A DNA stretch of 64,000 bases from Planctomycetota bacterium (GTDB lineage Bacteria; Planctomycetota; UBA8108; SXIK01): the NCBI GenBank assembly GCA_965223265.1, contig OZ244999.1, forward strand, positions 3,488,001-3,552,000. Direction: 5' to 3'. The position numbers and the translations under genes were made by a program. Position 1 is the stretch's first letter. Each line of letters begins with the position of its first letter. The notes under the pieces are model-generated. The model did not search any database and was not told the DNA's origin. It saw only the letters and a program-made list of their open reading frames with translations. This document shows, one piece after another, positions 1 to 64,000 of the stretch.

Positions 1-1
1 A

Positions 2-1474
2 CGGGTCCAGCTTGAAGAGCGCTTCGAGAATCATGATGACGTCGGAAACGTTCCGACTCTGACTTCCGTCCAAGTCTCCGCGACGAAAGTGCCCGGTCTG
101 GTCGACGATCTCTGACGCTCCCGGTAGCGGAAAGTCCTCAGCCGCGTCGTCGATCACTAGCACCCAATCATCACCCCGATGCGAAGGTGGGGTGAAGTCA
201 TGAACTGAGTCAGCGGGGAAGCGGCCGATCTCCACCACCTCGCCGCTCGAGGGGTCGTACCAGCGTACGATCGCTTCTGAGGCGACAAGCGTTGAAAGAT
301 CCACACCGACCGTCCGCGGTCTCGGGAGGTACGCGATGATCGTCTTTCCATCGTCAGTCCTTGCAGCAGACGCGTACGAGATATCCGAGATCGAGCCGAA
401 CCCGCTCACCAGCACTGTGTGGTCGTAGTCCGGTACCAGCTTGTACCAGTAGCGCGATCGGAACAGTCGCCCCATGATTTCCATCGACGTCGAGCCTTCC
501 AAGTCGAGCGCCTCCTGCCATCCGCTGCCGAAAAACCAAATCGGCCAATTGCCGAAGCAGTGTCCAAAAGCTCCTCCGAGAATGGACCAATAGGCCTGAC
601 TGCGCACACAGACCGGTGGATTCTCGTCGGAGTCAATGGCGCCCTCGTAACGCCCCTCGAGGAAGAAAAAAGGCAAGGCGCGATCAGCTTCGTATTCGTG
701 TCGGGTCTTTGCAGGACCGTCGTGACAGTTGGAGTAGTACACGTTGTTAACGTCGAGCCAGGGTCGATCAAAACAGTCAAGCGCCGACAGACGTCCACTG
801 CACTGAGCGGACCAAAGGTGGCCCGGGTCGGTCTCTCGGATGCCGGCGATCATGGCCTCCATCACTTCCGAGGCACCCGGGGTGTGACTTGGGTCGACAT
901 CACCCCCTGCGAGCCAGAGGATGTTCGGGTAGTCGCGGTAGCGCTCGCCAATATAGCGGCCGTAATCACGCATGACTGATTCACCGCTGGCGATCATCTC
1001 GCTGCACCAACCCTGCTGGCCGCAGAGGATACCAAGGTACGCCGGTGCCATGATCAGGAGCATTTCGTGCTCCAGGGCACGCTCTACCACCCAGTCGGCG
1101 TGAGCAAAGTAAGCATCGTTGGGGGCCGAAAAATCAGAACTTGTGAAGGGATGCTCGCCCTCCCGGTTAAGCGGCCCACTGAAGAAGGACTCGATGAGCT
1201 CGACGACTAGTGTATTGAATCCTTTCTCGCGCCGATCAGCGAGATACTCCAATGTTTCTTCCTTCGTTAGTCCTTGAATCAGAGTCCAGGGGGAATCTGC
1301 ATTGATCAGGAACGGCTTGCCGGACTGATCCTCAAGGTAGCGGCCCCGTTCACTCAAACGGAGTGGATAGGTCTGCGCCACGACCTGAAGCCGCAAGGAG
1401 AGCAAAACGACAGCGATCGAAAGAACAAACAAGGCGCCACGAAAGCGTGGTCGCTCAGGTTGTGAATTGAGCAT
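2..1474 (-). CDS. Secreted DUF4038 (apiosidase/GH140-like) protein with putative collagen-binding domain and C-terminal dockerin-like domain; runs off left edge
   Basis: Both ends translated manually (absent from ORF track because open at edge): MLNSQ...signal...YPLRLSERGRYLEDQSGKPFLINADSPW...YLADRREKGFNT; end VRWYDPSSG...DDWVLVID...FRRGDLDGSQSRNVSDVIMILEALF; GAGGA upstream of ATG 1474. Confidence 0.75.
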   Translation of the reverse strand, partial: MLNSQPERPRFRGALFVLSIAVVLLSLRLQVVAQTYPLRLSERGRYLEDQSGKPFLINADSPWTLIQGLTKEETLEYLADRREKGFNTLVVELIESFFSGPLNREGEHPFTSSDFSAPNDAYFAHADWVVERALEHEMLLIMAPAYLGILCGQQGWCSEMIASGESVMRDYGRYIGERYRDYPNILWLAGGDVDPSHTPGASEVMEAMIAGIRETDPGHLWSAQCSGRLSALDCFDRPWLDVNNVYYSNCHDGPAKTRHEYEADRALPFFFLEGRYEGAIDSDENPPVCVRSQAYWSILGGAFGHCFGNWPIWFFGSGWQEALDLEGSTSMEIMGRLFRSRYWYKLVPDYDHTVLVSGFGSISDISYASAARTDDGKTIIAYLPRPRTVGVDLSTLVASEAIVRWYDPSSGEVVEIGRFPADSVHDFTPPSHRGDDWVLVIDDAAEDFPLPGASEIVDQTGHFRRGDLDGSQSRNVSDVIMILEALFKLDP

Positions 1475-1712
1475 GGGGACTTCCTCAGGGAAAGCTGCCG
1501 CGACGAAAATTCGCCCGAGCAGTTGTAATCGGTTCCCCGTCTAACGACGATCCTTTTCCACGTTCTCACGGATGCAAACGCTTGCGCAGAGATCGATCCG
1601 TGAAAGGGCGTCAAGTGTAACAACCGTTGCCGGCGACGTCACGTTCCAAAGGGGCTACGCAGCGGCGGTCGCCGATCGTGCTCGAGCGAAAAATCGCCGT
1701 GGGCCGAAACCG

Positions 1713-2021
1713 CTAGGCACCGCGGTACCAAGCGTCCGTGGTGAACTCGATGGGGATGTCTTGCTCAGCGGGATCGCTGACGCCGAGAGCCTCCAACTTT
1801 TCAAACCACTCGTCACGACGAGAAGCTGGCAGCTTGGCGCCGCACCAAGGGCAAAACCTGATGTTCACGACAGAGCTCCCACCGTCGTGAACTCGAATGC
1901 CGTATTCGTCGTACGCCTCTGAGTAGGCAACCAGCGCGTCCGGACAGTCGGCCGGATCCACATGCCGTGCGCAGGAATGAGCAATTTGTTCAGTCATGTC
2001 GGTACAGCAGTGTTGTCGCAT
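1713..2021 (-). CDS. Small Cys-containing DUF6980-like protein
   Basis: HCCxxM...CPD...DEYGIRVHDGGSS...I.FCPWCG.KLP.S.RD.WF pattern; ATG at 2021 chosen over the ORF-track start. Confidence 0.7.
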   Translation of the reverse strand: MRQHCCTDMTEQIAHSCARHVDPADCPDALVAYSEAYDEYGIRVHDGGSSVVNIRFCPWCGAKLPASRRDEWFEKLEALGVSDPAEQDIPIEFTTDAWYRGA

Positions 2022-2176
2022 AGCCGAAAGGCGCCCAACTTTCAATGAGATACGTCCGTACGGTCGGCAGCATCGACTACCCTCACGTACGACCTTGTGA
2101 AGGTGCAAGATCGCGTTGGTCGACCGGATCCTCTATTCCCACGCAGCGGATCTCGGACGGGAGAAACCGGCCGCTG

Positions 2177-3664
2177 TCAGACGATCACGTCGTCGATTAC
2201 ATGAGCCTCTTGAACTCCCGTCAGCTTCTGCTCGAGCCCACCGTAAAAATAGGTGAGCTTTTCGTGATCGAGCCCCATCAAGTGCAACATCGTCGCATGC
2301 AGATCGCGAATATGGTGACGATTGACCGCGGCCTCATGCCCGAAGTCGTCGGTCTCTCCGTGTGCGTACCCGCCCTTCGCGCCGCCGCCCGCGAGCCAGT
2401 AGAGGAACCCTTTGGCGTTGTGATCGCGGCCGCGGCTTCCCTGGGAGACGGCTTGGCGACCGAACTCGCCGCCCCAGACGATGAGGGTTTCATCGAGTAG
2501 ACCACGCTGCTTCAGGTCGGTGAGGAGTCCGTGGATCGGTTGATCAATCTCTGGGGCGTGGATCGCGAGGTTTTGCTCCTGGTTGCCGTGCGCGTCCCAG
2601 TTCTCATCGCCATGACCGCCGCCAGAATAGATCTGGACGAACCGCACGCCACGCTCGACGAGACGCCGAGCGATCAAACACTGCGTTCCGAATGGCTGCG
2701 GTCCCAGTGATCTCTTGTGCGTCTTTTCGGCGTTGACGATTCCGTACAGTTCGAGCGTGCGACGATCTTCATCAGCGATGCTCATCACCTCGGGCGCCGC
2801 CGTCTGCAGCTGAAACGCCAGTTCATAGCTGGCGATCCGTGCCGACAGCTCGGAGTACCCCGGCCGTGTCTCGAGGTGTTCGCGATTGAGACGCTCGAGC
2901 GTGTCGACGAAGGCACGCTGCCTCGCACGAGGGGTCTGAAGGCGCGGCGAAAGATTGAGGATCGGATCTCCTCGGCTCCGCAGATAAGTTCCTTGATAAG
3001 CCGCAGGCATGAACCCACTCGACCAGTTGGCGGCTCCGGCGATCGGTCCGCCGCGCGGATCGAGCATGACGACGTAGCCCGGGAGATTGTCGTTCTCGCT
3101 GCCGAGTCCGTACGTCAGCCACGAGCCGACGGTGGGGGAGCCCTGGATGACCCGGCCGCTGTTCATTTGAATCAGCGCAGAACCGTGTGCGAACGTGTCC
3201 GCGTAGAGGCTCTTGATGACGCAGAGGTCATCCATGTGCTGTGAGATATGGGGAAACGCGTCACTGCACCAGAGTCCGGATTCGCCGCAACGTTTGAAGC
3301 TGCGACGCGAAGCGAGTAGCTTGCCCTTCGAGATCACATGGCGCCTCGTTTCGAGCTCCACCGTCTGACCGTCGCGCTTCTGAAGCTCAGGCTTGTAGTC
3401 CCAGGTGTCCATGGATGGCGGACCACCATACATGAATAGAAAAATGCAGCTTTTGGCGCGTGGTGCGAAGTGGGGCGCACGTACGGCGAGCGGCCGCGTT
3501 AACGAGGACTCGGCCTTCGCTGCGGCCGCATAGCCGCGGCGCGCGAAGAATTCATCGCGGTCAAGCAGCCCGGTCAGCGCGACGCCGCCGAACCCAGCCC
3601 CCAACTGCCATAGGAACTCGCGGCGTGACTCTGAGCAGCCGGCCGCGCTTGTGCGCCAATTCAT
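2177..3664 (-). CDS. DUF1501 domain protein (planctomycete sulfatase-like, Tat signal)
   Basis: SRREFL Tat motif, AKSCIFLFMYGGPPSMDTWDYKP, ARRLVERGVRFVQ, WGGEFGR, GRDHN. Confidence 0.9.
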   Translation of the reverse strand: MNWRTSAAGCSESRREFLWQLGAGFGGVALTGLLDRDEFFARRGYAAAAKAESSLTRPLAVRAPHFAPRAKSCIFLFMYGGPPSMDTWDYKPELQKRDGQTVELETRRHVISKGKLLASRRSFKRCGESGLWCSDAFPHISQHMDDLCVIKSLYADTFAHGSALIQMNSGRVIQGSPTVGSWLTYGLGSENDNLPGYVVMLDPRGGPIAGAANWSSGFMPAAYQGTYLRSRGDPILNLSPRLQTPRARQRAFVDTLERLNREHLETRPGYSELSARIASYELAFQLQTAAPEVMSIADEDRRTLELYGIVNAEKTHKRSLGPQPFGTQCLIARRLVERGVRFVQIYSGGGHGDENWDAHGNQEQNLAIHAPEIDQPIHGLLTDLKQRGLLDETLIVWGGEFGRQAVSQGSRGRDHNAKGFLYWLAGGGAKGGYAHGETDDFGHEAAVNRHHIRDLHATMLHLMGLDHEKLTYFYGGLEQKLTGVQEAHVIDDVIV

Positions 3665-3841
3665 TGCGGTGACTCCAACTACTGGCTTTCGTTAGAATAA
3701 TCGAGTCGTCACATCTTGTCGAGTGTTCTCAGTCCCGCGGTTGCGGCTCTCCGCCGCGCTCATCGTCATTCGCCGCGGCTGATCACCCGGTCTGAAACGA
3801 TGTCAAGTGAGTCAATCGGGGCGTCATGTTGGAGGCTCTGG

Positions 3842-5212
3842 ATGAAGGTGATTCCTCGCTTTTGTCTCATCGGCGCTCTCTTGATCGCTACGGTGGCGTC
3901 GCGCCGAGGCGTGTGCGACGACGCTGCGCCCAACTTCGTCATCATTCTTGCCGACGACATGGGGTACGGTGACGCGGGGTGCTACGGCGGCACTGCCTTT
4001 CCAACGCCCGCCATCGATCGGCTCGCGGCCGAGGGGCTGCGCTTCACCGATTTTCACTCGAACGGAACCGTCTGTAGCCCGACGCGTGCCGCTCTCCTCA
4101 CCGGACGCTACCAGCAGCGCGCTGGGATCGGCGGTGTCGTCTACGCTGATCCGAAGCGAAATCGACACCACGGACTGCACACCGTCGAGACAACTTTCGC
4201 GGAGCTTTTGAAGACACGCGGTTACAAAACTGCAGTTTTCGGCAAGTGGCATCTCGGCTACGAGCGTAAGTACAATCCAGTGCGGCACGGGTTCGACGAG
4301 TTTCGCGGCTACGTCAGCGGCAACGTCGATTTCGTCGCCCATATCGATGGTCAAGGTTTCTTCGATTGGTGGCGAGGTGCCGAGCTCGATCGGGACGATC
4401 AAGGGTACGTCACGCGTCTGATCACGCGGTACACGGTGGATTTCATCTCGCGCTCGAAGGATCAGCCATTCTGCGTGTACGTCGCCCACCAAGCGCCGCA
4501 TTTTCCGTACCAGGGGCCAAACGATCCACCTGTGCGGCGAGAAGGTCAGCCAGGTCAGGTGGGAAGCCTCTGGAACGACCGCGAGCCTGAGCACATGAGA
4601 TCCGCGTACGTCGAAATGATGGCGGAGCTGGATCGCAGCGTCGGTGAAATCACCGCTAGCCTCGATCGGTTCGACCTGAGTCGGCGCACCTTCGTCTTTT
4701 TCTTTTCCGACAACGGCGCGGCCGGCCCCGGCTCCTGCGCGCCGCTGCGAGGCCGGAAGGGGTCACTCTGGGAGGGAGGACACCGCGTCCCGGCAATCGC
4801 GCGTTGGACGGGGAAGATTCAGGCCGGCGCTGTGACGGGCGCAACGGCGGTCGGCATCGATCTCATGCCAACGCTTTTGGAACTGGTCGGGATCGAGGCG
4901 CCAACGACGCGGCCCCTGGACGGGGTCAGCTTAGTACCGGTGTTGCTGCGCCGCGAGTCACTACCACCGCGCCAGCTCTTCTGGCACTACCGCTCGACAG
5001 CGGCGGTGCGTGAAGGCGTATGGAAACTCCTTGTCGATGAGAAGAAAAATGCCGCACGACTCTATCGACTCGACCAAGACCTTGCCGAGAAGCACGATCT
5101 CGCTGCGTCTTATCCGGAGCGCGTTCGCACGATGGGCGCCTCGCTCGCGGCATGGCGAAGGCGTGTCACAGACGGAGCAACGGAGCAGCCAAGGGCGAAC
5201 GCCAAACGTTGA
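3842..5212 (+). CDS. Formylglycine-dependent sulfatase (arylsulfatase A-like)
   Basis: PNFVIILADDMGYGD, CSPTRAALLTG, GKWHLG, SDNG, GRKGSLWEGGHRVP; GGAGG before ATG 3842. Confidence 0.92.
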   Translation: MKVIPRFCLIGALLIATVASRRGVCDDAAPNFVIILADDMGYGDAGCYGGTAFPTPAIDRLAAEGLRFTDFHSNGTVCSPTRAALLTGRYQQRAGIGGVVYADPKRNRHHGLHTVETTFAELLKTRGYKTAVFGKWHLGYERKYNPVRHGFDEFRGYVSGNVDFVAHIDGQGFFDWWRGAELDRDDQGYVTRLITRYTVDFISRSKDQPFCVYVAHQAPHFPYQGPNDPPVRREGQPGQVGSLWNDREPEHMRSAYVEMMAELDRSVGEITASLDRFDLSRRTFVFFFSDNGAAGPGSCAPLRGRKGSLWEGGHRVPAIARWTGKIQAGAVTGATAVGIDLMPTLLELVGIEAPTTRPLDGVSLVPVLLRRESLPPRQLFWHYRSTAAVREGVWKLLVDEKKNAARLYRLDQDLAEKHDLAASYPERVRTMGASLAAWRRRVTDGATEQPRANAKR

Positions 5213-5260
5213 ATGCGGTCGAGCGACGCGGCCTCAGAAATCCTTTGGCAGGTAAACCCG

Positions 5261-8050
5261 CTAATCGACGTACACGAACTCGCTCAGGTTGAAAAGCAGC
5301 CGCGCCACAGACTCAGACGCAGCTCGCGGTGTCGTGGTTTGCCCCTGACGCTTGAGATGAGACACCACAGTCTCGCTCTCCCTCGGCGTCGGCGAGCGCC
5401 CGAGGGCAAGGCGGAATCCGCGTTCGATGACTCGCTCGACATCAGTGGTGATCAACTGTTCGCTATCGGCGGCATTTTCTGCGACGAGCCGAGCGGCAAA
5501 TGCCTTGGTCCGCGAGTCGATGAAGAGGCCATTGAGCATAGTGAGTGCTTGCGGTGCGATCGTCGTCGTCGGACGGGCAGGGTCGGAGGTGTCAGGCTTC
5601 GGGAAGTCGAACGATTCCAAAAACGGCACGCCGAGTGTGCGCTTGACGAAGATGTAGATGCTCCGTCTGGCCTCCTCGTTCGGCGTCGACTTTCCCCAAC
5701 CGCTTCCCGGCCTCGATTGCGTTGCCAGCACCGCCGCCGGAAGCGTGGGGAAGATGCCGCGCCCTCCCATCGCCAAGTTGAGCTCACCGCTGACGTGTAG
5801 CGCCGCGTCGCGGATCGCCTCGGCTTCCAGGCGGCGTAGATTCTGCCGCCAGAGAAGGCGGTTTTCGGGATCGACGCGCGCCGCTCGCTCGTCGAGGGCA
5901 CGCGACGACTGCTGATATGTGTCGGAGCGAAGAATCGTGCGGTGCATGTGTTTCGTCGACCACCCACTGGCGATGAATTCCGCGGCCAGCCAGTCGAGCA
6001 GCTTGGGATGCGACGGCTGACGACCGTTCTTTCCGAAGTCGTTCGGAGTCGAGACGAGACCGCGACCGAAGTGGTGATGCCAAAGGCGATTCATCATGAC
6101 CCGAGCCGTGAGTGGATTCCGAGCATTCGCGATCCACTCTGCGAGCGCTCGCCGGCGTCCACTCGTTCGCTCGACACCGTAGGCGATCAACTCGTCGGCG
6201 AGTTGACCTCGCGGCTTGAGCGATCGTAGCTTCGGTGCATGGCCTCCAAGGACGGTCAGAAACTGCGGCGCCACCGCGGCTCCGGGGTTGCGGGGATTGC
6301 CGCGCACGAGCACCCGCGTCTGACGCGACAGCTCACCCGATTCGCGCACTGAAAGGGCAAACTCGAACGGTTCGCTACGCATCGCCTCTTCGAGTTTTGC
6401 AATCCGCTCGTCGAGCTCCCGTAGCTTCGGATGGTCCTTCAGGGTTTCCAGGACTGCTTCGTCGGATGGCGTCACACGTGCTGCCGCCGCAGCGGCGACG
6501 CGTTTCTCGAGGTCGCTACGCTGGTCTTCCGGCCGCGCAAGTGCTTCACGCTCCGCCTCCGGCAGTTCAGCCGCCAACTGCTGACGCAGCTTCGCGCGTG
6601 TCGCCTCGATGAGCGCCTCGCGCTCTGATCGGGAAGCCGCGAGCGCGGTTTCGTAACCATGCTTCGCTTGCTGCCAGACCCTCAGCTCCCCAGGCTTCAG
6701 CAGTGGAGTGAAGATCCCCTTCTCGTTCGCTCGCCAGTGAGTGGCGCTCCGGTCCTCGCCGTACGGGGTCACGTGATCGATGAAAGCGAGCAGCCGGTAG
6801 TAGTCTTGCTGCGGAACGGGATCGAACTTGTGATCGTGGCACCGAGCACAGCCGATCGTGAGGCCAAGGAACGTCTCACCGAGCGTTCGTAAGATATCGT
6901 CTTTTTCTTCCAGGAATCCTACGAGCTTGTCGTCAGGCTCATCGTCCCAGACGCCGAGGCGATAGAAGCCCGTCGCGATGATCGACTCATGGCTCACCTC
7001 ATCGAGCTCGTCGCCTGCCAGCTGCTGAAGGATGAAGTCATCGTAGGGTTTGTCGCCGTTGAACGCGGAAATCACGTAATCGCGATAGCGCCAGGACTGT
7101 TTCTTCTCGCCATCTCGTTCATATCCGTCGGTTTGGGCGAACCGGACAACGTCGAGCCAGTGTCGCCCCCAACGCTCCCCGTAGCGGGGCGAAGCGAGGA
7201 GGCGATCGACAAGTTTCTCATAGGCATGTCCGTCGCTGGCGGCGAACGCATCGATCTCCTCGGGCGGTGGCGGCAGGCCAATGAGGTCGAAGTAGACTCG
7301 GCGCACGAGGTCGCGGTCGCTGGCGCGAGGTGAGAGCGAAAGTCCGCTCGCCTTTAGCTGAGCGGTGACGAGGCGATCGATCGGTTGACTGACGTGCGAG
7401 GGACTCGTAGGGACGGTGGGCCGCACGATCGGGCGAAACGACCAAAAGTTGCGGTCTTCTTCGCTGACGACGCCGTGATCCCGCACTGGCGTAATGGCGC
7501 CATCACCCGCGCGGCTCTCAGGGGATGCGATCGGCCACGGAGCTCCAAGCGCCACCCAACGCTCAAGTGTCGCGATCTTTCGATCCGAGAGCTTTCCGCT
7601 CGGCGGCATTTGCAGGGTTGTGTCGGTGTAGCGCACCGCTCGCAAGAGGAGGCTCTCTCCGGGCTCTCCGGGAGAAATCGCCGGCCCTGAGTCGCCACCA
7701 GTCAAAACGCTCGCGCGTGAGTTGAGCCTGAGTCCGCCCTTTTGCTTTTGCGCGCCGTGACACTCATAGCAAGAGTCGACCAGAAGCGGCCGCACACGGC
7801 TCTCGAAGAACTCGAGGCCGGCGCGATCGGCGGTGCCGGGAGTCACCTCGGCGTCGCGGCCAGCGATCTGGTCGCTGCCGAAAGCCAACGCGATCACGTT
7901 GGCAACCAAAACGATGCCGAAAAGAAGGCCTGCTCGCCGCGGTCGACGCGAAGGGTTCGATGGACGTCTGCAGGGACGGGAGGATCGGCCCGGAAATCTC
8001 AGGAACTGGCGCATGCGCGCGGCACCTCTTTCTTCTGTTGACACCTCCAA
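5261..8050 (-). CDS. Planctomycete cytochrome c protein with DUF1549 (PSCyt2) and DUF1553 (PSD1)
   Basis: FFESRVRPLLVDSCYECH, YGERWGRHWLDVVRFA, CARCHDHKFDP, NPLTARVMMNRLWHHHFGRGLV; start uncertain. Confidence 0.9.
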   Translation of the reverse strand: MEVSTEERGAARMRQFLRFPGRSSRPCRRPSNPSRRPRRAGLLFGIVLVANVIALAFGSDQIAGRDAEVTPGTADRAGLEFFESRVRPLLVDSCYECHGAQKQKGGLRLNSRASVLTGGDSGPAISPGEPGESLLLRAVRYTDTTLQMPPSGKLSDRKIATLERWVALGAPWPIASPESRAGDGAITPVRDHGVVSEEDRNFWSFRPIVRPTVPTSPSHVSQPIDRLVTAQLKASGLSLSPRASDRDLVRRVYFDLIGLPPPPEEIDAFAASDGHAYEKLVDRLLASPRYGERWGRHWLDVVRFAQTDGYERDGEKKQSWRYRDYVISAFNGDKPYDDFILQQLAGDELDEVSHESIIATGFYRLGVWDDEPDDKLVGFLEEKDDILRTLGETFLGLTIGCARCHDHKFDPVPQQDYYRLLAFIDHVTPYGEDRSATHWRANEKGIFTPLLKPGELRVWQQAKHGYETALAASRSEREALIEATRAKLRQQLAAELPEAEREALARPEDQRSDLEKRVAAAAAARVTPSDEAVLETLKDHPKLRELDERIAKLEEAMRSEPFEFALSVRESGELSRQTRVLVRGNPRNPGAAVAPQFLTVLGGHAPKLRSLKPRGQLADELIAYGVERTSGRRRALAEWIANARNPLTARVMMNRLWHHHFGRGLVSTPNDFGKNGRQPSHPKLLDWLAAEFIASGWSTKHMHRTILRSDTYQQSSRALDERAARVDPENRLLWRQNLRRLEAEAIRDAALHVSGELNLAMGGRGIFPTLPAAVLATQSRPGSGWGKSTPNEEARRSIYIFVKRTLGVPFLESFDFPKPDTSDPARPTTTIAPQALTMLNGLFIDSRTKAFAARLVAENAADSEQLITTDVERVIERGFRLALGRSPTPRESETVVSHLKRQGQTTTPRAASESVARLLFNLSEFVYVD

Positions 8051-8099
8051 GTTAGCGCATGGAGCAGTGGTGGGGAAAGATCCGCTTGGACTGAACCAC

Positions 8100-11000
8100 C
8101 TACGGACACTGGCTCCGGCGACACGTTAGGTGGTCGTGGGCGGCCTCAGCGGGCGCCTCGCCGCAGCTCTCGAACGGCGCCGGGAGCGGCTCAGCGCCGG
8201 CAAAGAGGTGCAGAAGCGTGCGCAGCGGATCCGCCAGATCGATGCGGCCGTCGCCGTTAGCGTCAGCGCTTTTCCAGCATCCCGGTCGACCCCTGCCGCG
8301 GAAAAGCAGATCGAGCGTGATCACCGCGTCGCTGAGGTTAACGCGTTCATCCTCGTTGACGTCGCCGCGTCGGAATCTCGCGACGATTGGGGCCGGAGCA
8401 GATTCTCTTGAGAAGGTCGCAACAGCGGGGGAGGCGAGTTCCTGGAAGCTGCCGTTCAAGTAGCGCACGGAAGCGGCCGTGCCGAGTATCTCGTCGGCGG
8501 CGTTGATCTCGACGACCGCTACGGGCGACTCGAGCCCAGCGACGCGCAGTGGTGGGTCCAGCACGGCCCAGTAGCTCACACCAAGGTTGTGGCGTGAAGC
8601 GGCGTAGACGAGATCCCAATAGTCGATGACATCGCGCTCGGCGCCCGCAAGGTCAAGCTCGGCGAGAACGAGGGCTGCGGGGCCGGTTTGATCGATGTCG
8701 ATGGGGGGTTCGTGGCGCTCGAGCAGTCGGAAGCTGCTGCCGTCGGTCAAAGAAACTTCAATCGACCAGAGCGGTAAGAGCTCGTAGGTGCACGACGAGT
8801 AGGTGATCACCAGATCACTGGCGCCCTGCATCGAGAGCTGCCTCGTCACGTACTCCTCATCGAACACGATCCGTCCGCCACGCAGCACGTCCTCACCACG
8901 CGCCAAGTACTCGAGGTTCTGCAGCTCGATCGTGAACTCCTCTCCCGACGCCAGCTGGTAGCGCTGCTCGTAGCGAAATCGGTACTCTGTCGTCTCTCCA
9001 CGCGGCGTTCGTACTAGCCGCAGGTTGCCATCTTCGAGAGGTGTCGCCGGTGCGGAGTCCGGCCCTAGCAAAACCTGGTCGAACAGATTCGCAGTTAGCG
9101 AGTTGGCCGTTGTCGGCAGCGCCAAATTCTGAGGTGTGAGATGAATCTGGCTCTTGAGCTCGAGAGCCGTCAAATTGCCCCGCGAGTGAACGAACACGCC
9201 GCAGACAATGGTCTCGGCAGGAACCTCGAGCGTAAAAGTGGGTGTCGGGGGGATGTCGACATTGCGCAGAAAAGGTCGCACCTGCTTCACGGCTAAATCG
9301 CCGTTCCGTTCGATCTTGAACTCAAGGTCGAGGAGAACCTGGAGGCGGGGAAAGTCGCCGGTGTCGATCGGCAGCTCGCGATCGATGTGCCAAACCAGCG
9401 CTCCCAGCTCTTGCAGCTGCTCGTCGCTCAGGACGTGCTCCCCAGGCTCAACAAGTGTTGACGGCTGCTGCCGAATGATCTGGCGCACCTCGCCAGCCTC
9501 GACGCTGAGAAGGTTCGTCTCAGCGATCACACCAGGCTCCGGGCTGACGACGCTCTCTTCGCCCACCTGCGCAGTAACGATGTAGCGGCCGTCGAACGGA
9601 TCGTTCGGGTTGCCGGTTAAGACAACGCCGTTCACCCGTTCATCGAGAAAAGCCCGGCTGACGAGAATGCCCATCGCCGTCTGCTCCTGTGGCATGCCGA
9701 AGAAGGCCCTTTCCTCGTAGGCGCGGAAATTCCAATTGCTCGCCCACACGCGACGGAGTGCGCGTTCGACACTGCGCTCATTCGACTTGGTCGGATCGCA
9801 ATGTGAGGGACCGCGGTCGTCAGCATCGAGCGTGTCTGCGGCGCATACGGACGTGGAGTCGTAGAGTCCCGCTCCATTGAATTCGAGTGCGTCCTCAGCG
9901 TTTGAGGAGCTCCGAAAGCGCACTGCTGTTCGTGTAGTACCGAAAACTTCGTCGATTCGGCGAACGAGATCTGCAACAAGACTGGCATCGACGGTGCTCT
10001 CGTCTCGCATGTGGTCGCGGAGCTCGTCCAGCACGGCGAATCTCAACGCTGAGTCGCTCTGGAACTCTGGCCACGTCTCCAGCTCAGCGATCAGCTGTTC
10101 ATACGTGACCTGCGCGCCCGATCTAGGCGACACCACAGTATTCGCACGCAGAAAATTCAGGTAGTGACGCATGGGAATCGCGAAACCACGTTCGGAATAC
10201 TGTGCGTGCTGGTCGACCAGTATCGTCTGCAGTCGAGCCATGTTCGTCGCCTTGCCTCCCCAACGCGATTCAGGTGTCGGATCCACCAGGCCGATGTCCA
10301 CCTCGACAAGACTGTCCAGTCTTGCGTAGTCAACATCGATGGTCGGCAGAACGGAGAGTTGAGGCCGACTTGACTGCCACCATTCTTCGGCCTCCTCGAT
10401 CGTCGCGCTTCGGACAATGATCGTCGCTGAGGTGACTTCCACACGCACCAGCGTGTCAGCGAACTCGGCGAACCGATCGAAGAGGTCCGAAGCAAATGCA
10501 TTCGGGGTGCCCCGACGAGCAGTTCGGACGGAGAGATGGCTCAGGTCGCTTTGACGTTCCGCCGTCAGGACAGCAGCAACGACGCCTTCGATATCGCGCG
10601 GCGCATGATCGAGAACGACGACGTCCTGAAAACCGATGCGGCCGCTGTCGTTCGCCTCTTCAAAGCTCTCACGCGTGTGGAGGCGCACACGACCAAACGC
10701 GACACCGAGCGTGTACGCTTCGAACTGCGGCGTAGAAGATCCATCGTCGAAGTAGACAAAACTGGTATCAGGCCACTCAGCAGCGGATTCACGGGTTAGC
10801 GCGGCATCCGGAAAGTACGCCAGCGGGCGCAGCGAAAACTTCGCTTCGAGCTCTTCATGAACGCCCCGCACTTCTTCGAATGTCGGCAGCTCGGCGGCAT
10901 CGGCCTCGAAGTTCGTCAAGACGTTGTAGCCATAGAGTGGGCCATCCGGGGTGTCCAGCAAGAATACGATTCCGCTGAAGTACTTCCGCCCGGCTCGCAA

Positions 11001-13523
11001 CCCCACGAGTTGATCGTAAAGCTCGACGGGAAAGCGGTCGGGGAACTCGGCAGCGAGGAACTGTTGGTGAAGAGGATAGCGCTGCACGTTGTGAAAGAGC
11101 GTCGGCACGAGCGTGTCGTCGTCGCTGTCGACTCGGGCGATGTACTTGGTGAGTCGCCGAATGTTGCCTCCTCGAACCGAGCGGATCGACAATTCGTGGA
11201 AGTCGAGCGGGGTGCAGATCGTTTCACGGAACGCCACTCCAACGCGGTCGGCGTTTTGGTTGTCGAAGATGGTGACGTCGAGGGAGGAATGGTTCGTCGA
11301 AATGATGTCCTCGTCCCCGTCACCGTCGAGGTCGCCGACGACCGCAAAGCGCGGGTTGTCGCCAGTGCTCAACTGGCGCGTTGGAACGAAGCGGCCGGCC
11401 CCCGTGTTCATGAGAAGCGTCAAGGCGTCGAGCGCACGGTCGGCGGTGAGAAGATCCTGCAGGCCGTCGCCGTTGAAGTCACCTTCCACCATCGAGTACG
11501 GCGGCAGATTGGTCTTCACTGATTGCCGCAAGGTGAAACTACCTGACGCATCGTTCTCAAGAAACGAGACGCCATCTGCAGATTCGCTTGAGGTGACGAG
11601 GTCGAGGTCGCCATCGCTATCGTAATCGAAGGCGTAGACGAACTGCGGTGGATCGACATCGTAATCAACGCGCGGACTCAAACGCCGTTCGCCCAAATTC
11701 AAAAAAACCGATACTTGGGCCGACCCCGCGTTCGAAACGGCGAGATCTTCGTCGCCGTCAAGGTCGTAGTCTCCTACAGCGATCGAAGTCGGATTGCTGC
11801 GCACTGGCGTTGTCACTTCATCTTCGAACGTCGTGTCGCGCTTGTTGTAATAGATGCCCATCGTGCTCGTGCCGGTACTTGTGGTGACGATGTCCTGAAA
11901 CCCGTCGAGGTCGATGTCGGCAGTGGTGACGTAGAAACCGCGCTCGCTGGCGTCGTAGTTTCGCGTCGGAGTAAAGGTGCCGTCGCCGTTGTTGAGCGCG
12001 ACCACCAGGAGGCTGTTCGTCGCCAGGCCGCCGCGCGACGCTTCGACACTTGTGAGGTCGATGTCGCCATCATTGTCCAAGTCGGCTGCAGCCAACGACC
12101 ACATGCCTCGGGCGTCTGGCATCGGAGTGAACTCGACGGCACCCAGGGAACCAGCCCCGTCGTTGCGCATCAGCGCGATCCTGCCGCCACCATCGATCAT
12201 GGCGAGGTCGAGGTCGCCGTCGGCGTCGAAGTCTTCAAGCTGCGTCGAGTGTGGACGAATGTTGACTAGGATTCTCTCTTTCTCTACCAGAGACACCAGC
12301 GGTCCGCCGCGAAGGTCGCCGTTCCAGAAGAGGTTCGCAGTCGGGCGACCGAAGAGTGTGACAAGAATCTCGTCGTCCCCGTCGCCGTCCATGTCCGTCG
12401 AAACGAGGGCCGTAGGCAACACGAGGATCGGCAGCTTCTGCGTAGTGACGAACGTCCCATCGCCGCTGTTGACGATGGCGATCACCCCCCGCGGCGATTG
12501 AAACCCACCGATCAGATCGAGATCGCCGTCGGCGTCGAAGTCCGACGCCGCGACCGCACTGGGGCGCTCCGCAGGCAGGGGCACGCTCGAGGTGGCGGGA
12601 GAACCATTCGCGGAGCCGCTCAAAATCGTCAAGCCGTCTTCGGTCAGCACGGCGATGTCTTCGATCCCATCCGCGTTGAGGTCCGCCGCGGTGAACACCT
12701 GGGGACGTGATGGGAGATCAACGGTCGTTCCTTGGAGCGGCATCCCGTCCGTGCTACCGAACAGAATCGTGATGTTGCGGCTGTCGCGGTTGATCGTGAT
12801 AACGTCTTCGAGATCGTTGGCATCGAGATCAGCCACAAGGACTGCCACTGGGTTGTCGCCAACATCGAATTCCAGCGGCGCAGCCCAAACGCGTGTCGGT
12901 GTGCCGAAATAGACGGAAACGGTATCGGCGCGGCGATTGGTGACGATGAGCTCGCTGGCACCGTCGCCGTCGAGGTCAGCAGCCGCAAGCGCCAAGACCC
13001 CAGGAGGTGTCGCGAGCTGCGAAGGAGGCTCAAACGTTCCATCACCATTGCCGTACAGGATTACGAGCCCGCCGACATCGACCATGATGAGGTCGAGATT
13101 CCCATCACCGTCGAGATCGGCGCTCTTCCATACCTCGGAGCGTCCCTCGACGTTGTAGTCGAGACGGCGAAAGTCCTCAGGGGCCCGGAGACCATCGCTA
13201 CCTGCCGTTTCGCTGGTGAGGAGCAGCGAAACACCTTCGCCGTGTCCCACAGCGACGTCGAGCAAGCCGTCGGAGTCGAAATCTCCGAGAGTCATATCCG
13301 ACGTGAAGTCGGCCACTTCGTAATCACTGAGACTCCCAAAGGCATGCGGCATCGCCTCACACTCATCGGGAATCTCATTCGAGTTGCAGTCGCTACTGGA
13401 CGTGCCGAGATCTTCGGCGTCCTCCCGGCCGTTCAAGTTGCAATCCAGAGCCGTTGCCGTCCGCGCTGAGAGTAAAGCGGACGCAAGGACGAGCACGACG
13501 AGACAAAAATAGTGAGCTTTCAT
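8100..13523 (-). CDS. Large secreted protein: FG-GAP/VCBS repeats + phospho-His (PEP-utiliser mobile-like) domain + PPDK-type ATP-grasp domain + dockerin-like tail
   Basis: Signal MKAHYFCLVVLVLASALLSARTATA; many D(F/L)DxDGxxDL repeats; SDLSHLSVRTARRGTP; WGGKATN, RFRSSSNAED..GAGLYDS, RVWAS, DLEFKI, KQVRP; FRRGDVNEDERVNLSDA. Confidence 0.85.
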   Translation of the reverse strand: MKAHYFCLVVLVLASALLSARTATALDCNLNGREDAEDLGTSSSDCNSNEIPDECEAMPHAFGSLSDYEVADFTSDMTLGDFDSDGLLDVAVGHGEGVSLLLTSETAGSDGLRAPEDFRRLDYNVEGRSEVWKSADLDGDGNLDLIMVDVGGLVILYGNGDGTFEPPSQLATPPGVLALAAADLDGDGASELIVTNRRADTVSVYFGTPTRVWAAPLEFDVGDNPVAVLVADLDANDLEDVITINRDSRNITILFGSTDGMPLQGTTVDLPSRPQVFTAADLNADGIEDIAVLTEDGLTILSGSANGSPATSSVPLPAERPSAVAASDFDADGDLDLIGGFQSPRGVIAIVNSGDGTFVTTQKLPILVLPTALVSTDMDGDGDDEILVTLFGRPTANLFWNGDLRGGPLVSLVEKERILVNIRPHSTQLEDFDADGDLDLAMIDGGGRIALMRNDGAGSLGAVEFTPMPDARGMWSLAAADLDNDGDIDLTSVEASRGGLATNSLLVVALNNGDGTFTPTRNYDASERGFYVTTADIDLDGFQDIVTTSTGTSTMGIYYNKRDTTFEDEVTTPVRSNPTSIAVGDYDLDGDEDLAVSNAGSAQVSVFLNLGERRLSPRVDYDVDPPQFVYAFDYDSDGDLDLVTSSESADGVSFLENDASGSFTLRQSVKTNLPPYSMVEGDFNGDGLQDLLTADRALDALTLLMNTGAGRFVPTRQLSTGDNPRFAVVGDLDGDGDEDIISTNHSSLDVTIFDNQNADRVGVAFRETICTPLDFHELSIRSVRGGNIRRLTKYIARVDSDDDTLVPTLFHNVQRYPLHQQFLAAEFPDRFPVELYDQLVGLRAGRKYFSGIVFLLDTPDGPLYGYNVLTNFEADAAELPTFEEVRGVHEELEAKFSLRPLAYFPDAALTRESAAEWPDTSFVYFDDGSSTPQFEAYTLGVAFGRVRLHTRESFEEANDSGRIGFQDVVVLDHAPRDIEGVVAAVLTAERQSDLSHLSVRTARRGTPNAFASDLFDRFAEFADTLVRVEVTSATIIVRSATIEEAEEWWQSSRPQLSVLPTIDVDYARLDSLVEVDIGLVDPTPESRWGGKATNMARLQTILVDQHAQYSERGFAIPMRHYLNFLRANTVVSPRSGAQVTYEQLIAELETWPEFQSDSALRFAVLDELRDHMRDESTVDASLVADLVRRIDEVFGTTRTAVRFRSSSNAEDALEFNGAGLYDSTSVCAADTLDADDRGPSHCDPTKSNERSVERALRRVWASNWNFRAYEERAFFGMPQEQTAMGILVSRAFLDERVNGVVLTGNPNDPFDGRYIVTAQVGEESVVSPEPGVIAETNLLSVEAGEVRQIIRQQPSTLVEPGEHVLSDEQLQELGALVWHIDRELPIDTGDFPRLQVLLDLEFKIERNGDLAVKQVRPFLRNVDIPPTPTFTLEVPAETIVCGVFVHSRGNLTALELKSQIHLTPQNLALPTTANSLTANLFDQVLLGPDSAPATPLEDGNLRLVRTPRGETTEYRFRYEQRYQLASGEEFTIELQNLEYLARGEDVLRGGRIVFDEEYVTRQLSMQGASDLVITYSSCTYELLPLWSIEVSLTDGSSFRLLERHEPPIDIDQTGPAALVLAELDLAGAERDVIDYWDLVYAASRHNLGVSYWAVLDPPLRVAGLESPVAVVEINAADEILGTAASVRYLNGSFQELASPAVATFSRESAPAPIVARFRRGDVNEDERVNLSDAVITLDLLFRGRGRPGCWKSADANGDGRIDLADPLRTLLHLFAGAEPLPAPFESCGEAPAEAAHDHLTCRRSQCP

Positions 13524-13629
13524 GCGGCACTCGGGGGAGTCGACAGTGGAAAAGACCCCTTCGATTCTCGAGCAGCCACCTGCCAGGCGCAAGGGGATTC
13601 GTCGTATTCGAGAACGCCCGAGCGCAGCG

Positions 13630-14811
13630 TCAAAGCTCCGTGATCGCGGCGTGCGCGAGAGTCCCAAACGTATGGTGAATCCGCGCCGCATCGCCGTGAA
13701 TAGCGGAGATTGCAGGTGCGGTTGCTAGCATGCTGGTCAGGAAGACCGTCACTAAGTCATAGGCGGGATCGACGATCGCGCGCATGCTCAGAAGGCCACC
13801 GTGAAAGAAGGCGCGGGGGCTCATGAAGTCAGACCCTCGGCAGAGATTCTGGCCGCGAACCATCCAGCCGAGCCCTTTGCTAAGGTGGACGAATTGATCC
13901 GCTGCCGGCGCTGACAGACGTTCCGCCGTTTCTGTCCACGCAAATTGCGGTTCGGTCATGCGCTCCAGCGTCACAGGCGACAGGATGCGCTCGCTACCGA
14001 AGGCCCCTCCGTTGAGCGCGGTCTGGCAGAAAACGGCAACATCGTCGGCGGTTGAATACGCTCCGATGTCGCCGCGATTCATGCTTAGAAATGCGTCGCA
14101 ATTCAGCTCCTCAGATTGGACGAGGGTTTCGCCAGCCGATTCGAAAAGCGGCACGACCTGCTCCCGCCATGCCGCCTCGTAGCCGAAATGGGTGTTACTC
14201 ATCTCTAGCGGATCGAAGATTTCACGTCGCGCCAACCTCTCCAGATCGGAACCTGTCAACTGGCGCAGAAGCTCCGCCAACACAATAAATCCCCACGTGC
14301 AGTAACTGCACCTACTTCCTGGTGCGCTGAAAAGCGGCGACGCATAGATCTCCTTCAGCCAGTCCTCGTTCGACTTCACCGCCGTCAGCGGCGAGGATAG
14401 CTCGTCCGGCAGGCCGGAGGCATGGCAAAGCAAATGGCGCACCGTGACCTGATCCTTACCCCACTGTCCAAATCGCGGCAGATACTCAGCGATGGGGCGA
14501 TCCAGCGCTAACGTGCCACGTTCGATTTGCTGCATGATCAGCGTCGCCACGAAAACCTTGGTGAATGACGCCAAATAGAAGAGAGGCGGAGTTGGTAGCG
14601 TCAGCCCTGCATCCGACAGCAGAGGACTGACATGCTGACTGCGCAGCACAACGACCCCACGACGAGCGACGACGAGGTCGATCACGGGGAGTGCGTTCGC
14701 GGCCACAATCCCATCCGCCCAGGCACGGACAGCATCGACGCGGTCCGCGCACATCCCGACGTCTTCCGGGCAGCCTGGTCGAAGTCCTGGATCAGGTTTC
14801 CTTGGGGTCAA
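13630..14811 (-). CDS. Serine hydrolase, beta-lactamase family (class C/esterase-like)
   Basis: LASFTK (SxxK), TVRHLLCHASGL, PGSRCSYCT, FFHGG; no signal peptide evident. Confidence 0.85.
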   Translation of the reverse strand: MTPRKPDPGLRPGCPEDVGMCADRVDAVRAWADGIVAANALPVIDLVVARRGVVVLRSQHVSPLLSDAGLTLPTPPLFYLASFTKVFVATLIMQQIERGTLALDRPIAEYLPRFGQWGKDQVTVRHLLCHASGLPDELSSPLTAVKSNEDWLKEIYASPLFSAPGSRCSYCTWGFIVLAELLRQLTGSDLERLARREIFDPLEMSNTHFGYEAAWREQVVPLFESAGETLVQSEELNCDAFLSMNRGDIGAYSTADDVAVFCQTALNGGAFGSERILSPVTLERMTEPQFAWTETAERLSAPAADQFVHLSKGLGWMVRGQNLCRGSDFMSPRAFFHGGLLSMRAIVDPAYDLVTVFLTSMLATAPAISAIHGDAARIHHTFGTLAHAAITEL

Positions 14812-14848
14812 GGCGATTCCTCACGCGTTCGTGTTTGGGTCATCCGAG

Positions 14849-16258
14849 CTATTCGCCGATCAACTCCTCAAGATCCTCACGGGAGACGGTGAACACGTCC
14901 ATGTCTTTGCTGAACGCGCCAAGGCTGACCAGGCACTCGGTGAAGAGCTCACGAGTGTGAAGCTCCAGCTCCTGCATGCCCATGTCGGTCATACACCGGA
15001 TGATGTCTTGTCCCTTGCGGACGTGCGTCTTCTCGTCAGCTCGAATAAAGTCGGCAATGTGAGCGAGCAGTGCATCGTCTCGCTTGCGTGCCTCATCGAT
15101 GAATCCGCCGATTGTCTTGAGCACTCCGACTTCGCCGAACAGGTTGATTTCGGCCATTGCGGGCGCCGGATCCATGGGGCCGCGGCACGTCGAGCCAGTT
15201 AGGCGATTCGGCAGTTCGAAGGGATCGTAGCCCATGGCCTGCAGAGTCTGGTGGCCGATTTCGGTGTGGCGAGCCTCGTCCCACGTGATGCGTGCCAAGT
15301 GATACTCCGCCATGAAGTCCTTGAAGCGGATATCCCATAGAAACGTACCGAAGGCTTCGATCGCATCGATCTCGTCGCGCTGCGTGCGGACAAAACGAAG
15401 GCGCGTGTTTTCGTAGCTCTCTTTGGGAAAGCGGGCTTCGCCATCGCCGACGTCGTAGTCGCCGGTGTTTTTGAATGTCTCGAATCGATCATCTCGGAGC
15501 GGCACGGTCCCACGTTCGAATGGCTGTTCCTTATGACGCAGGGGCGATGGGGTTTCGTTACGTGTCTCGGCGCCTGTGGCGCCACCGATGCTGCCGAGCA
15601 GGCGCTGAAGATGCCATCGCCAGCGGCTAAGGGGTGTTGGCTCGACACCTCCATCGACGTAAGCTTCGAGGGCGCTCTCAGCCCATTCGAGCATCGGTTC
15701 ATAGTCGAGTAAGACGCGCTTGAGCAAGCGGATCGTTGGCGCGTCCGTCATCGAATCGGTGTCATCGATGTGGTGCTGATACGCCACGCTGAGGCTCTTG
15801 CCGGCTACCTGATGCACACCGACCAACAACTCTGCTGCGTTCTCAGCGCTCAACAGCTCTTCGATGAAAGCATCGATGTCCGCATCGCGAAACGTATCGA
15901 TCTTTTTGGGAGACATCCCTTGTTCTGTCAGCCGTTCGCGCAAGTGGTAAGCCGCATCGGCATGAAAGAAGATGTGGCGACCAGTCTCTACCAAGACTTC
16001 AAACTCCGGAATCGACAAGGTCCACGCGCCGAGCGCTTGTGCCAAGCGTCGCTCGAAGTAGAAGAACCGTAAGATCCTGCGCGCGTTCTCCTCAACGCTG
16101 AACTGTCCGCCCAGGTGGCGGCGATCGTGTGGAAAACGAAACGGGAACTGCCGACGTCGCTCTTTGGCGAGACGACGTGCCGCCGGATAGGAGACGACGC
16201 GAAACTCACCGCTGCGTGCGGGTGAGTCCGGGACGCGCTCGCTGTGCGCTTCAGCCAT
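14849..16258 (-). CDS. Tandem ferritin-like / DUF455-like di-iron protein
   Basis: C-terminal helical bundle with E (DEIDAIE), WDEARH, E (GEVG), ADEKTHVRKG; N-terminal degenerate ferritin-like bundle. Confidence 0.7.
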   Translation of the reverse strand: MAEAHSERVPDSPARSGEFRVVSYPAARRLAKERRRQFPFRFPHDRRHLGGQFSVEENARRILRFFYFERRLAQALGAWTLSIPEFEVLVETGRHIFFHADAAYHLRERLTEQGMSPKKIDTFRDADIDAFIEELLSAENAAELLVGVHQVAGKSLSVAYQHHIDDTDSMTDAPTIRLLKRVLLDYEPMLEWAESALEAYVDGGVEPTPLSRWRWHLQRLLGSIGGATGAETRNETPSPLRHKEQPFERGTVPLRDDRFETFKNTGDYDVGDGEARFPKESYENTRLRFVRTQRDEIDAIEAFGTFLWDIRFKDFMAEYHLARITWDEARHTEIGHQTLQAMGYDPFELPNRLTGSTCRGPMDPAPAMAEINLFGEVGVLKTIGGFIDEARKRDDALLAHIADFIRADEKTHVRKGQDIIRCMTDMGMQELELHTRELFTECLVSLGAFSKDMDVFTVSREDLEELIGE

Positions 16259-16372
16259 GATGTGCTATCTCTCCAGCAAGTTGGACGATGACGGAGCCGG
16301 ACGAATGATCCAGTGTAAGTGAGCGGCCATACGGGAGCAAGAATCGCAACCTGCCACGGCTTCGTTCAGGAT

Positions 16373-16421
16373 GGCGCACGGCGCCTTCGACAGCCGGTGG
16401 CGTTCGAAGGCGCCGTGCGCC
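16373..16421 (-). terminator. 18-bp perfect-stem hairpin downstream of aceA
   Basis: GGCGCACGGCGCCTTCGA / TCGAAGGCGCCGTGCGCC with 13-nt loop; no clear U-tract. Confidence 0.6.
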
Positions 16422-16450
16422 TGGTTGCAGAGGTAAGAGTGGGAGGGCCT

Positions 16451-17734
16451 CTACGGTGCTGAGAACTGCTCTTCTTCCGTCGAGCCGGTAAGCGCCGTCG
16501 TCGACGTTGATCCGCCACTTAGAGTCGTCAGAACGTCGTCAAAAAATCCGGTTCCGACCTCACGCTGGTGCTTTGTCGCCGTATAGCCGGCCTCCTCCAG
16601 TGAGAACTCCGCTTCCTGAAGTTCGACGTAGGCGGGCATGCCGACAGCGGCGTAGGAACGTGCCAGGCTGAACATGGATTTGTTGAGGGAATGGAAGCCG
16701 GCCAAAGTGATGAACTGGAATTTGTATCCTAGCGAACCAAGTTCATCCTGGAACTGCGCGATCGTGTCGTCGGAGAGGTGGCGGCGCCAGTTGAATGACG
16801 GTGAACAGTTGTATGCGAGCAACTTGCCAGGGAACTTCGCATGGATTGCCTGGGCGAACTCACGAGCCTCGCCGAGATCAGGCTTCGAAGTTTCGCACCA
16901 AATGACATCGGCAAACGGTGCGTAGGACAGCCCGCGTGCGATCGCCGACTCAAGTCCCGAATGAATGCGGAAGAAACCCTCAGGAGTGCGCTCGCCGGTG
17001 AGGAATTCCCGATCCCGGGCGTCGTGATCACTTGTGAGCAACTTAGCGGCCTGCGCGTCAGTTCGGGCGACGAGCAGTGTCGGTACGCCCAAAACGTCGG
17101 CAGCGAGTCGCGCCGCTGCGAGCGTACGGGTGAACTGCTGCGTTGGCACGAGCACCTTCCCGCCCAAGTGGCCACACTTCTTTTCCGACGAAAGCTGGTC
17201 TTCGAAGTGAACCGCGGCCGCGCCGGCCTCGATCATCGCCTTCATGAGTTCGTACGCATTGAGAGGGCCGCCGAAACCGGCCTCGGCGTCGGCAACGATG
17301 GGAACGAACCAATCGATATCGTGATTTCCTTCACCAAAATGGATCTGGTCAGCGCGCGTGAGTGCCTGATTGATGCGACGTACGTGCTGCGGCACACTGT
17401 TCGCCGGATAGAGACTCTGGTCAGGGTAGACGTGTCCAGAGAGGTTCGCGTCGGCAGCAACCTGCCAACCGCTGACGTAGATCGCTTTGAGGCCAGCCTT
17501 CACCATCTGGATGGCCTGGTTGCCGGTGACCGCGCCGAGCGCACGGACAAACGCCGTGTTGTGCATCGCATCCCAGAGTTTTGCAGCACCACGACTTGCC
17601 AATGTGTGCTCGACGTCAATCGAGCCACGAAGCCGGATGACGTCCTCCGGGGAATAGTGTCGTTCGATGCCCTTCCAACGTCCGTCGTTCTCCCATGATT
17701 GGCGAATTCGTTCTGTCCGTTCGTTGCTCGACAT
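16451..17734 (-). CDS. aceA: Isocitrate lyase
   Basis: [13 protein letters not shown] catalytic motif, [31 protein letters not shown]. Confidence 0.97.
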
Positions 17735-19354
17735 TTAGACCTCCGACGGTTGAGTGTTCGACGGGAATTCAGTGGTGATTTGTTCGTAGGCAGGTAGCGT
17801 GAGGAAATCGGCGAAGTCTCCGCCAGTGATCAAGCGACGGACGAGATCGGACGCGTCAGCAAGATTCGAACTGTCAACGGTCGTGCTGAGAGCGTTCACC
17901 TCCTCGTCGAGCCACGCAAGGCAAAGCTCTCGATTGATCTCGCGTCCGTCTTCGAGGTGAATGCCAGCGTGTCGAATCCACTGCCACACCTGGGCTCGTG
18001 AGATTTCGGCCGTCGCTGCGTCCTCCATCAGATGGTTGATTGCGGCACAGCCAACTCCGTCGAGCCAAGCCGCCGTGTACTGCACCGCAACGCGCAGGTT
18101 AGTTCGCAGTCCTTTCTCCGTGATCGGTCCAGACGGAACTTCGAGAAGATCTGCGGTGCCTACCGTGACGTCGTCGAGGGTGATATGCAGTTGGTGCACC
18201 GATTCCATGTGCCGGTCGAAAATCTCGCGCGCCACGGGGACCAGCCCCGGATGAGCGACCCATGTCCCGTCGTGACCGTCTTGTACTTCACGAAGTTTGT
18301 CGTTTCGGACCTTGTTCATCGCTGCCTCATTGGCTGAGGCGTCGTTCTTGATCGGGATCTGTGCGGCCATCCCGCCGATCGCGTGGGCGCCACGTCGATG
18401 GCACGTCTTGATCAGGAGGCGGGAATAGCTGCGAAGAAAGTGAGTCTCCATGGTCACCGCAGCGCGGTCTGGCAAGACGAACATGCGGTCGTGACGGAAT
18501 TTCTTGATGACGCTGAAAATGTAGTCCCAGCGACCGCAGTTGAGCCCGGCGGAGTGGTTTCGCAGCTCGAAGAGAATCTCGTCCATCTCGAATGCAGCCG
18601 TGATCGTCTCGATGAGCACGGTCGCCTTGATGGTGCCGAGGGGAATGTTGAGGAGTCTCTGGGCCTCGACAAAGATGTCATTCCAAAGCCGAGCCTCTAA
18701 GTGACTCTCCAGTTTTGGGAGATAGAAGTAGGGCCCTGTCCCGTTCGCGATCAGATTGTGAGCGTTATGAAAGAAGAACAGGCCGAAATCGAAGAGCGAG
18801 GCGGAGCAGCGGGCCCCGTCGATCAAGACGTGGTTTTCCTCCAAATGGAAGCCTCGTGGACGGACGACGAGCGTCGCCGTCTCGGGCGCCAAGACGTACT
18901 GCTTGCCGTTTGCGTTCTCGAAGGAGATGGTGCCGCGGACCGCGTCTCGGAGATTCACCTGGCCGGCAACGACGTTGTCCCACGTCGGGGACGTCGAGTC
19001 CTCAAAGTCCGCCATGAAGACGTTGGCGCCGGAATTCAGGGCATTAATCACCATCTTCCGGTCGACAGGCCCGGTGATTTCGACGCGGCGGTCGTGAAGA
19101 TCTCCAGGAACGGGGTCGATGCGCCACTCAGCATTTCGAACGTGTTCGGTCGACGCGAGAAAGTCCGGTCGTTCACCGGCGTCGAAGGCGTCCTGCCGCG
19201 CGGCGCGATCCGCAAGTAGCTCATGTCGCCGGCCGCGAAATCGTCGCTCTAAATCGACAAGGAAAGAGATCGCCTGCGGGGTGAGGATCTCTTCGCTGAG
19301 CTTCACCGAGCTTGGCGCGATCATTACGCGTTGGTTGGAAAACTCGTGATTCAT
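17735..19354 (-). CDS. aceB: Malate synthase A
   Basis: [72 protein letters not shown]. Confidence 0.97.
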
Positions 19355-19819
19355 GGTGCCTCGCTGGTACGCGTCTTCGGCCGTGCAGCGAGGAGGATCA
19401 CTCGAGCTCGGTCGAATGCAGTGGCGAAAGAGGTTTGTAAGACATCAGAGGCAACTTCGGTGCCGGTCAGCTCCATCTGTGTACAAGGGGCGGAGATCAC
19501 GACACTTATTCGAACGATGCGACGACCACGAAGTGTCCAAATTCGCGACATATCGACCGCTCGCGCGCCCAACGCGGAAAGACTTCTTCACACCGCAGAT
19601 GTTGGCGATCGATAGACACCAGCAAAGCCGTGCTTCTGCATCTGGAGTTCGACGGCCCGGTGAGCTAAGATCTGTCCCGTGTCTGAAAGTCACGCGACAG
19701 CGTGATCGAGGTTGAAAGGAAAATAGACAGCTGCGACAGTCCGCGCCAAGGCGGGAACGTCGAATGTCGCTTGTCTGATCCACACTCCAGCGTACAAGTT
19801 GCTGTACACGAGGTATCCC

Positions 19820-22800
19820 ATGCGACTCCACGTTGTGTTCGCCGCGGCGATTTCTTGTCTCATATTGACGTTTTTCGGTTGTAGTGGCGGTGGTGGCGGC
19901 GGCGGGGGGAACAGTGTCGTCGCTGTGCCTCGGGCCGGGCTCGTGAAGGTCGAGGAGCTGACAGCGCCTGACATCGAGATCGCAGCGGGGTCCGATTTGA
20001 TTGTCGCGGGCACCGGGATGGTGACGCAGCCCGCCACTCTGAGCATCTCGATCCCCCAGAACGTTGAAGTGAAGCAAGCCCTTCTCTACTGGCAAGGGCG
20101 CGGTCAGTCTGTAGGCGCTGACACCATCGTCGTCGATGGCCAAGAGATTCAGGGTGAGTTGATCGGGGAAACGGACCCTGCTCTGGACCCACCAAGCCTC
20201 GCCTTTCGTGCTGACGTGACGTCCTTAGGGCTTGTGAGCTCAGGCAGCAACGAGCTGACGCTTGAAGGCGTCGATTTCACCCTGAGAACCGACGGTGCGG
20301 CGCTCTTGGTGATTGTCGACGACGGCGTTGGTACAGCGGACATTCAGATCCGCGACGGCATGGACTTCGCCTTCATTCGCGCTCCAGGCGCGGCCAACGT
20401 GACGACGCCGCAAGAATTCATTCTCCCGGGCGTTGAAGACGATCGCAGCGCAGAGATCATTGTCATCATCGGCGACGGAACCCCTGATCGGCCGGACGAA
20501 CTTGAGCTCACACTCAATCAGTCCACGACCGTCCTGTGCAACGAAGCGCGCGGGCGTGAGGGTGCGGAGCTCGACATCATCCGTATCCCGGTTGAGCTGG
20601 GGGCGTCTCCCACGACCGCGACGCTCGAGCTCTTTTCGCGTGAATGCGGCGGGGGTGTCCCCGCGGGCCTACCTGACTCCATCAGTTGGTTCGTCGGCGC
20701 GGTCATCATACCGCCACCGCCCGTGCCTCCGAGCGTCGTAGGTGACACGGTCTTCTGCGATGCCAACAACAACGGTTCGCAGGAGGAGAGCGAAGAAGGA
20801 ATCGCTGGCGTCACCGTGGAACTTCGCTGCGCCGGCGAAGACCAGACGATCGGAACGGAGGATGACCTGGTCGCGACGCAGGTGACGGATGCAAGCGGCA
20901 AGTATCTCTTCGAGAACGTTCCTCCTGGACTGTGCGAGGTCATCGCTGACGCCTCGACGGCCCCTGGCAACAAAGTCCCCGGGGACAACTGCCCCGACTC
21001 TTTCGGCATCTCGCTCGCCGCCGGAGAGAGTTTTCTCGACGCCGACTTTTGCTTCAAGTTCCGCCCAGGTGAGGTCGGTGACACCGTCTACTGCGATCTG
21101 AACGACAGCGGTACGCAAGAGGACGGCGAGCCAGGCGTTCCTGGTGTCGAAGTCGAGCTCGTCTGTGCTCTCGCTGACGGCGGACAGTTCACCGATTCAA
21201 CGACGACGGACGCCAGTGGTCTTTACCTCTTTTCGGAGGTGCCGCCGGCGGAGTGCGAGGTCTCCATCGACCCGAACGCCGTACCGGATAAGGAGCTTGG
21301 TCGCTGTCCCGCGAGTTTCCGCGTCACTGTCGAGCCAGGCGGCCGCGTCCTCGACGCCGACTTCTGCTTGCGTCAAGTCAACGCTTCGGTCGGTGATCTC
21401 GTCTACTGTGACGTCAACAACAACGGCGCCCATGATGAAGATGAGCCTGGCATCGAAGGCGTCGAAGTGATGATCGCGTGCGCGGGGACGGACGGGACTC
21501 TCGGCACTGATGACGATTTCATGGCGACGACAACGACGGCAGCCGACGGGAGCTACCTCTTCGAGGACGTTCCGCCGGGTGTTTGTCAGGTCTCGGTTCC
21601 GAGTCGCAATCCCCCGGATGGGAAGGTCGTGGGCGAGTGCCCGACTGAGATCACGGTCCAGCTGAAGCCGCTCCAAGCCGAGCGCGGTGTCGACTTCTGC
21701 TACGCCAATCCGAGTCCCGGAGAGATCGGTGATCTGGTCTTCTGCGACAAGAACGGCGATGGGGCACTCGACCCGGGTGAGCCTGGCATCGGTGGAGTCA
21801 CCATCAATCTGCGCTGCGCCGGCGAGGACGGTGCGCTGGACACGGAAGACGATCTCGTCGCATCAACGGAGACTGACGGCGAAGGTAAGTATCTGTTCGC
21901 GGATCTTGATGCCGATCTTTGCGTCGTCACAGTCGACGTGGAGACTGCGCCCGAGGAGAAGACTCTCGGAGCATGCCCAACGCAGCATGAAGTTGAGCTC
22001 ACTGCCGGTGGTTCGATTCTCGACGCAGACTTCTGTTTCGAGAATCAAGACGGTGAAATCGGTGACACTGTTTTCTGCGACCTCAACAATAACGGCACGC
22101 AGGAGGAGGGCGAACCTGGCATCGCGGGCGTTCGCGTCGACCTGAAGTGCGTGGGAGCCGATGGCTCTGAATTGTCTGATTCCATCGAGACCGACGAAAG
22201 TGGGCAGTACTTGTTCACGGATCTACCGGCCCTCAGCGAGTGCGTGGTAGCGGTCGACATCGAGTCTCCCGCTCTCGAAGGCAAGAGCCCTGGCGAGTGC
22301 CCGACGACGCACGAAGTCGTCTTGCAGCCCGCTCAGTCCTATCTCGTGGCAGATTTTTGCTTTGTCTCGCCGGGAAGCATCGGCGATACGGTCTTCTGCG
22401 ATGACAACGACGATGGGGTTCAAGACGAAGGTGAAGCCGGCATTGCCGGAGTGACTGTCCGCCTCACATGCAGTGGCGCTGACGGGATCATCGGCAGCGA
22501 AGATGATGTCGAGCGGTCGACGACGACTGACGAAGACGGTAAGTACCTCTTCGACGGTCTAGAAGCCGATCTCTGCGACGTCGATGTCGACGCAACGACC
22601 GTTGACGGAAAAACTCCGGGCCGGTGTTCAACGACCTTCATGGTCGACCTGGAACCAGGCCAGTCGTTCCTCGACGCCGACTTCTGCTTCGTTGCCAAGG
22701 AGCTCGCCGGCTGCACGCCTGGGTTCTGGAAGCAAGAACACCACTTCCCGGCGTGGCGCGATCCGTACACCCCGGACACACTCTTCTCTGACGTCTTCGA

Positions 22801-23053
22801 CGACGCGTTCCCCGGCATGACCTTGCTCGAGGTCCTTCGACAAGGTGGCGGCGGACTGATCGCTCTTGGGCGTCACACCGTGGCGGCACTCCTCAACGGC
22901 GCCAACGAAGATGTCAACTACGGCATCAGTGACGCGGATGTCATTGAGCTGTTCAACGATGTCTACCCCGGTGAGAAGGCGGACTACGAAGCCCTCAAAA
23001 ACGATCTCGTGAGCCGCAACGAGCGCGGCTGCACGACGAACGGGAAGCAGTAG
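19820..23053 (+). CDS. Surface lipoprotein with six Cys-rich SdrD B-like (Cna-B) repeats and C-terminal GCTPGFWK domain
   Basis: Lipobox-like FFGC followed by poly-Gly; six (V/I)GD.V(F/Y)CD.N..G...E.G..GV repeats ending D(A)DFC. Confidence 0.85.
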   Translation: MRLHVVFAAAISCLILTFFGCSGGGGGGGGNSVVAVPRAGLVKVEELTAPDIEIAAGSDLIVAGTGMVTQPATLSISIPQNVEVKQALLYWQGRGQSVGADTIVVDGQEIQGELIGETDPALDPPSLAFRADVTSLGLVSSGSNELTLEGVDFTLRTDGAALLVIVDDGVGTADIQIRDGMDFAFIRAPGAANVTTPQEFILPGVEDDRSAEIIVIIGDGTPDRPDELELTLNQSTTVLCNEARGREGAELDIIRIPVELGASPTTATLELFSRECGGGVPAGLPDSISWFVGAVIIPPPPVPPSVVGDTVFCDANNNGSQEESEEGIAGVTVELRCAGEDQTIGTEDDLVATQVTDASGKYLFENVPPGLCEVIADASTAPGNKVPGDNCPDSFGISLAAGESFLDADFCFKFRPGEVGDTVYCDLNDSGTQEDGEPGVPGVEVELVCALADGGQFTDSTTTDASGLYLFSEVPPAECEVSIDPNAVPDKELGRCPASFRVTVEPGGRVLDADFCLRQVNASVGDLVYCDVNNNGAHDEDEPGIEGVEVMIACAGTDGTLGTDDDFMATTTTAADGSYLFEDVPPGVCQVSVPSRNPPDGKVVGECPTEITVQLKPLQAERGVDFCYANPSPGEIGDLVFCDKNGDGALDPGEPGIGGVTINLRCAGEDGALDTEDDLVASTETDGEGKYLFADLDADLCVVTVDVETAPEEKTLGACPTQHEVELTAGGSILDADFCFENQDGEIGDTVFCDLNNNGTQEEGEPGIAGVRVDLKCVGADGSELSDSIETDESGQYLFTDLPALSECVVAVDIESPALEGKSPGECPTTHEVVLQPAQSYLVADFCFVSPGSIGDTVFCDDNDDGVQDEGEAGIAGVTVRLTCSGADGIIGSEDDVERSTTTDEDGKYLFDGLEADLCDVDVDATTVDGKTPGRCSTTFMVDLEPGQSFLDADFCFVAKELAGCTPGFWKQEHHFPAWRDPYTPDTLFSDVFDDAFPGMTLLEVLRQGGGGLIALGRHTVAALLNGANEDVNYGISDADVIELFNDVYPGEKADYEALKNDLVSRNERGCTTNGKQ

Positions 23054-23075
23054 GCGTCTCAGTCGATCTGTAGGG

Positions 23076-23120
23076 CGGCTGCACGGCCTCGTGCGCTTCG
23101 CACGTAGGGCCGCGCAGCCG
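23076..23120 (+). terminator. Imperfect GC-rich hairpin after SdrD-like gene (terminator or REP-like)
   Basis: CGGCTGCACGGCCTCGTGCG...GCACGTAGGGCCGCGCAGCCG, preceded by GTAG. Confidence 0.45.
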
Positions 23121-23449
23121 TCCATTCGTCGTCTGGCCAAGACCTAGAGCGTGCAGACCTGCCGGATGCCCTCCCTCCTCCTTTGACCAGCCCAGCGTTG
23201 TTCGCTTTTCGGCGGGGTCGCGTTAGTTGACGCGCTGATACTCACCGCCGTTGTGCTGAGCAAGGTCTTGGAGAAATCGCTCACCGCGACCGGTTTGAAC
23301 GTTGACGCCAACGGTAAAGATTCGGACTCGATTCTGATTCGCTTCAGTGATCTGCTCTACGAGTGTCGACTCGTCGAAGCAAAGGGTCGTCGGTGCCTTA
23401 GAAGGGAATCACCTGCGTGGTTCGAAGCGCTGAGTCGAGCGCAGGTTAG

Positions 23450-23628
23450 CAGCCCGTTGAAAAAGTGCTTCGAGTTAAAAACTGGTCGCTTCGCGTCCAG
23501 ATCGGCCGCGGCGAACGCAGGTAATCTCCGAGCCCTCTTCTATAAGATATACACGGCGAGGCTCGCCGCGGCTGATCTGGGCGTGAAGAGGCCGGTTTCT
23601 CAGCCGAATGACTTTTTCAGGCGGGCTG
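23450..23628 (+). mobile_element. MITE-A copy 1 (long imperfect palindrome, TIR CAGCCCGTTGAAAAAG)
   Basis: Homologous to copies at 27489 and 57149; flanked by GTTAG on both sides; the Rieske gene stop codon lies in the right flank. Confidence 0.85.
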
Positions 23629-23629
23629 G

Positions 23630-24706
23630 TTAGGCCAGAAACTCAAGCCGCTTCTCCAGCGGCGCCTCATCGCTCGTCTCGGGCACGTAGCCGCCTTCGG
23701 CTCGCTTGAGGAGCCACCAGATATGATTGCCAAGGAGGTCGATTTCGGTGGAGGCGAACTGCTCTCCGCCGAAGCGCTCGATGCAGTCGGTCTGCGCCGT
23801 GAGGATGTCCGCGTCTTGCCTGAGGATCTTGCGCGCCATGGGTGCGAGGAGCGGACGTACGACTGCACTTGGCAGGCGCACGCGAAAACTGACCACTGAA
23901 TGAAGGCGCGTTTGAAAATCTGTCACGGGAGTCATGAGAGCGTTAACGACGATGTGATTCTCGGGTCCGAGACGATACTCGACCTGCGCCATGGAAGGCA
24001 GAATGAAGCGATCCCAATGCTCGACGACACCCCCGCTCGGCGACAGGACCTTACCCGCAATCCCTGGAGGACGCGGTTCGCCTTCAAATTGCGCCTCGCA
24101 CCGATCGTGCCAGCGGCGCACCGTGACACGGATCGCATTTTGCTTTCCGCCGCGGAAAAACCCCTTATGGAGAAACGCAGTGTGGGGCACGTCGAGGGTG
24201 TTTTCAATCGCTGCGTGCAGCGAAGCGCGGAGATCGAAGCGCTGAACGAACGTTGTGTATCCGGGGGCGCTTCGCAGCGGTAGGGACGGCGGTTCGAGAC
24301 GCGGTGGAGTGCTCGGGTCGGCGTAGATCCACACGAGTCCGTCTTGCTCGCAGGTTGGGAAAGCAGTGACCCGCGCCGCTTTCGCAGGCAGCTCGCCCTG
24401 CAACCCGGGGACGGCCGTGCAATCACCGTTGCCGGCGAACCGCCATCCGTGATAGCAACACTCCAGGCAGCCGTCGACGACGCGCCCCGACGAGAGCGGG
24501 ACGTTGCGGTGCGGGCAGCGATCGAGCACGGTGGACGCGTTGCCGTCAGCATCTCGGAAAAGCGCGACTGGCGTTCCGAGCACGACGCGTTCGATGGGGC
24601 GCTGGCGCAGCTCCTTCGATTGGCAGGCGACATACCAGTAGCGCGGCAACTTGGCAACGGAGAGGTGTCCTTTGGTAGGTGGTGGGCTGAGTCGGTTTTG
24701 GTCCAT
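23630..24706 (-). CDS. Rieske non-heme iron oxygenase alpha subunit (VanA-like)
   Basis: DRCPHR and CCYHGW Rieske ligands; ENTLDVPHTAFLH mononuclear Fe site; QDADIL. Confidence 0.9.
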   Translation of the reverse strand: MDQNRLSPPPTKGHLSVAKLPRYWYVACQSKELRQRPIERVVLGTPVALFRDADGNASTVLDRCPHRNVPLSSGRVVDGCLECCYHGWRFAGNGDCTAVPGLQGELPAKAARVTAFPTCEQDGLVWIYADPSTPPRLEPPSLPLRSAPGYTTFVQRFDLRASLHAAIENTLDVPHTAFLHKGFFRGGKQNAIRVTVRRWHDRCEAQFEGEPRPPGIAGKVLSPSGGVVEHWDRFILPSMAQVEYRLGPENHIVVNALMTPVTDFQTRLHSVVSFRVRLPSAVVRPLLAPMARKILRQDADILTAQTDCIERFGGEQFASTEIDLLGNHIWWLLKRAEGGYVPETSDEAPLEKRLEFLA

Positions 24707-24719
24707 CGTTCGTCGAGCC

Positions 24720-25577
24720 TCAACCGCCATCGTCCGCGGCGGTCGACAGCCTCCAGTGTCCAAGATGTGAAAGAACCGCTTTTGAGATGTCTCGCGCCTT
24801 CGGCCCCCAAGTGTCCTTGCGCTGCCCGCGAATCAGCGTCGCGAAGACGAACTCGCGGTCGACCGTCTTGAGGTGGCCGACGAACCAGCCGAGGCGCTGA
24901 CCTTCGCCGCTGACACCGCTACCGGTCTTGCCGCTCAGCACAGCTCCGTTCTCCTTGTCGACGACGAGGATGCGCTTGACGGTTTCGGCGACCTCGGGGG
25001 CGAACGGCAGCTGATCGCGATAGAGCCGCGCAAGAAATGCGACTTGTTCGTCGGGGGAGATCCGGAGGGAGCTCATCAGCCAGAACTTGTCGACTCCGCC
25101 GGTGATGTCGCGATTACCGTAGTCGATCTTGTGCAGTTGCCGCTGCATTTCCTCCGCGCCGATGCGTCCGGCCACGCGCTGGAAATACCAAACGCAGGAG
25201 GCGCGCACCGCGGAGCCCAGTGTGTGGTCTCGTTCCCACGCCGGCACTATCTGCTGAGTACCGTCCCACGTCAGGGTTGTGGTCTCGTCCGCCAAGACTC
25301 CGGTCTGGAGGGCAATCAGCGCGTGCGGAATCTTGAAGGTCGAGCACGGCGGGTAACGATCGTCGCAATGTGGCGCGTTGAAGTACAGTCGTCTTTCCGT
25401 TCGAAGATCGAGGAGGACAAAGCAGCTGTCGAAGCCGTCAAAGTGTGGGCTGAGCTCGAACGCTTCTCGTGCGGCGTCGCCGCCGTCCGTGCAGCACCCG
25501 GTCGGCAGCAGCGCTGCGGCCGCGATCGGCAACCAGCGAAGCGTGTCCAGGAGCCGGTACGATCTCTTCTCTTCCAT
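24720..25577 (-). CDS. Class D beta-lactamase-like (OXA) protein, possible lipoprotein
   Basis: PCSTFKI, SCVWYF, YGN, FWL, GKTGS, GWFVG motifs; LLPTGC possible lipobox. Confidence 0.88.
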   Translation of the reverse strand: MEEKRSYRLLDTLRWLPIAAAALLPTGCCTDGGDAAREAFELSPHFDGFDSCFVLLDLRTERRLYFNAPHCDDRYPPCSTFKIPHALIALQTGVLADETTTLTWDGTQQIVPAWERDHTLGSAVRASCVWYFQRVAGRIGAEEMQRQLHKIDYGNRDITGGVDKFWLMSSLRISPDEQVAFLARLYRDQLPFAPEVAETVKRILVVDKENGAVLSGKTGSGVSGEGQRLGWFVGHLKTVDREFVFATLIRGQRKDTWGPKARDISKAVLSHLGHWRLSTAADDGG

Positions 25578-25750
25578 GGCGACCATTGTACGGAAACCGC
25601 AAGATCCGCAAACGAATCTCTGCTCGTTTCAGTCGCGACCCACGGATACGTCAATGCGCGTGGCACGGCGAGTCAACCCCGTGACCTTTTGGCACCTAGA
25701 GGTTACGCTGTTGCCGCTACAACTCGAAGTGTCATGGAGGAAGACTGACT

Positions 25751-26998
25751 ATGCGTACGGAATCGACACCGATCAGGCAACGGATCCTGGCCATCGCCCT
25801 CGTGGGGATTTCGCTGGCGTGGATCATGGCTTTCAGCGGCTGCAGTACCGACCAGCGCCTCATCATCGAGATCGAGCAACAGTCTGCTCAGCCGTGGACG
25901 CATCTCGAGCTCAACAACGCCGCTGAAAACTTTCAATTCGCTATCGTTGCGGACCGCACCGGCGGGCTGCGCCCAGGAGTCTTCGGCGAAGCGGTGCAAA
26001 AGCTCAACCTTCTGCAGCCCGAGTTCGTCATGAGCATCGGTGACTTGATCCAGGGTGGCACGGAAGATCTGAAACAGCTCGAGATCGAGTGGGATGAATT
26101 TGAAGGGCTCGTCGCTGGACTGGAAATGCCGTTCTTCTACCTACCGGGAAACCACGACATCTCCAACACCGTGATGGAAAAGGTGTGGGCGGAGCGGTTC
26201 GGCCGCACCTACTATCACTTCGTGTATCACGACGTTCTCTTCCTCTGTCTCAACACGGAGGATCCCCCGCCGACGAACCTGAGTGACGCGCAGATCGACT
26301 ACTTCAAGGGCGTCCTCGCCGAAAACACGGACGTGCGTTGGACTTTGGTCTTTCTTCACAAGCCGCTCTGGGCTCGCAGCGAAGACAGCGGTTGGCCCCG
26401 CGTCGAGGAGCTTCTTCAAGGGCGTGATTACACCGTCTTCGCCGGCCACACCCACAAATACGTCAAGTACGAACGCTTTGATCAGCGCTACATCGTGCTA
26501 GCGACGACCGGTGGAAGCAGCCGACTTCGTGGCCGTTCATTTGGCGAGTTCGACCACGTCATGTGGGTGACGATGACTGCCGAAGGGCCTGTGCTGGCCA
26601 ATCTCATGCTCGACGGGATTTGGGATGAGGACGTGCGCACGGAGGATGTCGCTGTTTTGGTCAAAAAGGTGACCGATGGGCGGGCGGTGAGATTCGAACC
26701 GAATCCGACGGCGACATCCCCACGCCTCTTGAAAGTACGGCTCACCAACGACGCGGATCTACCGGCACGCCTCACCCTGAGGTTTCCAGCGCAGCACGGA
26801 GTGACGGTGGCGCCCGAGAGTGTCGAGCAGACGATCTCGCCGAACTCTTTCGAGTTTGTCGAGTTCGCCATCACTCCGGGCGGCGCCGGTGCGCCTATCG
26901 AGGCCGAAAAGCTCCAGCTCGAATACGCGCTCGTGTACGACCTCGACGGCGAATCGGTGGAGGTGCGCGGCACGGCATCGCCGAAGAGGGCGCCATAG
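25751..26998 (+). CDS. Calcineurin-like metallophosphoesterase lipoprotein
   Basis: ADRTGG, IGDLIQG, PGNHD, FLHKP, FAGHTH; FSGC lipobox. Confidence 0.88.
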   Translation: MRTESTPIRQRILAIALVGISLAWIMAFSGCSTDQRLIIEIEQQSAQPWTHLELNNAAENFQFAIVADRTGGLRPGVFGEAVQKLNLLQPEFVMSIGDLIQGGTEDLKQLEIEWDEFEGLVAGLEMPFFYLPGNHDISNTVMEKVWAERFGRTYYHFVYHDVLFLCLNTEDPPPTNLSDAQIDYFKGVLAENTDVRWTLVFLHKPLWARSEDSGWPRVEELLQGRDYTVFAGHTHKYVKYERFDQRYIVLATTGGSSRLRGRSFGEFDHVMWVTMTAEGPVLANLMLDGIWDEDVRTEDVAVLVKKVTDGRAVRFEPNPTATSPRLLKVRLTNDADLPARLTLRFPAQHGVTVAPESVEQTISPNSFEFVEFAITPGGAGAPIEAEKLQLEYALVYDLDGESVEVRGTASPKRAP

Positions 26999-27033
26999 CA
27001 TGGCCTGTCAACTAAGAACTCTGTGTCCGTCCG

Positions 27034-27218
27034 GGGCTCGCTCAGCAACGGCAAACGGCGTTCGCCTACGATTGCGGACGCGCACAAGAGATCTTCACAA
27101 CACCGAAGCTCTTGCTCTTTGCTCTTCAACTTCATAGTAGCAGGCACACGCCGTGTGCCGTTCGGGCTCGCTCAGCAACGGCAAACGGCGTTCGCCTACG
27201 ATTGCGGACGCGCACAAG
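27034..27218. repeat. REP cluster (BIME/REPIN-like): 55-bp direct repeat x2 around a GTAG REP
   Basis: Identical 27034-27088 and 27164-27218 (contain reverse complement of GTAG-GCGAAC-GCC-GTTTGCC); REP GTAGCAGGCACACGCCGTGTGCCGT at 27137-27161. Confidence 0.85.
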
Positions 27219-27488
27219 GGGGATTCTTAGCTCCAGGGCTCGAGGCATTTGGGTTATTGGTCTCCGCAACACCGCGGAGGCACGCCTGATGGCCTGACTG
27301 ATACAGAAGATACTGTCCCGTGCGGAGGCCTCGAGGATTGTCTCTTATGTATTGTTGTATTCTGTAGAATTGCGCCGCCGATCGCACCAGATGGTCGAAG
27401 CTCTCTTCCTGCCAGAAACGCCCTGCCTGCCCGAGCACGTTGTTGATCTTCCTGGCTGTGAACTTCTTCCACGAATAGCATTGCTTAA
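27196..27488 (-). pseudogene. C-terminal half of REP-associated tyrosine transposase (RAYT)
   Basis: KQCYSWKKFTARKINNVLGQAGRFWQEESFDHLVRS...YIRDNP; joins the N-terminal half at TTAA. Confidence 0.88.
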
Positions 27489-27647
27489 CAGCCTGTTGAA
27501 GAAGTGCTTCGAGCCGAAAACTGGTCTCTTCGCGTCCAGATCGGCCGCGGCAAACGCAGGTAATCTCCGAGATTTTCGAGTATTGACGCCGTCGAGCTGG
27601 GCGTGAAGAGGCCGGTTTCTCGGCCGAATGACTTTTTCAACGGGCTG
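27489..27647 (+). mobile_element. MITE-A copy 2 (159 bp)
   Basis: CAGCCTGTTGAAGAAG...CTTTTTCAACGGGCTG; flanks TTAA / CTAG. Confidence 0.88.
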
Positions 27648-27663
27648 CTAGCTCGAGTTTGGC

Positions 27664-29651
27664 GTACGCCGTGAAAAGGCACGAATCCTCAGTGGGTGAG
27701 AATCCCACCCGGCAACTGGTCGCTCCAGCCGGTAGCACCCGGAGCGACGGAGGGAGGTAACGACCTACGTCGAAGTACTTCAGGAAAAGGGTCGCTGGGC
27801 GACCCAGCGAGCACGCAGGCCGTAACGTGAGTGAACGCCGAGCAGGCCTCGAAAGAGTCAATGCAGGAGCCGACCCTCCGCTAAACAGGGGAAGGCTGCC
27901 AACCAATGGACGAGAAGAGCGACAGCATCCAATGGTTCCTGCCGGGGTAGTGGCGATGGCATGCGTGCCAACGGAGATTCGATGCAACACGGGAAACCCC
28001 GACGGTGGCGCGGCGTGAGCGCCAAACCGGAGCTCCGCGAGGAGCCGGCCGGGCCGTCCGGGGCGGCGGATAGGCCCGTAGTACCGCAGACGCCGGGTAA
28101 TGCCGGTTGAGGGAAGGGGCCTTAGTTCAAGGTTAACGTCAGAAGCCATGAGAGCCGGGAGATTGGCATGAGCCTACCAACCCCACCAAAGGTTCGGACG
28201 CTGCAGGCGGCGTTACATACCAAAGCGAAGGAATCGCCCAACTTTCATTTCTATGCCCTCTACGACAAGGTGTATCGACCGGACGTTCTCGAACACGCCT
28301 ACCGCTGCTGCCGTGCCAACGGTGGAGCCACAGGAGTGGACGGCGAGCGTTTCGAAGACATCGAGAGAGAAGGTCTCGAACGGTGGTTGGACGAACTGAC
28401 GAAGGAGCTCAAAGAGAAGAGGTATCGTCCGCAAGCGGTTCGCCGGGTGTATATTCCGAAGGCGAATGGTAAGCAGCGGCCGTTGGGTATCCCAACGATC
28501 CGCGACCGTGTCGTGCAGACGGCAGCCGTGCTGATCCTCGAAGCGATATTCGAGGCAGACCTGCAGCCGGAGCAGTACGCCTACCGTCCCAACCGTAGCG
28601 CTTTGGAGGCCATAGGCAAGATCCACTCGCTACTGAATACTGGCCACACAGAGGTCATCGACGCAGACTTAAGCGGCTACTTCGACACGATCCCACACAC
28701 CGAGCTCATGAAATCGGTGGCACGTCGCATCAGTGATAAACAGGTACTGCATCTGATCAAGATGTGGCTTGTCGCGCCGGTAGAAGAGACGGACGAGCGG
28801 GGTCGAAAACATCGAACGACGCGCAATAAGGACGAGGGCCGGGGCTGTCCGCAAGGCGCTCCGATCTCACCGCTGCTTAGTAACCTCTACATGCGACGAT
28901 TCATCGTGGGTTGGAAGGTGCTCGGGTACCAAAGGCGCTTGCGCGCCCGAATTGTCAACTACGCCGACGACTTCGTGATCTGCTGTCGCGACAGTGCCGA
29001 CGAGGCCATGCGCGTGATGAGGAACATGATGCAACGGCTGAAGCTGACGGTGAACGAGTCAAAGACACGTCAATGCAGCGTCCCGGACGAAACGTTCGAC
29101 TTTCTGGGCTACACGCTGGGAAGGTGCTGGTCGCCTAAGACGGGTCGAGCCTACATCGGCACACGCCCGTCCAAGAAGAAGGTCGTGGGGCTTTGCCGCA
29201 CGATTAGTGAAAAGACCAGCCGTCGCTGGAGTGCCCGCGACGCCAAGGAGCTCGTAGCTGAACTCAACCGAACCATGATCGGATGGGCCAACTACTTCCG
29301 CCTTGGGCCTGTTAGCAAGGCCTATGCCACCGTGGATTTCCACGCCGGCAACCGGCTGCGTCAGTGGTTGTGCCGTAAACACAAAGTGCCGAGTCGAGGA
29401 ACGTCACGATTTCCCGACACATACCTGCACCGCGTACTCGGTCTAGTCCGACTCACTGAACGGACGCGCAACTTTCCGTGGGCGAAAGTATGAACCTTGT
29501 CCGAAAGCCGGATGCGGGAAAACCGCACGTCCGGTTTGATGAGCGGGAGGTGGAAACAGGGCACGGTCTGAGGCTATTTGGCACCGGCAGACGAAAGAGC
29601 CGGAAACGGAAAGTCCTTGGCCTAAACCACTGCGCCACCTCTCGACTCTAC
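27664..29651 (+). mobile_element. Group II intron (IIB-like, RT without endonuclease domain)
   Basis: 5' GTACG; EBS1 GCTAAAC 27880-27886 pairs with exon GTTTGGC; domain V AAGCCGGATGCGGGAAAACCGCACGTCCGGTTT ~29505-29537; 3' end CTCGACTCTAC. Confidence 0.92.
28168..29493 (+). CDS. ltrA: Group II intron reverse transcriptase/maturase
   Basis: GVDG, RRVYIPKANGKQRPLGIPTIRDRVVQ, DADLSGYFDTIPH, GCPQGAPISPLLSNLY, NYADDFVI, FDFLGY, GWANYF; no HNH. Confidence 0.96.
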   Translation: MSLPTPPKVRTLQAALHTKAKESPNFHFYALYDKVYRPDVLEHAYRCCRANGGATGVDGERFEDIEREGLERWLDELTKELKEKRYRPQAVRRVYIPKANGKQRPLGIPTIRDRVVQTAAVLILEAIFEADLQPEQYAYRPNRSALEAIGKIHSLLNTGHTEVIDADLSGYFDTIPHTELMKSVARRISDKQVLHLIKMWLVAPVEETDERGRKHRTTRNKDEGRGCPQGAPISPLLSNLYMRRFIVGWKVLGYQRRLRARIVNYADDFVICCRDSADEAMRVMRNMMQRLKLTVNESKTRQCSVPDETFDFLGYTLGRCWSPKTGRAYIGTRPSKKKVVGLCRTISEKTSRRWSARDAKELVAELNRTMIGWANYFRLGPVSKAYATVDFHAGNRLRQWLCRKHKVPSRGTSRFPDTYLHRVLGLVRLTERTRNFPWAKV

Positions 29652-30194
29652 CGATTCGCGCCGGCCTGGCCGGACGAGTTTCGCGGGGATTCAAAGGCCC
29701 TTTCAACTTTTTTGTACCTTGAAAGCCCTTGTGCATGTTCAATAACTCCTGTCCGGCCCTTCGGGGAACGCCAGGAGCGCCGATGCCCGCGCCCGAGTCG
29801 TTCCTTGGCCTCGACGCTCCTGGCGCTGGCAGGCTCGACGCGAAATGGCCAAACTGGATGAGGATTTGGGCGAGCGAAGCCGAGTCCAAATCCTGAGTTC
29901 AAGGAGCCTCGCGGCTCCTCGTTGGCCGCAGGAGCGACCGTCGGACGTGATGGGAAACGCTTCGATTTGACGGCGAGGTCAGAGGGAGAGGCAGCGGCGA
30001 TAAGGCTCACGCGAGGGAGCCCCAGGAGCGGAATCAACCGCGTGAACGGTGTCTGCGACGTGCTGAGCGCACCGAATCTCGCGTTGGCAGTCGCGCTGGT
30101 CACTGTGGGAGCAGACCGGGGGCGCCCCGCCGTTGGCATGGCGGGTTTTCGGGCGCAGTGGGTCGTTCGGTGGGAGAGTGTTCACGGTGTCTTT

Positions 30195-31326
30195 CTACCG
30201 GGAGTCGCGGAAACCGACGCGATGAAAGACGATCGCAATGACATGTAGCCGGCCTCCGCAGCACGAGCAGAAGGGGTGTTCGGTGGGACTGTCCGTCGTC
30301 GTCGATGGCGCCGCCCTGGCTCCGTTCGCATCGGAATGAATCTGTGCGCCGTCGGCGGGAGGGTTCACTCTAGCGACAAAGACTCGCACCTCGTGGAGGG
30401 AGACGGCGCTTTGCGGACTGAGGAATCCGTAGTGACGCACCTTCTGTAGCCCCCGAGGTAGGACGTGCTGGAGGAAGCGGCGGATGAACTCCAGAGCATC
30501 GAGCTCCATGGTCCGCCACCGCCGACTGCCCGACTTCTTCCAGCGAAAGCGAACGCGACCATCGTCGCAGGAGACGATGCGGGCATTGGAGATCGCTACG
30601 CGAAAGACGTAGCGTGATAGATACGTGAGTGTCGACTCGCCGTCACCGACGGCGCGCGAGTCGGTGACGAAGTTCTCTGTCCACACCGCAGGCGCAATGT
30701 CCTTGAGAAGACCAGCCCGCTGCAGCTCGTGGCGGAATTTGGCGCGAAAGATCTTCGACAGCGCCTTGACCGGCACGAGAAAGTCGGGGCGCGAGGTGAT
30801 CCAGCTCGCACCATCGTCGCTCAAGCCGCCGGCCGGCACCAACACGTGCAGGTGCGGGTGATATGCCAACGCCCGTCCCCAAGTGTGCAGAACCGCGGTG
30901 AAGCCAAAGGCGCGCCGCACCGAGAAAGCGTGGATCGCGTGCGAGCTTCTGAAGCGATTCAGCGGCGGCGCGAAAGAGCGCCCGGTAGCAGGCACGCTGC
31001 TGCGAGCGCACGAAGGGTCGTAGCGTTGCGGGCAGAGTGAATGTAAGGAGAAAGTAGGGCACCTCGAGTCGATGCTGTAATTGCTCGGCGAGCCAGCGCA
31101 CGTTCTTGGAGGACTGACAGCCCGGACAATGGCGGTTGCCGCACGAGCGGGGCGTCCGGTGAGAGCGAGCGCAGCTCTCGCAGCGCCAGCGCACGTAACC
31201 CAGATCGCCAGTGCCACAGGCGCTCAGCAGCGCCAGGACACGACGGTGCTGCAGAGGCACGCTGGAACCGTGACACTCCAGATACTCCTCGCCATAGCGC
31301 GTGAAAATCTCCGCAAGCGACGCCAC
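30195..31326 (-). pseudogene. IS91-family (Y2 HUH) transposase, one frameshift near 30906
   Basis: Zn-binding CESC...SCGNRHCPGCQ, YFLLTFTLP, then frame switch to GFTAVLHTWG...YHPHLHVLV...YLSRYVFRVAISNARI...FLQHVLPRG; extra base in AAA run 30906-30908. Confidence 0.88.
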
Positions 31327-31332
31327 GGTGCG

Positions 31333-32241
31333 CTATTGGCCGGCGTTCGTCCTCGCCGCTTTGCCCTCCTCTGAGCGAGGGCGTACCATGAGCGCGTTGA
31401 TCGTCGCGTGGGCCTGCTCTTCGCCATCACGTGTAAGGTGCAGGTAGATCGACGTAGCCTTGAGCGACCTGTGGCCGAGGTACTTCTGGATAACACGGAG
31501 GTTGACACCAGCCTCGAGTAAGTGTGTCGCATAGCTGTGGCGCAGAGTGTGGGGCGAAACGCGTTTCTTGATGCCAAGCTGCGTGGCGACGCGACGCAAC
31601 GCTGCCTGAGCTGTCTTCCTCGACACGGGCTGCGTGGCCGATCGTCCCTGCTTGTCCCCGCGGCCGCGGGCGGGGAAAAGAAGTCGCGGGTTGCGATGCG
31701 TCTTCCAGTAGCGGCGCAGCGCTTCGAGAGTATCGGGGGGAAGCGGCACATAGCGGTCAGCGGCACCCTTGCCGCCACGAACGTGCACGAAAGAGCGTGC
31801 CGCGTCGACATCTCCCACTTCGAGCGAGATGCCCTCAGAGATCCTCAGGCCAAGGGAGTAGATCATCCAGAAGCAGGTGCGCCACTGCTGGCTGCAGGTC
31901 GCCGCGATGATCTCGTGAACCTCTTCGACGCTGAGGACGTCTGGCAGCTTGGATTCCTTCGGCGTTCGCAAATCCTCCAGCGTCTTCCAGTCGCGCGGCA
32001 CCGTGCGTCTGAAGAAAAATCTCAAAGCGCTGTAGGCGATTTTCAAGGACCCGATAGCGAACTGACGCTCGTGCCTGAGGTGGAAAAGATAGTCGCGGAC
32101 TTGAGTTTCCGAGAGCGTATCGGGAGACTTGTGATAGTGTTTCGCCAGCTGCCCGACGGCCCAAACGTAGACCCTGCAGGTACCGTCGGCGAGACCGGCA
32201 AGTTCCAGATCCTGGAGAAACTTTTGGCGAAGAGGCGTCAT
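31333..32241 (-). CDS. Tyrosine recombinase with N-terminal SAM-like domain
   Basis: MTPLRQKFLQDLELAG...Y; GLRISE, GGKGAADRYV, HTLRHSYATHLLE, LGH, TSIY; lacks the IntI-specific insertion. Confidence 0.93.
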   Translation of the reverse strand: MTPLRQKFLQDLELAGLADGTCRVYVWAVGQLAKHYHKSPDTLSETQVRDYLFHLRHERQFAIGSLKIAYSALRFFFRRTVPRDWKTLEDLRTPKESKLPDVLSVEEVHEIIAATCSQQWRTCFWMIYSLGLRISEGISLEVGDVDAARSFVHVRGGKGAADRYVPLPPDTLEALRRYWKTHRNPRLLFPARGRGDKQGRSATQPVSRKTAQAALRRVATQLGIKKRVSPHTLRHSYATHLLEAGVNLRVIQKYLGHRSLKATSIYLHLTRDGEEQAHATINALMVRPRSEEGKAARTNAGQ

Positions 32242-32424
32242 AGCGTGCTCCTTTCTGAGAGGTTGCTTTCTGCAGAAAGAGCATCATCGACGCCTCGACG
32301 CCTTTACGCCTCATCGAACGGGCCGCAGAGCGAGCACACCGGTGGCCCGAGGCGGCCGGCGATCGTCACCCAGAACGCCTGAACGAACCGGGCCTGCCGC
32401 GAAGCGGCTTCCTTGAACTCGAGG

Positions 32425-32871
32425 TTAAGAATGTCCGTCTCACGGTGAAGACTACCAGCAAATGTACGTGATTGGGCATCACGACGAAGTCGCCCATGTT
32501 GTAACGAACCCCATCGAAGTATAGCAAACTATCAGCGACGATCCTCGACAGCTCTGGACGCTGCAGAACGCAGGTTCCACAACCCTTGTCCAGGCTCTCC
32601 ATATACCGCTTCGCGAACCTCTCATGATACTCGGTGCGCTGTCGCGTCGTGAGGTTCCATGCTTTCTCTGAGAATCTCTCATGGTCTTCGAGATTCCGTG
32701 CTGTGAGAGCCACGTGTCACGGTCCTCGTACCATTGCCGTGCGATCTCCGTTGGGATGGAATCCTCGGTGCGAAATGTAATGAAGTAGGTTGCGGTCGGC
32801 TGAAACCAATGTGGAAGGTTGCCACCACCTGTCACGCGCACTTCAACTCTCGGGTCGAAAAGGTCAAACAT
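32425..32871 (-). pseudogene. N-terminal half of RAYT transposase (frameshifted)
   Basis: GNLPHWFQPTATYFITFRTEDSIP...LDKGCGTCVL...VVMPNHVHLL (HUH); frameshifts near 32680 and 32445. Confidence 0.88.
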
Positions 32872-32937
32872 GCAGAGCGATTTCGAAGACTTGCGATGAT
32901 TCACGTACTCGTGCGTGCCGTCCGGGCTCGCGGGGCG

Positions 32938-33112
32938 ACGGCACACGGCGTGTGCCTGCTACTTTACATACCGCTGCCGACTCGATCTTCAAGGTCGCAG
33001 ACACACACCGCTGTGTGTCGTCTGGCTTTCGCACGCCGAGGCAACGATACTTTAATGCCGCCGTCGTGCCTCACGGACACGTCCGGAACGGCACACGGCG
33101 TGTGCCTGCTAC
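32938..33112. repeat. REP cluster upstream of RAYT
   Basis: ACGGCACACGGCGTGTGCCTGCTAC at 32938-32962 and 33088-33112 (reverse complement of REP at 27137); degenerate inverted copy ~32994-33021. Confidence 0.85.
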
Positions 33113-33333
33113 TATAGACACGAGTCGACGCCAACACGTTCTTCGAAGTACAGAGACACGCCGGAGTGTGCCGCTCCGGACGTGAACCGACAGTGGACCG
33201 TGTCCGTGAGTTGCGACGGCACGCTCAAGAATCAACAGCCTCTCCGTGTACCGTTCCAGCGCTCGACCGTGACTGTGAGTTAAACTGGCACGCTCAAAGA
33301 ACTTCACAACCGCGAATGCGTCTGCGACTTCAG

Positions 33334-34194
33334 TCAAAACCCAGCCGGATCCAAGTCGCCCTTCACCGCAGCCACGCCGACGACGATAAGTTCCAGGTCG
33401 ACGTTGCCGTCGTTGATCAGAGACTGCGTCTCGCCGAGGAGGATCACAATCGCGTCGCCGGCCTTGAGCGTCGCTGTTTGACCGTCGACCTTGAGCTCAC
33501 CGCTCCCCTTCATGACGTAGAACACCTCCTCGACGCGCTCATGCTTACGCGCGCCACTCGACGCCCCCGGCGGGATCAAAACGTGGTCGACGTAGCTCCA
33601 GTTGGTTTGGAAAACGGCCGGACCGACGCCGCGTCGGTATTTGACAGCCCCTTTGCCGCCGTAGTAGCCGCGCTTTTCTTCAAGGCGCGCGGGGTCGAAG
33701 TACATGTGGACGAACACCGGCTTTGGGTCCAGGTTGACGCCGACCCGATCGTCGCCAAGATCAAACGCATCATACTTGCGCTTCTCGGGTGCTACCGCGA
33801 AGTTGAGGAAACGCGTCGGTTTGTTGGTTGGATTGTAGATCGCGTGCGATTGCCCCGCTTTGCACGGCACCGCGACCGGGCCTTTCAGCCGACTCGTGCG
33901 GCCGTTGATTGTGAACTCCGCCTCGTTGTCGAGGATGACGTACATCTCTTCAGTGCGGTGGTGGAAGTGGTGCCCGATGCCTGCCTTCGGGTCGAGCGTG
34001 GCCGCATGCAGGAAGAGAAAGTTCGTCTTCACCGGTGGGCGGTTCAGAAACTTGTCAAAGCGGAGCGTCCCGGCGCCGCCGTGAGCGTGCGGTGCGTCGC
34101 GGTATTTGGCAGGATCATTGTGGGCGATTCGGTCCTTGAGGGTTGCCGCGCCACCCAAAAAGACGAGCGCAGCGATGCAGACGACGATTTTCAT
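33334..34194 (-). CDS. Secreted bicupin-domain protein
   Basis: Signal peptide; GHHFHHRTEEMYVIL...HAIYN and RKHERVEEVFYVMKGSG cupin motifs. Confidence 0.8.
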   Translation of the reverse strand: MKIVVCIAALVFLGGAATLKDRIAHNDPAKYRDAPHAHGGAGTLRFDKFLNRPPVKTNFLFLHAATLDPKAGIGHHFHHRTEEMYVILDNEAEFTINGRTSRLKGPVAVPCKAGQSHAIYNPTNKPTRFLNFAVAPEKRKYDAFDLGDDRVGVNLDPKPVFVHMYFDPARLEEKRGYYGGKGAVKYRRGVGPAVFQTNWSYVDHVLIPPGASSGARKHERVEEVFYVMKGSGELKVDGQTATLKAGDAIVILLGETQSLINDGNVDLELIVVGVAAVKGDLDPAGF

Positions 34195-35489
34195 GAGTCT
34201 TCCTCGGTATCCTTGATGCGAAATAGCGTGCTTTCGGTCCGCAGGAATAGTGCGCCGTCGCTGACGGCTAGACTGGCAAGAGTGTATTCGTCAACGGAGT
34301 TGGTTGCGAGTAGCTCGAACGTCGTGCCGGCACGAATGACACTCGCTTCGCCATCTTCACTAAGAAAATAAATCCGCTCGGCGCCGTGAAGCGGGGCGGA
34401 GGTGTGGTTGCCGCCGATGCGCTCGCGCCAGTGCTCGTCACCAGTGCGTGCATCGAGACAAGTCGAGATGCCGTTGTCGCTGATGATGAAGAGCTCGTCA
34501 CCCACCACGAGCGGCGCGGCGTTTCTGGGTACGGTTGCGTCGCGCCGCCACTTCACGTGCGTCTCCGTAACGTCACCCGTGCCGCTCGGATCGATGGCCA
34601 TGAGCTGCGGGCGATCGTACCCAGTCGACATGAACACCAGTCCGTGGGCGTACACAGGACGCGGCACGACGGAATAGCCATTTCGTTCGTAGCCGACTCG
34701 CCAAATCTCTCGCCCGTCCTTGGGATCGTACCCACAGACATAGTCGGAGGCTGGCGACACCACCTGCGGCTCGTTGTTCACCTCGATCAGGAGAGGCGTG
34801 CAAAAGGCGAACCCTTTGCCTCGATTCTTCGGACGAGGGGTTTTCCAGCGAAGTTCACCGTCGCTGCGGTTAAGGGCCGCGATGAATTGGACGTCGCCGC
34901 CGTCGCAGCTGACGATGACGGCGTCGGAGGTCAGCACCGGGGAACTACCGCTGCCATGCACAGGGTTGTAGACGAGGATTTGCGTCTTCCAAACGATGTT
35001 GCCGTTGAGATCAAGACATGCGGTGCCGTTGGTTCCGAAGTGTACGTAGATCTTTCCGGCGTCGATCACCGGAGTCGGGCTGGCGTGGCTGTTCTTTTTG
35101 TGGACCCGTTGCTTTTCCTGGTCGAATACTTTGACGTTCCACACGGTTTCGCCGCTCATTTCTTCAAGCGCCAGGACGCGAAGAGCTTGGGGGCCGTCTG
35201 AGTCGTCTGTGGTTGGCACGGCCGTCGTCAGGAAGACACGACCGGATGTGATGACCGGTGACGACCAAGCCTTGCCTGGAATCTCACGGTTCCACGCGAC
35301 ATTTTCCGTGCGGCTCCACTTGAGAGGCAAGGTTTCGTCAGCAGCGTGTCCCTGCCCGGTCGGACCCCGGAACTGTGTCCAGTCTCCCGCGACAATCTGG
35401 AGAAACTGAGCTGGCGCAATGAGCGAAAGCGCGAAGACGAGCGTGTACGAAAGTGGCTGCAGGTGCGCTGGTGGCGAAGATTGCGACAT
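34191..35489 (-). CDS. PQQ-like beta-propeller (BamB-like) protein
   Basis: DWTQFRGPTGQGH, LPLKWS..ENVAW, GKAWSSPV, repeated LD..G...W. Confidence 0.88.
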   Translation of the reverse strand: MSQSSPPAHLQPLSYTLVFALSLIAPAQFLQIVAGDWTQFRGPTGQGHAADETLPLKWSRTENVAWNREIPGKAWSSPVITSGRVFLTTAVPTTDDSDGPQALRVLALEEMSGETVWNVKVFDQEKQRVHKKNSHASPTPVIDAGKIYVHFGTNGTACLDLNGNIVWKTQILVYNPVHGSGSSPVLTSDAVIVSCDGGDVQFIAALNRSDGELRWKTPRPKNRGKGFAFCTPLLIEVNNEPQVVSPASDYVCGYDPKDGREIWRVGYERNGYSVVPRPVYAHGLVFMSTGYDRPQLMAIDPSGTGDVTETHVKWRRDATVPRNAAPLVVGDELFIISDNGISTCLDARTGDEHWRERIGGNHTSAPLHGAERIYFLSEDGEASVIRAGTTFELLATNSVDEYTLASLAVSDGALFLRTESTLFRIKDTEEDS

Positions 35490-35522
35490 GGGTGCTCTCT
35501 GTGGCTAGAAGAAAACCAGGAC

Positions 35523-38054
35523 TCAGTGCTGGAAAAGAAACTCTTTGGCGTTGAGCAGAGACCAGCACAAGTCTTCAAATGCCTCGCGTCGACTTGCCTG
35601 CGCGGTGACGTAGTCCACCGCGTTCTTCACTTCTTTCCCCGACGGCAACCGACCGAACGCCGCCAAGTAGAATTCTGTCACCAGTTCGTCGTCGCTCTGC
35701 TTGGAGGCTAACAACCTGGAGATCCGATTGCCCTCGTCCCGAAGTTTTCGGCGCACCACCTCACCGTTGACCATCTCGAGCGCCGCCGCCAGACTCGCGT
35801 CACCCGTTCGTTCGCATTCGCAAGAGCTTTCACGAGAAGGCTGACCGAACACCTTAAGAAAATCGTGCGAAGCAACAGGGCTCGGCGTCTGCGCGGCGCG
35901 AATCCCTGCAGGAAGGCCCGCGAATGACTCTGGCACTTCCGTGACGGTGCAGATCGCGTCGAGGAGCTGCTCCGCAGAGAGGAGTCGTGCATACGCTCGT
36001 GAAAAGTACTTCTCGTCGTGCCCATTGAATCGATTCGCGCGACTCGAAAGCTGGTAGACGCGACTGTGGAGGATCTCACGGAGGATCGATCTGCGATCGT
36101 AGCCGCGCTCGACAAAAGCATCGGCCAAGTATTCCAGCAGCTCTTCGTGTGCCGGCGGGTTCGAGCTACGAAAGTCATCGACAGGCTCGACGATACCGCG
36201 GCCGAAAAGGTGTCCCCAAATGCGATTGACTTCGACCTTAGCGAAGTACGGATTCGACGGCTCCTGAAGCCAGTCGACGAATGCGCGGCGGCGATCGCCA
36301 CCTGGAGGAACGTCGAAGTCCTCGTGCCCGGGCACCCAAGGCGCGGCGACAACACCGGTCCGCGGCTGCGTCACCTCGCCGGTTCTGGATTGCCAGACGA
36401 CGAGCTCAGACGCCGCCGGTTTCTGCTTGCTCTGGAGGCGCCCAAAGACCGCCGCAATCCCGTAGTAGTTGTCCTGCGTCCAGCGATCGAACGGATGGTT
36501 GTGGCACTTGGCGCACTGAATACGAATGCCGAGAAAAACTTGCGACGTCGCTTCGGCACACTCGGACGGGGACGGCAAGGCGCGAAAATAGTTGGCCGCG
36601 GGGGATGCGAACGTGCTGCCTTCGGCAGTCAAGAGCGCCCCAGCGAATTCATCGTACGGGACGTTGCGCCGAACCGAAGCGACGAGCCAGCGGTGAAACT
36701 TGTGAACACCGGGTGGGGACATCTTCCCCGGTTGAAGACGGAGCAGGTCAGCCCATTTGAGAGCCCAGAACTCCGCGTACTCCGGACGCGCAAGGACGTG
36801 ATCGATCAGATGCGAACGCTTCTCGGGGTCCTGGTCGGCGAGAAACGATCGCGTCTCAAAAGTCGTCGGCAGGATTCCCAAGACATCCAAGAAAAGACGA
36901 CGAATGAATTCCGCGTCCGTACAGAGCGTCGATGGCAAGATATTGAGCAGTCGTAGCTTCTCGAAAACAATGCGGTCGATCGGTTGCGAGGTCTCGACTG
37001 GAGTCCAGGTGAATCCGTCGACGTCCCGCAGCGACATCACAAGCGACGTCTCTGTATGATCTTGAAAGCTCGCTGTGACTGCCGCCTCGCCGCGAGTCTG
37101 TACCTCAATGAGGCCATGTGCGTTGACCGTGGCGACGTTGTCATCCGAGCTCGAAAACACCGCCAGGGGCGTCACATCGCGTACGGACTCATCGGAAAAG
37201 TGGGCCAGCACGGAGAGTTGCTGTCGCCGCGCAGGAAAATGGAAGATGCGCCGGCGCGGGTAAACCTCAATGCTCACGCAGCGAGGCGTTCCGGGCGCGT
37301 CCGGACGGCAACCGGCCGCGATCCAGTCTTCGACGACACGGTACGCGGCGTCGCTCGCCTGTAGTCGTTTGCCGCCGCCGTGAGGCACGCCTTGAGTCCC
37401 CTTGAGGAGAATCAAACTCGCCGCCAAGCGCAGCGTGTGACTGCGCCTGGCGAACGCGTCGCGCGTCAACGTCATCTCGTCACTCGCTGGATCGTACCCC
37501 CGCAAAGAAAGACGAAAGCCCCCCTTGCCGTTGGGGGAACCGTGACAGGCGCCCGAGTTGCACCCCTGCTTTGTCAGAGCCGGGAGCAGCCCGTATTCAA
37601 ACGGAACCGTGTCGGGTTCGGCGACCGACTTCACCACGACGGGCACTCTGACGATGGCCCCCGCGGCCTCGACGGCGACTGTTGTCTCGCCCGGCGCGCG
37701 AGGCTCGGCTCTGCGTCCAGTCATTCGAACGACTGAGGGATCGTCGCTCTCAAATCGCGCAACTTGTGTGAGATCACGCACGACACCGTCGCGCCTGGTG
37801 GCCGTAACGACGAGGTGAGCTCGTGAACGCTGGTTTTGTAGGACCACTCGAGAAGGAAACACCTGCAGCGTGATGGGCTCCGGAGATGACTTCGAATCTA
37901 CCGTCTCGCTGGTGGTGTCGGCGTCACTGCCGCTGACCATCTGATGCGGCAGCACAAGGGCAAGCGGGCTACAAACGACCAGAGCGATCGCGGCATGCGA
38001 AATAGGGCGACATGCCGCGGAACGCGAGTCAAAGCGGCGAACGAAGGAAGGCAT
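35523..38054 (-). CDS. DUF1549/DUF1553 protein with Ig-like domains
   Basis: GCNSGACHG..GKGGFRLSLRGYDP, FWALKWADLLR, CAKCHNHPFDRW, SSCECER, EFLFQH. Confidence 0.9.
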   Translation of the reverse strand: MPSFVRRFDSRSAACRPISHAAIALVVCSPLALVLPHQMVSGSDADTTSETVDSKSSPEPITLQVFPSRVVLQNQRSRAHLVVTATRRDGVVRDLTQVARFESDDPSVVRMTGRRAEPRAPGETTVAVEAAGAIVRVPVVVKSVAEPDTVPFEYGLLPALTKQGCNSGACHGSPNGKGGFRLSLRGYDPASDEMTLTRDAFARRSHTLRLAASLILLKGTQGVPHGGGKRLQASDAAYRVVEDWIAAGCRPDAPGTPRCVSIEVYPRRRIFHFPARRQQLSVLAHFSDESVRDVTPLAVFSSSDDNVATVNAHGLIEVQTRGEAAVTASFQDHTETSLVMSLRDVDGFTWTPVETSQPIDRIVFEKLRLLNILPSTLCTDAEFIRRLFLDVLGILPTTFETRSFLADQDPEKRSHLIDHVLARPEYAEFWALKWADLLRLQPGKMSPPGVHKFHRWLVASVRRNVPYDEFAGALLTAEGSTFASPAANYFRALPSPSECAEATSQVFLGIRIQCAKCHNHPFDRWTQDNYYGIAAVFGRLQSKQKPAASELVVWQSRTGEVTQPRTGVVAAPWVPGHEDFDVPPGGDRRRAFVDWLQEPSNPYFAKVEVNRIWGHLFGRGIVEPVDDFRSSNPPAHEELLEYLADAFVERGYDRRSILREILHSRVYQLSSRANRFNGHDEKYFSRAYARLLSAEQLLDAICTVTEVPESFAGLPAGIRAAQTPSPVASHDFLKVFGQPSRESSCECERTGDASLAAALEMVNGEVVRRKLRDEGNRISRLLASKQSDDELVTEFYLAAFGRLPSGKEVKNAVDYVTAQASRREAFEDLCWSLLNAKEFLFQH

Positions 38055-38059
38055 CGCGT

Positions 38060-40269
38060 TCAGACCCTCACGTCTTCGTTGCGCGGGCGATGGGTGTACG
38101 AAAGATCTGCTGCGAAGATGCGCACGAGGGCGAAATCATCGCCGTGATCCGACGGCTGGGCTGCCTGCTGCTCGATGACGATCGCAACGCCGAGGCCGCG
38201 CCCAACTGCGAAGTTTCGCCCAGGCTTTCCCGAATCGAGATCAGTCTTGAGCTCGAACCGACTTGGTCCCGCGCCCTTTGGGTCGAGAAAAGCCGGTCGC
38301 ACCTCCTGCGTTGCGAGGGTCGTCGCCAGCATCGGGTTCTTCGTCGATTCACTGTAGCGATAAAGGATCAGTTGCATCTTGAACTCGTCGGCAAAGACGC
38401 GTTCGAAGAAGTGCCTAGAGCTACCGTCTCCGCAGCACGCGACACGAAACGTGTACGTGCCGACGCGTGGGTTGCGGATTTCCTGTGCCAAAATTGCGCG
38501 TTTGATGAAGCCGTCCTTGCTGCCTGTGCTGACTTCGCGAGGATCGCTTCCGTCCCCTCCCGTCGAGAAAACGACGTGCGGTTCGCGTAACCGACTGATC
38601 CAACTATCAGCGAGAGAGGCTTCTGGGGAACTCAATGGCTCCAAAGATGTTTCCTGATTCAGCAAAGCCACACTGAACGGCCCCGTGGCGTCGTCATCCT
38701 CGATCGGTGTCGCACGCCATCCTTTAGGTCGTGAACCGAGGTCGACACGGCGCAGCGGCACAGGATCGCGAAATTCCGTGTTTAGCAGCGGCGCTGTGTT
38801 GAGCGAACCGAGCCGCGCGACGTCGCCTTCGGGTTCGCAGCGCTGCGTTGTCGCCGGCGCATCGCCGAGGAGCGTGTAGAGCGGTTCGCCCTCCGTCAGT
38901 TGCAACTCGCGGTCTTCGCGATCGCGAAACTTGCTGCGATGATCGATGCCCAGTAGATGAAAGATCGTCGCGGTCAGATCCTGAGGCTCGACGCGGTCGC
39001 GCGTTGGGTAAGCGCCGTTGCGATCGCTGGCGCCGAACACTTGCCCGCCGGAAATTCCTGCTCCCGCAAGTGCCAAGCTAAACACAGCACCCCAATGATC
39101 TCGTCCAGCAATCGAGTTGATCCGCGGTGTCCGACCGAACTCACCGACGGCGACGACAAGAGTCTCCTCAAGGAGGCCACGCTGTTCGAGGTCATGAATC
39201 AGTGCCGTGAATCCCAAGTCGAATTGAGGGCAAAGTGCGTCTTCAAGACGATCCGCGTTCTGCGCATGCGTATCCCACATCGGGTTATCGACCGCACTGT
39301 CTCCGGGCTCGCGACTCCAGTTGACATGGACGAGGCGCACGCCGGCCTCTACGAGACGTCGGGCAAGCAAGACCGACTGACCCCATTCGCCGCGACCGTA
39401 GCGTTCGCGAACGTTCTTCGGTTCTTGACTGAGATCGAACGCTTTCCGGGCTCGGTCGGAAGTCAGGAGGTCGAGGGCCTGAGTCTGAAAACGATCGTAA
39501 ACGGCGACGGCGGCGCCACGCTCCAGTGCGCCGAAATGCTCGTCGATTTGCTCGAGGAGCGAGACGCGTCGCTTGAGCTGCAGCGGTGGTATGCCGGTTG
39601 GCCGGAGTCCGCGCACCTCGTAAGAGGGGAGGGAGGGATCGCCGAGAAACCGATCTGGCTCCCACTGCTTGCCGAGAAAGCCGGCGGTTTGACCGGCAGG
39701 GGTCACACCTTCGTTCAGGCGCATGATCTCCGGTAACCAGACGCTCGTGAGCGCCGGGATGTCATCGCTCGGACGCAGTTTCTTCACGAGTGAGCCGAAG
39801 TAAGGCCAGTCGGTCGGTTGAATCATGCGTGCGTTCGAGCCGCTGTACTTGTTCCCAGTGAGAACCCAGTAGGCGCTCGACGAATGAACGTTGTCGTTGG
39901 TGGACATCGATCGGATGACCGCCAGACGATCCGCGATTCGGGCCGTGCGCGGCAGGAGTTCACAAAAATGAATCCCGGAACGTTGGTGCGGATTGGGCGG
40001 AACGGACCGCGAATCTCTCGCGGCGCATCAGGCTTGGGATCAAACGTCTCGTGCTGCGGCGGTCCACCTTGAAGCCACAGGTAGATGACGTTCTTCGCGC
40101 GTCCGAACATGGTGCCGCCCGGCGTAGCAGGCGCTGACGTTTGGTCGGTCGAGGCACGCAGCAATTGCGGCAGACCGATTCCCAGAGTCGAAAGCGCGCC
40201 AACGCGCAGGATCTCACGTCGGCTGATTCTGTCGCACAGGCGGGTACTACGGCCTCGAATCGAAAGCAT
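38060..40269 (-). CDS. DUF1501 protein with C-terminal extension; single frameshift near 39977
   Basis: ISRREILRVG, YLWLQGGPPQHETFDPKP...TNVPG continues in another frame IHFCELLP...MSTNDNVHSSS...GEFGRTPRIN..GRDHW. Confidence 0.82.
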
Positions 40270-40596
40270 GGTGGCGGTGGCCCTCTCGTCAACATTCACA
40301 GACGGTTGGAATCGCTACGACACCGATCGCTTACATCTTAGCGAAGCCGGCGATTGTGGACAAGCTGGCGCACGGAGACCTTAGCCACGTTCCCGTGACT
40401 CTTCAGGACCACGCTTCAGGGCACAAAACTGACTACGGTCTCAACCAATCCCGATCTGTACCCGAGTGGCGGCGAAAAGTCGCCGGTGGCGACGACTTTC
40501 GCGTAGCCCCTTCGTCGCCTTCCATGAGAAGGCAACGAAGAGACAGAAAGAAAGAACCGACGCAACGAAACCGACGCGACAGGTTGATAGATTGCG

Positions 40597-42081
40597 CTAA
40601 GCCCGAATCCCGTCGACCGGAGCAAACTCCCGATCCTGCGGCCCCAGGCGCTCTCGGACGCCCATGGCGGTGAGTATGGTGTTGTAGACGTCGAGCCCCT
40701 CGCGCCCGGCGTCGACAAACTTTCCGGTGCGGAAGCGGCCGTTCGCGCCGGTGATCGCGTGGAAGACGCCAGAGAGCTCACGCTTCGAGTCGTTGTGGCG
40801 GCCGTCGCCGGATTCGGTGGAGATTGTGACGAGGGAGTTTTCGAGGAGGCTCTTGCCGTTGACATCCTTCACTGCGTCGAGACGGGAGAGAAAGTAGGCG
40901 ACCTCACGCATCTTCATGTGGGCGTGAGCGCGGAGCTGTTCGTTTGGTTTCTTAGGACTGAACTTATGCCACCATTCGTGACTGCAGCCCTTGTCGCCGC
41001 TGGCACCAAGATCCTTGGCGTCGTCAAAGCTGTAGATCAATCGATCGCCGTAGCGGTAGTCGCCGGTCATACGCAATCGCTCACCCGCCGCGAGAAACGT
41101 CAGCGACCCGAAACGGACGCGGTCCATTTCGATCGCAAGCGCATAGAGGTCCGCCATCAATCGCCACTCGGCCGTGAGATCGTCGAGCTTCATGTCGATC
41201 CCTTGTCCGCCTGGGTCGGCCCGACCACCGTGGGCTAACTGAGAGGCTGCAGGAACGCTCGGAGCGTCTTTAGGCGAGTCCTTCATCTCATACGCGCGCT
41301 GCTCGAATTCGCGAACGCGATCGAGATGCTCTGCGACGCGAGCTTTCGATCTGGCGCCGAGTGGAGAGTTGGCGCCGACAAAGTAGCGATACTGATCGAC
41401 GATGGCGTCGAGAACACTGCGCCGCAGGCGTGCCGTCCGCAAGTCAGACGCGTCACCGGCCGCCGCCACGGTTCCGAAGACCCGATCGAAGAGATCGCGT
41501 GGCCGCTCCTGCATCGCCGCCGCCACAGTACCGTCTGCGTTGTAGCTATGCACGTAACGACAGACGCGGCTGCGACGAAAGAACGTCCCGGCGACCAGCG
41601 TCGGCACCATCGCCGCAGGCAGCCCATCGGGGTAGTGCGCCTGCCGGATCATCTGGTCAATCGACGCGCCACCGGATCTTGCTTCACCGCTCGGTGGCTC
41701 AGCTGTGAAAGCGCCGGCTGCGCCATCGAAGTGGGCGTTGATCCCTGACTCATCGCAGCGCACCTGATCGACGCCGCGCAGGATGAGGAGCTTGTCTGCG
41801 AGCGGCCGCAGAGGTTCCAGGACGCCGTCGAATCCTTCGACCTGCAGTGGCGCTGGAATCCCGAGACCGAAGAAGACGTTGAAAGCTCGCACCGGCACCG
41901 CAGTATCCGACAGTGCAGTATCCGACGCTGCAGTATCCGACGCTGCGGCCGCAGCTGCCGGACTGGCGGTGATCATTTCCTCCAAGAGCGGCAGGCCGAT
42001 CGTGACGCCTCCGAGCCCTTTGAGCCCGAGGTCTCTCAGCATTGTTCGGCGACTGATGGCTCGATCCTGCATGAGCTGCAT
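40597..42081 (-). CDS. DUF1552 domain protein (Tat)
   Basis: ISRRTMLR, TIGLPLLEEM, SIDQ, PRDLFDRVFG, HLDRVREFE, SHEWWH, TESGDGRHN; follows DUF1592 gene. Confidence 0.85.
   Translation of the reverse strand: MQLMQDRAISRRTMLRDLGLKGLGGVTIGLPLLEEMITASPAAAAAASDTAASDTALSDTAVPVRAFNVFFGLGIPAPLQVEGFDGVLEPLRPLADKLLILRGVDQVRCDESGINAHFDGAAGAFTAEPPSGEARSGGASIDQMIRQAHYPDGLPAAMVPTLVAGTFFRRSRVCRYVHSYNADGTVAAAMQERPRDLFDRVFGTVAAAGDASDLRTARLRRSVLDAIVDQYRYFVGANSPLGARSKARVAEHLDRVREFEQRAYEMKDSPKDAPSVPAASQLAHGGRADPGGQGIDMKLDDLTAEWRLMADLYALAIEMDRVRFGSLTFLAAGERLRMTGDYRYGDRLIYSFDDAKDLGASGDKGCSHEWWHKFSPKKPNEQLRAHAHMKMREVAYFLSRLDAVKDVNGKSLLENSLVTISTESGDGRHNDSKRELSGVFHAITGANGRFRTGKFVDAGREGLDVYNTILTAMGVRERLGPQDREFAPVDGIRA
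41900..41946. repeat. 15-bp tandem repeat x3 in DUF1552 linker (SDTAx)
   Basis: GCAGTATCCGACAGT GCAGTATCCGACGCT GCAGTATCCGACGCT. Confidence 0.85.
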
Positions 42082-42082
42082 C

Positions 42083-44938
42083 CTACTGTTCGGTTCCCTC
42101 TTCGGTCTGTACTTTTCTGACGAGATCACTCACGACGATCGCCTCGATCAGACTGGTGTATGTACCACCGCTTTTCCTTGCGTGAGCGTGAATACGTGCC
42201 ACTTCGCTAGCGTCGGCCGCGCCGAGCGGTCGACCAAGTGCGAACTGTGTGAGCTTCCAGGTGAGACTCTCGGCCACGCGCTCACTGCCTGCGAGGAGTT
42301 CCATCAATTCTGTCGAAGAGGAGAACTTCCGTGATTCCGCGCGACCCGGGAACAAAATTTCACCGTCGTCGCGGAGCGCGTTGCCGTGCGCGTCGACTTC
42401 GCGAAATGAGCCAAGTCCATCGAACTTCTCAAGACCAAATGCTAGCGGCTCAAATTTTGCATGGCAGCCGCCGCACTTCTTGCTGTTGACGCGCTGCATC
42501 GCAATCTCCCGCTGCGTCAGCCCGGGCTCTGTCGGAATGGGCGTGGCATCGACACAAGGGGGTGGATCCTTGACAACGCCGCGCAGGAGCTCATGAAAGA
42601 CGAAGAGTCCGCGAGTCACCGTTGACGCCTCCATACCACCGATGGTCAAGACGCTGCCGTGCGTCAGCAGGCCGCCGCGTGCGGGGATGGCGGCAAGATC
42701 GTACCGTGAAAGGGACTGGCCGTTTGGTGTGTGGACGGTGGGCGGCACTCCGTAGTGTTTGGCTAACCGCGGCGTCAGAAAAGTGAACTGAGCGTTGAGA
42801 AGATCCGTCAGAGGACGCTTCTCATTCCATACCACCTCACGGCAGAACGCCAAAGTCTCGTCGCGCAGGTCGCTGGTCAGCTGTGGATTCCAGTCAGGAA
42901 AGCGCTCCGGATCCGGGTTCAGGTTTGGCAGTCGGTCAAGGTGAAGCCAGTCGGCGAAGAACCTGAGCGACTGCTCAACTGCACGCGGATCCTCGAGCAT
43001 GCGTTGAACCTGCTCTTTGAGGCTGTCCGGTCCCAGTTCGCCTCTTTCGGCGATCCTTAGAAGCTCCCTGTCGGGCGGGGCGCCCCAAACGATGTAGCTC
43101 ACCCGTGTGGCGAGTTCATACTCGCCCGCCGGGAGCGGCGTGCCGTCGCCGCGCTGGTCTTCGATGCGATAAATGAAACGAGGTGACTGCAGCATCGCTT
43201 CGAGGATGAGACGCATCGCTTCTTCAAACGTGCCACCGGCGCTGGCAACGGTGGTCGAGATGCCGCGGTACGATATGACTTCGCTCTCAACCAGAGGGCC
43301 GCGTAGAACCCACTTTCCCATGCGCTCGATGAGCCGCCCCATGTCTTTGTCAGTGAATCGATGTTTCTTGGAGAAACGGTTTACGAATGCCATCACGTCC
43401 ATGCGCTGAACGATGACTTCGGCCAGACGCGCATACGCGGCGACATGGTCGAAGTCGACGCGCAGGTTGTAAGCGGTGTTACTGAACCCGTCGGCTCGGA
43501 CGTCGGGTGGCAAGGTTTCTTCGGCCAGGTCGCCGATGTCCACACCCACCGCGGTGCGAACGGTGTCGACGTACTCTGGTACTGTGAGCCGGCGTAGAAA
43601 GTGCTCGCGCTGATCGCCACCATGCACATAGACCGCGGGGTCGATCGTCTCGAGGGACCACGTCGCGCCGTCTGCGATCCACTGGCGCACAAGACCTTTC
43701 TCCTGCGCCGAGAGAGGCGGGCGGTCTTTCGGCATGTCGCCGGAGTCGATCGCGTCCCAGAGAGCACTCGCCGCCGCGTCGCCGGGGACGAGTATCGGGC
43801 CACCTCTGCCTCCTTCCAGCGCGGCTTTCTTCTGAGCGAGATTTAAAGCGCCCTTGCGGGTACTGGCGTCGTGACACTCCAGACAGTGCTGCGCGATGAT
43901 CGGTGCAATGCGGGTCTCGAAGTGCTCGGCGCGGACATCTCGCTTGCGCGCGACGGCAACCCGCGGTGCCTGTGCACCCGCTCCTGCCTCGAAGTTTTGC
44001 GTCACTTCGCTCGCAGAGAGACCGCGATCGTAGACGGCGACCAGATAGTAGGTCCCGCGCCAGGGGCGACTGTCGCGCAGTTCATCGCCGAGCGCCAAGC
44101 GCAACTCTGCGTCCCAGTTCCCCGTCGTGCCTTGAATCTCTTTTTGCCTGTTCAATAACCCGTCGACGTAAATCTTTGCACGACCGTCGCGCGCTCGCGT
44201 GTAAACTACGTGCATGAGTTCGGGACGTACGCTTCGCGCTTTCGAAACCAGCGAGGGAATCCCGTTACGGTTGGTCGATGTCGTACGCAGGCGGACGTCG
44301 TACTTGTCGCGCTCTTGACCAAGCGTGAAGTTGCGCGCGCTACCACTCTCCGAGAGTGTGACGATGCGGGCCGGACCTTTCTGCTTCGTGTTCGCTGGAC
44401 GGATCCACGCCTCGATGGTGATTTCGCCCGTGCGGCGCACGGCCTCGGCGATTTTTACTGCGGGCGCGGTCGAACGAATCTGGCTCTTGTCGGTGATTTC
44501 CAACACTCCTACGCTGCGGCTGACTCCCTGAAGGTTGTCGATGCGCAGGTCGAGCGGCTTTCCAGCGCCGGCGCGGTCTTTGACGACCGCTCCGCGCGGC
44601 GAAGCGAAATCGTAGAGGACGAGCAGTCCCTCGCGAACACGGATCGTGCCGGCCGTGGACAATTCTGGAGCGCCGTTGTCGGAAGACGACGGCGCGTCCT
44701 CTTGCGAAGAGTCAGCCGGTGGACTTTTGGTTGCCGGCGAGGTCGACTGAGTGTCGTCGGCATAGGCTCCTGTGAACCCCAAGAGCAGAAAGGCGGCGGC
44801 GACGAGACGGATCGCACGATACTTTGGTCGCGAGTCGCCCGAGGGCGTCGGTCGCGAACGGTCGGGCGAACACTCACCGCGCGCCTGTCGGCGGGCGCAC
44901 AAGCGGCTCGTTGAATCGAGGCCGAGAACGCAATTCAT
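42083..44938 (-). CDS. LamG + cytochrome c + DUF1587/1592/1588/1585 protein
   Basis: ITIEAWIRP LamG; CLECH; LRRLTVPEY; LQSPRFIYR; RGGLLTHGS; CGGCHAKFEPLAFGLEKFD; start uncertain. Confidence 0.88.
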   Translation of the reverse strand: MNCVLGLDSTSRLCARRQARGECSPDRSRPTPSGDSRPKYRAIRLVAAAFLLLGFTGAYADDTQSTSPATKSPPADSSQEDAPSSSDNGAPELSTAGTIRVREGLLVLYDFASPRGAVVKDRAGAGKPLDLRIDNLQGVSRSVGVLEITDKSQIRSTAPAVKIAEAVRRTGEITIEAWIRPANTKQKGPARIVTLSESGSARNFTLGQERDKYDVRLRTTSTNRNGIPSLVSKARSVRPELMHVVYTRARDGRAKIYVDGLLNRQKEIQGTTGNWDAELRLALGDELRDSRPWRGTYYLVAVYDRGLSASEVTQNFEAGAGAQAPRVAVARKRDVRAEHFETRIAPIIAQHCLECHDASTRKGALNLAQKKAALEGGRGGPILVPGDAAASALWDAIDSGDMPKDRPPLSAQEKGLVRQWIADGATWSLETIDPAVYVHGGDQREHFLRRLTVPEYVDTVRTAVGVDIGDLAEETLPPDVRADGFSNTAYNLRVDFDHVAAYARLAEVIVQRMDVMAFVNRFSKKHRFTDKDMGRLIERMGKWVLRGPLVESEVISYRGISTTVASAGGTFEEAMRLILEAMLQSPRFIYRIEDQRGDGTPLPAGEYELATRVSYIVWGAPPDRELLRIAERGELGPDSLKEQVQRMLEDPRAVEQSLRFFADWLHLDRLPNLNPDPERFPDWNPQLTSDLRDETLAFCREVVWNEKRPLTDLLNAQFTFLTPRLAKHYGVPPTVHTPNGQSLSRYDLAAIPARGGLLTHGSVLTIGGMEASTVTRGLFVFHELLRGVVKDPPPCVDATPIPTEPGLTQREIAMQRVNSKKCGGCHAKFEPLAFGLEKFDGLGSFREVDAHGNALRDDGEILFPGRAESRKFSSSTELMELLAGSERVAESLTWKLTQFALGRPLGAADASEVARIHAHARKSGGTYTSLIEAIVVSDLVRKVQTEEGTEQ

Positions 44939-45128
44939 GAAACCATTCTCACGGATCGACCCCCGAGTTTCCACGGTGTTCGCAGTGAACGCGGCCACTG
45001 ACGTCCTCATACGGTGTGACGATGAGGGCACCTGAATCGAACTTTCCCGAAAACCGTGTTCCACAGTTTTCGAGTACCATGACGCCAACCGATGCACTCA
45101 TGGTTCGAATTGGAGAGAGTACAGCAAG

Positions 45129-45503
45129 ATGGTAAGAATTAGCTATTTGATGCGACGCCTGCCTCACTTGAGCTTGGAAGAGTTTCAATCCTATTGGAGC
45201 GAGAAGCACCCACAAGCCGCACCGGAGGACGCGTTTTCGACCCTCGGCGTCAAACGCTACGTGCAAGTCCTGCCACTTGAAACGGGCGCTCGCGATCTCG
45301 TGATTGGTCCGCGCACCGGTCTGGTCGAACCGTTCGACGGTGTCGCCGAGCTCTGGGTCGAGAGTCTCGAGACGCTTGAACGCGACTGGTCGACTGAAAA
45401 GGCCAAGGAGTACATCGAAATCTTCTTCAAGGACGAGCAGAACTTCATCGACTGGACACGATCCACGATCCTTGTGTCCAATGAGAACATCGTCATGCCG
45501 TAG
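45129..45503 (+). CDS. EthD-domain protein
   Basis: RRLPHLSLEEFQSYWSEKH...FDGVAELWVES...DEQNFID. Confidence 0.85.
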   Translation: MVRISYLMRRLPHLSLEEFQSYWSEKHPQAAPEDAFSTLGVKRYVQVLPLETGARDLVIGPRTGLVEPFDGVAELWVESLETLERDWSTEKAKEYIEIFFKDEQNFIDWTRSTILVSNENIVMP

Positions 45504-45504
45504 T

Positions 45505-45625
45505 AGGTCTGCTGGCCGAGATCTGGATGGCGAACGCAGGGCGCACCAGACGCCCCAGAAATCGATGAAGACAAACTTCCCTCGCCAGTCTTGGGAGAGT
45601 GATTGGCTTTCGGTCGTGCCAGTTG
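45505..45625 (-). pseudogene. TlpA/thioredoxin-like fragment
   Basis: LSQDWRGKFVFIDFWGVWCA then frameshift to PCV (WCxPC). Confidence 0.55.
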
Positions 45626-45779
45626 CCAACGCCCAATAGCCTGTTCGACATGCTGAAAGAGACCGACCGTCGGTCGGCTGCACCGATGAGCTCCAGAGCG
45701 CCTCGTCTCGAGAGGTCCTCAACCCAGCTGACCTTCAGAAACGGCTGCTTCCCAATTCTACGCGCTCTATCGCGTCGAA

Positions 45780-45935
45780 GGTCGAAGCCCGGTGAGTACC
45801 CGATCCTCCGGCCAGTTCCGACTTGCCCGTTCAACTGAGACCTCATCGCGAAGCAGCACGACGAAATGGTTAAGTAGGTGACCGCTCTGCGGTTTGGGAC
45901 TGTGGAGGCCGAGGCGATTCTTCGTCGGTTCACGT
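45780..45935 (+). pseudogene. Tn3-family transposase internal remnant
   Basis: YPILRPVPTCPFN*DLIAKQHDEMVK*VTALRFGTVEAEAILRRFT, with stops where W and Y are expected. Confidence 0.75.
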
Positions 45936-46202
45936 CACGGTCAAAGGGAACGTTATCCAAGGCCAGAGGTGAAAATGTAAGGACTTGGCTCGCTCCGGAG
46001 TGTCCATTCCAAGCAACGTTTTTAGGAGAATTCGAGAGTTTCATGCCCGGAACCGCCCCCCGACGAGACGCCCAACGCCGAATACGACACACGCGAGCAT
46101 CCGGAGGTGACATGCATTTTCGGGCACAAGAGCGACGGCACACCGTCCGCTACACGGAGCTGTCCTCTGACCGATTCAGCGGATTCTGGGACGATTGACG
46201 CC

Positions 46203-47108
46203 ATGAGTATCTACGTCGAGACTCGCCTCCGCGCTCCCCTTGAGGACCTTTGGGAGTACACCCAGAATCCCGAGCGTCACGAACGCTGGGACCTGCGCTT
46301 CTCCCGAATCGAATACCTGTCCCGCCTCGACGATAGCGAGCCGCAGCGCTTCCTCTATTCGACACGCATCGGCCTTGGCTTGGCGATCCGAGGCGAGGGC
46401 GAATCCGTCGGCGAGCGCGAAGCTCCCGGCGGCACGCGGAACTCTTCGCTTCGATTCTGGTCCAACGATCCCAAGTCGCTCATCCGGGAAGGTTCCGGCT
46501 ACTGGAAGTACATTCCCACCGGTGACGGAGTCAGGTTTCTCACCCTGTACCGCTACGATGTCCGCTTCGGGTGGATCGGCCGTTACTTAGACCGTGCGGT
46601 CTTCCAACCGCTTATGGGATGGGCGACGGCCTGGAGCTTTGATCGCCTGCGACTATGGCTGGAGGATGGGCTCGACCCGAGCATGACCCGCGACCGCACC
46701 GTCGTCTATGCTGCGGCGCGGTGCAGCGTGGCTTGCGTCTGGATTTACCACGGCTTGGTCCCAAAGCTGCTCTTCACACATTCAGACGAACGGCTTTTGC
46801 TCGGGCTCGGTGGTGTTTCCGAGGCGATGATGCCCGGCGCACTCGTTGGCCTGGGGTTGTTGGAAGTGGTTTTCGGGTTTCTGGTGCTTTTCCTCTGGAA
46901 CAAGGCGTGGCCTCTCATAACCACCGTCGTGGCCATGCTCCTGGCGACGGTCGGCGTGGCAGCGACGGCGCCTTCCTTCTTTGTCGCGGCCTTCAACCCC
47001 GTCTCTCTTAACCTCCTCGTTGCAGTGTCGGCAATCATGGCGTTGTTGACGCGCGCGCATCGGCCCTCGGCGCGGTCCTGTCTGCGCAGGGAGCCACACA
47101 AGTCATGA
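46203..47108 (+). CDS. SRPBCC-like + DoxX-like membrane protein (YndG-like)
   Basis: IYVET...LWEYTQNPERHERWDLRFSRIEY, WATAWSFDRLRLWLE, WIYHGLVPKL, FNPVSLN. Confidence 0.8.
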   Translation: MSIYVETRLRAPLEDLWEYTQNPERHERWDLRFSRIEYLSRLDDSEPQRFLYSTRIGLGLAIRGEGESVGEREAPGGTRNSSLRFWSNDPKSLIREGSGYWKYIPTGDGVRFLTLYRYDVRFGWIGRYLDRAVFQPLMGWATAWSFDRLRLWLEDGLDPSMTRDRTVVYAAARCSVACVWIYHGLVPKLLFTHSDERLLLGLGGVSEAMMPGALVGLGLLEVVFGFLVLFLWNKAWPLITTVVAMLLATVGVAATAPSFFVAAFNPVSLNLLVAVSAIMALLTRAHRPSARSCLRREPHKS

Positions 47109-47785
47109 CCTCGATATATCGCCAAGCTCTTGGCCGCGACTTTGATCGGCTGCATCCAGAGATCCAGCGGCGCTTCGGATTCTCGAGCGAGGACCGCATC
47201 GCCTCGGTCGGTACCGGTGTCATGGAGAAGGTCGAACGTGGGCCGTTTTGGACAATTCCTTTTCTCTGGTTGGGATCGTGGCGGCGAATCCTCCTTCCCC
47301 GCTGCGGCCGGAACGTGCCGTTTCGTATCGAGAACTACGCCTACCGTGACCAGAATGGGCGCGAGACGGTCACCTGGCTGCGCACTTTCGAATTAGCCGG
47401 GAAGCCACACCGTTTCGACGCTTACATGATCTACAGCGATCGTCGCGGCGGGATCGTCGACTACCTTGGCACCCACCAGCATCTCGCCGTCGACCTCGAG
47501 CTCTCGGTAAACGACGCGGGTGGTCTCAAGCTTCGGTCAGGTAAACAGCGCTTCTACGAAGGACCCATCGCCTTCCGCTTCCCGCTTCTCTTCTCAGGCG
47601 TCGCAGAAGTCTGCGAGTGGTATGACGATGAAACTCGGCAGTTTCGTATCAAGGTCGAGGTGCGCAACCGAATTTGGGGGCGCCTCTTTCGATATCAAGG
47701 ATGCTTTCAGGTTGACTGGCACGAGCTCGACCCTACCGATGTCCCACCGGAGGCCAGGCCCCGCCGCGAAGAGCGCAGAGAGTGA
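47105..47785 (+). CDS. DUF4166 protein (YndH-like)
   Basis: SIYRQALGRDFDRLHP, ENYAY, RFDAYM, DYLG, FRYQG; ATGA overlap with upstream gene. Confidence 0.82.
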   Translation: MTSIYRQALGRDFDRLHPEIQRRFGFSSEDRIASVGTGVMEKVERGPFWTIPFLWLGSWRRILLPRCGRNVPFRIENYAYRDQNGRETVTWLRTFELAGKPHRFDAYMIYSDRRGGIVDYLGTHQHLAVDLELSVNDAGGLKLRSGKQRFYEGPIAFRFPLLFSGVAEVCEWYDDETRQFRIKVEVRNRIWGRLFRYQGCFQVDWHELDPTDVPPEARPRREERRE

Positions 47786-47921
47786 AGGAGTCCGAGAAGC
47801 GAAGCGACAGAAGTGGACGGTCGTGAACCACGTGCGCTGCAGCTGACACCAGGTGCCAACTGGTCCAAGAAACTCTACTCCCTCAGAACCCACACGGAGG
47901 ACTCACGATCTCAAGACCGCC

Positions 47922-49458
47922 TCACTCGTGTTGAATCGGCACCTCGAAGTTGCGCTCCAAATCGCCGTCGAGTTCCAGAACCGGCAAAGAGATCGACTGG
48001 ATTTCGCCCCCCGAGTGATCGATCGCCTCAACGTTGTAGGCACCGCTTCGAAGACCGCTGATCTCGAACCTTCCCTCCCGGTCGGCGGATATCATGGCGG
48101 CGAATTCGTCGTAGTCCCACTCGAAGACCGGTTTCAGCGCCAGCAGAGTTCGATCGAGCGGTTTGCCGTCTGCATCGAACACGCGACCGCTGAGCGCAAG
48201 TCTGCCGAGTCCGTCTCCTACGTTCACTTCCTTGTGGTCTCCTTCGCGCAGCTCGAATCTCCGGCGGAATCGAGAGTCGAAATCACGCCTACCCGACGCG
48301 GCCTCGAGAAGATAGGTTCCAGGACTCAAATCATCCCAGGAAAACCTACCGTGTTCGTCGGTCTTGGTGTAGCCGTACACGTCCAAAACCTCTTTTCCGT
48401 CGAACGTCTCTTCAGCCCGAAACAGACCAACCGGGGCGCCTGCCATGACCTCCCCGTTGTCATAGTAGTAGCCTTCAACGGATTCTGCCGGGTGAAGGAG
48501 CACGACGAGATCTCCCGAGTCGCTCCCATGAGTCAGCCTTTCGGCAGGCGGCAAGATGAATCGCCGATACCCAGCTGCTTGAAAGAAGAGGGTGCCTCGC
48601 TCTCCTTCGCGGAACCGAAACACCCCGTCGGCGTCGGTGACCGTCCGCTGACCGTTATGCAACCCCACCGTCGCTCCCCAGTGGAAGCGAGAACCGTCCC
48701 AGACTCCGTAGGTGACACCAACTCCGGCGATCGGCTTCTCGGACGTTCGGTCCGCGACGACGCCTCCAAGAACACCCGCCTCGCTGAGGCGAATGAGCAA
48801 GCGCGCCGTGCCGGTTAATTCCGCACGTCGGAGTCGAGTAGGCGTATACCCCGCGGCCGCAACGAGAAGGTTAAGATCTTCCCCGTCGGGCCCCTCCAGC
48901 ATGAAATGCCCGCTGGCCCGATGAAAAGACTCAGCGGCAAGGACGCGAGAATTGGTCGCCGAACCGTCGAGCAGCTTGACGTCGAAACTCGGAATCGGTT
49001 GACCGCTCGCATCGTCGACGACCCGTCCGCGGAGAGTCAGGCCAGCCAACCGTTCAAGCGTCAGTACGATAGATTGATCGACGCGTGCGGAACGTTTTCG
49101 TATCGATGCCCATTTCTCTGGACGCGGACCTTTCACCCGGACACGCACGACCGGCCCAGGCAAGCGCTCAAGTCGAAAGCGACCGCTTTCGTCAGTCTTG
49201 GTCGAACGGGTACCGGATGACACCCCCTTGGGCGCAGACATCGCCGACGCGGAGACACGAGCGTCCACAACGAAACCCTTCCTGGTCGACGACGCTGCCT
49301 TCCAACCAATGGCCTGAGCTCAACGAGATGCGAACTTCCGTCGGCTGGTCGGGAGTGCCAGGCGTGACGCGGCGGAACGCTGGTCCCCACTGTTCGCTTA
49401 GGAACGCGAGGCGGCACTCGTCAAGTTCGCCACGAAACAGCAGCCGGAAGAGCGGCAA
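47922..49458 (-). pseudogene. Carboxypeptidase-regulatory-like repeat protein, frameshift ~49270, 5' end replaced by Tn3 remnant
   Basis: Repeated GxVxDxxGxP / TDxxGxF motifs across ORFs 47922-49268 and 49192-49458; no signal peptide or start seen. Confidence 0.65.
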
Positions 49459-49462
49459 GCGC

Positions 49463-49552
49463 TTCGAGCTCGAAGCCTCCGTAGGGATTCACGTGGCTGT
49501 AGATGAGTGGTGTCACCGCACGGAATCCCTCGTCGGTCATGCGGTCCATCCA
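49463..49552 (-). pseudogene. Tn3-family transposase C-terminal remnant
   Basis: WMDRMTDEGFRAVTPLIYSHVNPYGGFELE resembles Tn3 TnpA C-terminal TPLxxxH(V/I)NPYGxF motif. Confidence 0.72.
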
Positions 49553-49581
49553 CACTCGTTTTTTCGATTTTCGGTTGGATG

Positions 49582-49597
49582 GACTACATCTGTAGTC
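49582..49597 (+). promoter_or_regulatory. BlaI/MecI/CopY operator
   Basis: GACTACA-TC-TGTAGTC (TACAnnTGTA core) ~57 bp upstream of the BlaI-family gene, next to TATACT. Confidence 0.85.
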
Positions 49598-49654
49598 TAT
49601 AGAGTATACTTGTGGTCAACGCTTTGAGATTCGACCTCATGCGAGGGTTCCGCC

Positions 49655-50080
49655 GTGCCTCGTCCAAAGAAGCGAGACGACCCGCCTCCCGCGGTTTCTA
49701 ACGCCGAGCGTGAAGTTCTCCGGTGCCTTTGGCGACACGGGGCCATGGCTGCACGGGACGTCTACGCCGCGCTTCCGGAAGACCACGGGTGGGCGTACAA
49801 GACGGTCAAGACGCTGCTGTCTCGATTGGTGGCGAAAGGAGCCATCGACTACGAACGCGTCGGCAACTCGTATCTCTATCGCGCGGTTTTCTCGCGCGAG
49901 CAGATGACGCGCGAGGAGGTGAAAGGTTTCGTCGACCGGATCCTTGAGGGTTCGTTGACGCCGCTGTTGGCCTACTTCGTCGAGGACCGAGAGCTGGACG
50001 ACGAGGAACTCGCGCAGCTACGCGAAGTCCTCGAAAAGCGCGACCGACCATCGACCTCAGCAAAGCGGAGGAAACGATGA
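49655..50080 (+). CDS. BlaI/MecI/CopY family repressor
   Basis: SNAEREVLRCLW, WAYKTVKTLLSRLVAKG, YLYRA, GSLTPLLAYFV. Confidence 0.93.
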   Translation: MPRPKKRDDPPPAVSNAEREVLRCLWRHGAMAARDVYAALPEDHGWAYKTVKTLLSRLVAKGAIDYERVGNSYLYRAVFSREQMTREEVKGFVDRILEGSLTPLLAYFVEDRELDDEELAQLREVLEKRDRPSTSAKRRKR

Positions 50081-52983
50081 CAGGCGAAACGTTCATAGAA
50101 GTTGCGGAAAGTGTCGCGGTGCGGTGGTGGGACTGGGCCGTGGCGATCAGCTGGCAAGTCGCCCTTCTTGTCGCAGTGATCGCCGCCGTGGCTGTTCTTG
50201 GACGGAGAATGCCGGGGCAATTTCGCTACCTGTTGTGGTGCATCGTCCTCATTAAGGTATTCGTTCCACCGTCGCTGACCTCGCCTTGGAGCGTCGGAGA
50301 GTTGTCGGGCACCATCGCGGTGCGAGAACTCGTGCGTGACCCGACGAATGCCAGCGACGACGTCCACCCTGAACGTCCCGTGCCGACATCGACATCGCGG
50401 GCGGCGACTTCAGCTCCCGCGACTCGGTCTCTCCAACTGCCGCCGCAGCGAAACGACGCTTCGACCGAGCGTGCTACTCCTGGGCCGCCGGTCTCCGAGC
50501 CCGCGACTGGACCTTTCGCGACGGTGCCGGCCAAAAGCGACGCGCGCTCGGACAACGCCGACCGACGTGCGGCGTCAATGGCGACGCTGCGCCTCGCGGC
50601 GCTATCTGTGTGGCTGATCGGCTTCGTGGCCATCGTCGGGGTCGTTCTGTTTCGTTATGCGCGGGTTCTGCGCCAGTTGCGCTCGGCGCAGGTGGTTGAA
50701 GAAGGAACGCTTCGCGTGCTCATCGAACGCCTCACGCAGCGGCTTGGACGGAAAGATGCACCGGAACTGTTGCTCTCGGATGACGCGCGCAGCCCATTTT
50801 TCCTCGGCGTCATCCGCCCGCGCATCGTCTTGCCTGCCTCTTTAGCGACGACGCTCGAGCGGAAGGAACTCGAGAGCGTTCTTCTTCACGAGCTGGTTCA
50901 TTGGCGTCGCGCAGACATTTCGGTCGCGTGGTTGCAGGTGCTGGCTCAAGCGACCCTCTGGTTTCATCCACTCGTCTGGTTGGCGAACTCGCGGATTCGG
51001 CGCGAACGTGAAACCGCATGCGACGAGGCGGCGCTCTCCGTCGGGGTCTCACAGCCGCAAGTTTATGGTGAATCACTCTTAAAAGTCCTCTTGGCAGCGC
51101 GCGGGCGTCCAGCGGTGGCCCCCGGTCACTTGGGAATCTGCGAGCGACACACGGATCTTCGCAGGCGATTGGAGAACGTCATGAATCTCGAGAATCGAAG
51201 CACGAAGGTCGGATTCTACAGCTGGCTTTTTCTATCACTTTTTGCGCTCGCATTTTTGCCGATGGCGCGCAGTAGTGGTGACACGCCGCCACCCCTGCGA
51301 TCGGTCCACTTCGTTGTTGGTGCGGACGCGCTGACCTTCGAGGGAGAGGAAGTCGCGCTTGTCGACCTACGCTCTAAACTCGAGCGTGTCGACCACCGTT
51401 CTCGGGTTGCACTCTGCTACGCCGTCGACGACAGAAACATCCCGCCCGAGCGCGTCGACGCCATGAAAACAGTGTTGTTGTCTCTCACTCAAGAACTTGG
51501 CTTTCAGTACCTCAGCGATATCGGACGCCACCCGCTCGGCTCGTATGGCACGGCCGCCACGTCGTTCACCGAGCGCCTGGTGGTGGAGGTGGAGGTCGAC
51601 GTCGAGCGGGATCCGGAGGATACGCGCCTGACGGTGCAGCACGCCTGCGCTTCGATCTGCGCCGCCGCCGGGATTCCGTTCCTCCAAGAAAAAACCGCTG
51701 CCTCAGCAGATCCCGTAGGGCGACGTTACATCTCTCCAGTACGGGTCAAAGGCGTGCTGGCCGAGAAGGCGCTCCTCGACGTGTTGAATCCTGTCGGACT
51801 CCGTTTCGATTTCGATGAGACGGGGCTGTTCCTCTACTTCCCCGGCGAGTTTCAAACGGCAAGAAGAGAAACTGCGCGGGAGCAAACGGAGTCAGGAGCG
51901 ACGGCGAAAAAATCGCTTCAGGGACTCATCAACGACGCGACAAGCGGTCAGGTCGTGCGGGTGCCGGCTGGGACGCACTCGGGGCCGCTCGTCATCACGA
52001 AGCCCCTGACACTCCGCGGTGCAGGTGCCGACAAAAGTGTGATCGAGTTCCTTGGCAACGACCCGGCAGTTCTCGTGCGTGACGTCGACGGAGTGCAGAT
52101 CGAGGACGTGACGGTGCGTTGGAGCCCTATGTCGACCGAAAGGAGGATTGAGTACCCGGCTGCGATCGGCGTACGCGATGCCAAGCTGACCGTTCGGCGC
52201 TGCCACCTAGGGCCGATTGAACGACCTGAGCTCACGCCGTACGGTCTCCTTGCGACCGGGCGCTCAGACGTCACGTTCACCGCTGGGTCGACCACTGGAT
52301 TCGCCTACACACTCATGTTCACAGATGGTGCCCGCGGCACGGTCAGTGACTCTGTTCTCATGAAGGCGGGTCACAGCGTGATCACGCTGCATGAGCACTC
52401 GCGCGTCCGCATCGAGCGGAACATCTTGGCTCGCTGCGGCTACCACGCAGTTCGTAACACTGGCGGTACGATGGAAATGTTGAATAACCTAGTCGCCGAC
52501 AACGTCCGAGCGGGTGCGTACCTGGGAAACAAGCCGGCGCACGGCTCGATCGTGAACAATCTCTTCACCGGGAGCAACGGCGCGATCTGGGGCTATTCCT
52601 ATTCGGACGTCGAGCTGCGAAGCAACCTCTTCTTCAAATCGCGCGGCGCGGCGATCGGCTTTCGTGACACCTGCCGGCTCAAGATCGTCGGCAACAGCTT
52701 CGTGGACAACCCGGTCGCGTTGATCAAGTACGGCGACAAGGACTCGGCCGGAGCCGGTGCGACGGCGCAGCGTAATCACTACTGGCAGAACGCGGAAGAG
52801 ACCCAAAACTTCAACAAAGAGGAATCGGCAGTCACCGGGAATCCACGCTTTGGCAACGCGGCGCAAGGAGATTTCCGCGTCACCGAGAACTCGCCGCTCA
52901 TGCAGGACGGCCAAGTTGTGGGCGGACTGACCGATGCGGAGCTGATTAGCAAGTTGTGGCAGCGCTATACGAACCAAGAGTGA
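50077..52983 (+). CDS. BlaR1-type M56 metallopeptidase sensor with C-terminal right-handed beta-helix
   Basis: SPFFLGVIRPRIVLP, LLHELVH, WFHPLVW, RETACD; SLQGLINDA..G.V.VPAG..ITKPLTLRGAG and parallel beta-helix repeats. Confidence 0.9.
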   Translation: MTGETFIEVAESVAVRWWDWAVAISWQVALLVAVIAAVAVLGRRMPGQFRYLLWCIVLIKVFVPPSLTSPWSVGELSGTIAVRELVRDPTNASDDVHPERPVPTSTSRAATSAPATRSLQLPPQRNDASTERATPGPPVSEPATGPFATVPAKSDARSDNADRRAASMATLRLAALSVWLIGFVAIVGVVLFRYARVLRQLRSAQVVEEGTLRVLIERLTQRLGRKDAPELLLSDDARSPFFLGVIRPRIVLPASLATTLERKELESVLLHELVHWRRADISVAWLQVLAQATLWFHPLVWLANSRIRRERETACDEAALSVGVSQPQVYGESLLKVLLAARGRPAVAPGHLGICERHTDLRRRLENVMNLENRSTKVGFYSWLFLSLFALAFLPMARSSGDTPPPLRSVHFVVGADALTFEGEEVALVDLRSKLERVDHRSRVALCYAVDDRNIPPERVDAMKTVLLSLTQELGFQYLSDIGRHPLGSYGTAATSFTERLVVEVEVDVERDPEDTRLTVQHACASICAAAGIPFLQEKTAASADPVGRRYISPVRVKGVLAEKALLDVLNPVGLRFDFDETGLFLYFPGEFQTARRETAREQTESGATAKKSLQGLINDATSGQVVRVPAGTHSGPLVITKPLTLRGAGADKSVIEFLGNDPAVLVRDVDGVQIEDVTVRWSPMSTERRIEYPAAIGVRDAKLTVRRCHLGPIERPELTPYGLLATGRSDVTFTAGSTTGFAYTLMFTDGARGTVSDSVLMKAGHSVITLHEHSRVRIERNILARCGYHAVRNTGGTMEMLNNLVADNVRAGAYLGNKPAHGSIVNNLFTGSNGAIWGYSYSDVELRSNLFFKSRGAAIGFRDTCRLKIVGNSFVDNPVALIKYGDKDSAGAGATAQRNHYWQNAEETQNFNKEESAVTGNPRFGNAAQGDFRVTENSPLMQDGQVVGGLTDAELISKLWQRYTNQE

Positions 52984-53127
52984 GTCGTTCGCTCGTCGAG
53001 CCTTTTTGGACGAGGCGCAGCTTCGTTCCGACATCGCTTACACTATGCGAGAAGAACGACGACCAGCTACTTTCCGGTGGCGACCAGAGACGACGGCAGA
53101 ACTGAACGCCTAACGTGGGAGGGCATC

Positions 53128-54061
53128 ATGCGAAATCTCGTCATTTTCACGTCCGTCACAGTTTTCATCGTGAACCTTCCGTGTCACGGCCAGGATGCGC
53201 CTCGTGACGATGAAAAGATCATTCGCAACTTGACAGACAAATACGTGGCGATGATCCGTACCGAAGATCGCACGTCGCTCGAGGCGATTGAAAGCATGCT
53301 GGCCGATGAGTACACGCAGATTAACTCTTCAGGAAAGGTCTATTCGGGGAAGGCCGCGAACCTCGCGTTCTACGAGGAAGCGTTCGATGACATCGACCGC
53401 AATTTCAAGAGCCTGACGACGAAGTACGACATTCAATCGGTGAAGATCCTTCCACGCTCAGCCCTGGTCTTCGGTCGACTGAAAATGACTGGAGTGCTCA
53501 AAGACCGCAATCGACCGTTCAATTGGGACATACTGGAGTCTCTACTTCGAGAAAACTCCGGACGGCTGGAAATTGACGCATGAACATTCAACGAGGGTGG
53601 ATTCGGATGACTCGCCCCGCGCCGCACTCCGGAAGAAGTTCAGCGCTCGAATGAAGAAAGACAGACAAACCTATACCGCCGAGCAAATCGCAGAGATCGA
53701 GCGCGTCTATCAGGTGGCCGATCAAAAACCGAGGAGCGAAGAAGCGAGAGATGGGTTGAAGAAGCTCGCGGAGAAATACGGCAAGGCCAATCGTGCCGGG
53801 TGTGGTCTCCTCTACCTGGCACGATGGTCCGAGGGGAAAGAGCGAGAAGGCCGTCTCCGAGCTGCCATCGCCAATCACAGCGATTGCATGTATGGTGACG
53901 GCGTTGAGGTCGGTGCCTATGCGCGCTACTACCTAGCGAAGTATTATCAGGGCACTGGCAAGACGGAAGAGGCTCAGCGGCTCTACCAGGAGATTCGCGA
54001 CAACTATCCGAACGCTGTAACGCACGGGGGAGAGCCCTTGAAGGATCACATTCCGGATTAA
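53128..54061 (+). CDS. Secreted NTF2/DUF4440 + TPR-like protein, frameshift ~53543
   Basis: LADEYTQINSSG...ALVFG; other frame gives FEKTPDGWKLTHEHS then helical ARYYLAKYY..GKTEEAQRLYQEI. Confidence 0.75.
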
Positions 54062-54093
54062 GGAGTGCGAAGCCCGAGAGCGGCGAAACAGAA

Positions 54094-56598
54094 ATGGCGC
54101 AGAATATGATGTCCGTTTCAAAGCCTGCTCTTTGGGCGGTGGGGGGCGCCGCCGTTCTCGCCGTTCTCAGTCTCTGCATTGTCTGGACGTGGGTCGAGCC
54201 GGAGAGAGCTGAGCGGCGATCAGCAATCCCGAACGAATCGCGCGAGTTGTCCAGCGGCGATCAGACAAACGACACGTCGATTGATCGGAACGATCGACGA
54301 GATCAGCACATCGGGACTCCGCTGCCGCCACCGGAGAAAACCGCTGCACTGCGACTCGCCGGGCGCGTCAGGCTGCCGGATGGGTCGCCGGTCGAGCACG
54401 CCGAGGTCTCGATCGCGGGCGGGAACACCTCCAAGACGAGGACGAATGCCGACGGCCTGTTCGAGCTGCGAGACGTTGTGCCGGGCCTGCACGAAGTACG
54501 TGTCCGACGTGACGGGATCGCAGAGACGCTGTTCCGCGGCGTTCGCGTCACCGCGGCGAAGAATGCGTTCATAGAGATGACTGTCGAGATCGGGCGTGTG
54601 CTCGGCGGACGCGTCGTCGACGATGATGGATACGGAATCGACGGAGTCGAGGTCACGGCAGTCGAGCCCTCTTGGAACGAAACCGAACAGGGGCCCGGCC
54701 AGACGCGCGTACACACTGACGCGAATGGGAACTTCGTGTTCGACACGCTTTGGGACGTCACGTACCAACTCTCCACGGCCGCGAAGACTCCGTTTCCACC
54801 GCTGCACTACCCGAGGGAATACGAAACAGGCCGAAGCGACGTCGTGTTGGTCGTGGCACGCGGGGCTGTCTTCGCTGGCAGGGTCGTGAACGCACTGACG
54901 TCGGAAGGCGTCGCGGCGGCGAGTGTGAAATTCACGTGGCGCGGGTCGGGCGACGCTGACTTTCCGGCATCTCACAGTTCCTCCAGCGGCGTCGCCAAGA
55001 CTGACGAACTCGGGGACTTTGCGTTCTGCTTCGGCGCTCCGGGATCGCTCCAGCTCAGCGCGCATCAGCTCGGTTATTCTCGCTCTGACGTATTGGATCT
55101 ACGTGAGGCGCAGCCCGGAGACAAGGTCGAGGGCATCGAAATCATTCTCGTCCCTATCGGGGCAGGTCGTCTCAAGGGGCAAGTCGTCAACACAAACGAG
55201 GCATCTGTCGCAGCGGCGCGAGTTACGCTGGGGCAGCCCGTTCTGTACGTCAACCGAGCAAGCGGAGCGTTCCATCGGGATCGGTCTGCAACTTCGGATC
55301 AGATTCACGTAACCAGTGACACCGAGGGCAGGTTCGAAGTCTCGCTTTCGCGCATCCACCCCCGTCGCTCTTACCTCATCCAGGCGCAGCACGCAGAACA
55401 CGGGATCTCGCAACCTGCCGAAGTGTACTTCGAGCAGCTGACCGAGCCGATCTCTATCCCTCCACTCGTCCTCGAGACCGCAGCAACGCTGAAGGGAGTC
55501 GTCTCTTCCAATGATGGCGCCGACGTTCCGAATGCGCGGGTCGAGCTTGACGCCTGGGATCCACGTGTCACGAAGACAGAGGCAAAGAGGCGTACACTCA
55601 CGAACGCTTGGTGCCAAACCGTATCGACGACGACTAACGCGGCGGGAGAATTCGAGCTCACTTCACTAGCAGCGGGCCGCTACCAGCTCAGGGTCACGGC
55701 TGCGGCGCACGTCGATGTGACAACCGCTCCGATCCTGCTGGAAGCTGGCCGCACGCATGAGGAGAAAGTCAACCTCGAGCCTGCGTTGACGATCGCGGGG
55801 GCGGTCGCCGGCGCGGATGGTCAGTCCGTCGTGGCTGCACGTGTCACCGCAACCCAAACGAACGCTACGACGCATCCCGCCAGACTCGACACAGAGACCG
55901 ATCTTGACGGGATCTACCGGTTCGAGGACGTGCCGCCGGGAATGTATCGAATCGAAGTCCAGCCGCAAGGTTTTGTCAAACAGGCGCGCCTCGGAGTCTT
56001 CGCCGGTGCTGCTGACGTCGACTTCATGTTCGCAGTCTCGGGTGCACTGAATGTTTCGGCCGTGGACGCTTCGTCGAGAAAAGGGCTCACGGACTTTCAA
56101 GTCCGTCTCTGGCCACGGGTGGGCGCGAGCGAGTTTCCTCTGGCGCGAGACACGCTCGGTGAGGACCGCCGCGCCCACCCCGGTAGCTACTCCTTGGAAA
56201 TCTTGGCGGCGGGCTATGTCCCGTGGTGGCTGGACGACGTGTCTGTTGCCTCAGGCGAGACGAAAGAAGTCGAGGCGATCTTGGAGACTGGACTCGTGAT
56301 CGCTGGAACGGTGCTGGATTCCCTCGGTGCCCCAGTCCACGGCGCACGCCTCGACGTTCGCCCCGTTCGCAGGCATCGGCGAACACGTTCACGTGTGATC
56401 ATCTTCACAGATGCGACCGGCAGCTTTCGCGCCTCAGGATTCGTCGCCGGCGACTACCGGATGAGTGTCTTTCATGCCGGGTATGAGGAGCAGCACGCGG
56501 AATTCCGCCTCAGCGACAGCGACGCGGGCGTGCCCCGGCAACCTGAGGATTCGGCGGAGCGACTGAAGGTGTGGCTCACGCCGACCAGTGAACCGTAA
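54094..56598 (+). CDS. Membrane-anchored carboxypeptidase-regulatory-like repeat protein
   Basis: N-terminal TM; repeated GRVxxxDGxP / TxxxGxF..L..G.Y units. Confidence 0.85.
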   Translation: MAQNMMSVSKPALWAVGGAAVLAVLSLCIVWTWVEPERAERRSAIPNESRELSSGDQTNDTSIDRNDRRDQHIGTPLPPPEKTAALRLAGRVRLPDGSPVEHAEVSIAGGNTSKTRTNADGLFELRDVVPGLHEVRVRRDGIAETLFRGVRVTAAKNAFIEMTVEIGRVLGGRVVDDDGYGIDGVEVTAVEPSWNETEQGPGQTRVHTDANGNFVFDTLWDVTYQLSTAAKTPFPPLHYPREYETGRSDVVLVVARGAVFAGRVVNALTSEGVAAASVKFTWRGSGDADFPASHSSSSGVAKTDELGDFAFCFGAPGSLQLSAHQLGYSRSDVLDLREAQPGDKVEGIEIILVPIGAGRLKGQVVNTNEASVAAARVTLGQPVLYVNRASGAFHRDRSATSDQIHVTSDTEGRFEVSLSRIHPRRSYLIQAQHAEHGISQPAEVYFEQLTEPISIPPLVLETAATLKGVVSSNDGADVPNARVELDAWDPRVTKTEAKRRTLTNAWCQTVSTTTNAAGEFELTSLAAGRYQLRVTAAAHVDVTTAPILLEAGRTHEEKVNLEPALTIAGAVAGADGQSVVAARVTATQTNATTHPARLDTETDLDGIYRFEDVPPGMYRIEVQPQGFVKQARLGVFAGAADVDFMFAVSGALNVSAVDASSRKGLTDFQVRLWPRVGASEFPLARDTLGEDRRAHPGSYSLEILAAGYVPWWLDDVSVASGETKEVEAILETGLVIAGTVLDSLGAPVHGARLDVRPVRRHRRTRSRVIIFTDATGSFRASGFVAGDYRMSVFHAGYEEQHAEFRLSDSDAGVPRQPEDSAERLKVWLTPTSEP

Positions 56599-57423
56599 GA
56601 CCTCGGACTTCACCTCGGAGAAGGAGCCTGTATAGGGACCGGATTTCCCTCGGTTAACCGTCGGCCCTTCGCCGACAAATCGCCATTTCCCACCGCGCTC
56701 AAGGAGCACGTAGAGGCGCCTCTCCTCCCGATGGTGACCTGACCCGCCGCCAGGAGCTTCTGCCCAACCGATCTCGTACACGACGCCGAGCGACGGATGC
56801 GCCGCTTTGCGAGCGGCGTAATCGCCGGCGCCATGATCGGAGCTGGGCACCTTGTCATGGAGCTTCGCGACGGCACGAATATTGTTGCCGCGAAGGATCC
56901 TGCGCGGTCCGCCAGGTGCCTCCTCCTCATAGCGGAGGAGGACCCAGCGCAGCGGTCTTTCTGCCGGGCGGTACACGTAGGCGCGATCAAGCGTGAATTC
57001 AGGATCTCCGTTCGCGTCGATCGTTATCCACATGAGATCTTGTCCCGCCCAGGCGAAAGTGGGACGCGCAGCGCGCACGAGCTCCTTCCAAGACTCCGCC
57101 TGCAGCCGAAACGCTTTCTCTGGGAGTGTCTGCCCGATCAAAGGATAACAGCCTGCTGAAGAAGTGCTTCGAGCCGAAAACTGGTTCTTCGCGTCCAGAT
57201 CGGCTGCGGCAAACGCAGGTAATCTCCGAGATCTTTGAGTATTGACGCCGTCGAGCTGGGCGTGAAGAGGCCAGTTTCTCGGCCGAATGACTTTTTCAAC
57301 GGGCTGATAAGGTAGAGCAGACTCTTTCTTTGGAGTCTCGACTCCAAAGAGCAGCTGTCCGCTCAAGACACAGGTCAAGAAAACGCGTGTTGTCATAACC
57401 ATACTCTTTAGCTTCTCCATCAC
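56434..57423 (-). CDS. Hypothetical exported protein carrying an in-frame MITE-A insertion
   Basis: Signal-like N-terminus; ORF stays open across MITE; 3' end overlaps convergent gene, so true end uncertain. Confidence 0.55.
   Translation of the reverse strand: MMEKLKSMVMTTRVFLTCVLSGQLLFGVETPKKESALPYQPVEKVIRPRNWPLHAQLDGVNTQRSRRLPAFAAADLDAKNQFSARSTSSAGCYPLIGQTLPEKAFRLQAESWKELVRAARPTFAWAGQDLMWITIDANGDPEFTLDRAYVYRPAERPLRWVLLRYEEEAPGGPRRILRGNNIRAVAKLHDKVPSSDHGAGDYAARKAAHPSLGVVYEIGWAEAPGGGSGHHREERRLYVLLERGGKWRFVGEGPTVNRGKSGPYTGSFSEVKSEVLRFTGRREPHLQSLRRILRLPGHARVAVAEAEFRVLLLIPGMKDTHPVVAGDES
57149..57306 (+). mobile_element. MITE-A copy 3 (158 bp, ATAA target duplication)
   Basis: ATAA at 57145-57148 and 57307-57310; near-identical to copy 2. 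Confidence 0.92.
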
Positions 57424-57599
57424 ATCGCAGGCGATCTGTCGGCGCGTCGTGCCGTGTTCTTTGCAGCATCGCTCGAGGTCAGTGGGGGTAAGTCGAGCAG
57501 CTCAATTCGCTGCGGTCGGCGAGAATGAACGTGCGTGTGCTCCGCCCGCTCGGGTTAGCCCCATCGCGTCTCGAGCTTCAGTGCGTCTCAACACGACAT

Positions 57600-58058
57600 T
57601 CACGCCTCGAAAAAAAAACCAGGCCATAGTGCTTCCCATTCTCTACGGCACCGTAAAAAACCGGCCAGCGCCCCTGCCGCCAACAACGTAGTCAGGAAAT
57701 GACCGAAGGCAAAGTCGCGGTAGGGAGTGACCAGGGCCATGCCCGTTGTCAGAATCACGACGAGACAACATGCCGCTGACGCCCGGAGTGCCAGTCGCCA
57801 CCCGTGCAGCACCGTACACGCGGAAACTCCGATCAGAGTGCACAAGGTCGACGTTGTGATCACAACGGGATGCAGCGTGTTGAGTCCTTCGTACCGCAGG
57901 GCGAAGGCTCGAATGCGGCACGCATCTGCCTCTCCCGTGACCACCAGCAAAATGGGTAACCCCAGCACCAACGGCGTCGATGACCAGGTGAGCAACTTCA
58001 GCCACCAGGGCAAAACTGAAGTGCGAGACCGAATAGCTTCTTTTCGTGGCTTCCTCAT
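57600..58058 (-). CDS. Hypothetical membrane protein
   Basis: Four hydrophobic segments; GGAAGG upstream; no family recognised. Confidence 0.45.
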   Translation of the reverse strand: MRKPRKEAIRSRTSVLPWWLKLLTWSSTPLVLGLPILLVVTGEADACRIRAFALRYEGLNTLHPVVITTSTLCTLIGVSACTVLHGWRLALRASAACCLVVILTTGMALVTPYRDFAFGHFLTTLLAAGALAGFLRCRREWEALWPGFFFEA

Positions 58059-58333
58059 GGATAAGCCTTCCTGGACGGACCCTCACGGACGGGCAGAGTC
58101 TTCGGCTATCAGGCCATCATGTCTCTCCACGTCTTTCCTCGACCGGGTGGTGAATTGTCGCACCTGCGAACCGCAAAGGGTCCGGCCTGTACCAGCGCGA
58201 TCTACGGCAAAAACTTCGCGCAAGCGGAGGCTGCATCGTAAACTGCCGCGATTTCGTCTGCTTCATGAAAATGAGGCCTCAAAGAATCACTGAACCCAAC
58301 AGATCTGGCGCGCGAACCGACCACCGAGGCACC

Positions 58334-59311
58334 ATGAAGGCCATTGTCTACGAGCAATACGGTCCACCGGAAGTGCTTCAATTGTGTGAAGTCGACACCC
58401 CCGAACCCGGCGATGGTGAGGTGCGGATCCGGATGACGGCGGTCGCGGTCAACATGGGCGACTGTGAGATGCGCCGCCCCGAGACCCCGAACTCGATTTG
58501 GGTCCTCGTGCGCCTCGTGTTCGGATGGCGCAGGCCACGAAAACGCATTCTCGGTGCCTACTTGGCCGGCACGGTCGATGCCGTCGGGACTAACGTCAAG
58601 CGGCTACGTGTGGGCGACGAGGTGATGGCGGCATCAGGCGCACGCTTCGGCGCCTACGCCGAATATCTCTGTTTGCCCGAGAGGTATCCGATCGCGATTC
58701 GACCGTCGAACATCAACGCAGCCGAAGCCTCCGGAGTTCCGCTCGGCGGCATCAACGCGCTGCACTTCTTGCGGAAGGCAAAATTACAGCCTGGAGAACA
58801 CGTGCTGGTCAATGGTGCTGGAGGAAGCTTCGGTACGTTTGCGGTGCAGCTCGCGAAGCACTACGGGGCCGAGGTCACCGCAGTCGACCACCATGACAAG
58901 CTCGAGATGATCCGCTCGCTCGGCGCGGATCACGTGATCGACTACACCTGCGAGGACTTCACTGACAACGTCGCGACCTACGACGTGATCTTCAACATGG
59001 TGATGAAGTGTCCCTACTCACGCGCGCTGCGGACGCTCAAACCGGGAGGCCGCTACCTGCTGACGAATCCCGACGGGTTCGGCCAAATTCTGCGTGCTGT
59101 CTGGACCTCGTGGACGAGTAACAAGAAGGTCGTGATCGAGATGGCAAAGGAAACCACCGCAGATCTGGAGCACCTACGAGAGCTGATCGAAGCCGGCACC
59201 CTCCGCTCGGTTGTCGATCGTACGTATCCGCTCGAGCAGGTCATCGAAGCCCACCACTACGTGGAGTCTGGTCGAAAGCACGGCAATGTGGTGCTGACGC
59301 TTGCGGAGTGA
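58334..59311 (+). CDS. NAD(P)-dependent MDR-family oxidoreductase (Zn-independent, quinone reductase-like)
   Basis: MKAIVYEQYGPPEVL, GAYAEY, VLVNGAGGSFG, LGADHVIDY, VDRTYPLEQ..EAH.YVESG. Confidence 0.92.
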   Translation: MKAIVYEQYGPPEVLQLCEVDTPEPGDGEVRIRMTAVAVNMGDCEMRRPETPNSIWVLVRLVFGWRRPRKRILGAYLAGTVDAVGTNVKRLRVGDEVMAASGARFGAYAEYLCLPERYPIAIRPSNINAAEASGVPLGGINALHFLRKAKLQPGEHVLVNGAGGSFGTFAVQLAKHYGAEVTAVDHHDKLEMIRSLGADHVIDYTCEDFTDNVATYDVIFNMVMKCPYSRALRTLKPGGRYLLTNPDGFGQILRAVWTSWTSNKKVVIEMAKETTADLEHLRELIEAGTLRSVVDRTYPLEQVIEAHHYVESGRKHGNVVLTLAE

Positions 59312-59373
59312 ACCGCCTTCCGAGTTGTCATCCCCCTGCCGCAAGCGCCTCGAGACTTCAGGCGGTGGAACGC

Positions 59374-59441
59374 GGGGTCCGACGATCAAGCGTACGGATA
59401 TCCTGAGCTCAGGATATCCGTACGCTTGATCGTCAGACCCC
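59374..59441. mobile_element. 68-bp minimal Tn3-type MITE (two fused IRs)
   Basis: GGGGTC(C/T)GACGATCAAGCGTACGGATATCCTGAG|CTCAGG...GACCCC; flanks AACGC / AATGC. Confidence 0.85.
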
Positions 59442-60250
59442 AATGCCCACGGAGAGTACCCGATCTTCGCAGTTGGCCCAATCCAACGTCGATACCCAAT
59501 GCCTGAAAAAAGTAACGGCCAAAATGCCTTCGGATCGCCGAAGAGCACGCCATTGAAAGGAGTCTCAATCGAGCCAAGAAAGAGGACCGGGGCGTGGTGC
59601 GGGTCAGCCCACGCCCCAGTCGCAGTCCGGAGGCGTTCTCCCAGGCACTTGAGAGGTGGAGTTTGAATGTGGGGTGGGGAGAGAGAGTTGTGTGCCTTGG
59701 ACGCTTCCGAACCGTTTCCTCTATACCCTCCTTGGGTCAACCTCTGGATCTCTTCATTGCCTCTTTTTCTGGCCGTCCCTATTCCCTCTTCTCGACATTG
59801 AGCGCGTTCGCTACCACGCCGGCGTTCGGGTCTCCTGCGCCCGCGAACGCCAGCGTCGAGGCCGTGCTTTCTGCGGCGGAGTGGGAGGACCTTCCTGCCG
59901 CCAGATTTATCTTTTAATCAATATCAGAATTAAAATCAACGATTCTTTTGGTCGTAAAATGTTCGGGTGGAGCCGCAGCCTTCAACGGTTTCGTCGTTGT
60001 GGCGGTCGAATCCACCGCGGTACCATGTTCGCGCTTCATACGGTGGCTCCTCGCAGTGTGCTCCCTGAGAGATCGCACTGCTGATCCGGCAATCTCTTCC
60101 TGCCCGATTCTTCTCTCCGTTCATCCGGCGCGCAAACGTTCGTTTTCTTGCGGGACGCTCTCGCATGCTCCCGAGGTATGACTCGATATTCACAGAAACG
60201 CTCGTTGGCGCGGCGAATTAGCCGCGGCCGCTATTGGCGTCGATGCGAGC

Positions 60251-60694
60251 TTGAAGGCGGATCAGCTCATGTTCGAGATCGGAAGATCGACTCGCAGCGC
60301 GCGCACCTCCATGGCACGAATCGCCGAGCTACGCCGCGCCCTGATGATCGATGAGGCGCCATCTCCCTCCCGTCGGTTCATGGGTGCGCTGCGTCGAGCC
60401 GCGCCCAGCCTGCCTCTCGTGGCGCTCCTACTCGTCTGCGCTGGCCTGGCACTAGCGGATCTGACGACCATCGTGTTCCTGCCGGACGCTCAGGTCGTCA
60501 TCGTCCAGAAAGCTGGCACCCTCGAGGTCAAATCCGCCGCCAAGGTTCCCACCTTGGAGAGCGAACGGCTCGCCACCATCCGCGGCGCGCGACGTCACGC
60601 AGCCTGGCCTCGCCTTAGCTTCCACGCTCTTTGCGTTGCTCTCGCTCTCTTCGCTCTTCGTTGCCGTCGACGTCACGTGGAGAGGACGGTCTGA
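60251..60694 (+). CDS. Hypothetical membrane protein
   Basis: Two hydrophobic segments; start uncertain. Confidence 0.35.
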   Translation: MKADQLMFEIGRSTRSARTSMARIAELRRALMIDEAPSPSRRFMGALRRAAPSLPLVALLLVCAGLALADLTTIVFLPDAQVVIVQKAGTLEVKSAAKVPTLESERLATIRGARRHAAWPRLSFHALCVALALFALRCRRRHVERTV

Positions 60695-60810
60695 TTCGAA
60701 TCGCGCCGCGCCAAGCTGCGAAGTTAGCGTTAGGCAAGATCACTCCCTACGCTGCAGTACGAGCTCTCACTCCGGGTTTCAAGGCAGGGTCCGAAACCGA
60801 ACGCGTTGAA

Positions 60811-60892
60811 CAGTCCGTTGAAAAGTCATTCGGCCGAGAAGCTAGCCCCTTCGCGTCCAGTTTTCGACTCAAGGCACGTTTTCAACAAGCTG
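60811..60892 (-). mobile_element. MITE-A copy 4, internally deleted (82 bp), inverted orientation
   Basis: CAGTCCGTTGAAAAGTCATTCGGCCGAGAA...TTTTCAACAAGCTG; flanks TGAA/TTAA. Confidence 0.75.
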
Positions 60893-61165
60893 TTAAGTCG
60901 ACGAGACGATCAAGCGACGGATCGGGAGACGCAGCTGCGGCGTTTCTCGACGTCGTCGCGGCTACGGACACTTCCGAGTGCGTGCGAGCAGTTGCCCGGC
61001 AGCATTGACGGGATCGACACCACGCAATGTCTTTCGGTGCGGCGCGCCGATCGGCACCCTGCGAGGCACTTTTCTCTGAGAATTCATGAAACCACGCCTC
61101 CGCGGTCGAGACAACATGGGGGAGAAAATCTGGAAGGAGGCAGGTGTGAAACTAAGGAGGCGGAA

Positions 61166-61798
61166 ATGAATCAAAGGAGCCCTCTACTCGCTCCCGCCAT
61201 TTTGGGCTTGGGGTTCGTCGTGGTCGTTTCGACGGTCGTCCCACGCTTTGTGACTCGAACGTTCGCCGAAAGTGAAACTCGTGATGCAACGTTCGAACCT
61301 GCGTCCAGCACGTACAATCCAATTCACGAGGACAGCGAGCGGCGCGTCACCATCCTGAGTGTGACGAAGGGACTTGCGTTTCTCAAATCTCAGGAGCCGA
61401 TCGCAGCGCAGTTCGCTGGCGAGCGTCAGCCCGGAGAGAACGTCCTACCATGGTTGCGAGTCAATGTCCTTGTCGAGCGTCTCGACGGACAGACGGGATC
61501 GATCGGGCCGGTTCAATTAGAAATAGAGAGCGACGATTGTGAGGAGTTCGTCGCCACACTCGAAGGCCGGCGAAGACGCGTCTCAGGTTCTGCGGTTGTC
61601 GCCTTGGACCACCACAAACTCGACCTAATGCTCTTTCCGTTTGGTCCTCTAACGGTGAAGGACGCAGATCGATCGCGAGTGTTTTCCTTCAGTGAATCGG
61701 GCCGCTTCTGCGATGCGGACAAGGTCACACTGCGCTTGAGCGTCGGCACTGAAGAAAACCGCAAAGAAGTCCTGTTCGAGAATGTCCCGATTCCTTAG
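61166..61798 (+). CDS. Hypothetical exported/membrane-anchored protein
   Basis: AAGGAGG RBS, ATG 61166, N-terminal hydrophobic helix. Confidence 0.65.
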   Translation: MNQRSPLLAPAILGLGFVVVVSTVVPRFVTRTFAESETRDATFEPASSTYNPIHEDSERRVTILSVTKGLAFLKSQEPIAAQFAGERQPGENVLPWLRVNVLVERLDGQTGSIGPVQLEIESDDCEEFVATLEGRRRRVSGSAVVALDHHKLDLMLFPFGPLTVKDADRSRVFSFSESGRFCDADKVTLRLSVGTEENRKEVLFENVPIP

Positions 61799-61808
61799 CT
61801 TCGAGTTT

Positions 61809-62828
61809 TCACCCCGAAGTCGGTAAAACGTCGAGCCGCCCGTCCTCGCCGGCACGCACCCGCCTCAAGACGGTCGCCTCCACGAGAGCCTCGGTGAGAT
61901 CTTGCCCGCTGCGCACTCCCTCTCCGGCAGCGGCCAGTGCGGCGTCGATCTGCGCAGCCGACGCCGGCGCTGCACACACGTCGACGACGCAAGCGAACGC
62001 CGCCGAGATTTCGCTCAAATCGACCTTGCCGCCCGGCTGCGGCTCGAGCAAAAAAGTGTCCGACTCGTTCGCGTCGAGCGGCGGTAACGGGTCAGGGCGC
62101 GGGGCATCGTCGCAAAGCGTCAACGCTGGAACTTCGCTGACCTCGAACAGGTAGTGTTCAACGTGCTGGATCAGTTCGATGGTGCCTTTCGGGACGGCAC
62201 AAACGCCGACGCCGGGAGCGACGATCCACCCTTGCTCGCCCGGCTTCAACGCGCTGCTACATTTTGGCGACGATCGTCGCGCTCCAGCTTGCAGCGCCGG
62301 ATCACGCCCGCGCCGAGCGTCACGGAGTGCGCGTCTCGACTGCGCCATGGCACCTTCAAGGGTCAATGCCGCGCGGCCCTGGGCGGATGTCAGTCGCTTC
62401 GTCTCAAAGGCGTCCACGAGGTAGGCGACAAACGCGGTGGCCATGTAGCCGCGCCTCTGGACCGCCGCATGAAAGAACTCCGAACCGAAAAAGCTGTCCA
62501 GGAATCCGATCTCGCGACATTCGTTAAGGACGAGAGTCGTCGATACCTTGAACTCTTCGAGGAGCACCTTGAGCGAGCGTCGCCGGCGCATTCTGTCGGC
62601 GTTCCAAAGACGCCGGTCGTTCTCCACCAGCTGGCGGACGAGAGCGTCGTTAAGCTCGAGACCGACCAGTGCTGCCTGGGAATCGTCGTAGACGGCCGCG
62701 GTGAACTGTGGATCGAAGAGCATACGGATCACGACGCGCTGCAGAGCCACGAACGGTGTCACCGGCGCGTCCGGATCAGCCGCCGCGCGGTCGACGAACA
62801 GGGCCTCTTCCAACGGATTCCACGTCAT
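61809..62828 (-). CDS. Hypothetical MNIO partner protein (DUF2063/RRE-like role inferred)
   Basis: ATGA overlap with DUF692 gene; helical N-terminus LQRVVIRMLFDPQF; wHTH-like C-terminus. Confidence 0.6.
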   Translation of the reverse strand: MTWNPLEEALFVDRAAADPDAPVTPFVALQRVVIRMLFDPQFTAAVYDDSQAALVGLELNDALVRQLVENDRRLWNADRMRRRRSLKVLLEEFKVSTTLVLNECREIGFLDSFFGSEFFHAAVQRRGYMATAFVAYLVDAFETKRLTSAQGRAALTLEGAMAQSRRALRDARRGRDPALQAGARRSSPKCSSALKPGEQGWIVAPGVGVCAVPKGTIELIQHVEHYLFEVSEVPALTLCDDAPRPDPLPPLDANESDTFLLEPQPGGKVDLSEISAAFACVVDVCAAPASAAQIDAALAAAGEGVRSGQDLTEALVEATVLRRVRAGEDGRLDVLPTSG

Positions 62829-63715
62829 GACGCTTTCCCATCGTGCGGGAACATCTGGTTGAGACGCACGAAGGTCTCAACCGTAGCCTGCGGATCGTTG
62901 TGTTCGCATTCGTACATGACCGCCTTGAGACGCGGCGCGCGCGGAACCACATACTCGACGATAGCCCACGTGTCTGGGTGGACTTCGGCTCTGTGGTCAT
63001 CGTCGATGTAGCGATACCCATCGGGAGTCTCCGCCTCGCCACCTCCAGCGACGTGGAGCTCGACGACACGATCGAGCGGCTGGCTGTCGAGCCCTGAGCA
63101 CGGGTCGAGTCCGCGTGCGCGCTGAAAAATCGCCAGGTGCGCCGCGTCGAGCAAGAGCCCACATCCGGCACGTTCGCTCACTTCCGTAAAGTAGTCGAGA
63201 ACGTGCAGATCGCCTAGAAAGTAAAGTGAGGGTGGGTTTTCCGGAAAGACAGGCAGCCCTGTCTTCTCCTGAAGGAGAGCGATACTCTCAGCCGTCTGAG
63301 CTGCTGACTCGCGTGTCAACACTGGCGGCAGCAAGAGACCGTGACCGCGGTCGCGCGGCCCAAAGTGCCACATGCCGGAATCTCCACAGAGCCACGGCGA
63401 CCCAACACGTCGAGCGAACGCCGCGGTCTCGTCGATCCAGCGATCATCCATGTCTTCGAGTTCTTCGAAGTTGACGTCGAGGAAGTGATAAGTCACCGCG
63501 CCACCAGAATCGGCCCACCTCAAGATCGAAGAGTCGAGTCCACGATCGGTGTCGGTGCCGAACTCGACGACGTGGATCAAGTCCGGGTACTGCTCGCGAA
63601 ACGTCGATGGGTCGATCGACGGGCGCACTCCGTACTCGCCGCTGATGCCGACGCCGAGATAGGGCAGCTTGTCAAGCTCTGCCGCGATCGAAGAATTCCA
63701 AGCCATAACGGACAC
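62825..63715 (-). CDS. DUF692 family multinuclear non-heme iron oxidase (MNIO)
   Basis: LPYLGVG, ENPP, CGLLLDAAHL, PLDRVVELHVAGG, IDDH..V...W, YECE. Confidence 0.88.
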   Translation of the reverse strand: MSVMAWNSSIAAELDKLPYLGVGISGEYGVRPSIDPSTFREQYPDLIHVVEFGTDTDRGLDSSILRWADSGGAVTYHFLDVNFEELEDMDDRWIDETAAFARRVGSPWLCGDSGMWHFGPRDRGHGLLLPPVLTRESAAQTAESIALLQEKTGLPVFPENPPSLYFLGDLHVLDYFTEVSERAGCGLLLDAAHLAIFQRARGLDPCSGLDSQPLDRVVELHVAGGGEAETPDGYRYIDDDHRAEVHPDTWAIVEYVVPRAPRLKAVMYECEHNDPQATVETFVRLNQMFPHDGKAS

Positions 63716-63760
63716 GCTCTGGTTTCAAGAATCCGCTCTGAAAAAAAGAGCGACGCGGAG

Positions 63761-64000
63761 CTATACGAGCTCGCTGATGACACCGCCGCTCGGGAGAACT
63801 CGGAAAGGCCGTCCCTGCGTGTCCGTGGTGTGCGCGGTTGGGTCGATGCCAAGATGGCGATACATCATCCAGACGACATCGTTCGGGTGCACCGGGCGAT
63901 CGTGCGGCTCTTCACCTTTCGAAGTTGACGACCCGATCACTTGCCCGACGCGCAAGCCTCCGCCAGCCATCAGGATACTCATCAACGCCCCCCAGTGATC
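63761..64000 (-). CDS. DUF1501 protein C-terminus (partial, runs off right edge)
   Basis: DHWGALMSILMAGGGLRVGQVIGSST.KGE.P.DRPV.P.D...YRHLGIDP. Confidence 0.85.
   Translation of the reverse strand, partial: DHWGALMSILMAGGGLRVGQVIGSSTSKGEEPHDRPVHPNDVVWMMYRHLGIDPTAHTTDTQGRPFRVLPSGGVISELV

Follow-up and report, generated by a model that had tools for sequence, protein, structure and literature searches.

The window analysed here, a stretch of 64,000 nucleotides from a Planctomycetota genome, contains at positions 29856-32419 a discrete element of 2,564 bp in which a gene for a tyrosine recombinase (int) is followed by a gene for a Y2 HUH transposase (Table 1). Its genes, ends and target mark it as an IS91-family insertion sequence, and more precisely as a copy belonging to the subgroup whose members have an additional integrase-like gene. 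A 253-bp MITE supplies the flanking sequence on both sides, in the form of its terminal inverted repeat. Twenty-seven copies of this MITE have both ends complete, 20 of them with 5-bp target duplications. The core of the MITE repeat occurs 105 times in the genome; 85 occurrences are uninterrupted and read AACTCGAG, and in 7 the element, or what remains of it, is inserted. Given these 85 empty sites, excision of 29856-32419 restores the MITE repeat, and the limits proposed for the element by an earlier, sequence-only reading hold. So does its observation of AACT at both junctions, 29852-29855 and 32416-32419, which leaves the start of the insert ambiguous by 4 nt: the filled site has two AACT, one possibly the element's own, and the empty site has one.

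Table 1. Features of the element and of the MITE that surrounds it (window positions)
Feature	Position	Strand	Basis or remark
First 12 nt of left terminal repeat of host MITE	27652-27663		group II intron separates them from the remainder
Host MITE body and right terminal repeat, to insertion point	29652-29855		last 4 nt are AACT
AACT (gene strand AGTT), target tetranucleotide adjoining ori end	29852-29855	+	start of all tandem prefix units
ori module: GGATG spacer, 9-bp stem (29861-29869 / 29886-29894), 16-nt loop	29856-29895	+	sequence, folding
ori-proximal inverted copy of ter tip and its palindrome	29896-29915	+	pairs with 32396-32418 in joined ends; 49-nt units stop inside, after GAGTTC
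IS91-family Y2 HUH transposase gene	30195-31326	-	broken here by one extra T in T-run at about 30906-30908
Tyrosine recombinase, Xer/IntI clade, 302 aa	31333-32241	-	Phage_integrase 2.1e-37; ends 6 nt before transposase start codon
ter subterminal palindrome, 5-bp stem, 3-nt loop	32396-32408	+	folding; kept in homologous elements
ter tip, gene strand AGTTCAAGGAAGCC	32406-32419	+	sequence, copy and element comparison
CGAG, last 4 nt of MITE terminal repeat, severed by insertion	32420-32423		copy and empty-site comparison

The genome holds four near-identical copies of the element (A, B, C and D), which differ at about a dozen positions. Their 3′ end is the same in all four, ...CCTTGAACT followed by CGAG, and three of them start with GGATGAGG immediately 3′ of AACT; copy D has lost its first 30-32 nt to a deletion bounded by two CCAAA repeats. 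The outer flanks are distinct among all four copies. Contigs of four public sequencing runs also contain the element; for these contigs no circle joint and no RNA holder of the element is listed, which is evidence neither way.

The transposase of the window copy is split between two frames on the minus strand, 30643-31326 (Zn_Tnp_IS91) and 30195-31217 (Y2_Tnp, 1.6e-59). The curated model transpos_IS91 (NF033538; cut-off 125) is matched at 212.9 and 140.1 bits, and the transposase reaches 201.4 bits on PF04986 and 87.2 bits on PF14319, placing it above the cut-off of the curated IS91 and Y2_Tnp models. The pairing of a recombinase with an IS91 transposase in the sequence-only reading is confirmed; the frameshift was absent from that reading. 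With its transposase gene frameshifted, the window copy is predicted to be unable to move by itself. The same 1-nt frameshift is common to copies A and B, copies C and D have an intact 378-codon open frame over the transposase (the open reading frame of copy C gives 376 aa), and both forms are present in contigs of the public runs. The copy C protein contains HPHLH and YLSRY, the HUH motif and the two catalytic tyrosines of an IS91 transposase. HPHxH is read in 14 of 17 homologue rows, the remaining three being wrong-frame ORFs, and the Y-x3-Y pair is retained at 18 of the 19 homologous loci covered, where conservation was scored on the last histidine and the two tyrosines only.

The closest family and structure matches of the recombinase are XerA, the integron integrases and XerD. 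It falls below the equivalog cut-offs of the Xer proteins (XerA, 183.1 bits vs 220; XerD, 167.1 vs 329.6; XerC, 158.3 vs 335.15) and below those of the integron-integrase models (TIGR02249, 176.6 vs 265; NF011946, 118.8 vs 435), each of the latter being matched in two stretches; it does not qualify as an integron integrase by these models, the IntI-specific extra segment included. The catalytic residues R-K-H-R-H-Y are retained at 20 of 21 homologous loci. Judged by these residues, of which the catalytic tyrosine is Tyr266, the recombinase is a conserved, catalytically competent accessory, and it must catalyse something. Its gene is tightly coupled to that of the transposase.

The gene order is not peculiar to this genome. 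Of 20 loci retrieved, among them four copies of a single element, 19 have int followed colinearly by the transposase gene, and the same pair is annotated in Herpetosiphon and in Rhizobium plasmids, identical in gene content and order. Integrase-bearing relatives occur in at least three phyla, the best of them sharing 44% protein identity with the window element. IS91-family members with a second, integrase-like orf are on record (ISfinder; Siguier et al. 2014, cited by PMC8496243, the one source in the literature searched that mentions them), so the gene-pair subgroup is already noted in print and the present element is a further member. For integrase-bearing IS91 members the literature searched contained no account of their ends, of the fold at the junction, of how targets are chosen or of what the recombinase does, and its main texts yielded no study of how the integrase contributes to such elements.

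The ori and ter ends of the element are distinct from each other and bear subterminal palindromes, as is characteristic of the IS91 family; this layout is repeated in a second family of four copies (40% protein identity) and in single-copy relatives. Both the inner stem at ori (29861-29869 / 29886-29894) and the ter palindrome (32396-32408) fold in linear DNA. When the two ends are joined they form a long bulged stem bearing a 9-10-bp hairpin, because in this subgroup the ter tip recurs, inverted, immediately internal to the ori hairpin. The outer stem, between 32396-32418 and 29896-29915, comprises about 20 bp with bulges. Folding energies are -27.6 kcal/mol for the + strand (z -4.8, 200 shuffles) and -25.9 kcal/mol for the gene strand (z -5.5), and the ter-tip and ori-proximal arms covary across 14 elements. 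The junction hairpin of the sequence-only reading is thus real, with an outer stem longer than was claimed there, and the covarying end-to-end complementarity for which that reading suggested a search in homologues exists. Fold z-scores of about -5 and arms that covary in 14 elements rule out a chance hairpin.

An inverted repeat of the ter tip beside ori was not found in two integrase-less controls, IS91 and an IS1294b-like element, and this repeat may therefore be linked to the recombinase and not to the transposase. The comparison rests on anchored alignments with these two controls. An unanchored scan for inverted repeats between the upstream and downstream regions of 5 integrase-less and 16 integrase-bearing IS91-family elements returned chance matches of 10-12 nt in both groups; it ranked the ter-tip repeat first in 7 of the 16 integrase-bearing elements and gives no discrimination between the groups.

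Eight of nine insertions share one and the same position in a 21-nt MITE repeat; the ninth, a remnant, is located outside any MITE. AGTT occurs 46,523 times in the genome and CTCGAGTT 1,036 times, 117 of the latter carrying nucleotides 1-13 of the MITE repeat. A 4-nt target is therefore insufficient to account for the choice of site. There is no target duplication, and the target tetranucleotide beside ori matches the ter tip, as in the IS91 family. The GTT-type box that the sequence-only reading saw in both ter tip and target is confirmed by the second family, in which GTT stands at the ter tip and again in the 3′ flank. Its stricter expectation, that insertions always fall at GTT/AAC, holds in that family and fails in two Rhizobium elements that have ATT in place of GTT, so that the rule becomes RTT. 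We also asked how closely the target mimics the ter end: the 30-nt stretches immediately left of the insertion point and of the ter cut align with a semi-global score of 4.0, matched or exceeded in 373 of 1000 shuffles, and mimicry is not supported. As a side observation, GC skew has its minimum near 7.95 Mb and its maximum as a plateau at 3.52-3.56 Mb; the transferred strand falls in the lagging-strand template in 6 of 8 oriented insertions, too few to count.

Footprints of the reaction are preserved at the ori end. There are four extra tandem units, of 49, 22 and 49 nt at copy C and of 6 nt at copy B, and they match the start of the element exactly in one reading only, the one that begins at AACT; the 49-nt unit is also found alone in two other MITE copies. 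All of them begin at AACT, and the nick thus probably lies 5′ of AACT on the + strand. An HUH nuclease leaves a 3′-OH at its nick and a tyrosine recombinase does not. Prefix duplications, we infer, need a 3′-OH primer at the nick, and units that start at AACT fit an HUH nick with a free 3′-OH, not a tyrosine recombinase.

Comparison with known systems sets these features in context. Published descriptions of IS91, IS801 and IS1294 report insertion without target duplication next to a tetranucleotide that adjoins oriIS and is matched by the tetranucleotide cleaved at terIS; ori has two palindromes and ter has one (PMC13181058). For IS91 the same source describes circles in single- and double-stranded form, finds the bottom-strand circle functional and credits the upstream orf121 with better ter cleavage. 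The window element shares with IS91, IS801 and IS1294/IS1294b the Zn-domain Y2 HUH transposase, the distinct ends with their palindromes, and insertion without duplication beside a tetranucleotide matching the ter tip. As in IS91 itself, a gene lies directly upstream of tnpA, but here the position of the small orf121 is taken by the 302-aa tyrosine recombinase. It differs further in the inverted ter-tip copy beside the ori hairpin, which was not found in IS91 or the IS1294b-like element, and in a target that is effectively a 21-nt MITE repeat and not a bare tetranucleotide.

Integron cassettes resemble the element in forming an imperfect hairpin on circularisation, in a GTT/AAC triplet within the crossover window and in a recombinase of the same broad clade. 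Unlike theirs, the recombinase gene is part of the 2,564-bp mobile unit, in all four copies, with an HUH transposase beside it and no fixed platform with attI. The boxes also differ. attC sites have boxes R''/L''...L'/R' with the consensus RYYYAAC / GTTRRRY; by eye, the ter tip GTTCAAG departs from this at 2 of 4 degenerate positions and the spacers are asymmetric, so that the ends are not canonical attC sites, in agreement with the caution of the sequence-only reading that the spacers are not canonical. Phage CTX and other Xer-integrated elements offer a parallel in which single strands come from a rolling-circle HUH protein and, once folded, could be a substrate for an Xer-type recombinase; theirs is a host recombinase acting at a dif target, whereas here the recombinase is encoded by the element, the target is a MITE repeat and phage genes are missing. 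TnpI of Tn4430 is likewise a site-specific recombinase encoded beside the transposase gene of a replicative transposon, with a different transposase chemistry and a resolution site that has no defined counterpart here.

We consider it probable that the element moves by HUH rolling-circle transposition of the IS91 kind with the recombinase as an accessory. The Y2 HUH transposase would nick the + strand next to AACT at the ori end and remain joined to the 5′ end, while the free 3′-OH would prime displacement synthesis. A second cut at the ter tip would release a closed single-stranded circle, whose strand the transposase would insert beside an RTT-type tetranucleotide matching the ter tip, without target duplication. 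For the recombinase we infer, as its most likely role, sharper termination or the resolving of tandem and cointegrate rolling-circle products, or else a contribution to the very narrow choice of target. It may also act at the ter/ori junction. Three observations weigh against the accessory reading: a choice of site too narrow for a 4-nt target, a recombinase whose residues imply some catalysis, and a ter-tip inverted repeat that may go with the recombinase and not with the transposase.

In the model built on the sequence-only reading the work is divided differently: the HUH protein copies out a single-stranded circle, the Xer/IntI-like recombinase exchanges one strand of the attC-like folded junction at the RTT box, and replication resolves the product. 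The strong, covarying hairpin, the conserved catalytic residues and the kinship with XerA, integron integrases and XerD all favour this division, and a sequence-specific recombinase would explain a target far narrower than a tetranucleotide. A precedent exists in CTX, where a rolling-circle Rep is paired with XerCD acting on folded ssDNA. Integration by tyrosine recombinases that relies on replication is described for integron cassettes and phage CTX (PMC9345347). We nevertheless regard it as unlikely. The layout that seemed to call for an integron-like reaction is that of ordinary IS91-family members (IS91, IS801, IS1294), in which the HUH transposase works alone and no recombinase is needed (PMC13181058), and the transposase retains both tyrosines, as expected if it still cleaves and joins. 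Prefix duplications of 6, 22 and 49 nt with a common start and unrelated ends point to nicking, synthesis and religation and not to a recombinase crossover. For the 49-nt unit, the two implied cuts share a strand and fall at TTS/AA-type sites (the slash marking the cut), which on folding would give a stagger of about 1 bp, unlike a tyrosine-recombinase core. The shortfall against both integron-integrase models and the non-canonical boxes weigh on the same side.

Covariation of the arms would be equally expected for two copies of one protein-binding site. The recombinase could thus be solely a resolvase or target-choice factor that acts on double-stranded inverted repeats, the apparent hairpin being two inverted binding sites that never pair. 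A resolution function would pay, given that termination fails in about 1-14% of cases for IS91 and IS1294/IS1294b, with whole-plasmid products of such failure reaching 11-29% in the assays of PMC13181058. orf121, in the same position, improves ter cleavage, its insertion mutants change site choice (PMC13181058), and a natural tandem IS91 junction has been found in an E. coli plasmid. This account lacks a defined resolution site, however, and the arms stand 40-110 bp apart when the ends are joined, a distance beyond that of an ordinary core site; in one element, a mismatch at a single position would be a G-T wobble on the bottom strand only, a very weak hint of pairing. We therefore hold it to be quite doubtful. 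Passive spread, in which copies are carried by transposition of the host MITE or by MITE-MITE recombination, would explain why all full copies lie inside MITE copies, yet it is most improbable: only 4 nt of the MITE tip remain on one side, hence no homology for conversion, the four outer flanks differ, sister copies A/B and C/D are placed in two different MITE ends, and the ninth remnant is free of any MITE.

IS91-type elements mobilise neighbouring genes, resistance genes included, by rolling-circle transposition. Only four members of the family are named as shown to transpose (PMC13181058), and none of the four carries a recombinase. The present genome lends itself to a compact test system: copy C is intact, other copies are naturally defective, the defined 21-nt landing site occurs about 100 times, footprints of the nick site are preserved and the junction fold is conserved. 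Should the less expected outcome prove true, with the HUH protein copying out a single-stranded circle and the element's own recombinase pasting the folded ter/ori junction into a specific repeat by single-strand exchange at the RTT box, the element would amount to a mobile "cassette" complete in itself, choosing landing sites that are safe and present in many copies, and to a new combination of two known DNA-strand-transfer chemistries in one transposon. If the recombinase only resolves or targets, it would provide a tidy answer to a standing loose end of the IS91 family.

The source genome (9.18 Mb, single contig) holds four near-identical copies of the element, of which copy A lies in the window, genome positions 3,488,001-3,552,000. 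The recombinase gene comes first and the transposase starts 6 nt later, both on the minus strand within 29856-32419. The transposase scores above the cut-off of the NCBIfam model transpos_IS91. In the same collection the recombinase is nearest to XerA, integron integrases and XerD/XerC, below every cut-off, and its match to both integron-integrase models is split over two stretches; its closest solved structures are XerA, VchIntIA and XerD. The frameshift common to copies A and B is a single added T within a run of Ts near window 30906-30908, while in copies C and D the transposase frame is open over 378 codons (a 376-aa ORF in copy C). Copy D is missing 30-32 nt at the tip of its ori end and 1 nt close to the end of the recombinase gene. 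Forms with and without the extra T are both present in contigs from public runs; among these contigs no joint between the two ends of the element was listed.

Features of the window and of the element in the genome (window coordinates unless marked genome)
Feature	Coordinates	Strand	Remarks
Host MITE parts	27652-27663, 29652-29855, 32420-32423
Group II intron	27664-29651	+	left terminal repeat of same MITE copy
Intron D1-D4	27690-27830	+	Rfam
Intron RT/maturase ORF	28168-29493	+
Intron domains V/VI	29503-29651	+
Y2_Tnp ORF	30195-31217	-	domain match; part of split IS91-family transposase
Zn_Tnp_IS91 ORF	30643-31326	-	domain match; part of split IS91-family transposase
Tyrosine recombinase	31333-32241	-	302 aa; Phage_integrase 2.1e-37, SAM_4 7.4e-19
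Two overlapping ORFs	32366-32946	-	directly right of MITE
Copy A (events 1-4: four full copies)	29856-32419		one extra T in transposase
Copy B	genome 3,569,326-3,571,889		one extra T in transposase
Copy C	genome 96,679-99,241		without extra T
Copy D	genome 2,247,720-2,250,251		without extra T
Events 5-6			two solitary 49-nt ori units, other MITE copies
Events 7-8	genome 6,398,722 and 7,550,788		remnants in MITE repeats
Event 9	genome 5,931,689-5,932,127		rearranged remnant, non-MITE site, flank starts AGTT

The boundaries 29856-32419, first proposed from the sequence alone, are right, as the empty MITE repeats demonstrate: among 105 genome-wide occurrences of the repeat core, 85 are uninterrupted (AACTCGAG) and 7 are occupied. 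Since AACT stands at both junctions, the boundaries carry a 4-nt ambiguity. All copies end in ...CCTTGAACT, then CGAG, and copies A, B and C begin with GGATGAGG directly after AACT. The host MITE is 253 bp long, with 21-nt terminal inverted repeats and 5-bp target duplications; 20 of its 27 copies with both ends complete have identical 5-nt flanks. The identical MITE-repeat position was used in eight of the nine insertion events counted, in a genome that offers 46,523 AGTT sites and 1,036 CTCGAGTT sites, 117 of the latter with the first 13 nt of the MITE repeat. The non-MITE remnant joins positions 508-808 to positions 5-145 in inverted orientation, and its ori tip is altered. The MITE repeat was also tried as a mimic of the ter end, and that test was negative.

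Other copies of the group II intron lie near 1,894,765, 3,425,835, 4,285,649 and 5,914,891, and all five occupy one MITE-repeat position, after CTCGAGTTTGGC (TTTAGC in one copy). Two unrelated mobile elements, this intron and the IS91 element, thus use the MITE repeat as their landing site. Neither of the two ORFs beyond the MITE matches a Pfam family at E <= 0.001. On visual inspection they look like a REP-associated/IS200-like Y1 transposase with a frameshift (motif ...PNHVHLLV...), a likeness as yet unconfirmed. The cumulative GC-skew maximum forms a plateau at 3.52-3.56 Mb (window ~32000 to past its end), likely the replication terminus, and copies A and B flank it, one on each side and oppositely oriented.

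According to excerpts from PMC13181058, the oriIS and terIS ends of IS91-family elements are distinct and the target is not duplicated; a target tetranucleotide (CTTG, GTTC or GTCC) adjoins oriIS, and the terIS cleavage tetranucleotide is GTTC in three of four elements. The ori end has one or two palindromes and the ter end a single one, and there are single- and double-stranded circles of which the bottom-strand circle is the functional intermediate. IS91 itself has an upstream orf121 that improves ter cleavage and whose insertion mutants show altered site choice. Compared with this family, the window element's AACT at both junctions and the box completed by its first bases are the IS91 layout, and the ordinary IS91-family mechanism would explain most of what is seen. 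On an E. coli plasmid (NZ_OQ420465.1), ~180 nt downstream of IS91 tnpA, an ori end directly abuts a second IS91 ter end, a natural head-to-tail IS91 tandem.

Folded as linear DNA, the ori end forms a 9-10-bp stem and the ter end a 5-bp palindrome. Joining the ends by script gives a fold of -27.6 kcal/mol for the plus strand (z -4.8); for the gene strand the value is -25.9 (z -5.5). The junction hairpin expected by the sequence-only reading is real in this joined form, its outer stem being longer than described: ~20 bp with bulges (32396-32418 paired with 29896-29915), bearing the inner hairpin.

Extra units lie upstream of copy C (three, of 49, 22 and 49 nt) and copy B (one, of 6 nt). They are exact element prefixes solely when reading starts at AACT; each of the starts ACT, CT, T and GGATG leaves one unit or more unmatched. 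Their ends are unrelated sequences (GTTC, GCGA, GG). Such footprints probably arose from a plus-strand nick 5' of AACT: its free 3'-OH primed brief displacement synthesis, and the 5' end that was displaced was then religated. Premature termination and then re-insertion would be an alternative. Either origin implies HUH chemistry, since nicking by a tyrosine recombinase does not yield a 3'-OH. With AACT as the start, CTTG precedes the true ter cut and GTTC closes the recurrent 49-nt unit; both are published IS91 tetranucleotides, a match on which we do not rely since strand conventions differ between papers.

The pairing of recombinase and IS91 genes is already known, from a published mention of IS91-family members with an integrase-like second orf (Siguier et al. 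2014, as cited in an excerpt of PMC8496243) and from the same annotated pair on Herpetosiphon and Rhizobium plasmids. Recombinase relatives (E <= 1e-40) occur in 24 of 401 sampled genomes of the phylum, the source genome included, with a best identity of 44% among those sampled. The order recombinase, Zn domain, Y2 domain, in one direction, holds in 19 of 20 loci fetched; the other locus is cut by a contig end, and four of the 20 are copies of one element. An element 40% identical to the window's in protein sequence occurs in four copies in another genome, G276. The ter tip of this element starts GTTGAAC, the 3' flank starts GTT in 4/4 copies, the 5' flanks are unlike one another with no duplication, and a 23-nt inverted ter-tip copy sits immediately inward of a 75-nt ori hairpin module. 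Single-copy relatives, whose ends are predicted from motifs and not from empty sites, would follow the same plan: a ter tip (G/A)TTSAAS, then a GC palindrome; downstream of tnp, an inverted ter-tip copy, then a long hairpin that varies in sequence and finally a CCYT-rich end. In two Rhizobium elements ATT replaces GTT in ter tip and target, so the rule is RTT.

By anchored alignment, the inverted ter tip is present in 13 of 15 integrase-bearing elements (z 1.9 to 12.3) and was not found in L054 and L055. The two arms are identical at 8-11 of 12 positions in 14 elements, and at arm positions 3 and 6 the base varies between elements and matches between arms in 14/14. In a control of two elements only, the ter tip was absent from the best alignments of IS91 and an IS1294b-like element; in a blind scan, five integrase-less elements gave too much noise to discriminate. 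The Rhizobium elements L074 (NZ_CP090100.1) and L075 (NZ_CP072159.1) share no nucleotide similarity. Both sit in IS630-family elements, a different one in each case, within the left end and 33-37 nt from its tip; the two sites are equivalent (N|ATTCCCTT). The nested pair may have diverged together, or the insertions may be targeted to the ends of transposons, the MITE here being a parallel case.

The sequence-only reading divided the labor, the HUH protein supplying single-stranded DNA that the recombinase excises and integrates. We consider this unlikely. The recombinase does keep R-K-H-R-H-Y in 20 of 21 loci (that of L055 has K at the first His), but the transposase retains both tyrosines in 18 of 19, and the integron-integrase models match below cut-off and in two stretches. 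Replication-aided integration by tyrosine recombinases is on record for integron cassettes and phage CTX (excerpt of PMC9345347), the targets chosen are much more restricted than a tetranucleotide would require, and the inverted ter-tip repeat may be peculiar to the elements with an integrase; against these, the footprints point to the HUH enzyme at this very bond.

That the copies spread passively seems to us highly improbable. A narrower proposal, in which the HUH enzyme does the work and the recombinase serves specifically for resolution or targeting, acting on repeats that stay double-stranded and do not pair with each other at any stage, has a rather small chance of being correct. Stated broadly, it is probable that the HUH enzyme breaks and joins the DNA of this element, with the recombinase as an accessory.
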